Both the position numbers and the translations under genes were made by a program. DNA of 64,000 bases from Octopus vulgaris (lineage: Eukaryota): assembly GCA_951406725.2 (NCBI GenBank), contig OX597819.1, forward strand, positions 93,806,001 to 93,870,000, given 5' to 3'. This document shows, piece by piece, positions 1 to 64,000 of this stretch. The number at the start of each line of letters is the position of its first letter. Position 1 is the stretch's first letter. Below the pieces are notes generated by a model. That model was not told the DNA's origin and searched no databases. It saw only the letters and a list, made by a program, of their open reading frames with translations.

Positions 1-302
1 TATATATTGTTGTATCTGGAGAGAGTAATTCTCTTTTAGTACCTTATTATTTAACACACTCACCAGCTAAGTTTCTACTCAGTTACTTATTTATGTTTCC
101 TAAAATTTCTGTTGCATCTGGCAAACCAAATCCAAAAACGAAGTATATATACATACATATATATATATATATATATATTTCATGTCCAATGAAATATATG
201 AAATATAAAAGCCGGACTAGACTACAAAAAAAAAAGAAAACAGGCGCAACTCCATTGTCTCCCAAGACAGAAAAGATGCCAATACCAATATATATACATA
301 CA

Positions 303-333
<31 letters not shown>

Positions 334-857
334 GTATGTATAAATATATATGTGTGTGTGTGTGTGTGTGTACATACTTCACTGACTTCTACCTACTTTC
401 CATTAATTCCACTCACAATATATATATATCCAAGTTTTACCTAATGTCACAACAGAAAACACTTGACACATGCTAAAGATGTTGCATCAAAGAATTGAAC
501 CCCAAACCACATTTGTGTGAATCAAACTGCTTAACTAAACATCCATGTATGCACTTACATACTTGTAAAAATATTGTTCCAACATGTGTGTTATGTTTTC
601 TTTATGCTTTTTATATATACACACACTTACATCCATTATTTCTTGCTTGCATGAGTTTATCTGTTGCAGAAAATGGATTTACATCTGGATAATCTCTTTT
701 TACTTCTAATCACTGAAGTGTGAGCAAAGAGTGTAACCTATTCTTTTTTTTTTTTAACTGAGGCAAACTGAAACAAGCAGATTTACAATGAATTGTTTTA
801 CAAAGCAAACCACAGTGACAGTAGCAAGGCATGAAACTTTGAAACATTGTACCTCAC

Positions 858-910
858 ATAGATAGATAGATAGATAGATACATACATACATACATACATA
901 CATACATACA

Positions 911-977
<67 letters not shown>

Positions 978-1079
978 GTAAATATATATGTATATATATA
1001 TATGTATATATGTATATATATGTAAATATATATGTATATATATATATGTATATATGTATATATATGTAAATATATATGT

Positions 1080-1149
<70 letters not shown>

Positions 1150-1613
1150 TACATACACATACAAATATATGCATGCATACAACATACATACGTATATATT
1201 TATATTTATGCATATGTGTGTGTGATATGTCAGTGTGCATATTGAATGTATATATATATATATATAAATGTGTGTGTACACATACATACATGCATACATG
1301 CATATGCACATGCAGGCATGCATACATGCAAATACACAAAGCATAAGGTGTCTCTGATGTTAAGCTTCAGGTCTTAATATTGTCATTGCATGGTGCCCCT
1401 GAGAATGGCATCTACTTTGCTTGTTCTAGAACGAAAATGAAACAGGCTCCATTCATACTTCACAGTTGAGCAGTTAGCTGTAGGAATGGCATCCAATGGC
1501 ATCCAGCTGTAAAAACCAATTGCCATAACAAATAAATCATCTCACCTACGCAAGCATGGTAAAAATGGATGCAAAGCAGCAACACAGACACACACAAACA
1601 TGCACATATATGC

Positions 1614-1663
<50 letters not shown>

Positions 1664-1842
1664 TATATATATATATATATAATATACATATACATATATA
1701 TATGAATATGTATATATATATAAATGGATATATATATATATATATATATAAATGGATATACATATATATATATATATATATTTATATGTACATATACATA
1801 TATATATATATATATGAATATGTGTATATATATATAAAATGG

Positions 1843-1893
<51 letters not shown>

Positions 1894-1912
1894 AATGGAT
1901 ATACATATATAT

Positions 1913-1989
<77 letters not shown>

Positions 1990-2010
1990 CATTTATATAT
2001 ATCCATATAT
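858..2010. repeat. Compound microsatellite fields (GATA)n/(TACA)n/(TA)n, representative of dozens of such tracts across the window
   Basis: Directly visible; these tracts produce the YIYI, MYVC and HTHT artefact ORFs. Confidence 0.95.
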
Positions 2011-2809
2011 GGAGAGAGAGGAAAGAGAGAGAAAGAGCGATAATAATACACACATAGACACAGACAAACATGCATACAGGTACACACATGAATATACACA
2101 TAGATACTAGATATTCGTTAATGTTCCCATGTACAATCATGTACATGTAATCAAATAATTATTGTACATATTGCATATTCTTTTCTTAATGTTAGAACAG
2201 ATATCCGAAAGCGGAGTGGTAGGTAACAGCAAAAAAATAAAATAAAATGAAAGAAAGAAAAATGAAAAATGAAAAATATAGTAATTTTATGTAGATGCTG
2301 CCTGGTAAACAGTGCATTGATGATAGATTAAATATAAAGCTAAATAATGATAACTTAATAGTTGGGAATTGAGATTACTAGTATGACAAAGGAGTAAAAT
2401 GACAGCGACTAACTGGTGAGGCTCTGTGAAGATTTAACATAAAAATTAATGATAAGCAAATGGTTGAAAATTGTAATACTAGATGGCAAATATTATTATG
2501 GTAATTAGAGCTTGGAAGCGTTTTGCAAAATCTATTACAAACTTTGTGGTGCAGAGCAATAAGCCTCAATAGTTTGTATTTGAATTGTTTTGGTTTTGGG
2601 GTTTTTTTTTTGTGGAGCACCATGGTGACCATAATGATGGAAGATGATAATTTTTACTTTAGAAACCATTGTGTCTTTCAATTGGGTAAAGACCCCCTTT
2701 GGTCACCAATGATCAAGGGATTGCACCAAGATAGAAAGTTCCCCTCCAAGGCACAAGTGCGGGCAAGGTTGTTTGTAGAAGACCAGCAGTCACCCATGCA
2801 TACCTACTT

Positions 2810-3035
2810 CTTTATTCCCCACAAGGGGCTAAATGCAGAGGGGACGGACATGGACAGACAAACGGATTAAGTCGATTACATCGACCCCAGTGCATAACTG
2901 GTACTTATTTAATCGACCCCGAAAGGATGAAAGGCAAAGTTGACCTCGGTGGAATTTGAACTCAGAACGTAGCAGCAGACAAAATACTGCTAAGCATTTC
3001 GTCCAGCATGCTAACAATTCTGCCAGCTCACCACC
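2810..3035 (-). mobile_element. SINE family B (tRNA-like head plus gactttgcctttcatcctttcggggtcgat core). Other copies at ~22550-22758, 29075-29292, 30615-30815, 39950-40150, 41075-41290 (minus) and 45075-45282, 46760-46975 (plus)
   Basis: Repeated ggtgagctggcagaa..ttagca..ctgagttcaaattcc..gaggtc.actttgcctttcatcc. The core resembles the Nin/Deu-type SINE central domain (recalled, unverified). Confidence 0.85.
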
Positions 3036-3911
3036 TTTCACCCATGCATACCAACCTCCTCTCACCACATCACTGATGTTATCCCAGGAAAAAGCAAAGG
3101 CCGATACAGCTTAGCACCAGTGACTCATTTCTACAGCTGAGTGAATTGGAGTAACGTGAAATAAAGTTCACAAGAACACAACACACAGCCCAGTCTAGGA
3201 ATCAAACTCACTACCTCATAATTGTGAGATCAACGTTCTAACCATTGAGCCATATATAATAACTTCAGTCTTTCATTAGTCTATCAATTCCATTACAGGC
3301 TGAGTATCCAATGAGAATTGAGTTGCAAAGGCATCAACATAACATACAGTAATACATCAATATCTATGTCTTGGGTATGTTTTGAGCCTAGCAAACTTAG
3401 CAAAGCTCATCACTATCTAAGCCTGGTCAGAGACAATTTCTTGCAGAGAGAATGAGAGAATGAATGTGAGAAATTCAAAAAAAAAAAAGAAGACGAAATG
3501 ATCCCTAGAAGAAAACCAAAATAATCTCAGCAGGATTTGAACTCAGTGGGCAAAGAGCTGGAAGGAACACTTTAAGGCAGTTTATACAATGCTCAAATGG
3601 CTGCTTGCTGCATCACTTCTGAGCTGCTATGTGTGATTATATCATTCAACATTATCTTACAGCTAAAAATCATATCAACATTCAACCAATTATAGAACAC
3701 ATCATCAGTTAATGTTCAACAGAATTTTCTGAGGCAGATCTTCTACAGCTGGATGCCATTCCTGTCACCAACCTGCACCTGTTTCCAAGCAAAGTAATAT
3801 TTCCCCATGGCTAGGCATGTTTTTTTTTTTATAGAAGACTGGAAAAAATAACACCACTTGTATGATGATAATGCTTGATTGCAACCATGATGTTAAAGTT
3901 GTTGTTCTGTT

Positions 3912-4209
3912 TGTTCCTTCTAGAGCCATGCCTGGCTCATAGGGCCGGTTTCCCAGTTTCCTTGGCATATAGGTTCCCCATCTGGATGGAACGCTGGTCT
4001 GTCACAGGTGAACTGCAAGATGCTGGAGGAAAGAGTGAGAGAAAGTTGTGGCAAAAGAGTCAGCAGAAGTTTGCCATTACCTTCTGCTGGAGCCGCATGG
4101 AGCTTAGGTGTTTCGCTCATAAACACACACATTGCCCAGTCTGAGATTCGAACCTGTGATACTTCAACTGCGAGTCTGCTGCTCTAACCACTAGGCCATG
4201 TGCCTCCAC
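3912..4209 (-). mobile_element. tRNA-derived SINE related to 13432-13738
   Basis: Reverse complement: gtggaggcacatggcctagtggttagagcagcagactcg..ggttcgaatc..gagcgaaacacctaagctcca. Confidence 0.75.
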
Positions 4210-6199
4210 TGATGTTAAAGTAAAAGTACACAAAAGCACACATACACTCACATAAGTATACATACATATACATACCTATATACACAGCAGGCTTCTTTGG
4301 TTTTCCTCTACCATATCCATCCAAAATGCTCTGGTCAACCCAGGGCTATGGTGGAAGTCATCAATTCAAAGTGCTATACAGGGGGACTGAACCCAAGACA
4401 ACATGGTTTAGAAACAAACTTCTTAACCATGCAGCCACACAGAATTGCTGGTGGTATATATTCTTCTGTTGAGCCATTATATTATTTGGATATTTGGCTA
4501 TTAACTGAACAGAAAACCCTTTAGAGATGTACCTATTTCAGTACCACTTTAATATATTAGTATTTTAACATGGGTACATAACTATAAATTTCAAGAGGAG
4601 GGTATGAGTTAATTTGACTGAATACCAGAAATTTGAGCGGTATTTATTTCATCAAGCTCTTGTAGGATGAAAGACAAAAGCAGCCCCAACAGGATTTGAA
4701 CTTACAATTTAAGGAGACATAAAAATATATTCTGTATGGTATTTTGGATATCATACTCTTGATTCTACCAGTCCACTGTCCTTGTTGGTGCATGATATTA
4801 CAATGAGAAAAGAAAAAGTTCAAAGAATATTACATGAGTTTGCCAACATCCAAAAGCTATGTTATTAAGTTTCTTACATTTGTATGGTGTTTACTCAAGA
4901 GACAAAGAGATGAGAATATTTTATATGAGGAAGAGAGAGAGAAGGTGAAAGTGAAAGAAAGAGAGTGTGTGTATGTATATGTGCATGTATGTCTGTGTGA
5001 TCTGTGTATGTCTGTGTCCCTGTATGCAAATATATGTGAGTATGTGCTGGTGTGACTGAGCATATATGTGTGTGCTTTGGCATGATTCTCTGTGTGTGTG
5101 TTTGTTTATGTATTTGCATATGTGTATATATGATTGTGTGTACATGTAAGTGCATATATGAGTGTGTGGGTATGTGTGTATATGTGTGCATATGCAGGTG
5201 TAAGCATGAGTTTGTGTGTGTATCTGTGTGGGTATGTGTGCATGTATGTGTACATGTGCATGCATGCGTATATGTGCATATGTATGTGTATTTGTGTGTG
5301 CATGAGTGTGCACTTGTTTGTGTGCATGTGTGTGTGTGTACATGAACGTGTACATGTGTGTGTGTGTGTGTGTGTGAGTGTTATTTTCTGCCCTAATATT
5401 TTTGGTGGTTAATTTACAGAATGGTTAGAGTGTCACAGAGCATGCTTTGCAGTATGTTCCAGCTTTCTGTGCTCTGAGTTCAAATCCTGGAGTAGATGGG
5501 AGAAAGAAGAATGATGATTATGGGGATTACCATGTTTACTTGCATACAATATGAAAAATTCAATCACAAAACATCAGGTGCAAAATCAGTTTGGTAGCAT
5601 TATAGCTGAATGTAAAACAGAATAATAAAAAGTGCCAAGCTGTAGGACTGAACCCAAAATCATATGGTTGAGAAACAAGCTTTTTATCCATGCAGCCACA
5701 CTTGTGTCTTGTATGGAAGTGATCCATGACTCACTTCCTGTGCTCACTACTCTTCACCAGGTAAGAGGAGATAGAAGCTTCAGTAATGGAGTTCTTCACC
5801 TTGAAGGACAAGAACTGGTATCAACATGGAATCAAAGAACTGGCAGAACGTTGGCTTCAGACAGTATAACACGGTGCCACTACTTTGAATACTAAGCTGC
5901 TTTTATTATAACTTGATGAATAAAAGAAATTAAGTTACCAAAATATTGCAAAACTTTTGACTCAACAGTCATTTGCTTCCGTCATTTGACGGTGGCCACA
6001 CTGGAGCACTGCCTTAACAGGTGTTTTAGTCAGAGGAAATTGGCCCCAGGACTAATTATTTATAAGTCTAGTACTTATTCTATCAGTTCCTTTTGCTGAG
6101 CCACTAAGTTACGGAGTGTAAACACACCGACATCAGTTGTCAAGCGAGAGTGGGGGGACAAACAGACACAAAGACATGCACACATAAACATATATATAG

Positions 6200-6470
6200 G
6201 GAGAATTCACAAAAAACAAAAGACGAAGATAGTTGGTGTAGACAACAAACTGATGTATTAATACAATGATCAGGAAGGAAAATGTCTTTAATGTTTCGCG
6301 CCTATGCTCTTCCACAGAAAGGAACACAGAAAGAGACAAGGAGAGAAAATAAAGAATATATAGTGGCTAGCGATCTATCATGGCAAAACCTGGACAGAAG
6401 GGTCACACAGGAGAGCTAGGGAGAAGGGAAGATAACAAAGTGGTGGTGATCCCAAAACAAAGGTGTGCGT
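6200..6470 (-). mobile_element. Recurrent PLE-like repeat (also ~23360-23630, 34255-34360, 61512-61700)
   Basis: Shared aacaaaagacgaaga..aacaacaa..tgtattag..gagcctacgctcttc.acagaaagg sequence in four places. The minus strand has a hammerhead-like CTGTNGA-a-gagc-gtag-gctc-GAAAC motif. Confidence 0.5.
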
Positions 6471-7149
6471 GTCTTTATATATATATATGTATATATATAT
6501 ACAATTGGCTTCTTTCAGTTTCCATCTATCAAATCCATTCACAAAGCTTTGGTCGGCCTGAGGCTATACTGGAAGCCCAAGGTGTCAAGCAGAGGGACTG
6601 AACCTGGAGCCGTATGGTTGGGAAGCAAGCTTCTAACCACACAGCCACACCTGCCATCACTGACATAGATGTATGCCTTGTGGTATTAACCTTGACTCTT
6701 TATTCACTGACTTAATTTTCTTTTGAAAAAATTCCTGCAAGGGCAACAGCTAGTGTTCTGTACAAAACGAAAAAAAATGTGCCGTGGAAAAATGAACTTT
6801 CCAAACTGCAAATCTGGTGTGCAAATACACTTTCAGATTTATAACTATTATGATTGGAGTGGTAGGATATATACCAGCTTGTCAGGAACAAAATTTGGCA
6901 TGACTTGGATTCTTGAAGAAAGAATGTAGCTCCATTATTCACATACTGCAGATTATGCTCACTAGGACACTAAAAAAATTTCATGGTCTTCTTAAAATTT
7001 GAAGGATGAATAGTTAAGCAAAAGATCACAAAGAGAATAAAACCCTTTCTTAAGAAAAAAAAAAATTTCTTTGTAACTTTGCAACCTTGCAAATGGCTGA
7101 CTAAAATAAACCCTAAAACTTCAATCAGGAGGAAAATACATACATACAT

Positions 7150-7188
<39 letters not shown>

Positions 7189-8022
7189 CATACATAGATA
7201 TATACATATATCCATATTAACATACATAAATACATGCATACATGCATACATGCATACATACATACATACATACATATATACATACATACATATTTACATA
7301 TAATACATACATACATATATACATACATATATATATACATATACATATGCATATACACATGTATATACATATATATAAATATGTATGTGTATACATATGT
7401 ATATACATACACACACATACATACATACACACATACATACATACTTACTTTAGTACATACACACATACACATATATACTCACACACTTTGACTGACATTG
7501 TAGAAAAACAGAATACCCATGGTTTACTAATGCGGAACTCAAAACTCTTGTACCCCAGCTATGGATTTTGATTTGTACCTATTATCGTAGAGCCACTGGG
7601 ATGTGAAGCACCATATTTGCATAAAAGCCCCCAAAGTGCTGCAGTTTCCCAATAAGGAAGAAAGCAAACCAACTCACATCCAACAAATTCAAATTATTAG
7701 ATCAATCGGTGCTATGCTGAATAATTGTAAAACACTCCACAGATTTTTCCATTTGAACTTCCTAGAAGCAACATATACACACAATACTGATGTATATATA
7801 TGTATGTGTACAGATACATATATATATATATAAAGTGTAATGAAACACAGATATAAGAGTAATTTTATTGATGCACATACAAATACATACACAAACACAC
7901 CTATCCGTTTACAAAACCTTGGTATTCTCTTAATTTCAACAAAAAGTCTTGTCACTTTGTTAGTGGCTGGAATTCTGCAAAGAAGAACTTGAATAAATCT
8001 TGAAGAAATTCATACATACATG

Positions 8023-8078
<56 letters not shown>

Positions 8079-8380
8079 ATGCACTCATACATACATGCAT
8101 ACATAGAAGCAGCTTCACTCATACAAGCATACATACATATAAAATTTTCTTCTTGATAAAACTCTTTCATCCAAATTATTCTGTTAGAGATTCCTTCTCT
8201 CTTTTTTTGTAATCGGCTGAATGAAACATTTTAAATTTCTATATATTTGTTCCTTAATGACAGACACACACATATACATATACATACATACAAACATACA
8301 TATATACACACATACATTTATATATATATATATACATGAACACATAAGCTTTCAATATCTATTACTCTCTTTCTCTGTTC

Positions 8381-8425
<45 letters not shown>

Positions 8426-9234
8426 ATGCATGCATACAAGTTCATGCTTATTTATATGCAAGAAGAGTATGTATACATATATATATATTCATTATATCTT
8501 TGACTCGGCATGTGTCCATAGTTTGTGTGTATGTGCGTGAGTGCATGAGAAAGAGAGAGAAAGAGATGGAGAGAGCAAGAGCTTGAGAAAAAAACGAACC
8601 ACTTGCTATAACAACTTTCATATATTTTCAATTTATTTATACCCAGCATATATCGACATTTGGTCTGGATCAAGTCAAAAGATATTTATATACACACACT
8701 GACTCAAAGACAGACACATAGTATATGTATGTATGTATGTATGTATGTACGTATGTATGTATGTATGTATGTATGTATGTATGTACGTACGTGTGTATGT
8801 GTCAGTGTGTTTATGTGTGTATGTAGTACAAGCATGTGTACGAATAACCAGTATAAAAATTGGCACTCAAAATGTTATATAGAGTAAATGTTTACAGATT
8901 TGTAGTCAATATCTCAAACAGATATTACTCAGAGTTTCATGGACATGAATGTACATGTCTAATCAACCAAACATCCATGATGGACAGAACCCTGGCTGCA
9001 TTCAGCTTGAAATATGGTTTCTTATTGGTTGATAGTAAGCTAAGCTTTTGTTGCCTGTCCTTGATCTTAAGATAAGATTGTTGCAGACTGCTGCATTGAT
9101 CATTGTAGGATATCAAATTGCGTCGGGGACAAAGGTCAGCCAATATTAATTTTCAGTCATAAGTGAGTTAAACTCCTTGATTTTCTTTGAGAGTATTTTC
9201 AAAGTCATTTGTTTGGAACTGATCCAAGACAAAA

Positions 9235-9950
9235 GCTCATTGATGAAGGAGGTTAGAAATTAGTTTGACTTTTCTGTTGTGGGATACCATAGGCTACTTC
9301 AAGATATAGTAATTTTCAAACAGGCAGGACCTGCATTTACTTGATCCACTGAAGTATGTAGGGCTTGTATTGATACTGCTTCAGGTTATAGGGTAGCAGT
9401 GATATTCTTGCTCTCTAATGAATGAAATGAATTGGGACTGGCAAGCAGAGTTTACCCTGTCCATGGATCTAAAGAAATTCAAATGTTGATGATATCACAA
9501 CTTGAAGATATTAGCAGTAAGCTATGTATAGTTCATCTGCATATCATCTAGTGAGCAAGTATAGCTCTATACACTGGGATCTCACGAAAGCAAAATGCTC
9601 TAGGCAAAAAGGTGGGTTGTTGAGATGGTGATTGTGCAGAGGATATTAGTTGTAGGTTATATACAGGAAGCAATATTTTATAATCAAGAATAGCTAACCT
9701 TAACATTTTGTGAATTGAAACGTTTGTGGTATTTGTATGGTAATAAAATGGTACCTTACAAGAGATAGAAAGTTGCTAGCACATGTTCTCACTTTATTTT
9801 CCTTGTATTTCCCAAGAGCTTTTTTCTCCCAACCATTCATGGTTGACTGTTATTTCTAGTAAGCTTCCAAGATAATCTGTTTCACTGTAGTCTTACTAAA
9901 GAAGTGGGCAACCCATGAAACATTTAAATATCATGAATGGTTTTATAAGA
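9235..9950 (-). pseudogene. Penelope-like element C-terminal linker and GIY-YIG endonuclease remnant
   Basis: Minus-strand frames NFLSLVRYHF..KYHKRFNSQNVKVSYS, VYRAIL, YI(G)LTANIFK and KCRSCLFENYYILK*PMVSHNRKVKLISNLLH resemble PLE C-termini; many stops and frameshifts. Confidence 0.75.
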
Positions 9951-10377
9951 TACATATATTTCATTTAAATACGTATATTTGAAATAGATTCCTTCTGAAT
10001 ATTTCACATGCACTTTGGTCATAGGCACAAATAATTTCTAATTACTTGTAGAGCGCTCTGTTTTCAATTAGACAAATTAAGGTGTGCTTTGTGAGGTTTG
10101 AATGTCTCTCTCTTTTTCCATATATGTGTCTGTGTCTATGTATATATCATATGTATATTTATATAGATATATATATATTATATGTATTTTATGTGTGTGT
10201 GTGTATACATATACACATATAATATATTATATATATTACCATGTTCACATATCATATACATATATATAAATATATATATATATATATATGCTATATTTAT
10301 ATATATATATATATAACCGCAGTCCGCTGCCTAACCACTATGTATAGTGTGTGTGTATAAACATACATATGTATATA

Positions 10378-10496
10378 CAGTAATACCTCGGTTTTCGAAC
10401 ACCTCGGATCACAAATAAATCATGCTTTATATATATATAGATATAAAGCATGAGTTATTCATGATCAGAGCTGTTTGAAAACCGATGGTACTACTG
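10378..10496. mobile_element. pogo/Tigger-like MITE
   Basis: TA|cagtaatacctcggttttcgaac ... gtttgaaaaccgatggtactactg|TA. Confidence 0.65.
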
Positions 10497-10679
10497 TATG
10501 TATATGCAGTTCCCAACCACATGGTTTTGGCTACAGTTTCACAGTGTGGCACATTGGGCAAGTGTCTTCTATTATAGATCCAGGACAACTGAAGCCTTGC
10601 GAACGGACTTGGTAAATGGAAACTGAAAAGAAGCCAAATGTAAATGTGTGTATGTCTCACTAGAAAGTTGTCTTACAAG

Positions 10680-11215
10680 AAAGCGGGTATCAGCAATAAT
10701 TCTCTCATGCACAAAACCAAGACACATCTCATCGAAACTAATTGACTTTCAAATAAATTGACCTGTATGTTCTTCTGTAACTTTCCTGACCATGTTCAAC
10801 AATTTGATACCTCTGTAATTACTTCATCTAAGGTATCATAATGCTGTTACACTTCCCATTGGCTATGACATCTTCCTGTGCAACCTGATTAGCTATACAG
10901 GTGACTAGGTTATATCCTGCGCTATTTTAATTACCTCAAGAGTCACTTCTTTTGGGCCAGAAACTTTCTTGTCTTCATATCAATACCTGCATTACCTATC
11001 AACAGTATCCATCATACCGCTGTCAAGCAGTATGATAGATGCAGCCTGTCCCTCTAATGAGGCCATATTGGGAATACCCTCTTTCTTCCAGGCATTCTCC
11101 ATTTTTAATAGCTTCCCATGACAGCACTTCCATGCCTGTACCTTTTTGGAATCATTAAGTGCAAGTGTACCATTATCCATCTGTACACACTTCTTAGCCC
11201 ACAACATCTTGATTT
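10680..11215 (-). mobile_element. LINE (probably RTE-clade) ORF fragment
   Basis: KCVQMDNGTLALNDSKKVQAWKCCHGKLLKMENAW resembles the endonuclease-RT linker (G...D.E....WK.H...LLN.E). Confidence 0.6.
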
Positions 11216-11314
11216 TCTCCAATATATAATAACAATAATAATAATGATAATATATAATACTTATATATGTGCATGTGTTATATTTATATACATATGTGTA
11301 TATATATTTATACA

Positions 11315-11350
<36 letters not shown>

Positions 11351-11403
11351 TGTATGTACGAGTGTGTATATGTATACATATATACGTTTGTGTATATTTA
11401 TAC

Positions 11404-11434
<31 letters not shown>

Positions 11435-11458
11435 CGAGTGTGTATATGCATATATTTA

Positions 11459-11500
<42 letters not shown>

Positions 11501-11968
11501 TATAAAAATGTGTGTGTGTGGTTATGTGTGTGTGTATCTATTTTTGTTTGTGTTAGTGTATGTGTTTTTTTTAGTTCTTATTAATTTTCTCTAAGTGTTC
11601 TGCTACAGTCGAGCCAGTAGTTTATTGCTGTAGTAGAGTTACCAAAATCAAATTTATTACTGCACAATCGCCAAAATAAATTGAGGTGTGTTGATGGAGG
11701 GATATAGAAATGTGTAAAACTCTACATAACAGCCCAGACATCATCGATATTTTGTATTTTGTCTGATAGATAGATCTCACATAAATCCATAAGTAACTAT
11801 TTTCTATGTTCCCCCTACTTCTTCTTCTTCTTCTTCTTTGATTTCTCTTCTTCCTCCTTTATCCTTTTCCTTCTTCTCCTCCTCTTCCTCCTCTCCCTCC
11901 TTCTCGTCATCGTTATCATAATCATCACAATGACCATAATCATCGCCATCATCGTCGTCATCATCATT

Positions 11969-12003
<35 letters not shown>

Positions 12004-12627
12004 TCTTATTCTGGTGTTGTTCTTTTCGTGGTTCTCCTTCTCTTGCATATTTTTTGTTTGTTTTTTTTTGGCTCTTTTGCATCATCTCATCCTTTCTACT
12101 CCTTCCAATTCTCATTCAATTTCCTTCATAAATACATACTTACATGCACTCATACATACACATACTCAATCTCTCTCTCTCTCTCCCTCTCTTTTTAAAA
12201 CGTTCTAATTTCATTTACCGGTTCTTGTTTCTACATTTTATTCCATTCCCCTATGTCCTCTTTCTCTCTCTCCCTCTCCTGCATCTCTCTCTCTCTCTCA
12301 CTCACTCACTTTCTCCATTCCCACATATTGTCTCTCGCTACTTCATAACCTTTGGTTTCCTTTTCTGTCTCCCATACATTTTCTATTTCTTGCTTCTCCT
12401 CTGCCTATCCCTCATCCATCACTCTTCACCTTTGCTCTAACAGTTTTTATCTGTCTCACCTTATGTAGAATCTTCATTTTTGCACTTTATAAATGCATGT
12501 TTTTTCGCAAAGAACATACATATATAGATGCATGCATACATACATACATACGTACGTACATACATACATACATACATACGTATATACACACACATACATA
12601 CATACATACATACATACATACCTATAA

Positions 12628-13345
12628 CATATGTCATCATGGTATTATCTACCAATGAGACATAATGTTGTAGCTAGGACACTCTGTAATGAAATCCATC
12701 AGAAGGATAACTCCGAGGACAAAGAAATAAGAACCCACAGTATGGTAGAAGCCATTGCCACTCATAATAAAAAGGAGTACTGGTGGAATGTCCCAGTGAA
12801 AACCTCAATAAAATGTAAGCACAACAGACCTGATATAATGATTTGAAATAGAGAAGAGAAACTGTGCACAGTTGTGGAAATTAGCTGCTCAGCAGATGTT
12901 AGCAGCAATGCTGATCTATTGAGAAATCTGCAGTTATTCTATCCAGATTATAAGTTCAGGTTTGTACCTGTAACTATTGGGGCCCTGTGATATATAACAC
13001 ACTGTCTAAATACCAATCTTAAGAAATTAGGGTTCTCAAAACCAGAAGGGAGAAAGCTAATTTGAAGACTACAGATCCAATCTATCACTAGAACTGTAAA
13101 AATGTGTAAAACTTACTGGAAGTTTATCATTTAAATATATTTGAGCATGTCTTGATATGTAACTATATGCATGAGAATACATAGCATAAAATAAAACATA
13201 CAAATCTGCATGTATACATACATACATACAAACAAAAGTACACTGTTCTTGATGTTGAAATTCCAATGCAGGAGCCTTGGATCTAGGTTAGAAACTGATT
13301 CTTTCTCTATTGGCAAGAAATTTTGAAATAAAACTAAGCAATGAC
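12628..13345 (+). mobile_element. 3' end of an RLE-type (R4/Dong-like) non-LTR retrotransposon
   Basis: YYLPMRHNVVAR..YWWNVPVKTSIKCKHNRPDIMI..CTVVEISC..FVPVTIGAL contains RHN and PD-(D/E)xK restriction-like endonuclease motifs; followed by a UTR and (TACA)n. Confidence 0.8.
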
Positions 13346-13363
13346 ATACATACATTCATACAT

Positions 13364-13412
<49 letters not shown>

Positions 13413-13431
13413 TATATATATATATATATAT

Positions 13432-13738
13432 GTGGAGGCGCAATGGCCCAGTGGTTAGGGCAACGGACTCGTGGTTGTAGGATCGCGATTTCGATCCCCA
13501 GACCGGGTGTTGTGAGTGTTTATTGAGCGGAAACACCTAAAGCTCCACGAGGCTCCGGCAGGGGGTGGTGGCGATCCCTGCTGTACTCTTTCGCCACAAC
13601 TTTGTCTCTTTCTTCTGTTGGCCTGCTCGCTTAGCCAGCGGGGTGGCGTCATTTGAAGGCTAAAACAATGCGAAGCGCATTGTGACCAGCGATGTGTAGC
13701 AACACCTGATAGCCTGGTCGGTCACAAAGGTCACGAAG
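13432..13738 (+). mobile_element. tRNA-derived SINE (OR-like family)
   Basis: tRNA-like head ggcgcaatggcccagtggttagggc..tttcgatccc (A and B boxes). A diverged copy lies on the minus strand at ~3912-4209. Confidence 0.8.
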
Positions 13739-13749
13739 ATATATATATA

Positions 13750-14135
13750 TATATATATATGCATATATACTGTTAATGAGATGATGACACTCCCTTCCTA
13801 TATGTTATCATCTCATTAATATATACCATTCTCATTTTCCCTATTTTTCTCTATTTGTCTCTGATCACGGAATATCCCATACTCAGGGTTATCCCAGAAA
13901 CAGCTGTAAGACTTTGAAGTTTTTTCTAATAATACTATTGTATATGACTTGAGATGTTTGCCTTGCCTTAATGTTTGTTGTCCTCTTTAACAATTATATA
14001 TCTGCTGCATCAGAAATCTGCAATGGCTCCATAACTACCGTCTCGGTTATACCTTAGAGAACTAGTAATACATTACAGCATTTACCTAGTGTACCTAATC
14101 ATTTAGATCAACTGTAAACTAAACCGCCATACTTT
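13750..14135 (+). mobile_element. PLE-type repeat fragment (hairpin, hammerhead and downstream sequence)
   Basis: Hairpin taatgagatgatgaca/tgttatcatctcatta and hammerhead at 13857. Segment 13916-14135 is shared with 49423-49703. Confidence 0.6.
13857..13912 (+). ncRNA. Degenerate hammerhead motif of a PLE remnant (core CUGAUCA)
   Basis: gtct-CTGATCA-cggaatatccc...gggttatccca-GAAA-cagctg-TA-agac. Same stems I and III as the 23104 copy; the G8-equivalent is substituted. Confidence 0.6.
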
Positions 14136-14242
14136 GTACATGTATATATATATATATATATATTATTTATTTATTTAATGAACACAGTACATATCTTTAT
14201 GATAGAATAGTTTTTTTTGGTGAATTTTCTGTCACAGAACAG

Positions 14243-15262
14243 TATGGGTCATCAGTATTTTTCAATTGCATGAACTAAAACTACCTACATCAACTTGCTA
14301 TAAAAGAAGATAGTAATTTTACCTTGTCCTTATTCTTAGTGCAAGTTTTGATGAGTGCAGTTCGATTTTAACAGTTATTTTTTCGAAGCGATAATGGAAG
14401 TGACAAAGGAGCATATTTGGCATATTTTGCTTTATAAATTCAATAAGGCAACAACGCAAAGAAAAGTGCAAGGAATATTAATGCAGTAAACCATAATCAG
14501 ATAATAAGTGTAAGCCAGTGTCAACTGTGGTTCCAGAAATTCCGAACCAGAAGCTACAGCCTAGAAGATGAGCATCATGCTGGAGGATCTTTAGAGCTCA
14601 ACAAGGGTGTCCTGTAAACCCTAGTGGAGCAAGATCCCATTTGAGAAACTAGCAGAGAAGCTTGAATTTGGTCATTCAGCCATTCATTAATGCCAGCACT
14701 AGAAGAAAAACGATTATCTTTGGTTACAAGGTGAAAGGTGTTCTTCCATTAGAGTAATGCTCGGCCACATACGATGAGGATAACATTCCAATGGCTAGAG
14801 CAGTTTGAATGGGAAATGATACCCCATCCACCATATTTGCCAGACATTGCCACATCTGATTATCATTTATTCCGCAGTCTTCAAAATCATTTGGATGGAA
14901 AAAAATATAAATTCTGTACACGAACAGAACAGCACTGGAGGAGTATTTTTCATCACAGACAAGTGAATTTCAGAAGAGGGTTCTTGCAAGTCTACCAGCT
15001 AGACGGAAGAGCATTGTAGAAAATGAAGGAGAGTATATTTTAGATTAAAAAAGAACTTTACTCTCATTTCCTTGTTTTAGTCATTTGACTGTGGCCATGC
15101 TGGAGCACTCTTTAGTCAGGCAAATTGATCCCAGAACTTATTCTTTATAAGCCTAGTGCTTATACTATTGGTCTCTTTTGCCAAACTGTTAAGTTACAGG
15201 GATGTAAACACTCCAGCATCAGTTGTCAAGCAATGTTGGGGGACAAACACGGACACACAAAC

Positions 15263-15293
<31 letters not shown>

Positions 15294-15524
15294 TACGACG
15301 GGCTTCTTTCAGTTTCCATCAACCAAATCCCCTCACAAGGTTCTGGTTGGCCCGAGGCTATAGTAGATGACACTTGCCCAAGGTGCCACACAGTGGGACT
15401 GAACCCAGAACCATGCTGTTCGTAAGCAAGCTGCTTACTACATAGCCACTCCTACACCTATGTTTATCTTAATTTTGAAAAATAAAAGAAGTATAAAAAA
15501 CCATATTATTTATGGGATGACCAA
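14243..15524 (+). mobile_element. Degenerate, internally deleted mariner (second family) with a SINE inserted at ~15058-15461
   Basis: Ends tgggtcatc / tatgggatgaccaa(ta). Remnant frames read MEVTKEHIWHILLY, HPPYLPDIATSDYHLFRSLQNHLDGK and ENEGEYILD* (stop ~15048). Confidence 0.85.
15058..15461 (-). mobile_element. SINE family A (inside mariner). Further minus copies at ~5965-6653, 17750-18147, 38146-38546, 50374-50648, 61274-61895; partial plus copies at ~20311, 20602, 44390, 48770
   Basis: Shared ctttcagtttcc.tctaccaaatccactcacaaggctttgg and gtggccatgctggagcac motifs. Confidence 0.85.
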
Positions 15525-18500
15525 TATATATATATATATATATATATTCATAATTATATTAAAGGATACACGAAGCACCAGTTTGCTAGAAAGTGGAAGT
15601 AAAAACCCTCAACTTAATCACCAATCTCACTGAAAATATGCAAGGGACCAACAGAAGTCAGGCAAACAAGTGGAATTTAACATGCTATCTCAGCTAAAAA
15701 AAACCATAAAAAAAAAGAAAGAGAGAAAAAGGGGAGAGAGAGACAATAAAGAAATAAAGAAAGAGAAGGTGTGCTAACTAGTGGTCAAGATGAAATGATA
15801 GAAGGAAGGAACAGGTGAGGGTGTGGGTGAGAGGAAGAGATGAGAGGGTAAAAAGATGAGAGAGTAAAGCGATGAGAGGGTAAAGAGTAAAGAAGTGTGA
15901 GGTATGTTGTGATAGAGCAGAAGGGATGGGCAGACAGAGGGGATAAGGGTAGTAAAATTGAGGTGGAATGAAGAATTAGGAATATAAGTTAAGTTGCTTA
16001 AAAGGACAGGTTAGTGGTGAGTTGTAGAGGAATGCATATCCCTGATAGACATTTACATACATCAACACATACATACTCATACAAAACTCCTGTATGTTAT
16101 ATGCATTCACGCATATACATGCTCATTTGTATCTATTTTTGTATATATAAATTCTAGCATACATAAATGCATGTATGCAGGCTCACACCCATGCATAAAT
16201 GTGAGTGTATACATACAGACATGTATACACACATATACACATACAGAGGCAGGTATGTGTACATATATATATATATATATACACACACACATACTCATAT
16301 ATAAATCCATGCTTGTATAAAGTATCTATACCTATAATCATATGTATTCACATGTACCCACTTGCATTTTCATGTACGCATGTACACGTATATACATGCA
16401 TACATATATACACATACTATATACATATATATATACATACACACATACATACATGTATCTGTATGTATTATCACAACTGCACATATATGTACATATACCA
16501 AGCATGCATGCATACATACATACATACATACATACATACATACATACATGCATACATACATACATACATACATACATACATACATACATACATACATACA
16601 TACATACATACATGCATACATACTTATATAATTAAATAATTGAGATCTTCAAGTATGGAAGAGGAATTATATAAGGATTAGAAGTTAAAATGTAGATTTA
16701 TAAGGTTATTAGGGATTACCTAAGGGGTATTGTGGAAAAATACTCTGCGGTCATTTAGGCATTTGGATTTGTGGTAAATACATACATACATACACACATA
16801 CATACATACACACATACATACATACACACATACTTATATATGTATATATATATATATAAACATACGCATACACCCACATATATATATATGTAAGTAGGTA
16901 TGTGTGTACATGTGACAGTGAGCATGTCTTTGCCTTAGTGTGTGTGAGTGTGTGTACAGACTACAGCTTCTTCATGTATTATTAAAAATATAACTCTGTT
17001 GAACTTTTATAATTTCTCAGGATGTTATATCTTATTTGTCCATTAAATTCTGTTAGAACATTAATATTTTCCAGTTCATCAAAATTCCTAGACAATTACA
17101 GTCTTATCTTCAGGATGAAGTGGTTGGTGGTGGTGTATGACATGGCAGTCTTTATAGTGGGTTGGGATCAGCAAGTTTATGTCATCTCAGTGATATCAGA
17201 ATAACAAACTTTGAGCATTTCCATCCTGCTTGTTTTTTTTTATTTTATACCTTATTTAGTTTACTGCCTATAATTAGGGACGGGCTTTCATTTGCAACTG
17301 GGCTGTGTTATCTACATGGTAATTTTTGCATTATGGTAATGCTTGCATTATTAATATAGCTTCTATGGTTAATCATATATTTTTATTTGTTTATTCTGTA
17401 CAGATTTGTTGTGTTTACAAACTAATGTTCTTTCCTCTTAGTTTTGTTTTATGTTGCATGATGCAATAGCTTGTGGTTATTGTTGTTTAATGCCACAGCA
17501 GTTCTAACTGAGTAGCTTTGCAATCATGTACTTTTTCATCATCATCATCATCATCATCACCACCATTTAACATCCGTTTTCCATGCTGGCATGGGTTGGA
17601 CGGCTTGACAGAACTGTTAAGCTGGGGAGCTGCACCAAGTTCCAATTTGGTGTGGCATGGTTTCTATGGCTGGATGCCCTTCCTAATGCCAATCACTCCA
17701 AGAGTGTAATTGCAATTATTAAAAATGGTGTAGGTTCAATATATTTATTCTTTTATTGTTTTACTTGTTTCGGTCATTTGACTGTGGCCATGCTGGTGCA
17801 TCACCTTTAGTTGAACAAATCGACCCAGGACTTATTCTTTGTAAGCTTAGTACGTATTTTATCAGGGTCTTTTTTGCCAAACTGCTAAGTTATGGGGATG
17901 TAAACACACCGACATCAGTTGTCAAGCGATGGTGGGGGGACAAACACAGACACACACACACAAATAAATGCATATATATATATGATAGGTTTCTTTCAGT
18001 TTCCGCCTACCAAATCCACTCACAAGGCTTTGGTCAGCCCAAGGCTATAGTAGAAGACACTTGCCCAAAGTACTATGCAGTGTTGCTGAACCTGGAAACA
18101 TGTAGTTGAGAGGCAAGCTTCTTACTACACAGCCACTCCAGTGCCTATATTATGGACATTATTTACAGTATTGGCAAAAATTGATATTACAGGAAAAAAG
18201 AAACCAAAAAAACCAAATGTGATTTTTAGGTTCAGTGATCTGAAATCACCCAAAAACAAACTTCCATATGTATCTATAAACTGAAATTTCCACAAGCTTG
18301 GCCTGAAAATTAACATTACTCTCTACCAAAAAGTTTGTTTTATTATTTACCATATAATCTATCTCTTGATTTAAATATAGATTGAACTCAAGAGTTATAT
18401 TACAAGGGAGTCTATATGCAGTCAAACCACCTAATAGAAATAGCAACCAAATTCCATCAAATTATGACGCCTTAAAAAAGGCACGTTTGGCAAAGTAGTC

Positions 18501-19441
18501 TCTGCTATAAAAAAAAAAAAAAAGACAGGATGGTCATGACTGGTATATCTTTGTTATTAGGTCTAATCAGTCAGAACTAATCTAGTCCTAAACAACAACA
18601 ATAACAACTACTACAACAACAACTCAAGTACCACCCAAGAATTAAAATTTCCCAAATCAATTCAAAATCAGTTATGAGTTCCTCTTTGAATGTATACAAA
18701 TATTGTGACTTAATTAAGATCAACCTTAAAAACTGCTTAGCATTTGATTTGAGGTCAATCTTACAAAGTGCTTAATACTTAATTTAAGATCCACCTTACA
18801 CAGTGCTTTTGGACCCACTTTATGATTCATCTCTAAATCAACCTTATAACTCACCACTGAAGAGACTAAAACTAATCTCTGAGTTTGCTTAACCTTTCTG
18901 ACTCATAAGGCAATGAAAGTGTCCCTAGGGGCTCACTCAGCTTGCTAGAAATAGTTCCTAAATTTCCCTTAAATGATAGTGTAATCCCTCATACAAATAA
19001 AAAAAAGACTTGACAGGAGAGCCCTTGTTGGAACTCCTTTGCTTATAGATCTACATGATGAGGGTTGATTTGTTACTAAATAGCAAAACTTTAAACTCAC
19101 GTCTGAAACACTACTTTGGCAATTCTTTGCATGATTCTTAAAGAGACACCTTAAAGTCACCTTAAAAAGTTATCCTTTTGGAGAGGAGTCAGGTATATAC
19201 TTTACTGAAAGAAACAACTAGTTGTGGTGTAAGAGAAGTACATTAAGATAATATTTTATGTTCAGTGAGAATGATGCCCAATATTTCTAGTAAGTTTGCA
19301 GATTTAACATCATCATCACCGTAATCACCATCATCATCGCTATTATTATCATCATCATCTTTTTCTACTTTTATTTCATCATCATCATCATCATCATCAA
19401 TATAATCTTTATTCTTCTCCTCTTCATCAATATTATCATGC

Positions 19442-19488
<47 letters not shown>

Positions 19489-19619
19489 TTCATGCATGAA
19501 TAGTTTAGGCAAGTATATTAGTAATAGTAGCTTCTTTCCAATTTCTCCAATCTCAAGACATTTCTGATTCAATGCCAATTTTTATTTTCTTCTCCTTTAT
19601 AATTTTTTTGTGCGTGTGT

Positions 19620-19657
<38 letters not shown>

Positions 19658-20974
19658 TAGAATAGATCTTTCTTAACAATTAGATTGAATAACAATTCTT
19701 TCAGATGCTGAAAATTTCACCTATTATCCACCCACTCTCTGTCCCACTACCACCACCATCCCACTGCCACAGCCTCCTCACAACCACAACTATCACCATT
19801 ACCTCCATCACCACCACTACCACCGCCACAAACACCACCACCAACAACAACACTACCATCACCACCATCACCTTATTCTTTTCATACACCTACTCAGACA
19901 TGTGCACTAACAGACAAGAATTTAAACTCACAAATGTCAATACTCCACCATAGTCTTATACATTCAGACATACAACAAACAACAATGTCTTCAAGGAAAA
20001 AAAAAAAAAGAAAAGAAACGAACAACTACACAATCTGGAGATAAGTACACGAAGCAGATGACTAGATTGTGAGGTGTAGCAGAAAAAATAAGAAAAGACA
20101 AACAATATGGAAAACAATTGGAGCGATATTGGTCTATAACCATGGACAGCATGTAAAGGAAAGGTGCAGATGTCGACAGTATAATGTTGATGTTAATAAT
20201 GATGGTGAACTAAAGCGAAAGTGCTGAACCCCTTGCTAGTGTTTCGTGCCTGAAACTGGTGACTGACTAAGATTCTAAAGACCCATATGAGAATAAGGAA
20301 GGATTTATAAGTGCAGGTGTAGCCATGTAGTTAAGAAGTATGATATGCAATCTCATAGCTTCAGGTTTAGTTACTCTGTATGCCACCTTTGGGCAAGTGT
20401 CTTCTGCTACAGCCCTGTGTTGAGCAATGCCTTGTGAGTGTATTTGGTAGATAGAAACTGTGTGGAAGCCCATCACACACACATACAAACATGCACACAC
20501 ACACAAGCATGCATGAACATGCGCACACATGCACACAGATATGCACACACATACACAAATACACACACATGCACACACGCATAGACACACGCACATGTAT
20601 TTAGGCGCAGGAGTGGCTGTGTGTTAAAAAGTATGCTTCCCAACCACATGGTTCCAGGTTCAGTTTCACTGTGTGGCACACTGGGCAAGTGTTTTCTACT
20701 ATAGCCTCGGCCAACCACTGCCTTGTGAGTGGATTTGGTAGATGGAAACTGAAAGAAACCCATCGTCATCATCATCATTGTGTGTCCGTTTTCCATGCTG
20801 ACATGGGTTGGACGGTTTCGCTGAGGTCTGGAGAGCCAGTGGCCACACCAGGCTCGAATCTGATCTAGCAATGTTTCTATGGCTGGATGCCCTTCCTAAT
20901 GCCAACCACTCCGAAAGGGTAGTGGGTGCTTTTTACATGCCACTGGCACAGGAGCCAGTCAGGCAGACTTGACA

Positions 20975-21025
<51 letters not shown>

Positions 21026-21149
21026 TAATATATAGAAAAGATTTTAGTTACACAAATCAACATAAAGACGCAAACACATACATATATATCTGTTTGTATA
21101 TATATGTATATCATATATAAATATATATACACACACACACATTGATATA

Positions 21150-22415
21150 CGAGGGGCGTTCAATAAGTAATGCCTCTGACCCACTTGCAGTTGTTTTATC
21201 TAGCTGAAAGTTTGCATGTGCAATTATTGATATCTCTATAGATTAAGTGGAAAATTACAGCTCTGAACTAATTGTGGTTTTCGATTTACAGGTGTTTTAA
21301 CTGAGTCAAGTGTGAAATGGAGCATGTTGAGTGTCGAACAGTGATCTGGTTTTTGTATTTGAAAGGACGCACACCACGGGAGACTTTTGATGAAATGAAA
21401 GTAACTTATGGTGATGATGCCCCATCATATGACCTTGTAAAACGCTGGCCTCGTAAATTCAAACATGGTCGGAACTCTGTGAAAAACAGCTCCCAGATCT
21501 GGTCGCCCCCTTCTGCCATTGATGAGGCATCTGTCTGTCAAGTTGAGGCTGCCATTTTGGAAGATCGACGCATAACTATTCGCCAAATAGCCCATGAGGT
21601 CAAGATTAGTACCGGGTCTGTGGAAACTATCATTCATGACCATTTGCATATGCAAAAGGTGTCTGCCAGATGGATTCCAAGATTGCTCACACCTTTCCAG
21701 AAGCAAAACGCATCGATTGCTCGAGGATGAATTTGGAGATGTGCCAAGAAGATGAGTCAAAATTTTTCAAAAGACTGATCACTATGATCCGAGACCAAAG
21801 CCCAGTCAATGCAGTGGAAGCACCGTGACTCACCTCCTCCAAAGAAGGCAAGGGTGCAGCCCTCTGCTGGCAAGGTCATGCTTACAGTCTTCTGGGACCA
21901 GGACGGAGTAGTGAAGACAGATTTCCTGGCAAAGGGTGCCACAATTACAGGAGTCTATTATGCTTCACTTATGAGGAAATTAAGAGAAGCTATCAAAATC
22001 AAGAGGCGGGGCAAGATCAGCAAAGTCATCCTCCTCCTGCAGGACAACGCTCCGATCCACAACTCGCGTGTTGCCAGATCAGAAGCACAGGCATGCGGCT
22101 ATGAACTCATCCCCCATACCCCCTACTCTCCTGACCTTGCACCCTCTGATTTTCACCTCTTCCCAGCCATGAAGTTGTTTTTGAAAAGAAAGCGTTTCCC
22201 AGATGATGCAGCCTTGATTTCTGAAGTCACGTCGTGGTTGGAGGACCAAGCTGGGGTCTTCTACAAAAACGGTCTTCAGAGCTGCATCAAACGATGGGAG
22301 AAATGCGTAACTCTGGGTGGTTCCTATGTAGAAAAAGGCTAATAACTGTTCCAAGTTTCGTTGCTCTACTGCTATGGGAAGTGGGTCAGGGGCATTACTT
22401 ATTGAACGCCCCTCG
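21150..22415 (+). mobile_element. Near full-length mariner (DD34D) DNA transposon, 1266 bp
   Basis: TIRs cgaggggcgttcaataagtaatgcc(t/c)ctgacccactt at both ends, flanked by TA target duplications, enclosing transposase-coding sequence. Confidence 0.96.
21317..22342 (+). pseudogene. Mariner transposase, frameshifted, first catalytic Asp motif deleted
   Basis: ORFs 21317..21730 and 21809..22342 give an HTH region, WIPRLL (WVPHEL-like), QDNA and YSPDLAPSD. At ~21775-21790 the reading runs KRLIT-YDPETK, so the expected GDETW motif is missing. Confidence 0.9.
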
Positions 22416-22454
22416 TATATATATATATATATTCACACACACACACATACATTG

Positions 22455-22491
<37 letters not shown>

Positions 22492-22496
22492 TACAT

Positions 22497-22550
<54 letters not shown>

Positions 22551-22778
22551 TTCATTATTACCCACAAGGGGCTAAACATAGATGGGACAAACAAGGACAG
22601 ACATAGGTATTAAGTCGATTATACCCCAGTGTGTAACTGGTATATTTATCGACCCGAAAGGATGAAAGGCAAAGTATCGGCGGATTTGAACTCACAACGT
22701 AGCGGCAGACGAAATATATTTCGTCCGGCGCGCTAACGTTTCTGCCAGCTCACCGCCTATATATATATATACAACACC

Positions 22779-22912
22779 TTTCAGTTCTCCAACAGTGAAA
22801 AATTAATATAATTAAGAGTTCAAACATTTTGTCACCCCCAAATTTCAAGACTTCTGTACAGATTCCATCAGACCCTGGAGATTTATAGTTATTCAGCTTA
22901 TTCAGAGCTAAA
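22779..22912 (-). mobile_element. Short fragment of the same RTE family as 32190-33890
   Basis: Closely matches ~33102-33232 (aattaatat..ttaagagttcaaacattttgtcacc..gattccatcagaccctggaga). Confidence 0.8.
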
Positions 22913-23103
22913 CATATATATATATATATTTTGGATTTTACTCAAAGGATATTGGAATATTACACATATATACCATTATGCCTATAAAACAGATTAACAA
23001 ATTCAATAACTATACATATCTTACGTCTATTTTCTTTCCTCCACCTCACTCTCTATCTGTATCACATCGAAACTAACTATGACTTAATTTTTCCTCTCAC
23101 ACC

Positions 23104-23155
23104 GTCTCCGATGAAGGGATATTATTAATTAATATCCTAGAAACAGCTGTAAGAC
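23104..23155 (+). ncRNA. Hammerhead-like motif of a PLE remnant (core variant CCGAUGA)
   Basis: gtct-CCGATGA-a-gggatatt-attaatt-aatatcct-a-GAAA-cagctg-TA-agac. Stems I and II pair and stem III is the palindrome acagctgt. Confidence 0.65.
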
Positions 23156-23215
23156 CTTCTATCTATAAGTGCTCTAATACAGCCTTTGTTTTTTATCTCA
23201 TTATGCAAAAAATTC

Positions 23216-23250
<35 letters not shown>

Positions 23251-24054
23251 TGAGGAGAGGTGCAGAAAGTTTGGGAAATGGTTAACATATGCAAGTCAAA
23301 AGAGAAGGAAGTTAAGGCAGGATAAAACTGGAGTTACCACGTGAGCGTATAATATATAGTTGAAATTTATAGATAAACAAAAGACGAAGACAGGTGTAGG
23401 AACAACAAGCAGATGTATTAGTTTGATGCTTGGGAAAATAAAAAAGTATTTTGTGCTCAAGCCTACGGTTTTCAACAGAATGGAATAAGAGAAAATAAAC
23501 AGAGAGAGAATGAAAAAAACTTGTAGATTTAGCGGTCATGCATAGCAAATGATTAGAAAAAAGTTTGAAAGAAGAGGTTGAAAAATAGGGAGATAATAAA
23601 GTGCTGGTGATCCCAAATGAAAGTGTGTATATGTATGTATAAAGAATATGAATGTGAATATGTGCATCAATTTCTGTAAGTGGGTATGTGTATGCATTTA
23701 TGTATTTGCTTATGTAAATCTATGTGAAAGGAGTTAGTATACCTGTCTGTCAATGTCAGTATATGTTCCTATCAAAATGCATAATTAAATATATTTTTTC
23801 AGAAATGTTTATCTGCATAGGCGTATATGTTGAGTGTAGGTGTGTATGAATACATTTTTATGCTCACAGTGACACACACACATATACATATATATGCGTG
23901 CGCATTTGTGTGTGTGTGTGTGTGTATCTACGGATAACAACAGGTAATCAAAACTGCTGGTGCTTTACTCATCTACTTATACATTTTGTATAATTTCTCC
24001 TTTTGAGATATATATATATATATATATTTACATACATATATACATACATACATG

Positions 24055-24135
<81 letters not shown>

Positions 24136-24230
24136 TATATATATATATACACACATATATATATATGTATACATATCTACATACATCTATATATATCTTA
24201 CACAAACACACAGTCATTCTCTCTCTCTCT

Positions 24231-24268
<38 letters not shown>

Positions 24269-24782
24269 TACACAAGCACATATATACTTATATACATGCC
24301 CATGTTGATACATACAAAGAAATACATAGGTGGATAGCTGTATACATACATTCAATTATACATACAGGCTGGCTGAAAGAGGAACAAACATACATCTATA
24401 TTAAGATGCAAACATGACTATTTGAGTTTAATGCTTTCTATTTGAGATTTTTTTATTATTTCTGTATGCATCTTTATATTTGTTTAGAACAATAGAACAA
24501 TAGAATTTCTCTTTCTCAAGAAGCACCAGTTACTCTCTTCTTCCTTTCCACAAGATGACACAGGGTTTTCTTGTCTGTGGTTCTAGTCAATTCTTGACCT
24601 GACCAATGAATGGTGCAGACTGTTTTTTTTTTTGCTTTTTTTTTTTTAGAAATCTCTAGTTTGTTTAAATCTTTAATATTTCCTCAATGCTGAAAGGCAT
24701 ATATAACCAAACAACTATCTATCCCGCTGTCCATCTATCTACCCATGCAATCTGTCCATCCATCCAATCTGTCCATTTAATA

Positions 24783-25316
24783 CAATGTTTCCCAACCATT
24801 TTTCACCTATGAGTGCCTTTTATAATTAATTATTATTAGGAACTAGCACTATGACCTCCCAACGCCGAGTCATAGTGCTAGTGCATGCGCATACAGCTGC
24901 ATTTGTGTGCACATACATGCGAGTACTGTCCAAATCTCCGACCAATTGCATACAGCTAGCTGGCATTCAACTGGTGTATCAAGTTTTGGGCATTTTGATT
25001 GGGTTTTGGATAAAAAATTCACAAAAAAATCACTTCTATTGATTTTTTAATGGCTTTGTTGGGTGTTGCACGACCACCCTTGGACGGTTTTCAATGACCA
25101 TAGAAAGTGCGAGCCCTCTAACTGAAAAATTGTGGATTTGTATAAAGGACACACACAGACATTTTGCCGTTTATATATATAGAGAGATTATATAAAAGAA
25201 TTGTTAAAATGTTTTATGTATTGTAGAATATAATAAATTTATTGCAGATTAAACTTTAACAACAAAATCTTAAATTGACAGCCAATGGCCATGTAGACCC
25301 TGGTTGAGAATCACTG
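24783..25316. mobile_element. hAT (Charlie/MER5-like) MITE interrupted by the Helitron
   Basis: TIRs caatgtttcccaacc / ggttgagaatcactg; internal sequence matches the uninterrupted copy at 41413-41654. Confidence 0.7.
24843..25187 (-). mobile_element. Non-autonomous Helitron-like element
   Basis: Minus strand starts A|TCTCTCTATATATATAAA and ends with hairpin gcactatgac..gtcatagtgc and CTAG|T. Inserted at AT without a TSD. Confidence 0.75.
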
Positions 25317-25825
25317 AATCTACCTTTTTACCTACCTGTTTACGTACCTACCTACCTACCTATCTACCTACCTACCTATATACCTACCTACCTACCGACT
25401 TACCTACCTGCCAAAATAAAATAAAATAAAATAAAATGAACATGAATAAACAGGGAATTCTGATAATTTGGGTATCATACACATTCCCACACACACATAC
25501 ACCAAACAGACACACTCAGGGATATATGCATGCACAAATAAAGACACATGCAACAGGAATACAAAATGGCAGGTCGTCAGGAAGGAGAGTCACAAAAAAG
25601 AAAGAAGAAAGCGAAGGACCACTGATGAAGTCACTGAAGTGTGACAAAAGAACTCTGGCCAAAATATAATTAATATGAACTAAAGCTGAAGCAAGCGAAC
25701 ACCGAATAAATTGTGTGTGTGTTTTCATTGGCTAAACTGGCAACGTAACCATCCCCAAATATGACAATATCTGTTTCATCCCACAATTTCACATAAAGAA
25801 TGTTGCAAAATAAATACATAAACAT

Positions 25826-26010
25826 AGGCGCAGGAGTAGCTGTGTGGTAAGTAGCTTGCTAACCAACCACGTGGTTCTGGGTTCAGTCCCACTGCGTGGC
25901 ATCTTGGGCAAGTGTCTTCTGCTATAGCCCCGGGCCGACCAAAGCCTTGTGAGTGGATTTGGTAGACGGAAACTGAAAGAAGCCTGTCATATATATGTAT
26001 ATATATGTGG

Positions 26011-26070
<60 letters not shown>

Positions 26071-26252
26071 CCCCCTAGCATTGCTTGACAACCGATGCTG
26101 GTGTGTTTACGTCCCCGTCACTTAGCAGTTCAGCAAAAGAGACCGATGGAATAAGTACTGGGCTTACAAAGAATAAGTCCCGGGGTCGATTTGCTCGACT
26201 AAAGGCGGTGCTCCAGCATGGCCACAGTCAAAATGACTGAAACAAGTAAAAG
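25826..26252 (+). mobile_element. SINE family A, full-length copy
   Basis: Near-identical to 58202-58630. Confidence 0.9.
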
Positions 26253-26289
26253 AAAAAAAATATGTATGTATATATATATATTATATATA

Positions 26290-26331
<42 letters not shown>

Positions 26332-26916
26332 TAAATGAATGTCCAACCATACTCCTTCTTCATGACTCCATTCACACATGATGAATACCCACACTTAAAC
26401 TTGGAAGTATATAATAATACTACCAATAGTACTGTGTAATTCTAAAGGTGAATGAGCTTTATACTGTACTCTACCATGTTCCTAACATAATATAACATAA
26501 CTCTGTGTGTGTGTGTGTGTGTGTGTGTGGGTGTGTGTTTGTGTTTGTGTGTTTGTGTGTACATAAACATGCAAACTCTCACTAATGGAGACTCTCATAA
26601 ACATACAATGATATGAATTGAGCTGTATATTAATTCAAACATATGGTTGCAAAAATTTGAATATTTATAAGATTCTTAGCTGTAGAAATCTTCAGACTAA
26701 CACCTCTGTTATATGCTACAAAATATATATAGAGAGTGAAGAGAAAGGTGTGAAATATGGCCTATTCTTACTTCAGCAGTTCTAGAAACATGATTGTTAT
26801 TTAATAATTGTTATTTATCTGAAACATAGAATTTACTACTAAGATGGAGCTAATTAGCAATGCAATTAATAAAAGGATAATAATAATGATACTACAACTA
26901 CTACTACTACTACTAC

Positions 26917-26952
<36 letters not shown>

Positions 26953-27843
26953 TAATATATTTTGATGTTTTTTATTTTACGGTAGTTTTCTTGACTTAGG
27001 ATTCCACACCTGTACACACACACACACATATATACATACATAAATACATATGTATGTATGTGTGTATGTATGTATGTATGTATGAATGTATATGCATATG
27101 TTTATGTATATACATATATATATGTGTGTGTGTGTGTATGTGTATACATGTTTACTTATATATATATGTATGTATTTAGCTATGTATGCATTGGGTGCTG
27201 CATGTACATGAGAGTGATATATCTCACAAGAACTCTGATGATATCAATATGTAGTAATTATTATCGTAGTTAATTTTCAGAATAGTATGGTATATGATTG
27301 AGCAATGGGAGAAAATAATGATTATCAATATCCAATATAATGTTTGCACGGCATTACCAACATCATTTATTCTATGCTTGATATTCGATACTTTGTGCAC
27401 ACTGCTCCTGCTTCAACCTGGTTACTTTTCCAAGTATCTTTCTGAACTGCTTCCTATGAAAATAGATGTAATTTATGAATCCTGACTTCTAATCTGCAAT
27501 AAAAGAGGCATGTGGCTCAGGAAATAGTTTCTGTCTGTTTGGTTATTATTTTGGTTTTTATCTATATATATATTTATTTTTTTTCTTTTGGCTGTTTCTT
27601 TTTTTTAAAAAAAAAATCTCCGTTTCTGACGGAAGCTATTTGTGAAGAACATCTGCTTATGAATGTACAGCTCCTGTATTATATGTAGGGGAAAACTTCT
27701 ATAGTAAATGTCTGGCCATCCCCTAGACACATGCCTGTAAACATGGCATGAGCAGGTAGACATATAGGGTAGCATACATATATATATATATATATAATAT
27801 ACATAATATATACATACATATATATATACACACACACATATAC

Positions 27844-27922
<79 letters not shown>

Positions 27923-29331
27923 TGAGTATTGGAATTGCACACAAAATATATAGACATTTACCAACTTCTTGCATACAGTTTCAAATGCATATTTTATACT
28001 CAAGTATGTTACACATGCATGCATAAATATGTGTGTGTGTGTGTGTGTTTGTGTGTGTGTGATGATATATATATATATGTATGTATATATGTATGTCAAA
28101 TAGTGATAGGTACATAAAAAATAGTAAAAGAGAGAGAGAGGGGAAAAGGATGAGAAGTAGAGTGAGGGTAGTTTTACAAGAAAATATGCTTTGAATCACA
28201 TGCATGCACACACACACACACACACAAACGCAAACACATGCATATTTATACTTATAGAGCAAAAGGAAACTAAAACGAGGCTGATGACGATGAAATATAT
28301 GCATACATGCATGTAAACATATTAAGAATTTCATAGAAATTTTCATAGAATCTCACATATAATGAAACAGATGCCTTCATGAAAACACACATGTTTACAC
28401 ACACATGCAGACACCTCCACATGTACTCATCCATCACTGTTAAGAAATACGTTCTTTTCATACAAGCGCAGTTTCATATACATAATCACATACCAATAGA
28501 GAAACTTGCAAATGTTTATTATAAAACTATGCATGCATACGTATGTGTTGTAAAGCAGAGGTACATAGTAATGTTTTGGCACATAAAATATAAGAATCGT
28601 ATTTTAGAGGCAAACAGAAAACAATTAAAACTACACACACACACACAGAGCAGGTAGAATTTATTACGAATACACACACTGACATCAACACACGCAAGAA
28701 CATGCATATACACACACAAATACACACTCACACAGGTATATAAGTACAAAGAAAATTAAATAAAAAATGTTACTATATGTTGCGTGAGAGATCTGAGATA
28801 AGCAGACGGTTTGCATTTTACAACAGCTTCAGCGTGTTCCACCCCCACAAAAAAAAAAAAGAAGATAGATGAGATGATAGTAAAAAGAAGCACAAGATGT
28901 GTTAAAGGAGGTAGAGGAAAAGAAGAAAAATGCATAAAGGCAGAAGAATAAAATAAAATAAAAAATTATAAAGAAACAGGAAATTTTTTTATAAAAAAAA
29001 ATAGGATGTAAGACAAATGAAGAGGAAAAGGATGTGCAAAAAAAAATTGGAATCTAAGTACAATAATAATAATAATGGTTTAAAATTTTGGCATAGGGTT
29101 AGTAGTTCTTGAAGGGAGGGGAAGTTGATTATGTCAACCCCAGTACTTCACTGGTACTTATTTTACTGCCCTCTGAAAGGATGAAAGGCAAAATTGACCA
29201 TGGCGGAATATGAGCTCAGAACATAGAGACAGATGAAATGCCACTAAGCATTTTGTCCAGCATGCTAACTGACAGTTCTGCCAGCTCTCTGCCTGATAAT
29301 AATTATGATGATGATGATGATGACGACAACG

Positions 29332-29650
29332 ATGGCTGTAATGGAGTGCTACTTTCTAGCTCATCCGAGAAATTATAATGAAGTACCTGCTAGGAGACAT
29401 AGGAAAAGAATGCTCAGGGCATGGAGCAATAGAGGCCTATTTGAATTAAATAGACAAAATCTGTGTGACCAAGCTAGAGCCATCAGAAAGAATGAATGGT
29501 TATCCTCAGTTGAACTAGAAAGCATTAAGAGATTGGTGCTTAGGGATAGTAAAACCAGCAGTGAACGGAAGGATGAGGAAGAGAAAGTTATGGGGCATGA
29601 AGAAAGTAATGGTGATACCAGTGGTATTTGGAGCATTAAGAGCAGTTTCC
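29332..29650 (+). mobile_element. N-terminal fragment of an R4/Dong-like retrotransposon ORF
   Basis: VMECYFLAHP..RRHRKRMLRAW..QNLCDQARAIRKNEWLSSVELESIK resembles the R4/Dong N-terminal domain (CY....RGYRKRM...W....EQ.L.DQ.R.I....WLS..ELE.I). Confidence 0.7.
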
Positions 29651-29890
29651 AAGAGCTTTGGAAAACATATTAAGAATATTGGAGCTGCTGTCAGGTCGAA
29701 GTGATCCAGAAGACAGCATTGTTGGATACAGCTCGCATTCTAAGGAGAGTATTGTCTCTTTGAGTCACAGGAGAAGGCACTACTTGAAACCTTTGATGAT
29801 TTGTACTTGCCTGCTTTCAAGTAAAGAACAACCGGTAATTAAGAACTATCTGAGAGTCTTTCAGAATAATGATAATTATAATAATAATAA

Positions 29891-29921
<31 letters not shown>

Positions 29922-29934
29922 AATGATGATTTCA

Positions 29935-30600
29935 TTTATTTGTCACAAGGACAAAGGATGAGGGGAACAATACAGAGACAGACATAAAGTGTGGAGGTTT
30001 ACATATAATAATGAAATGATAAAAAAAAATTAAAGCATACACGGTATACACTGGAAAAGAAGGGATATATGCATAGCATACAAAGGCAAAAAGAAATGGG
30101 GGGTAAGGATGATAGAGATGTGGCCCTCCTGATACAGGAACACCTCTAGGGATAATCAAGGAATCCCACTGTCTGAGATTTCCTTGACATCCTAGGAGCA
30201 AGTGCCCTCTCCAATTCTTTCTTTCCGACTCACAGGTCTATACTTAGAGAGGTACCATCCATTCTTGCCATTTTCGCAACTTTCACCCACCTTCCAACAA
30301 ACCCAATCAAGGACAGCACTTCCCTCTGCTCTCTCAATTTCTTTGAGAGCTCTACCAAAGAGGAATGTATCTGGACACTGAATGAAGGCATGCATAATGG
30401 TTTCGTCACTCTGTGCACACTTCAGGCAAGTCCATCTGACAGCATATCAATGCCTGTAGAATTTATCTCAAACTGGTAGCACCCCCTAGTAGCACTGCCA
30501 GTCCAAAGACATCTGGAAATTATCCTTGATAATTCCTGACTGGAAAGTCTTCCAAAACATACTAGCCAGCTCATTCTCGTCAGCACCCATCGTCACACTT
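29935..30600 (-). mobile_element. L1/Tx1-clade LINE 3' end
   Basis: SLDWQCY*GVLPV*DKFYRH..TCLKCAQSDETIMHAFIQCP is a zf-RVT type CCHC motif; followed by a 3' UTR ending in aataaa. Confidence 0.7.
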
Positions 30601-30844
30601 CCCTGCCACTAAATCCTTTCTACTAAAGGCACAAGGCCTGAAATTCTGGGAGATGGGACTAGTCAATTAGCTCGATTCCATTGTTTCACTGGAATTTATT
30701 TATTGACCCCAAGGCAGAGTCAACCTCAGAGGTATTTGAACTCAGAACATAAAGACAGCTGAAATACCACTAAACATTTTTCCCAGCATGCTAACGATTC
30801 TGCTAGCCTGCCACCCTAATTATAATGATAATAATAATGATAAT

Positions 30845-31375
30845 AAATGCCCTGATACAATACCAGGCAGATTCTTATGGCTTCTGATCTTAACTTATTG
30901 GAAGTGTTAACATGTACATGTTTTGTCTAAGTGTAAAAAATCGGTTACAGCTAATATTCTGCTCTATACCATAGATTTGCTTGTCACTTGCTTTACCTTA
31001 ACCATATGAGCATATTCCTTACATATCGCAGCTGACTATATGTGCATCTCTGATCATGAGCAGAAGTAGAGGGGGAGCATCATAGCCATGTGTTGAGAGG
31101 AATTATTTGGAAGTTGAATATTTCACCCCAAGAAACAAATTGTATTCAGGGATCTATTGAATAGGCTGGGGTACTTGACCTGAAGAAAATTCTAACTGAG
31201 CCCTACCTGCAAGGTCATACACTGTTTATCTTGATATGAGATCACCATGTTGTGCACATATGGTTGTGATGAAAGTGCCTGGTGTACCCTTATCAGACTG
31301 GTAGTCATGATGGGTATATTGGGTTTCATATATTTCTACTCCAGCATCACTTAGATGGTGTGCTGCTCTTTCACT
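30845..31375 (+). repeat. Interspersed repeat family C (unclassified); reverse copies at ~44745-44996 and ~46685-46740
   Basis: aatgccctgat.ca.taccaggcag..ggcttctgatcttaact.attggaagtgtt is shared between copies. Confidence 0.75.
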
Positions 31376-31380
31376 CAGCT

Positions 31381-31429
<49 letters not shown>

Positions 31430-31474
31430 GATTCAACACCAGGTACCTCTACAGGTATGTGTGTGAATGTGTGA

Positions 31475-31546
<72 letters not shown>

Positions 31547-31874
31547 GCATATACATACATATACCTGTATGTATAGAAGACAGACAGGTGACAGATTGTT
31601 AAATAAGTTAGCTATTCAAAAGAACATGGTTAGGCTACTAAGAACTCAAACTGTTGAATTTGAGTATCAATATATTTTAATAAGAACAAATAGTCAGACA
31701 AAATATATTTTGTTGATCTATCAATTTTAAGAAATGTGTTTGTACGTAATATGTAATTATTAAATATTAATGCACAACATAGTTAAAGTTCTGTTTTTAA
31801 GCTTGTTGCCATGGAACTCTAAACAGAAGTAAATACATTTTGTTTGATTTGCGCTTAGGAAAATAAATGAAAAA

Positions 31875-31935
31875 TCTTTCTATTGATCTGTCTATCTATC
31901 TATCTATCTATCTATCATTCTATCTGTCTGTCTGT

Positions 31936-31975
<40 letters not shown>

Positions 31976-31994
31976 ACAGTCAGACAGACAGATT

Positions 31995-32081
<87 letters not shown>

Positions 32082-32092
32082 CGATAGAAAGA
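31875..32092. repeat. Palindromic compound microsatellite (TATC)n-(TA)n-(GATA)n
   Basis: tctttctattgatct..(tatc)n..ctgtccat(at)n atggacag..(gata)n..gatcgatagaaaga; the unique flanks are also mirrored. Confidence 0.8.
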
Positions 32093-32189
32093 TATATATA
32101 TATATAATTATATTATATTATAATAAATTAGAGATAAAACTTATTATATACAATAAGAATGATTTGTAAAGAGCCAATTTTGTATTGTT

Positions 32190-33890
32190 ATTTATATGTC
32201 ATTGGCACCAAATGCATGACTTCAAACCACCAAATGCTTCCAAGGCAGATGAAAGAATCAACAACCTCATGTAACATACCCTTAACAAAAATTTTAGTGG
32301 GATTGCAAACAGCACCACATGCAGGTTGATACATTACAACTGTTTTTTTTTTGAGTTGATGATCAAACTAAAATCATCACAGAGTCAAATGCAGATACAA
32401 GAGATTACAGACTTGTTTCAGAATGACTGACAAGATCACAATCGTCAGCATATAAGAATTCCCTAATGAGGGAAGTAAAAAAACTTTCATTTTGAATTTC
32501 AGTCCGGTTAGATTAAAAACATTCCCTGTTGTTTGATATTTTATGTAAATACCCTCCTCAGAGTTTTGAAATGTGTATGATAACACAACAGCAAAGTATA
32601 TTGCAAGGAGGGAGGGTGCATCAAGGTCTCCTTGCTTTACTTCATTTTTCACGGCAAAAGATTCAGAGAGCCTACTTCGAAAATTAACTCTAGCTTTTTC
32701 ATGTCTTGATACAAAGCCCTGATCATGTTTACAAATTTTCCTGGGCAACCTAGTTTCCTTAGAATTAACCACTGAGCATTTCAATTAACAGTATCGAATG
32801 CTTTGTTCAAATCAACAAAGCAATGGTATAGGGCAAGATTCTGTTCAATGGACTTTCCCTGCAGTTATCTTATAGTAGAGATACAATCAGCTATGCCCTT
32901 GGAGGAGCAAAAACCACATTAAGACTTAGACACCATATTTGGAACTATGAAGGTATTTAAACATTCTAATAGATTGTGGGCTGGTACCTTTCCAACCACA
33001 GAGAAAAAACCGAAATCCCACGAAAATTACCACACAGATCCTTTGGCCCCGATTTATACAAAGAGACTAAAATGGCATCAATCCAGTCTTGAGACACTAT
33101 CTCAGTTCTCCAACTGTGACAAATTAATATATTTAAGAGTTCAAACATTTTGTCACCTCCATATTTCAAGACGTCTGCACAGATTCCATCAGACCCTGGA
33201 GACTTATTGTTATTCAGCTTATTCACAGCTAAATAAATGTCATTTAGAGTTGTTTCAAATGCTATCTCCTCTATAACTGGAAGGTGTTTGATTTTTTCCT
33301 ATCATTCTCATGTCAGTGGATGATGGTCTATTTGAAAGTGCAGAAAAATGTTCTACCCAGCACTTATGAATTGAAGCGGTGTCAGTCAGCAGCAAACGTC
33401 TATTTGCTGTAATCACTGGAGATATTGAAGAAGATTTGGGGCCATATACCTCCATAACATAAAAGTACAAACCCTTGGTGTCATTTCTATAAGCTGCTTC
33501 TTCTGCTCCTATTGGTCTATCATTCCACCATTCCTGTTTAATTTTCCTTAGAGCAGTCTGCATTTTCCCTTTCAGCTTTCTGTAGGCTTCATTTAAGTTG
33601 AGGTTCAAACACTGAGAAAGAAAGATATTGCCTAAGTTTTATTTTTCTAAAAGTAGATCATGAATTTCTGCTGATTTGTCTGAGAATCAGTCACTGGACT
33701 TACATGATTTAAATCCCACTGACCAACTTGCAGTCTGAAATACTTTTATTTTGAAATCTCCACATAAATTGTTTGCATCAAGATTGATACTTTCTATAGC
33801 ATTGGAGAATCTTTGTGAGCTACTTGGTAATTTGAAGTTTGCAACATTTTTGGGTACCTTACAGCCAATTTCCGACACAGAGTAGTTCAT
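32190..33890 (-). pseudogene. RTE-clade LINE reverse transcriptase fragment
   Basis: NKLNNNKSPGSDGICADVLKYGG..DWIDAILVSLYK..CGNFRGIS, FVDLNKAFDTVN, SESFAVKNEVKQGD..APSLLAIYF and LYADD; frameshifted. Confidence 0.9.
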
Positions 33891-34085
33891 TCATACATTA
33901 AAAAAATGTAAAACATGTGATTTAAAAATGTAAATAAGATTTAATATAAATAATATATAAATGTATAAAAAGTAAAAGATATGTAATTTAAAAATATAAA
34001 TAAAATAAGATCTAAATATAAATAATGTATATATATGAAAGTAAAAATATACATTTATATACATATAAGAATATATATATATAAA

Positions 34086-34129
<44 letters not shown>

Positions 34130-34454
34130 TTGTTGGGTGGCTGTTGACTGCTCATGAGTTCCTCCTCCCTGTGACACACACATATATACATATATGATAT
34201 ATATATATTTACACATATTTGTTGGATGGCACACACACACACACACACATGTAGCAGGTGAGTTAGTTTGATGCTCAAGAAGGTGAGAAAGTCTTGTATG
34301 TTTTGAGCCTACGCTCTTCAACAGAAAGGAACACAAGGAAATAAATAGAGAGAAGATAAATATATATAAATGTCTGTTTTTATGTGTGTGTATATATATA
34401 TATATATAGTATTTTGCAAGTGGAATGAGTTTTCATCACTAGCCTGTGATTAAC

Positions 34455-34497
34455 ACATGTTGAGGATGAATAATCACCCAGAAATTCGAGTCCATGT
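34455..34497 (+). ncRNA. Degenerate hammerhead motif next to a Penelope RT remnant
   Basis: acatg-TTGAGGA-tgaataatcaccca-GAAA-ttcgag-TC-catgt. Stem I acatg/catgt, near-palindromic stem III, C3 and stem II decayed. Confidence 0.5.
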
Positions 34498-34682
34498 ATA
34501 TAACGTAAGGCTAGAGATGGGAGTAATGACCTCTCCTCACAAATACTAATCGGACACAAAATATGCGTCGTTAGCCAGCTGGAAGAGATGTCTTACTGGG
34601 GCTATAAACGTCAGTAGCACTGTCATGTATAGGATGCTACACTTGGTGGCAATTATATGTTACAATATGTATATATATATAT

Positions 34683-35030
34683 AAGGAGCTGAAGAGACGG
34701 AGTGTGTGGTTGATGTCATACTTGTGTGATGGGACAGCTACTTCTAAGCATAAGAAAAGCTAGTCAAGGATTTTGGATATGCGCTCATTAGGTTAACTAC
34801 CAGCAGAAATGGTGAAATGTTAGTTTTATGGGCTTCAGGCAGAAAGGAGTTTGCATCAGTATGTGATTTACAGACAATTAGGTTGGGAGGGTGAGAGGAA
34901 AAATTGAGCTGGTAGATTAGAGTGGACACAAAATGTTGGATATGATTTTTGGGTAATTTGAGGTAGAAGAAGTTAAGGAGTTACAGCACCACTCTTGTAG
35001 ACTGGTCTGATGAAATTGTATTAGTGTCAA
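34683..35030 (-). pseudogene. Penelope-like reverse transcriptase remnant
   Basis: FLPEAHKTNI..ISAGS*PNERISKILD..VPSHKYDINHTLRLF resembles the PLE RT motif LPKIHK..RPIVS..PTE.IS..LD..PSYI.DT.H.L. Confidence 0.7.
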
Positions 35031-35890
35031 AGGTGATGAGAAGCAACGAGTTCTGACTGGAATATATTTGGGTACCTTGAATGCATCTGATAATAATCAA
35101 AGCAGTCCACTCATAATAATATCATCCAGTAAACAGATCAAGAGTCTTAAGCTGTCTCAGCTAGATAATGGTGGGATGGACTTTACCTAAGATCATGAAA
35201 GCAATCAGTGTTGCAAGCACAATCTATCTGTTATAGAAAAACACAGTTTTATGCAATGCTGAAATAAAAGAATATATACATTTCATTCAGCTAGGATCAA
35301 AACTGCAAAGTTTTAATGCAACATATTGGGTTTCATAGTTCATATTTACAAAGCTGATTTTTGAAAGTATGTATCATAGCATGTAAAGCAGAAGTGATTA
35401 TCTTTATGAACAGAGACTTCAATTTTGAATCTTTTTACAACTTTACTATTGTGCTACAAGTATTCTATGTAGTCAATTACATCCATTTCAGTTCTACCAT
35501 AATACAAGGCTGCCATGCCATAAATCTCTTACATAGTATTTACCTAGTTTTAATAGTTTTTAACAGTTTTCCAGATAATCAACAATGTGTTTGATAATAC
35601 AGACTCTTCAAAACAAGTCACGGAAAATCAAATAGGTTGCGATATTGTTGTTAAAAAAGGTAATACATGGAGGCTCTCATAGAAAATCCAGATACTTATG
35701 TGTAGTGTATGTAAAATTTATTTTTGAACTGAATTTGGAAAGTCAAATCAGTTTTTACAACCAAGAACAGCTTTATAGGAGTTTGAAATTCATTCCAGTT
35801 CTGTTTACTGCTGTAGTGCTGCCATTAATTTATAAATAGGGTTTAAAGTGAGTGGGGGGGACACATGAACAAGTTATCTTGGAGGGATAC

Positions 35891-35921
<31 letters not shown>

Positions 35922-37527
35922 AGCTGCTTCATAATTAAGTATATGTGCAAATGCATACACAGATGCATATGAATTCATATATAGAGTTACTGACACAAGT
36001 GTATTTGCTAATATATTTTTGTATAAATGTATAAAATGAACTCCTCTGATCTTTTCTTTGTATATTTTGCCTTTTCTTTCTTTCTTTCTTTGTCTCTTAA
36101 AATATGCATGTACAAGTGTATTCAAACATTTACATACTCATGTATTTAAACTCAAGCAAATACATGTAAAATCTCTTATCCTCTCACTTTACTATCATTT
36201 TTCTCATTCCCCTTAGCACATAAATATATGTAAATATATGTGTGTCAGATTTGCGCAAAAAAATTACAGTTTTTCTCCAACTTTAAAGCGATATATCTCA
36301 GCACTGAATAAATTTTATTAATTGAAATAATAACCATTAGAATTGTCACATATTTGCCAAGAAACAAGATTATTTATTCTGGTAGCATAGAATTTTGGAT
36401 CCTGAAATCACTTAATTCTTCAAAAGCATTTCAAACTGCTTTATGGTCGAAGACCTTCTTTTGCAAGAATATATAATCATCTTTTCATTTTAATGTCCAT
36501 TTTTCTATATTTGTATGGGTCAGAGCATGATTCAAGGAATATAGAGGAATCGAACATTTGATCAATATTCACAGATTATAGTGTTACAGCCTTTCAGCGA
36601 TAGTGACTACAAATGGATATATGAGAGATGATCTGAAATAGGAATAAATGCTTACTACTTCTCAATAACACAAATCAAATGAAAAACAATTGTAATTCAG
36701 GCCATAAAGTGAATGTTTATGAAACCAGATCATTAATTTAGTTATTTTATGTTAGAATTTAGTTGTGATATAGGGACTAATATTTAGTACAGTTAGAATA
36801 AATAATGGCTTGATCTGAAGTGATTTATATGAGCCGTTAATGCAGAATTGGAAAAATTAAGCTGCTTTCCAGCTCATCTTGTTAAAATGAGAGAAATTGC
36901 CAAATGTTTAGCAGGCATGAAATGAAATCCCTTTTGTGGAGTTTGGTTTTATGACACTATAAATCTCTTATTTCAAGGGAAGGCACCTAATTTTACACAG
37001 TCTGATAATTTTATGTTCCATTTCAAATAGACAAGTTGTTGAAATTTTGAATTCAAACATTATGAGAAATTAAATCTCGGTTATATGAGCCTCTGCAAAT
37101 GATGTGATGTTCAAAACAAGCAACATTCTTATGTATCAGGAAAGAATGAAAGGACTAGATGCAAACTGTTTTAGTAAACTCTCATTAATGCACAAGTAAT
37201 TGATAAATTATGACAAGATTATCCATCATCATCACCATCACTGTCACCATCATCATCATCATTGTTTTGTGTCTGCTTTACATGTTGACACAGGTTGGAT
37301 AGGTTGTTACAGTTCCTGTCAATTTCATTTTGAGGTTACTGCTCTCCATGAAGGCTATACAAACCACATCCCATTCATCTTTTTTTTTTTTTTTTTTTTT
37401 TTTTTATGCTCGGTCTCTATGGTTGGATGTTCTAGCCAGACTGTAAGGTGAACATTTCATCATGACACCTAAGAGAATTGTTATGTCCTCAACAGCACAA
37501 GACTAAGTGTCTGCTCAACTCCACACA

Positions 37528-38024
37528 GCTTGTATTCTGAGTTCAAGTTTTATCTCCCATCAATGATCTTGTAACAGTAATTTTAGGGGCCCAGCTAAAG
37601 AGGATTGAGTGGAGTGAAGCCGTCAGATGGCATTTGATCATAAGCAATTACAGTTTCAATATTAAAATTCTAAAATTTACCTCTATTATAAGAGGTAAGG
37701 GTAGATTTATTATTAAACTACATAAGATATACATCATGTGTAGTGGGAAAGAATGAAAGGATTACATAAGATTCATATCAGATGCTTATCACGATATTCC
37801 TAAGAGTTGATTCATTCTTCTTCATTGTCTTAGGTTACTTATGAAAGCATAGTGTCTTTTATTCTGTTTAAGTATCATTCCCTCTTTGTGCAGGATCCAG
37901 TGACTTTTATTAATGTAACTTAAATGTTGCTTCACTCCACTCAATCACCGTTAGCTGCATCCCAAAAATTATTGTTAAAAGGAGATCATTAATGGGAGGT
38001 GAAATTTGAACTCAGAATGCAAGC
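37528..38024. repeat. Imperfect ~95-bp inverted repeat with ~310-bp spacer
   Basis: gcttgtattctgagttcaa..gattgagtggagtgaagc (37528-37620) versus gcttcactccactcaatc..ttgaactcagaatgcaagc (37929-38024). Confidence 0.7.
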
Positions 38025-38363
38025 AGTTAAAATGGATATCATGAAACATCTCACCTCATTAACATTAGCATCATTACCATTTAACATCTGCGTTCCTTGC
38101 TGTCATGGGTTGAACACGCAAACACTTCTGTTAATCTAACATCATTTACTCTTTTACTCTTTTACTTGTTTCAAGCCATTTTGACTGTAGCCATGCTGGA
38201 GCACTGCCTTTAGTTGAAAGAATCAACCCCTAGACTTACTCTTTGTAAGCCTGGTACTTATCTTATCGGGCTCTTTTGCCGAACAGCTAAGTTACAGGGA
38301 TGTAAACATACCAACATCAGTTGTCAAGCAAAGGTGGGGGGACAAATACAGACAAATACACAA

Positions 38364-38409
<46 letters not shown>

Positions 38410-39459
38410 ACAGGCTTCTTTCAGTTTCCATCTACCAAATCCACTCACAAGACTGAGGCTATATTAGAAGACACTTGCCTAAGGTGCCATGCAGTGGAAA
38501 TGAACCCAGAACGAAGTGGTTGGGAAGCAAACTTCTTACCACACACATAGCTAGAACAAACATTGTATAGTATTTTACCTAGTGTTGTAATAACTTGCCA
38601 ATTCACTGCCTATGTTGAAACACCTCAGTAAACTACATAAGCCAACAAGGTGTTCTGTTTTGCCACTTAATCTGCAAGAAATAGCAGCTAAATTTCCCTC
38701 AGATCACACCTTCCCTTCCCTTCCCTTCAAAAAGTGGTTGGTCATATTTGATAATGTGATCCTCTATATCTTGAATGTAGTGTATTGGTAGACAAAGGCT
38801 ACTGAGAAATAAGACAAGTATTTATCCTCTCTTTGTGTACGCTAACTTTCATTTAAGTTGAGGGATATTTAACTGAGAGTGCAACTGGTAACTAACGTCA
38901 TGAGTCAGTGTTTGCTAGAGAAACAACTGCATAGGAATAGATTGCAGCAGGACCAAACAAGTGGTGTTCTGACTGTGTAAGATACCAATGAAAAATAATA
39001 TGAAAGATGTGAGAATTAGTATTGAAGACAGACCAGAATAGTATCATGACAGGTGGCAATAATCTGTATAGTTGTCCAACCAATTCATGCAAGTATAGAA
39101 AAAATTGCCATTGAAATAATGATAATTATGTAATATATACCAGAAAGAGAAATAATGAGACTGAGTAACTTTAGACAGACACAGTATACAGTGAGAACGT
39201 TCAGAGATATTGATATTATAGGTTTCATAAGAGAAACGACTGAGCTAATACAACTGGACATTGAACCAGATAGAGTGGTGTAGCAAGGGTCTTTATCATC
39301 CAGAGTTAAAATTAGATTTGGTCCCCATCCCACCTTAATTGCCTAAAGCCAGAGACAAATGCTTCTCTCATGGTTACTCCTGTCTCTGGCTAGATTTTGC
39401 AAACTAATGCTGATTCAAAATTTAACCATTTTGCAAATCATTTTTATTTATTTTGGATA

Positions 39460-39674
39460 CAAGGGATGCTGAAAATTTCCTGGCTTTAAGGGTATTGTGA
39501 AAGGCCTAGTTGAAGGTTCAACCTTCCATGCTCTTTTACAGGGCTTACAAAAACTGAAGGACAGGTGTTATTAGTGTGTGAATCTGAGAGGGAAATACGT
39601 TGGAAATAATCATAATTAACTGATCCTCCTGCATTTTCTTTTACCCAAAGCCAGGAACTTTTCAGCACCCCTCC
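39460..39674. mobile_element. Mariner-derived MITE
   Basis: Imperfect TIRs caagggatgctgaaaatttcctggcttt / aaagccaggaacttttcagcacccctc; TA at the left end. Confidence 0.65.
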
Positions 39675-41412
39675 ACCCATATTTGTCTTAGAGTAAATGT
39701 CTATCAAATATGAATTAGTTAAAAGAATTTTCTGAAGCTGGAAGACAGTTCAAGAACATGCTGTTTTGAAATAATTATTCATTTTCATGAGTCTAAGAGA
39801 GTAATTAAGTTTGCACATTCATCAGTTGAGCCAGAAATTGTAATTAGGCAACCCCAAAGATTCATGTTTGAATCTGTGTGTAAAGAGGAGTGCTAGAAAG
39901 AATAAAAAGGAAGTAGTTTGCTTTTTCTTACAAACTGCTTGATTTGAAAATGCACCAGGCCAGCAATTTAGGTGGAGAGGATAAGATTGATTACATAACA
40001 CCGCCCCCTGGACTCAACTAGTTCTTTATTTTATCAACCACAAAAGGATGAAAGGCAAAGTTGACCTCAGTGGAATTTGAACTCAGATCATAAAGACGGA
40101 CAAAATGCTTAACAACATTTTGCCAGGTATGCTAATGATTCTGCCAGCTCATGGGGAGCAACAAAGGCTGAGATGTTTTTGCAGTCTGGAATTTTTTCTT
40201 ACACTTGTTTGGCAGTGGAAAACGTCTCTGACTTTTATAAGAGTTGTAAGCCGTGGTTTTAACAAATATGGCTACAGCATAGATATTGTAGAATTCTCTA
40301 TGGTTGCTGTTTATCCTCTTATCAATACAAATCAAGGAGATTTATGATCAAAGAGGTTCCAACGACAACCATGCAGTCTTTTCTTTTTTTCTTTCCACAC
40401 ATAAGAATGATATTATCCATGGTGACCATCCCTTTATAAGAAATATTTGATTGAGATTTGGCTGCTACTGCTAGTAGGTCCAATGACCACATACATGCAT
40501 TTTCGTTGGTTTAATTCATTGGCTCTCATGCACAGAGTTGAAATGTGATAGTTACTAGTTGTTTAAATTATGGGTGAAATGTAGTAAAGCAGTAGTATCC
40601 AAAGTAATTTAGTCAGGATATGTTTGAAAGAAAAGATTTGCTGCTGTAGCTTGATGAGAATGGTAAACAATCCAGCCTCTGTAGTAACCTCAATGTCGCC
40701 TGTCATCTATTTGTTCTGTTATTGTTGTTGTTTTAATTAGAACTGACAAAGGCTACTTACTCAACCACTGTTAAAACTACGATCTTTCAAAGGGTGCTAT
40801 AATACACAGAAAACGCTTTCACAAAAACAAATTTATGTTGTCACCTTTCAGAACAAAGTATAACAAGTCTAATTAAATCTGATAAAATTTAACAGAACTG
40901 AGATTTTATCAAGAATGGCTTGACGATCAGAGATAACTTTAAAGCTCAGCGCTTGGAGCAATGACCTTTTACACTTCTTTTCCTATTGTAAGTTATTGAA
41001 AGATACTATAGAAGGTAGTACTAAACTACTGTTTTCTGTGATTATATACTCTTTTATTTGTTTCTGTCTAAATATTGGTTTCAAATTTTGGCACAAGGCC
41101 AGCAATTTCAGGGAAAGGTATAAGTCTATTATATCAACTCCAATGTTTCACCGGTACTTAATTTATTGACCCGGAAAGGATGAAGGCAAAGTTGACCTCA
41201 GCAGAATTTGAACTCAGAATGTAAAGATGGATGAAATGTCACTAAACATTTCACCCAGGGTGATAATAATTCTGCCAGCTCACTGCCTTTTTCTCCATAA
41301 CTGTTACCATGTTATGGCATTGTGTTCAATGCTTTAATTAATAATATGAATCCCAGGACTTAATTTTGTCTGGTACTTATTTAAACAATCTCTATTTGTT
41401 GAACTACTAAAT

Positions 41413-41654
41413 CAGTGTTTCTCAACCATTTTTTTTTACCAATGGATCCCTTTGATTCCTGTTTCACTTGGATGAACCATCTCAGTCATTCAATGTTTAA
41501 AAAATCTTATTAAATTTTCAGAAATAAATATTATTAGGAATTGTTAACGTATTTTGTATTGTAAGAGTTGAACCAATTTATTGCAGATAAATTTTAACAA
41601 CAAAATCTTATATGGAACCCCAATGGTCATGTGGAACCTGGGTGAGAATCACTG
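41413..41654. mobile_element. hAT (Charlie/MER5-like) MITE
   Basis: TIRs cagtgtttctcaacc / gggtgagaatcactg; imperfect 8-bp TSD tactaaat/ctctaaat. Confidence 0.75.
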
Positions 41655-42743
41655 CTCTAAATCATGGAACAAAAGGTGGCATGATGTAAACAATGCCTAC
41701 CTTTTAAATTGATGTAAACAAAAACAGATACACCTGTATATATAGAAATACAATGGGTATCTGTAAATCATACTCGCTTATATACATATGTCCAAACAAC
41801 AGACTTTTGCATAGTTTCTGCATACCAAACCCTGCTCACAAAGAACCTGAGGCTATAAGAAAAAAGACATTTCTCCAAGACCTTCCACACTGGAATTGAA
41901 CTCATAACAATATGATTAAAAAGCAAGCTGCTTAAATGCAACAACTGTGCCTGCTCTTTAATCTATAAAATGTGTCACCAGTACTTCATTAGTATTGTTT
42001 GGAAAGACAATCTCTCTTCACAACTTCCAGCCATTCATCAATCCCTCCATTTTCACTGTCCACTATTCCTGGGAGCTTTGTTGGAGTAGAGCCCTCAAGT
42101 ACCACATCCACAAGATCCTATCAGAAACAAATGTCTTTAAACTTTCCTGCTGGATTCCCAAGCCTGATCATCTGAGATTATAGATATTATCCCAAAATCT
42201 CATTCATGACGCACCCCTAGGTCTCTTGCCAGTTGGCTTGGCTTAACGAATCTGTCTTGCAGTCCTTTCCTGCAGCATTCTAACCATGTATCTGTGGTAC
42301 ATGAGCTGTAATCTTCCAATACAGAGAAGTAGCAGCTCAATCTGGAGAGAATCCCTATCTCTAAGCTACATACCCTGTCAAGTAACATTATTTCAAAACT
42401 CCTTCAGAGAAACCCCATTTTCTTCAAAGGATTGAACTTATACACTTGATTTTATTCACACCCAAATGCCTTTTATCTACTAATCTTTATTTTATGGAAG
42501 GTCCTAATACTTTTAGCTACGTTTCTGTAGACGCAGCATACATCAATTTAACTTATTTTTATACGCCCTATCTTTCGTAATAATTAAGTGGGATGGGCTA
42601 AAGCGCTTCCCTATTTCCAGTCATGACTAATAGTAATATGGAATGCCAGCAATTTCAGGGAAGTGGGTAGGTCAATTACATCAACCCCGAAAGAATGAGA
42701 GGCAAAGTCCACCTCAGTGGAATTTGATCTCAGAATGTACAGA

Positions 42744-42919
42744 TGGAGTAGGAGTGGCTGTGTGGTAAGTAGCTTGCTTACAAACAACATGGTTCCGGGT
42801 TCAGTCTCACTGTGTGGCACCTTGGGCAAGTGTCTTCTACTATAGCCTCGGGCCGACCAAAGCCTTGTGAGTTGATTTGGTAGACGGAAACTAAAAGAAG
42901 CCCATCGTATATATGTATG

Positions 42920-42966
<47 letters not shown>

Positions 42967-43196
42967 ATATGTATGTGTGTGTATATGTTTGTGTGTCCAT
43001 GTTTGTCTCCCCAACATCACTTGACAACCGATGCTGGTGTGTTTACGTCCCCGTAATTTAGCAGTTCGGCAAAAGTGACCAATAGAATAAGTACTAGGCT
43101 AACAAAGAATAAGTTCTGGGGTTGATTTGCTTGACTAAAGGCGCTGCTCCAGTATGGCCACAGTCAAATGACTGAAACAAGTAAAAGAGTAAGAGT
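42744..43196 (+). mobile_element. SINE family A nested within a family B SINE (~42645-43258, minus strand)
   Basis: Family B sequence stops at ..gtacagatgga and resumes at atggataaaattctgctaagc; atgga is duplicated at the junctions. Confidence 0.85.
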
Positions 43197-44514
43197 ATGG
43201 ATAAAATTCTGCTAAGCACGTTGCCCAACATGCCAGCCATTCTCCCAACTCGCTGCCTTACATATAATATATAATACAACTATTGAAAAGGTTGCAAGTC
43301 GTAACAAAAATTTTAGTAAAAATAAATGAGTAAATGAGTGGAAATCAGTGTGTATGTTAAATGAATGACTCTCCCCAGACACTATAAAATATGCTTCAAC
43401 ACGGGAATTCACATAAAGAATCTTGTAAACTAAATACAAAATCGAAATATAATTAAAATGAAGTAAAAAGTAACATAATAGCCTATGTTTTTTTAGTGAC
43501 TCAACCAAGATACAATTGTTTTAGTTAAAACCCACTCAATCTCACTAAATCACTTGCCAAATAAATAAAATCCAAGGAATTCATAGAATTACATCTATAT
43601 AAACCACTGACAGTGAAAGCTGCAAGAGAAAGAGATGATGTTTAAGAAATTCATGTTAAGCATAAGTCAGGTGTTGCAAACATCTGCATAAATGCTTCAT
43701 GTTATATCCATGGAAATATTTCAGATACCTTAAATTAAGAATAGTTGGGGACAATCTTTATGAGTAAATATTGCAATAAGTTGTAGAGAATCTTAAAAAT
43801 AGATGAAGTTTAAAAAGACTTCGTTTTCACTTAGTTTCTGGTGTTCCTTGATATATTCTTCATTTTGTGTTGAACAACTCACCTTCATTTAGCTGCACTA
43901 TGGTTCAGGCAGTTAAGAGAGATCTTATCAGCCAGCAGACCAGATATGGTGCGTTTCTCTGTTTCAGTCTCAGACTCTGTTGCACATTATGTGTTGAAAT
44001 ATTTAGTTGTTTCAGGTGCAATTTTAGCTTTCAAGGCATCGTTTTATCTTGGTTGCTATCCGACCTCTTTTGGTAGTGATGACTGCTGCTGCTGCTGCAG
44101 AAGCAGGTAATACAGAATAGTTTGAAACAGGCTAACTGTAATTTCCCTGAGATATATTTTAGGGTTTTGACATCCTAGCATTAAGATTGGTGTAGATAGA
44201 TAAATGATAGTGTGGTGTTTTATTTTTATGTGCATTTTGAAATTGCGTAGGTGAGATGAGCAGGAAATTGATTTTAGCATCATAGCCTAAACGTGTTTAT
44301 AAACACATTTTAATGACAGACTAAAATATAATGCAAAAATTAGTGAGTCATAGGCAATGTGTGAACTGAAACAGTAAACATTAACTGTATGTGTTTGCCT
44401 CACACCCACATGGTCCTGGGTTCAGTGGCACCTTGGGTAAGCGTCTTCGACTATAGCCTCAGGCCAACCAAAGCCTTGTCAGTGGATTTGATTGATGGAA
44501 ACTGAAAGAAGCCA

Positions 44515-44554
<40 letters not shown>

Positions 44555-45015
44555 GGGAATGTGCTTGCTTGTGTCTATTTGTCTTGACATCTTGTAATAG
44601 TTGTAAATGAATGTATGGACATCACTGTCACACAATAGTGTCGTTTATTTCTAATATTCAGCAAAGATAGTTCTGGCCATGAGGAAATATTTTGGTTGGA
44701 AACAGGTAAGGGCCGACAGCAGGAGGTGAATTATTCAAGCCCCAAAGAATCCCTCTCAACGCATGGCTATGATGCTCCCCCACTACTGCTCGTGATCAGA
44801 GATGTACATATCATCAGCCACTAAGGGACATGCTCAACTGGTTAAAGTCAAACAACTGACAAGCAAATCTGTGGTATTGAGCAGTATTTTTGCTGTAGCC
44901 AATCTTTTTTACCAAGACAAAACAATGTACATAACACTTCCAATCAGTTAAGATCAGAAGCCACAAGAGCCACTGCCTGGTTCTGCATCAAGGCACTTAT
45001 CATTATTATTATTAT

Positions 45016-45050
<35 letters not shown>

Positions 45051-46975
45051 TCATCATCATCATTATTATTAAGGCAGGGAGCTAGAAGAATCATTAATAT
45101 GCCAGGCAAAATGTTTAGTGGCATTTCATGTTCTGAGTTCAAATTCTGCTGAGGCCAACTTTGCCTGTCATTTTTTTCAAGGTTGATAAAATAAGTATAC
45201 CAAGCTGAGCACTTGGGGGTTGACATAATCAACTTACCCCTTCCCCTCAAATTTCTGGCCTTGTGCCAAAATTTGAAACCAATATGTGGTTGACTCTGTT
45301 CAACAGAAATCCTTAGACTTAGATGATTTATGCGTGGAGGTTACAGTTTGTTATTTCCAACATTTAACACACTGGCAGTTTAAATAACATACCTTACAAG
45401 ATGCTATCGTGGTTTCTTTATATGTTTATTTTGTTGGAGGCACCCTGAAAACTTGTGTGACATAAAAGAAATGCAAAGGTCCTTACTAGAGTAAACTTCA
45501 ATCATACAGGATTATTTGATATAGATTGAATGCTTTACAGCACTGAACTGAGCTTTGGTGCTACTAAAGTTTGTTGCCAGTTAAATTCCTGGAGGACGAT
45601 AGCAGATTAACAATTAGTAATACTCTTTCTCAGTATTCTTACTTGATTTCTAGAACATTTTAAAGTTCATGGGGAAAACCACATCCACTTTCACAGCAGC
45701 TTTTCTTGAGGCAGTGCACTTCAACTAATTATATGCATAAATGTTAATCTTAATAAAATAAGAATTTATTATTTTATTTTAATCTTTTTTGGGGGGGTCG
45801 TATTTGATAGCTTTACAAAGATATTTGCTTCTCTCACCATGAACTTTGAGCAGTCAAAAAAGAAAGTAAGGGTTTTATCAAATAGGCCTTTGTTTGAAAT
45901 TTATTTTTGTTCTTTAAGAATAATACAGAAAGAAAAATTGCTTAAAAGACATTTTCATTTATTTCATCTGTAAAACCATTGCTAATTCCTTCTCATTCAT
46001 GTTCTCAAATCTAATTTAAATACCTCTTCATATGAGAAATTATGATAATTAGTTCTGTATTTTAATTTCTAAATTTCCAATTTAAGTACAAGTTCAGAAA
46101 TTTTAGAGAAAAAAAGCATTCAATTATAATAACCCCCAGTATGTGACTGCTATTTACTTTATGGAACCACAGAGATTAGTTTCTTATGATGTATTTCCAA
46201 CATTAAATTTCTTTCCACCTGTCTTGGAGGGCCTTGAAAAGGTCATAGACACTGACCTTTGTCTTACAAGTGCCAGAGGCTTTGAAAAAGTCATGGCCAT
46301 CATATTTTTACTTCTAACATAATCATGTAAAAAAAAAAATAATAAAATCTGTTTTCAAATCTTATTGAAAACCAGTTAAAAGATTTCCCCATCTTTTTCT
46401 GCCAGAAATCCTTTTGGTATAAAGCTTAGTATTAAAGGAGGATACATAGCTTGCTTTCCAACTTTTTCCTTCGGCCCCAGAGCATGTCACCTTGTCTTCT
46501 ACTAACAGCTCGATCTGACCAAAGCTTTGTGAATGAGTCTGATAGATGGAAACTGAAAGAATCCTATTGTGTATGCATGTGTGTGTGTGTATATTTCTGC
46601 TTAAAAATATATGTAAGATCTGCAGTAGAGTTTGTGTGTCAAGAGCAGGACTTGCAAGTCATATAAGATCTCATGACAGTATTTATTAATTGAAGATCAG
46701 AAGTTGTGGGAGCAACTGCTTGGTACTGCATCAGGGCATTATTATCATCATCATCATCAAAGCAGCAAGCTGATAAAATCGTTTGCATGCCAGACAAAAT
46801 GCTTAGCAGTATTTCATCCATCTTCACATTCTGAGTACAAATTCTGCCGAGGTCAACTTTGCCTTTTGAGACCGATAAGTTAAGTACTAGTTCAACCCTG
46901 GGGTCAATGTACTCGACTATCCCCCTCCCCTCCCCCTGCCCCCAAATTTCAGGCCTTGTGCCTGTAACAGAAAAG

Positions 46976-47010
<35 letters not shown>

Positions 47011-48030
47011 GCTTATGTTTTTTTTATTATATAAATACCCAGCATTTATAAAGATAGGAAGATCAGGGATATATATTTTTTTGCGCATATATACAGATTT
47101 AGATATCTAAGAAGCATAATTTTATATATATATAAACTTTAATGTGTTTTTACTAACATTGTTATTTGCATAGCCTATTTTATTTTGCATTAGAATTACA
47201 TATTGCCATTGAATGTGATTATATGGACATATATAGCTTCGTTTTTAAGTAACTATTTCTGTTTATCCTTATTCATTTTCAAAATATGTTTTATGAGGTT
47301 ATAGAAATACTATTGTTATAAATTTAAATAAATATATACATTATATCCAACAATGCATGTGTGTATGTGTGTCTGTGTGTTTATGCATGTATATATGCAC
47401 ATATATGTATGCGTGTGTGTACTTTTATTATCAATCTACATAAATGCAGGTACCAATAATGTATATCTATAAATACATATATACATATATATATACATAT
47501 ATATATATATATACATACATACACATGCACACACACACACACACATATATACACACATATACACTTTTCTTATAAATCTTCATAAAAACATGTGTGATAT
47601 CAAACAGTGTGTGTGTGTGTGTGTGTGTATGAGTTTAAGTGATTATTTATGCTATTTATTTTATATAGTACAACAAGAATATTGTTATTGTGATATTAAA
47701 ATAATATTCAGATGTTCTTGTTATATCTAAATGCACACACTGATACATGTTGCTTTTTGTGTGTCAAAACCATATTTACTATAAGTCTTAAGTATGCATA
47801 CACTAATTGTTATATATCTGTGAAAGCTGTGCAGCAAATACACACACTCTCTCACATATATACACACACTTATTCATTTCTGATTACACATAATTATGAT
47901 GAGAGAAAACAAACTACATACTTATTACTCACATGTAAGTATATGATTTTGAATATATACATACAAAAGTATACGCACAGACACACATATATGCAAATAC
48001 ACACATACATACATATGTATATATATATGT

Positions 48031-48071
<41 letters not shown>

Positions 48072-48104
48072 GTGTATACATGTGCGTGTGTGTGTATATA
48101 TATG

Positions 48105-48148
<44 letters not shown>

Positions 48149-48392
48149 TATGTAATATGTATTTACATGAATATATATAACATATAGTTTTAAAATTTAC
48201 TATTTCATCTGAAAAGCTTGCTATGTCAATATAATCACTCATGTTATTATCTAAATGTACATACTTGCATGTTGAATTAAGAAAAATGAAAAAAAGATAT
48301 CATAATAACAAAGCATTTAGTAGAAACGTTTTCGCTGTGTTCTGCTACACATACTTATTGTCTCTTTTTCTTCTTTTTTCTTTTCTTTCCAG

Positions 48393-48564
48393 GTATGCGG
48401 ATATTGGTGATGCTGTTGCTCGACACACTCCCCATGTTGGGAAATGTACTTCTGCTTTGTTTTTTTGTATTTTTTATTTTTGGAATTATTGGTGTACAGT
48501 TATGGGCTGGTGTGCTCCGAAATCGTTGTTTCTTAAACCTTAGTGCAAATATATCGGTTCCTTC
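48393..48564 (+). CDS. Cav3 (CACNA1G/H/I ortholog): Internal exon of voltage-dependent T-type calcium channel alpha-1 subunit (Cav3), domain I S4-S5 linker, S5 and start of extracellular turret
   Basis: A long polypyrimidine tract and ccag acceptor (AG at 48391-48392) precede it and a gtaagt donor follows (48565). Manual translation, phase 1 in and phase 2 out: (S)[56 protein letters not shown](S). This is near-identical to the vertebrate Cav3 segment [47 protein letters not shown]. The supplied ORF 48241..48543 is in a different frame. Confidence 0.97.
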
Positions 48565-48900
48565 GTAAGTACTTTTACTTTTACTCTTTCGTTTCTATAT
48601 TTTTTTTTTCACAAAATTACTCTCTCTTTTCATTTTCATTTTGTTTGTCTCATCATGATTTTCTTTATCATTATTTTTGCCTTTAAATGTAGATCTTTAT
48701 TACATTCTCAGAATACCACTGAAAAATATGCTTCAATTCCTTTCCATTCTATGACACAATCAAAATAAGCACAGGTATTGTGTGTAGTAAGAAGTTTGCT
48801 TCTCAACCACATGGTTCTGGGTCCAGTTTTACTCTGTTTCATCTTGGAGAAGTGTCTTCTATTACAGCCTTGAGCCAACCAAAGCCTCATGAGTGGATGT

Positions 48901-49330
48901 AATATAATATAATGAAATTATTGTATACAGTGCTCAGGTGTACTACACCTTGTCAGGAAATGCGTATAAAGTATATGCAGTAATGTACAAATGTCTGGAA
49001 AGCGAACAATGAGTCAGATACATGCTTGTGTGTGTATGGAGGGGAGGAAATCAGGTGTAGTGTTGGCGAATCTCAGAAAGCATGGAAGTTTTGAAGGATG
49101 CAGTGCTCCGACAACTAACAATTGATGCCGGCAATTTGTTCCATGCTTCAGCAACTCTCAGCGTGAAAAATTGTTTCCTAAAGTCATGGGAGCTGTGCTG
49201 TTTTCTGACTTTGTAAACATGTCCACGAATGTTAGACAGGTGGAGTTTGAAAAGGTGCTAAGAGTTATTGTTTGTAAGATGGTTAATAATTTTATGGGTG
49301 TCTGCCAAGTCAGCTGCCAGATGTCAGAGT
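48901..49330 (-). mobile_element. CR1-like LINE 3' end inserted into a SINE
   Basis: RGHVYKVRKQHSSHDFRKQFFTLRVAEAWNKLPASIVSCRSTASFK, with an AT-rich short-repeat tail at ~48901-48922. It splits a SINE (48770-48897 / ~49370-49400). Confidence 0.8.
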
Positions 49331-49422
49331 TTCAATGTGTCCATGCCCAGGGAAGTAAGGCGTTCAGATATGATAGAAGGAAACTGAAAGAAGCCCATCA
49401 TATATATATGTGCATATATCCA

Positions 49423-49703
49423 TAGTATGGAGGTTTAGTTCACAGGTGATCTAAATGATTAGGTATGTTAGGTAAGTACTGTAACGGATTACTACGGCTC
49501 CAAGATTACAGCCGAGACAGTAGTTATGGAGCCATTGCAGATTTCCAATTCAGCGGATATATAATTGTTAAAGAACACCACAAACATTAAGGCAAGACAA
49601 ACATCTCATTATTACTATAGGAAGTTTTTTCCAAAATAATACTGTATACAACTTGAGATGTTTGCCTTGCCTTAATGTTTGTTGTCCTCTTTAACAATTA
49701 TAT
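49423..49703. mobile_element. Second copy of the 13.9-kb PLE-type repeat, in inverted (fold-back) configuration
   Basis: 49423-49608 is the reverse complement of ~13950-14133, and 49621-49703 is a direct copy of ~13916-14000. Together they form a ~50-bp-arm inverted repeat. Confidence 0.65.
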
Positions 49704-49715
49704 GTATATATAAAG

Positions 49716-50372
49716 GGGTATGACAAAATAATGGAAACGCCTAAAAATTTCAAACAAATTTATTTTAATATGGGATAGGACCACCTTTGGCAGTAATTAC
49801 AGCTTGAATTCTACAAGGTATGGACTCGTACAAAGTTTAAATTATTTCCAAAGGAATCTTTGTCCATTCTTCAACTAAAACAGTCTCCAGTTCTTGTGTG
49901 TTGACGGTGGAGGATATCGCCTCCTTACTTATTTTTCTAAAATGCACCAGAAATGTTCAATAATATTGAGATCTGGGGTCTGTGGTGGCCAGATAAGATG
50001 TTCAATTTCACTAGAGTGTTCCTCATACTATTCAGTAACAACTTTAACTGTGTGAATTGGTGCATTATCATCCTGAAAGACTGCATTTCCCTCCGGAAAC
50101 AGTTCTGCAACCATAGGATAAATTTGATCTGAAAAAATGCATATATAGTCTTGACTATTAATTCTGCCATGAAGGGAAACCATTCGGCTGGTGGATTTCC
50201 AAGATATAGCCCCCCTCCCCAGATCATCACAGATCCTCTTCCATGTTTAACAGTTGGATGAAGGCAGTCTGGGTCAAATACTTCTTTTGGCTGTCTCCAC
50301 ATGTATACTCTAACTGGTGGTCGGAAATAAAGGAAAGGATGATTCATCCAAGAAAATAACATTCTTCCACTT
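49716..50372 (-). mobile_element. Tc1-like (DD34E) transposon 3' fragment
   Basis: Minus-strand remnants WRQPKEVFDPDCLHPTVKHGRGSVMIWG, FQDDNAPIHT and WPPQTPDLNIIEHFW. Truncated next to a SINE at ~50374. Confidence 0.88.
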
Positions 50373-51861
50373 AGTTATGGGGATGTAAACACACCAGCAT
50401 TAAATGTCAAGTGGCGTGGTGGTGGTAGGGGAGGGGACAAATACAGCCACAAAGACACACACATATAGATATATACATATATACAACGTGCTTCTTTCAG
50501 TTTCCATCTACCAAATCTACTCACAAGGCTTTGGTCAGCCCAAGACTCTAATAGAAGACATTTGCCCAAGGTGCCAAGCAGTGAGACTGAATCCAAAAAT
50601 TTGTGGTTGAGAAGCAAGTTTCTTACCACACAGCCAAACCTGTGCCTATGCATATATTTATACAAATTAATGTAGGCATACCACAACTTAAGTTGGGAAC
50701 TGGAAAAATAAAAAATGAAGTAACACAACAACAAAAATTGTAAACATTTATTAGCTTATCTCTGTTTTAATAAATAGTTTGTACATATTTTCACATGTAT
50801 TTGATTTGATTTTACACTTCAGTATTGGCTTTTTAGGGTTTCCTTTTCTTTTTTTTTATTTTTATGCTTCTAAATGTTTGCTGAGACTGAAATAAATTTG
50901 GATAAATCAATTGAAGTTAAGGTTTAGTTTTTTTTTTCTTTTCCATTCATTTCTTTAAAAAGAAAACTGACATAAAGTCAAAAAATATATAACTTGAATT
51001 GCTGGAAGTTGAAATATGCCAGTACATTGAACTGGCATCTGCACAAAAACATCAACTGACATCTCTCTCAATCCACACCTACTCAACATACTTGATAGGT
51101 AGGGTCTGGCTGGAGTGAAATTTGGCTGCTATTTCTAGTAAACCTAGCAATCCACTTCGAGTCTCTGCCAGTGATTTAGTAGTTAAGTGTTATAGGTGTT
51201 ATAAGAAGAATGTTTTGTCTGCTATATCACATAAGTTGATACACTTAGCTTGAAGAATAAGGAAACTGTTAGTATTTCTGTTGTTTTACATTTTCAAATG
51301 TTTCTTTTGTTTCAGTAATTTTTTATAAGGCTTCCTCCTCCTAATTATCATCATCATTACCATCATCATCACTACAATATTGTCATCATAGTCATTATTT
51401 TCTTATCTAATTTTGTATATATTTATGTGTATATATAAAGTACCCTCCCAACTACTCTTTGTAAGTCCATGGAGGGGTATCAATGTAAATTAATATGTTT
51501 TACTATTATAACAAGTATTCACATATTTTCTTATCTTCTCATCATGTTTGCGAACTGTTATATTTTGTATTACATCTTATTGGAGGACAGTTAATATTTT
51601 CTTTTAAAGGATTTTCAAAATGTATTAGTTAATATTTTCCATCATCTTTACATAGTATAGACACATACACACATATATGCATGCGCACATCCAATCACAC
51701 ACACACACACACACTAACATGAACAGACAAAGAGGCAGGCTGATATGCATGCAAACAGACTCACATGTTATACACATACAAACGATCATGCAGAAACACA
51801 TTTGCATGTATACTAATAAAAGAAAAACAACTAATAGAAGAAATACACACATGAATTCACA

Positions 51862-52205
51862 AGGTGCAGGAGTGGCTGTGTGGTAAGTAGCTTGCTAACC
51901 AACCACATGGTTCAGAGTTCAGTCCCACTGCGTGGCATCTTGGGCAAGTGTCTTCTGCTATAGCCCCGGGTCGACCAATGCCTTGTGAGTGGATTTGGTA
52001 GACGGAAACTGAAAGAAGCCTGTCGTATATATGTATATATATATATGTGTGTGTATATGTGTTTGTGTGTCTGTGTTTGTCCCCCTAGCATTGCTTAACA
52101 ACCGATGCTGGTGTGTTTATGTCCCCGTCACTTAGCGGTTCGGCAAAAGAGACCGATAGAATAAGTACTGGGCTTACAAAGAATAAGTCCTGGGGTCGAT
52201 TTGCA
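51862..52205 (+). mobile_element. SINE family A, 3'-truncated
   Basis: Near-identical to 58202-58545. Confidence 0.88.
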
Positions 52206-53069
52206 CAACAAATGCAAGCCCACACACATGCTGTACTATATGTTTGCACACACAAGCTAGTGTACCCATATTCTCACATGTGTGCACACACACACATACA
52301 CACATAGACATATCCATGTTTACAAATATATAAACATATATGCACACATATACTTGCACATATAATCTCTCAGTCACATGTTCATACATGCTTAATCTCA
52401 CATGCTCACACATGCACACACACACACATACACACACACATACACACATGCGCATTATTAATAGATAGCAAATGCAAAAGGAAGAAAATAACCATTTTTA
52501 AACTGATATATGTTTTTTATTCAAGTTAGTAATACGAAATCTCTTCTTTAAAATCATTTCATATGACAAACACAGCAAAGATTTCTTTTTAAATTTAGAA
52601 ATCAACTAGTTTCTATGAAAGATTATTTTACCACTTTTGGAAAAGATCCTGAATTATGATTTCTAATAATTCAGTTTTGAGACACAAAGTGTTTTCTTAT
52701 TTGTTTTGTAAATGTTTGGCACAAAGCTGCTTTCATTTCCTTTCTGTAGCATTCTCTATTTGGCCAGCAATGCCATCTAGTTTTAGCGATTCTATCTTAC
52801 ATCTTGGGGTATTATCTGCAAAGATAAGCTCCTAGCTGGAAAAATAAATAATGAAATCTTTCTTGAAAATGTTCATTTATTTATTTGTTGTAGAGAATTA
52901 GTTTATTGAGGAAGACAGTAAGAAAGAAAGGAATGTTTTACTTACATTTTTATTCCTGCATTTGTTTGATTTCGTTTATATACCTTCAGGATGAATAATA
53001 CTCCAACTTCCTCCATTGACAGTTTTAAGCAGTTTCATCTACACACACACATACACACATATATATATA

Positions 53070-53121
<52 letters not shown>

Positions 53122-54946
53122 TATATACATATATATATATACATATATATACACATATATATACATATACATATGTGTGTGTGTGTGTGTGCATGTGTAG
53201 TTTTTGTAGATACATTGTATCATTTTGTATATATATATATTTGTATATGTATGGATATCATATACATATTTGTATACAAAATGCAATGGTGTTCTTACTG
53301 TTAACAAGTATTGTTATCTAAGCCAAAAAGAATGCTTTTGCAACAATTTCATCTTGTGTGTATGTGTGTGTGTGTGTGTTTGTGTGCGTGTGCATGTTTG
53401 TGCATGTGTGTGTAACCTTCACTTTTAACTACGCAAATAGTTTCTTCTGATATGTTAAGGCCCACAAACACACAAATGCTTACTCTTGCACATACATGCA
53501 TACACACACACATAAATATATATGTATGTATGTGTGTGTGTGTGTGCGTGTGTGTATATATGTACTTGCTTTACAATTCAAAGATTTTAGTAACATGCTC
53601 AAAACCATTCAGATCATAGATTATATGTAAAGACTTTGTATTAATTAATTTTCTTCATATTTGCATATTTAGATGTATTTAAACATCTAAGTGGATGTAT
53701 GTGTCCCCATCTCTGTTTTTTTTTTTTTCATCTTGTACTCCAGTGGCCTCTACTCTGCAGAGATAGCAGAATATATGTCACACTTTCATATACAAATACT
53801 TTAGAATCTCTCATCCTCTCATCATCCATATTTTACCTACCATCTACCACCAGTCCTTACATTGATCACTTCATCTAGTGGTTCCACCACAGAACAGTAT
53901 CCCATTTGGAATTTCCTCCCTCCCCTTGTTTTTCCTGCAACCATCAACTTGTACTTTGTTCAAGAGAAGCATTAACTGTATTAGTTGCACCAATCTTGCA
54001 AGCCCTATGAAGGATACTGCTCCTTTGCTCTAGATGAAACTGTAGTATAAAAAAAATACACTCACACACATAATGAAACTATTTTCTATGGATTTGCTAG
54101 TAAGGCAGTGAATACATGATATGTCAGGTTAACGACCAATCAGTTTATTGATTCAATCAGAAAGTTACAGCTGCCATTAGTCTGTATTTTCCCTTGGTTG
54201 GAACTCTTCCAGATATTTCAAAGCAAACAAACAAAAACCACCTCTTTCCCCTGGTTTAAAGATCTTCCTTTTCTGATTTCATCTTCTGCTTTCCAAACAT
54301 GTACAAATAGATTTATTTGTCTTCATAAATAGTTCACTAAACACAATATTGTTTTGTAATTAAACAAAGAAAATGATCTAACTTCTACTTAGAAACTTTA
54401 TCACATTTTATATCTTTTAAATTATACATTTGATTTACGTATTAAACTTGAGAAAGCAATTGAGTGGTAATAAGAAGTAGAAATTAAAATATTATAACAC
54501 AGTGTAAGCAAGAGAATTGCTTTCATTCATTTAGATATAGAATGCACATTATTAAAAGAAAAAAAGCTGATAAAAGAAGGCGATATATTGGCTTTACAGC
54601 CTGTCTGTGATGGCATAGGGACAACTAACATTATGCCAGGAGTCCACCCATAGCATTGAAGAAAAGGATATTTGCTGCAGTTAAGATTGCATCTACAGAC
54701 ATCATTGAACTGATAATGAATGCATCTTAACAGTCTGTAGTTATTCTTATCCAACACTCAATAAAAGGAAAATGCGCTCGAATAGAAGTGATAAAATCTT
54801 TAAAATTTCATGTGAGAAGAAAGTGGTTTTTTGAGATACTCTGTTTTTCTTTCAATTACTTTAAATATAACCAAGAATTTAGTAAAATAACTTAGTTATC
54901 ATTCAGCTAGTGTTAGGAACATAAATTGTGGTAACAAAAGGGTTAA

Positions 54947-55166
54947 CCCTTTTGTTATCAACCCGGCTGAAACCGGCTCTGGCTCTATGTACAAATGTCT
55001 TGTTTTCATAAGTTTTGAATTAAAATCTTCCACCAAATCTTAGTCACAATTTATGTTCCTAACACTAGCTGAATGATAACTAAGTTATTTTACTAAATTC
55101 TTGGTTATATTTAAAGTAATTGAAAGAAAAACAGAGTATCTCAAAATAAATACAGTAATGACAGGG
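54947..55166. mobile_element. piggyBac-type (TTAA) MITE
   Basis: TTAA|CCCT...AGGG|TTAA termini; second copy in the opposite orientation at ~62104-62313. Confidence 0.75.
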
Positions 55167-56965
55167 TTAAATCCAAAGAACAAAACAGTATTTTAGTATA
55201 AGGTACATGATTATTACTTAGTTATATTAAAGATTTCTTATTTCTTTTAAGCACACATTCACTTCCATTTTCTTATGCATTTGTAATTTACTCTGACACT
55301 AAAAAAAGTTTCCTAATGAAAAGGTCAGCCTTAGATTTGCACTTCAACTCATATTATGAGACACTGGTGTTTTCAAAGCTTCTTTTCATCGATATGAGAT
55401 CCTCTTCTAATGCACTACCATCCAAAGGTCCACTGTCTAGCATTCACTCCTATTCTTCCACTATTCATTCTGGTTCTTTGCTGAACTCAGAAGTGTTGAA
55501 ATCCAGCCACTGTCTGCATGACTGATTGACTTCAACTATCGTCTGATTTAACACTACCATCTCACATCTCTTCTCTGTAGCATGCATTCAAGGCAACCCT
55601 CCGATTAGCGAATAACTTCCTCCTTCCCACACGTCTTCAGAGGCCCTGCGAAGGGTCAAGTCCATGGCCTTCCTAAAAAAATAATATTAAAGATACTATT
55701 GCATGAAGTGACCGACAGTCCTACCCAAACAGCACAGAAAAGTGGACATTAAAATGATGATGATGATTAAAGACACCTGACAAGCAAAAACAACATGAAT
55801 ATTATTTTTAGATTACATTTATTCTATACTTATCACTCAGCATGTGAGTTTTCAAAAAAAATTTAATCTTTGCTCTCTCTATATATTGAAAATAAAATAT
55901 TAATCTATTTTGTAATAAGAAATTATGTAAATTACAAAATGAAATATCGGAAAATGTATATATCAAAGAAAAATCTTTGAAGATAATAATGAAAAGCTCC
56001 TCAATCAAATTCTAATCCATCTATATGATAAGAGAAATGTCTTTATTGAACTTAGTATTAAATATTGATTTGTAGAAAGTCTATAGTACTAAATATTAAT
56101 TTAGTACATTGACACAAAGCCTATACATTCATAATGAAGAAACAGCTAATTATATCTTCCTTATTACTTGACCTGTACTTAATTTATCAACTTCAGAAGG
56201 ATAAAAGGTGAAGTTGAGCTTTGCAAGAATTGAACTCAGAGTATAATGAAGTACATTTTGTCCAATGTTTCTTAGTATTGACAGAAACCTCTGTAAAGAC
56301 AAAGACCCATCAACACCTTATACTTAATTATACATGACACAACAATGATGGACACAATATTGTGTCTAGTATTGCCAAATTCTTGTTTCATTATCTTTGC
56401 AGTTTAGTCAGAAAAAGATATAGTATCGCTTATAACAGTTTTTGTAACGCCCCTAAGACTGGAAGTTGTTGTTGTTGTTGTTGTTGTTCTTCTTCTTCTT
56501 CTTCTTCTTCTTCTTCTTTTTCTTCTTGGTTTAGCAGATCTATGATCAAAAGTCATTCTACGCATGACTATCCAGTCTTTTATGTCTAGAAAACTCACAC
56601 CTACATTATCTAATGTATTCTTGCTGAAAAGATAACAGAACATGACTTGAGAGAAATTAGGCTGCTATTCCTGGCAGATTGAGAAAAGGGAAGAAGAAGC
56701 AACAACTTATGAATTATACTCAGAGATAGCACTTTGCTCTCCTTTTAACTAAGTTTTCATGCACATTTTTAAATATTAGATTAAGAAACCCATGACTTAC
56801 TTTATTCTTGTTCTAGAAGTTCTGCTGTCCTTATAACTAAGTTACCATGAATTCTTTTATTTTTAAATAGGATTAAGAAATTTTCTCTGAGGTGTTCAGA
56901 ATTTGTGTGAGACCAGATTTTTGCACCCTGGGCTTTTTCCTAGTTTCCCCTAATGCACAGCACAT

Positions 56966-57102
56966 GTAGCAGTACTTAAAATGAACCAAGTAGCAATACT
57001 TAAACCAGACCTAGTAGCAATACTTAAAATGGACCTAGCAGCATTACCTAAAACAGACAAAGTGGCAGTACCAAAAATGAACCCAGTAATAATACTTAAA
57101 AC
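56966..57102 (+). repeat. Degenerate 24-bp minisatellite (~5.7 units)
   Basis: Units gtagcagtacttaaaatgaaccaa / gtagcaatacttaaaccagaccta / gtagcaatacttaaaatggaccta / gcagcattacctaaaacagacaaa / gtggcagtaccaaaaatgaaccca / gtaataatacttaaaac. Confidence 0.85.
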
Positions 57103-57129
57103 ATTGTTGATGCCACTAAAGGCAACCCA

Positions 57130-57498
57130 AGAGCCAACGGTAGGGTGGTGTAAATGGGCAGTGTCAGAGCTATGCCGTTGGGAACTTTGGTTCCTGGTAG
57201 GGCCACCCAAGGCAGATTGGTCTGGCACCGAGCGGTATTAGGGCTGCAGCTTGGCCAACGGGGTTCTGGTGAAAATTCCAAGAGGTGTCTGATTGGCAAC
57301 CAGCAGCTTCGAGGTTGTTCTGTCCCTGCGTCTGTGGAGACTCCACGGCAAACAGGGCGTCCCGTCACTTGGGATATGTATGCTGGATGTCGGGGACCGC
57401 TTGTGAATTCAATATTCCCACGAAACTTCTATGAGAGAAGAAGCCAGCTCAACCCACCCTGGGTGTATGCTGTCACAAGTACAAGTACAAATAAGTAC
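57130..57498 (+). mobile_element. Candidate short non-autonomous RTE-derived element
   Basis: GC-rich island containing gagctatgccg..ggtagggccacccaaggcagattggtc, which resembles the conserved 5' region of RTE elements as I recall it (BovB, Expander). Ends in an (acaagt)n-like tail. Confidence 0.5.
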
Positions 57499-58020
57499 TG
57501 GTGATAGCAGAGGCTGAAGTGGTAGTGGTTGCTGTCATTGTCATCGTTGTATTAAACAGGGCAGTATTATAAATCTACCAGTTTAACATCACAACCAGCC
57601 ATGATGTCATGAAATACTGTAAGTACTAAATATTAACTGCTATATTAATAAAAAGAAACTACTTTGTAGAACCTAAGACTACTTAGTTAAACTACACACA
57701 CAGTAAAAGAAACAAGAAACCTCTCTATAGAAAGTGCCATTGATTCAGACATTATTAATAGAAAAGAAAAGAAACATAATAAAATATACATAGTCTGTAA
57801 TATTAAGTCCTGAGTTTATGGAAGTAAGTTTCATTGAAACAGTTTACTGATGCTTTTAACAAATCTTTGTGTTTGTCTCTTTTCCTTTCTTCAAAATATT
57901 CTCTTTAAACCATAAGAAATAATAATTGCTCATTTCAGTATCATCTGTGTTTATAACTTGCATGTGGGTGTATAGTTTATGTATTTATTATGTGTGCTTA
58001 TGTTTCTTTGCATGAGTAGA

Positions 58021-58110
<90 letters not shown>

Positions 58111-58201
58111 CATGTATATATATATATATATGTATAAATATATATATGTGCGTGTGTAGGTGTATGTATGTACAAATATATATATACACACATACATACA
58201 T

Positions 58202-58630
58202 AGGCGCAGGAGTGGCTGTGTGGTAAGTAGCTTGCTAACCAGCCACATGGTTCCGGGTTCAGTCCCACTGCGTGGCATCTTGGGCAAGTGTCTTCTGCTA
58301 TAGCCCCGGGCCGACCAATGCCTTGTGAGTGGATTTGGTAGACGGAAACTGAAAGAAGCCTGTCGTATATATGTATATATATATATAAGTGTGTGTGTAT
58401 ATGTTTGTGTGTCTGTGTTTGTCCCCCTAGCATTGCTTGACAACCGATGCTGGTGTGTTTACGTTCCCGTTACTTAGCGGTTCGGCAAAAGAGACCGATA
58501 AAATAAGTACTGGGCTTACAAAGAATAAGTCCCGGGGTCGATTTGCTCGACTAAAAGGCGGTGCTCCAGCATGGCCGCAGTCAAATGACTGAAACAAGTA
58601 AACGAGTAAACGAGTAACGAGTAAACGAGT
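58202..58630 (+). mobile_element. SINE family A (tRNA-like head, central microsatellite), full-length copy
   Basis: aggcgcaggagtggctgtgtggtaagtagcttgc..gggttcagtccc..(TA/TG)n..ggcggtgctccagcatggcc..gaaacaagtaaa with a tandem-repeat tail; near-identical to the other copies. Confidence 0.9.
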
Positions 58631-59729
58631 ATACATATAAGTGCACATGTACATATAGGGTAAATATATATATATATGCATTATATATGTATAAATATAT
58701 AAAAAAAACTCTCATACATAAGCATGCATAATATATATCTATATGTGTATGTGCATGTGTGTATATATATATATATATGTGTGTGTATATATATGTATAT
58801 ATATATATACATATACATATATATATGCATGTATATGTAAAGATTCTTTTTAAACAAAGAGCAAGGAAAAGATGTCAGATCAGTGCTGATGGATCAATAC
58901 AGTTTGCTTTAATGCTGTACACATAAATCAATGAATCATTGAGAAAATTAACCGACTCTGTCTCCACAATAAAACTTGCTTTCACCAAGCAACATCCTTG
59001 ATGAGTCAATAGAGCTGCTGCTCAATTTTACTTGCCACATTGAACTTAGTATGCGAGGGAAAAGATATACATTACCTCTTCAGAATCAAAACGATATGAT
59101 AAGCGGGAATTGGACCATTATGAATATTTTTTTTTACCAATAAATTATATAAATAATCATAAATGATTATATAGAAAAAAAAATGAATAGAAAAGGAGAT
59201 GTTAATAGCTTTGCAGGGATTATACTTAAGTCATCAAGGAGGCAAGTTTGTCAAATAAAATGACCTTGTCATTTGTACTTATAGAGCTAGCTGAATAAAA
59301 CTTTGTAAAGAAGAAAAAACACACCGACACACAGAATTATGAATTATATGTGTGTATGCATATACATACACACACACATGCAAACACATATATATATATT
59401 AATATATATATATATATGTTGTGTGTGTATATATATATATGCGTGTGTGTATGTACATATATATAATAACAAAATAATAAATAAAACATATGCATATATT
59501 CATACATATATGTACGTACCTACATCTATATGTATATATACATGCATATATAGGTACAGGACGCCAAAAAAACGTTGAACACAACAAGAAACGAAAACAT
59601 AAAAACAAAACCATGGAAACGGCCAATTTTTTTAAACAACGATAAAACAGAGTAAAAGACATACAACACAAGGAACATTCCCCTTCTTCAGCCGCCTCTG
59701 TTTCATCTACTCCGTGTTTCGAAGGTATA

Positions 59730-59773
<44 letters not shown>

Positions 59774-59785
59774 TATGTATATACA

Positions 59786-60135
59786 TTCATCATCATCATC
59801 ATCGTTTAACGTCTGCTTTCCATGCTAGCATGGGTTGGACGGTTCAACTGGGGTCTGGCAAGCCCGAAGGCTGCACCAGGCCAGTCAGATCTGGCAGTGT
59901 TTCTACAGCTTGATGCCCTTCCTAACGCCAACCACTCCGAGAGTGTAGTGGGTGATTTTATGTGCCACCGACACAGGTGCCAGATGAGGCTGGCAGACGG
60001 CCACGCTCGGATGGTGTTTTTTATGTGCCACCGACACAGGTGCCAGACGAGGCTGGCAGACGGCCACGCTCGGATGGTGTTTTCTTATGTGTCACTGACA
60101 CAGGTGCCAGACAAGGCTGGCGAACGGCCAAACGA
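59786..60135 (-). mobile_element. SINE family D with an RTE-type 3' tail (ggacgttaaacgatgatgatg). Other copies at ~17537-17710 and 20761-20975
   Basis: (cat)n-cgtttaacgtc.gctttccatgct.gcatgggttggacgg..gatgcccttcctaa.gccaaccactcc is shared between copies; this copy has an internal 63-64-bp tandem repeat. Confidence 0.8.
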
Positions 60136-60717
60136 GTCATCCCTGGTGGGATTAAATATATATATATATATGTGTATGTATGGAGGCCTTTGTCATTTCT
60201 AAGCATTGAATTGGAAGAATCATTATAGTATCAGACAAAAATTCCTTGCAGTATTTATTCCAGCTCTTTGGTTTCTGACTTCAAATCCAACTAAACTGAA
60301 TTACTTTGCTTTTCAACCTTCCAAGAGTTGATAAATAAAGTACAAGTGGTACCTCAGCTGGTGAGCTAGCATAAGGGTATAAACATAAATCAGGTACCCA
60401 GTTTAATACTGCCACCTGATCTTTGGGAAAATTCGCTATTTTGCATTCAGGCAAGGTCACCTTGTTTAATAATACCTTCTGTTTCACCACCTCCCAGTCT
60501 TAGAAAATCAAGGATTAAAAAAAAACATGGGCAATTATGTACATTATTTATATTTGATGGAGTGGTTGTATACTGTCAACATAATGTGACATCCCATGTG
60601 GGAATTACACCACCGCTGTTTAGCCCTAGGAAGCATCGACGCTTCCTGTCGGCTTTGACACATTTCCTGTGTCTTTATATTTGTGAAGGGGAGGCAAGCA
60701 CCCCCACCAGCCAAGAT

Positions 60718-60776
60718 TCACACCTGAGGACATGCATGTTTCTGGGTCTTAACCCGTCATCAGCCCAGGATAGTGA
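60718..60776 (-). ncRNA. Minimal type I hammerhead ribozyme (PLE-type), antisense to Cav3
   Basis: Reverse complement reads cctggg-CTGATGA-c-gggt-taag-accc-a-GAAA-catgcatg-TC-ctcagg, with a perfect 4-bp stem II. Confidence 0.82.
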
Positions 60777-60875
60777 GATCTGCTGACTGAGGTGCCTGTC
60801 CAGCCTTCACAAACATATATATTTACAGTGAAATCTATTCTGTGAAGGCTGGACAGGCACCTCAGTCAGCAGATC

Positions 60876-60934
60876 TCACTATCCTGGGCTGATGACAGGT
60901 TAAGACCCAGAAACATGCATGTCCTCAGGTGTGA
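60876..60934 (+). ncRNA. Minimal type I hammerhead ribozyme (PLE-type), sense to Cav3
   Basis: tcactatcctggg-CTGATGA-caggttaagaccca-GAAA-catgcatg-TC-ctcaggtgtga. Core boxes intact; stem I cctggg/ctcagg; palindromic stem III acatgcatgt; predicted cleavage after GUC at 60923. Stem II has one extra mismatch. Confidence 0.8.
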
Positions 60935-61474
60935 ATCTTGGCTGGTGGGGGTGCTTGCCTCCCCGTCACAAATATAAGGACACAGGAAATGTGTCAAAGC
61001 CGACAGGAAGCGTCGATGCTTCCTAGGGCTAAACAGCAGTGGTGTAATTCCCATACAGGACTGTCATGTTATGTTGACATTATACAACCACTCTATCGCT
61101 CCACCACCACTCATGTCTCTTTAAGACATTTAGAAATTTAATATTTCTAATTATATTTGATGGATATTTGTCAAATGTGAATAACGTAAATAATGATCGT
61201 TAATTTTATCTTAGAATCTTTGAGAAACAATTTCCTTATAGTGTTTCCCAAACCAAATACATTATTATCTCTTAGCTTTTATCATTTTGGATTGCAGCCA
61301 TGCTGGAGCACCACCTTCAAGAGTTTTGGTCAGACAAAGCAATCCCAGTACTTAAGTTTTGCTTTTGTTTTTTAATAAATCTCTTTTGCTGAATCATTAA
61401 GTAACAGGGATGTAAACAAACCAACACCAGTTATCAACCAGTAGGCGGTGGTTGACAAACACAGACAAAAATAA

Positions 61475-61511
<37 letters not shown>

Positions 61512-62099
61512 GTTTCAAATTTACAGCAAACAAAAGACAAACACAAGTGAAGGAACAACAAACAGGTGTATTAGCTTAACACTCAGGAAAAATGGAAGAG
61601 TCTTTTATGTTTTGAGCTTATGCTCTTTGACAGAAAAGATTAATAGGAAAAAAACGGAGAGAGAATGAAAAAAAACAGAGGAAAAAATATGTAAAAATAC
61701 ACAAACATACACACACACACACACATGCATACACAACAAGTTTCCAGAAGGTTTCTGTCTACCAAATTCACTCACCGATATTAGTTGGCCTGGGGCTATA
61801 GCAAAAGACACTTGGCCAAGGAACCATGCAATAGGTCTGAACTCAATACCACAATGTCACAAAGCAAGCTTCTTAACTGCAAAGCTATGCCTGCAACTGT
61901 AATATTTTAATTTCATATTTCTCAATCTGTAGTTCTAAATTCAAATCTCACCAAGGTCTATTTTCACCTTTCATCCATCTCTTCAGGGTTAATAAAACAA
62001 ACACAGATACGATTGTAATGTATTACTCTGTGCATTTTTTTTTTCTTTATTCTTTTAGTTACATTAGGCATTGGACTGCAGTCATGCTGAGTCACTGCT

Positions 62100-62317
62100 T
62101 TAACCCTTTTGTAACCATATTTGTTTTGAAATGCTCCGTGTTTCCCTCAATTGATTTTCAATATAACAAAGAATTTAGTAAAATAACTTAGTTATCATAA
62201 AGCTGGTATTAAGAATATAAATTTGGTGGAAGATTTTAATTCAAAACTTATGAAAACAAGACATTTGTACTACAGAGCCAGAGGCAATTTCAGCCGGATT
62301 GGTATCGAAATAGTTAA
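62100..62317. mobile_element. piggyBac-type (TTAA) MITE, second copy, inserted in a SINE
   Basis: ttaacccttttgtaacc...ggtatcgaaatagttaa; internal sequence is the reverse complement of 54947-55166. Confidence 0.7.
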
Positions 62318-63268
62318 AGGATTTAGTCAAATAATTATCTCCACTACTAATTCTGTGTCTGATAAATTATTCTAACGATTTCCTTTTGCCAGAGATGACT
62401 TGGAAGTTGTTGCTCTTTGATTACTACTGCAAACAGCAGTAGGTTTCTTCAGTTGAATACACGTCGTTGATTGGTTAAAATTACCCAAATACGACAACTT
62501 TAACACGAAATAACTTCTAAAGTACGAAATTTTGTCCAAAATGTTGAAAATAAACCATGATCAGCATGAGAAATAACACCAGTATACGAAGTTTTAAACT
62601 GTTTAGTTAAAAAAATATAATTAAAATCTATGTGAGCCAAACTGAAGAGATCCAAAGGATTTAAGCAAGCCAACATTGATTGTTAAGTGAGGGTAGAGGG
62701 AGAAACACAAAGACACACCGATACAAATATTTATGTATGCGATGAGTTTTCACACAGTTTCTGTCTACCACATTCATCTATAAAGCATTGGTCATCCAGT
62801 TATAGTAGAAAGCATTGTCCAAGCTGTTGCTGTGCAGTAGGAATGAAGAGGCCAAAACCACATGATTGTGAAATAATCTTCACGACCACAGAGCCATATG
62901 CCTGTCTGTGCCTCTACCCTGCCTAGGAAATCAATGTTCGTTCAGAAGAAGGACATGAAATCGGCAACTACTGTGAATTACTTGAACGTGACTAATCAAC
63001 ATGCACATACTTAGCCTTGCCTGTATCCATTCTGCCTTCCATCCAGCTAATCCAGTGAAGTTTACTTCAGTGAAAGATTGTGTCAAGTGTTAATTTTTGT
63101 TCATAAAAGTGAAACCTCTTAAAAGAACTTGAAACACTAATAATTTTTGAATTTCTCATGTCTAAGATGTATCAATTCAATTTCAAGTGACTTGATGCTT
63201 TTGTATTTCTGTTTTGATTTGGGTTCTTTTTTTTTTTGCATTATTTTTGTAGTGGGGTTAGGAATTGA

Positions 63269-63337
63269 TTTTATATTGAATTGATTTAGTCCCGATAAAG
63301 AATTTTATATTAAATTGATTTAGTCCCGATAAAGAAT
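63269..63337 (+). repeat. ~34-bp tandem duplication
   Basis: ttttatatt(g/a)aattgatttagtcccgataaagaa occurs twice. Confidence 0.85.
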
Positions 63338-64000
63338 CTCCTTCAGTCATACATTCAAATGTAGCTTAGTAGTCTCTGCAAATTAGAATATTTGCATGAA
63401 CTGTAACATCGGATTTTCACTCCTGAATATAAGAGCAATAGGTCGTCATGTGGTTATTTTGCATGCTAGAAAAAGTATTCAAATGCTAAATGTATCCTTA
63501 CTGTCATAAGATGAGTCCTATATGCATTATGCCTTGAACAAAAATGGTATGAATATGCTTTTAATTTCTTTGATGATAGCTCGGCTTAATAAGGGCTGAT
63601 GTTGAGCTTGTAGTGAGAACCCAGCTGAGATTTGAACCATCGCTCTCATATTTTCCCAGTCTAAGACCACAAATTGATATATTTACATTAAAGGAAAAGT
63701 GTTGCAATAAAAGGCATTAATGCCTATGCAAATATGACTTAACCAATCAACATTGGCCGATATATTATAGCTGGAAAAGCAATCTTCAAAGGAAGCATGT
63801 TAGTTTTCCCACCAATCAATCTGGCAAAAGATTTTAGAATGTTTGAAGCTGATAGTAACTAATAGGTGAACGAATTCAACTTTAGCCAGATCTATCCCAG
63901 ATTTACACAAGTCATATTGCTTTTACCCATTATGATAGTCTCTCATCTTTCTCACCTTGCTTAATTTAATGGAATAGAGAGCCACCAAGCCATCTTTGGG

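Follow-up and report, generated by a model that had tools for sequence, protein, structure and literature searches.

Head-to-head copies of a high-copy hammerhead repeat in a probable Cav3 intron of Octopus vulgaris, most likely a Penelope-like insertion

Does a long palindrome carrying one hammerhead ribozyme motif on each strand, downstream of a calcium-channel exon in Octopus vulgaris, act on the transcript of its host gene, or is it simply the trace of a mobile element? The palindrome (ca. 540 bases) is the strongest inverted match within the window, i.e., the whole 64-kb stretch of contig OX597819.1 that was analysed. The first-pass annotation had described near-perfect arms of about 250 bp, a 29-nt loop and a flanking 14-bp direct repeat, and all three were recovered. 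In a gapped alignment, the left arm (60556–60811) and right arm (60841–61097) matched at 245 of 257 columns and differed at 12, with a spacer of 29 nt between them (60812–60840). The direct repeat, which is likely a target-site duplication, lies at 60548–60561 and 61151–61164 on the plus strand. No further copy of the element besides the two arms was found in the 64-kb window. As argued below, the palindrome is real, and it most likely marks an ordinary transposon insertion within a calcium-channel intron and not a regulatory switch.

The host gene was identified from a single exon at 48393–48564 (+), which encodes the domain I S4–S5 linker and S5 of Cav3 (T-type calcium channel) and is bounded by an AG acceptor (48391–48392) and a GT donor (48565–48566). 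Its best matches were T-type channels, and it was fully covered by proteins of Capitella and Elysia with 91% and 89% identity, respectively. Neither tblastn with six proteins nor profiles derived from 118 proteins detected another Cav3 exon in the 64 kb, although a short divergent exon could escape such searches, and the next conserved Cav3 exons do not lie within the window. As no upstream exon was found in the 48 kb before it (1–48390), the Cav3 intron upstream of 48393 is very long. Judged from sequence, the element most likely lies inside the Cav3 gene, 12 kb downstream of this exon, provided that the gene is intact. The earlier placement in a probable Cav3 intron thus keeps its footing in an exon 12 kb upstream on the same strand, although this is the sole Cav3 exon found in the window.

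The surrounding sequence is rich in repeats. A second palindrome in the same intron (54829–55146) has a predicted perfect outer stem of ca. 108 bp, which encloses a small palindrome with TTAA at its centre; it is 80% similar to 62099–62317 in inverted orientation and resembles a pair of back-to-back piggyBac-type MITEs. A segment 1 kb past the Cav3 exon (49559–49703) is self-inverted with 80% identity over 148 columns. The element is adjoined by a different and still more abundant interspersed repeat (61275–61450), which has inverted relatives elsewhere in the intron. Tandem repeats were found at 59956–60145 (three 63-bp units, the others 98% and 70% similar to the first) and at 63268–63335 (a 34-bp duplication, 97% alike). 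A mariner-type transposase with Pfam HTH_48 and Transposase_1 domains is present in two frames at 21305–22342 (+), and a broken frame at 30192–30446 (−) gave a weak zf-RVT match; the latter and the broken frames at 32377–33638 (−) presumably derive from a LINE reverse transcriptase.

To place the element among its relatives, contigs of four out of 24 listed sequencing runs (X1, X2, X4 and X12, the last only guessed to be RNA) were aligned on 60300–61450. Family contigs were found in all four runs, under three organism labels, and the arms, the spacer and a one-sided tail of 56 bp all belonged to one high-copy repeat family. The tail (61098–61153, +), recognised by contig depth, starts with an AC-rich stretch. 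In X1, depth reached 196,546 in the tail bin (61119–61157) and 13,465 in the spacer bin, against 60 in the flank. Relative to the unique flank, summed contig depth was about 3,300, 2,700 and 7,600 times higher for the tail and about 280, 200 and 780 times higher for the ribozyme in X1, X2 and X4, respectively, ratios that indicate orders of magnitude only and not copy numbers. Towards the 5′ end of the unit depth was lower, which is consistent with truncation or with divergent subfamilies. In X12, family contigs included one over 60706–60840 with two differences; the unique left flank had no depth in this run, which says nothing on this locus.

The extent of the repeat unit was given by an opposite-strand joint between 60840 and 61153, which occurred in three of the four runs (three, two and four contigs in X1, X2 and X4; nine in total). 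It was read as a passage from tail to spacer on the minus strand, since the alternative would need the unique flank to be present at a depth of 902 in X4. Such head-to-tail joints come from a few contigs of other loci, whereas at this locus the copies are inverted. The tail-to-spacer joint leads to an inferred unit of 342 nt with 43.9% GC, comparable to a non-LTR retrozyme or a solo Penelope pseudo-LTR. The minus-strand copy (60556–60840) corresponds to unit positions 1–285, consisting of the spacer and left arm without the tail, and the plus-strand copy (60841–61153) corresponds to positions 30–342, consisting of the right arm and tail. Contig depth and folding both indicate that the spacer (minus strand) is not unrelated DNA but forms the 5′ end of the copy on that strand, and its bases pair into, and lengthen, the long stem of the unit. 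A TATA-like run lies near this 5′ end (60815–60825, −); similar two-way TATA motifs are described for rotifer pseudo-LTRs (PMC3846280).

The unit lacks an ORF: both copies have stop codons in all three sense frames, and no protein relative was found for one antisense frame. It is strongly self-paired compared with shuffled sequences (z = −5.5 for the minus copy and −3.4 for the plus copy). Variants within the family spared predicted pairs at 20 of 24 positions and broke them at four, which is not significant (p = 0.12); this count used 30 of the 40 variant rows listed (of 90), the 10 excluded being in flanks or in one run only. Ends of single contigs near unit positions 284 (X4 record 26) and 309 (X2 record 21) suggest that other family copies vary at their 3′ ends. 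Furthermore, an X1 contig joint at 60750/60902 showed differing sequence around CUGAUGA in a family contig, which suggests that subfamilies differ in helices I and II.

The repeat family is probably uncatalogued. No description of it was found by title and start of abstract, a scope outside which most subscription papers and repeat databases fall, and an O. vulgaris repeat paper counts Penelope-like families without using the words ‘hammerhead’ or ‘ribozyme’. A hammerhead pattern scan returned no loci in viral sequences and 11 loci in metagenomes, none of which was similar to the element at E 0.01 or had three helices by eye.

The geometry of the locus points to a particular mode of insertion. 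The two copies are arranged head to head with both 3′ ends outward and the tail at one side only, and both are unbroken across their own ribozyme cut sites (unit position 112). The target site is AT-rich, and the left end adjoins an AC-rich stretch. The direct repeat is placed asymmetrically, the right copy lying 53 bp past the right arm with its first three bases overlapping the end of the unit, and the last six bases of the left copy show microhomology, as they can pair with the distal end of the right arm too. Direct matches of at least 14 bp turned up in 42 of 4000 random placements; when microsatellite was left out, there were 4 in 3219. An inverted 5′-truncated copy and a one-sided tail of 30–40 bp are typical of Penelope-like elements (PMC8557442), and the rotifer elements combine an inverted copy and tail with duplications of 8–10 bp (PMC3846280). 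The purified Penelope protein of a lizard is reported to nick and extend both strands of AT-rich DNA, to start at two sites in an AC-rich stem-loop bounding the tail, and to act independently of ribozyme cleavage (PMC11167929). Animal retrozymes are likewise described as derived from, or tracking, Penelope pseudo-LTRs in a recent preprint (bioRxiv 10.64898/2026.07.22.740005).

These features were mirrored at our locus, which has an inverted, 5′-truncated head-to-head copy and a tail at one end, although the tail (56–62 bp) is longer than the published 30–40 bp. We therefore regard the element, with a probability of roughly 0.78, as two back-to-back copies of an abundant non-coding hammerhead repeat that were most likely placed by a Penelope-like enzyme in one insertion event and are now likely inert in a large Cav3 intron. 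The enzyme would have nicked both target strands 14 bp apart, and uncleaved (or re-ligated) unit RNA would have been copied from each nick, with priming once at the end of the unit and once about 60 nt inside it. The two copies would then have been joined at the centre, after which the inner 197 bp were presumably homogenised between the arms while the outer 60 bp drifted. The Penelope-like origin proposed by the first-pass annotation gains from the anatomy (inverted copy, one-sided tail and direct repeat) and from the abundance of the family, but its hammerheads do not match the minimal pattern of Penelope ribozymes. Other points also weigh against this reading: no autonomous Penelope partner was identified, and the tail-to-spacer joint comes from nine contigs whose direction is interpreted.

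The same arrangement might have arisen if a single copy had been inserted and later duplicated in inverted form, either through DNA repair by fold-back or through template switching during replication. The distribution of differences between the arms bears on this unlikely alternative, with 3 differences in 197 inner columns and 9 in 60 outer columns (permutation p = 0.0008). As expected from a duplication, the inner arms hardly differ and have alleles off the family majority in common, and the sequence across the spacer shows imperfect self-complementarity. However, the spacer occurs on one arm only and the tail on the other, and both are family sequence. Since each arm has family sequence missing from its partner, neither can be a plain copy of the other. 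A single direct repeat, moreover, frames the whole pair. Departures of the outer arms from the family majority fall at 60591, 60596 and 60598 on the left and at 61057, 61067 and 61080 on the right, while one departure (61053/60599) is common to both arms. This pattern is read as one template with independent drift outside and arm-to-arm conversion inside, although it may instead reflect selection acting on the duplex, or the outer part may stem from a second template.

The arm differences also argue against an artefact of assembly or amplification, a reading that we consider very improbable. None of the listed contigs covers the stretch in full or crosses the right junction, which such an artefact would explain, and none of the joints listed (15 of 174) was a skip joint marking an empty allele. 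In contrast, the 12 arm differences sort against family alleles, the 14-bp direct repeat frames the pair, and one X2 contig starts in the unique left flank and reaches 60589, entering the element 28 bases past this repeat, albeit below the 31-base bridging bar. The X1 left-flank contig breaks off precisely at 60561, as would be expected of a branch, and that of X4 turns unlike past 60522. The right flank (61197–61274) had little or no cover in all four runs, a coverage hole that proves nothing.

A further possibility, which seems quite unlikely, is that the family is a SINE or fold-back element with a hammerhead, mobilised by a LINE or a DNA transposase and not by a Penelope-like element. It gains some plausibility from the window itself, in which mariner and LINE-like remnants occur and the listed frames include no Penelope ORF and no sequence link to one; the element itself contains neither a reverse transcriptase (RT) nor a GIY-YIG ORF. 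On the other hand, the ends of the element are asymmetric, and its 3′ end has no poly(A) or simple repeat. The combination of tail and inverted copy is characteristic of Penelope-like elements (PMC8557442 and PMC3846280), and animal retrozymes track Penelope pseudo-LTRs (bioRxiv 10.64898/2026.07.22.740005). Insertion by a Penelope-like enzyme thus remains the preferred explanation.

Both hammerhead motifs are of type I and retain all invariant core bases (CUGANGA, GAAA and NUH), a 6-bp helix I, which the long stem prolongs in the predicted fold, and a short helix III whose self-complementary (palindromic) sequence agrees with the first-pass annotation. On opposite strands, the two cores are separated by about 125 bp; the window contains four further matches to the bare core motif. 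The minus-strand motif (60723–60769, predicted cut after 60729) is the better copy, and that in the Cav3 sense (60883–60929, +, predicted cut after 60923) is the weaker one. In both copies, a C lies opposite an A next to the core, so that helix II lacks the standard 10.1–11.1 closing pair. Helix II of the minus copy consists of 4 bp closed by this C–A mismatch, and a G-to-A difference at 60897 in the plus copy produces an additional A–C mismatch that leaves only 3 bp. No variants at the C–A bases were seen among the 40 of 90 variant rows listed. Rfam searches did not recover a hammerhead for either copy: no hammerhead model matched at the gathering threshold across the 64 kb, none was among the 36 matches at E ≤ 1, and none matched either 111-nt motif stretch at E ≤ 10. 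Matches to miRNA models on the central hairpin were below the Rfam gathering score and generic, and were discarded. The description of one core-intact hammerhead per strand accordingly holds for the invariant core but was overstated for the motifs as a whole, given the C–A mismatch in both, the second mismatch in the plus copy and the Rfam result. By analogy, a basal helix II mismatch need not be fatal to cleavage, as the axolotl HHR_Amex2, with U–U at the base of helix II, is reported to have reached 22% cleavage within an hour as a monomer, and more as a dimer (PMC7229834).

How the two ribozymes would behave in one transcript was assessed by folding predictions, which consider neither tertiary contacts nor kinetics. 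In these, the plus hammerhead fold cost 5.5 kcal/mol in the isolated arm versus 87 kcal/mol with the mirror arm, and the minus hammerhead 3.9 versus 89 kcal/mol. In either transcript, the arms would zip into one long duplex, so that neither ribozyme would fold and the element RNA would be a passive double-stranded substrate. The earlier proposal that the mirror arm sequesters the sense ribozyme is therefore supported in thermodynamic terms. As a dimer, the minus copy had the double hammerhead as its best fold (−34.9 kcal/mol), whereas for the plus copy the double hammerhead (−27.3 kcal/mol) was less stable than the best fold (−33.3 kcal/mol). The Cav3-sense copy is thus predicted to fold poorly even alone, and the ribozyme muted by the mirror arm would be the weaker copy. 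Furthermore, the pair is inverted, which leaves the sense ribozyme without a same-strand dimer partner.

These predictions bear on a possible co-option, in which A-to-I editing would release the mirror-muted ribozyme and tune the cleavage or splicing of Cav3 pre-mRNA. In favour of it, a Cav3 exon precedes the element on the same strand, folding predictions have the duplex dominate, and around the ribozyme the inner arms show unusual similarity. Nevertheless, we consider such a role highly unlikely, and it is equally hard to credit that selection has kept the near-perfect duplex as an editing-released self-cleavage switch. The sense ribozyme is a damaged copy without a same-strand partner, the barrier of 87 kcal/mol would require very dense editing, and 12 kb separate the element from the nearest known exon. 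In addition, with the other long palindrome (54829–55146) in the same intron, double-stranded RNA is nothing special here. Xenopus retrozymes offer a comparison, as 42–44% of them are intronic and one of nine tested dimers cleaved (bioRxiv 10.64898/2026.07.22.740005). The regulatory reading of the first-pass annotation consequently loses ground, since the sense copy is the more damaged one, its dimer does not fold as a double hammerhead, and the intron holds a second long palindrome. Places with A>G and T>C numbered 13 and 11 in X12 versus 12–13 and 10–12 in the DNA runs, but pooled contigs cannot show editing. No report of an editing-controlled intronic hammerhead palindrome was found by title and start of abstract.

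Amniotes have intronic hammerheads of a different kind, the HH9 and HH10 ribozymes, which PMC6765202 also mentions. These are conserved single copies. The octopus element resembles them in lying in an intron of a host gene, but it differs in belonging to a high-copy repeat and in the damage to its helix II. It is closer to Penelope-like insertion units as described in PMC8557442, PMC3846280 and PMC11167929, with which it shares the head-to-head arrangement, outward 3′ ends, tail at one end, direct repeat, AT-rich target, a repeat that contains a type I hammerhead, and an end point near an AC-rich stretch. Unlike the endonuclease-positive Penelope-like elements of these accounts, it has no RT or GIY-YIG ORF, and its tail measures 56–62 rather than 30–40 bp. 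In Schistosoma mansoni, opposite-strand hammerhead pairs 100–700 bp apart have been attributed to truncated Penelope-like copies (PMC4209133); our motifs are likewise on opposite strands, with their cores about 125 bp apart. The minimal Penelope hammerhead of the same source, which has a helix II of 7–8 bp, an unpaired base after A9 and G10.1–C11.1 before G12 (PMC4209133), is not the motif found here: helix II comprises 3–4 bp, an A stands between the last C and G12 so that no G–C pair lies beside G12, and helix III is full.

The non-LTR retrozymes of metazoans, reported at 350–390 bp in mussel and 330/350 bp in axolotl (PMC7229834), resemble the octopus unit in being non-coding, self-paired and present in high copy, the unit being ca. 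342 bp long with a GC content of 44%. They also share with it a type I hammerhead of canonical size with a palindromic helix III, and the basal mismatch in helix II recalls the U–U of HHR_Amex2, which still cleaves. The unit falls within the ranges that define this group (150–450 bp, GC under 50%, self-paired, type I hammerhead, non-coding), whereas its inverted arrangement at this locus differs from the tandem one of retrozymes in the same source. Opposite-strand hammerhead pairs and the Penelope-like form of insertion have already been published, and the octopus palindrome adds another such pair and, most likely, another such insertion.

If the switch reading were true after all, the locus would represent a natural ribozyme under RNA-editing control in a host gene, a neuronal calcium channel. 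What the locus points to is a high-copy hammerhead repeat family for which our searches returned no description. An ORF-less, retrozyme-like unit bearing a Penelope insertion signature would fit the idea that Penelope enzymes move retrozymes and do so by copying uncleaved RNA.
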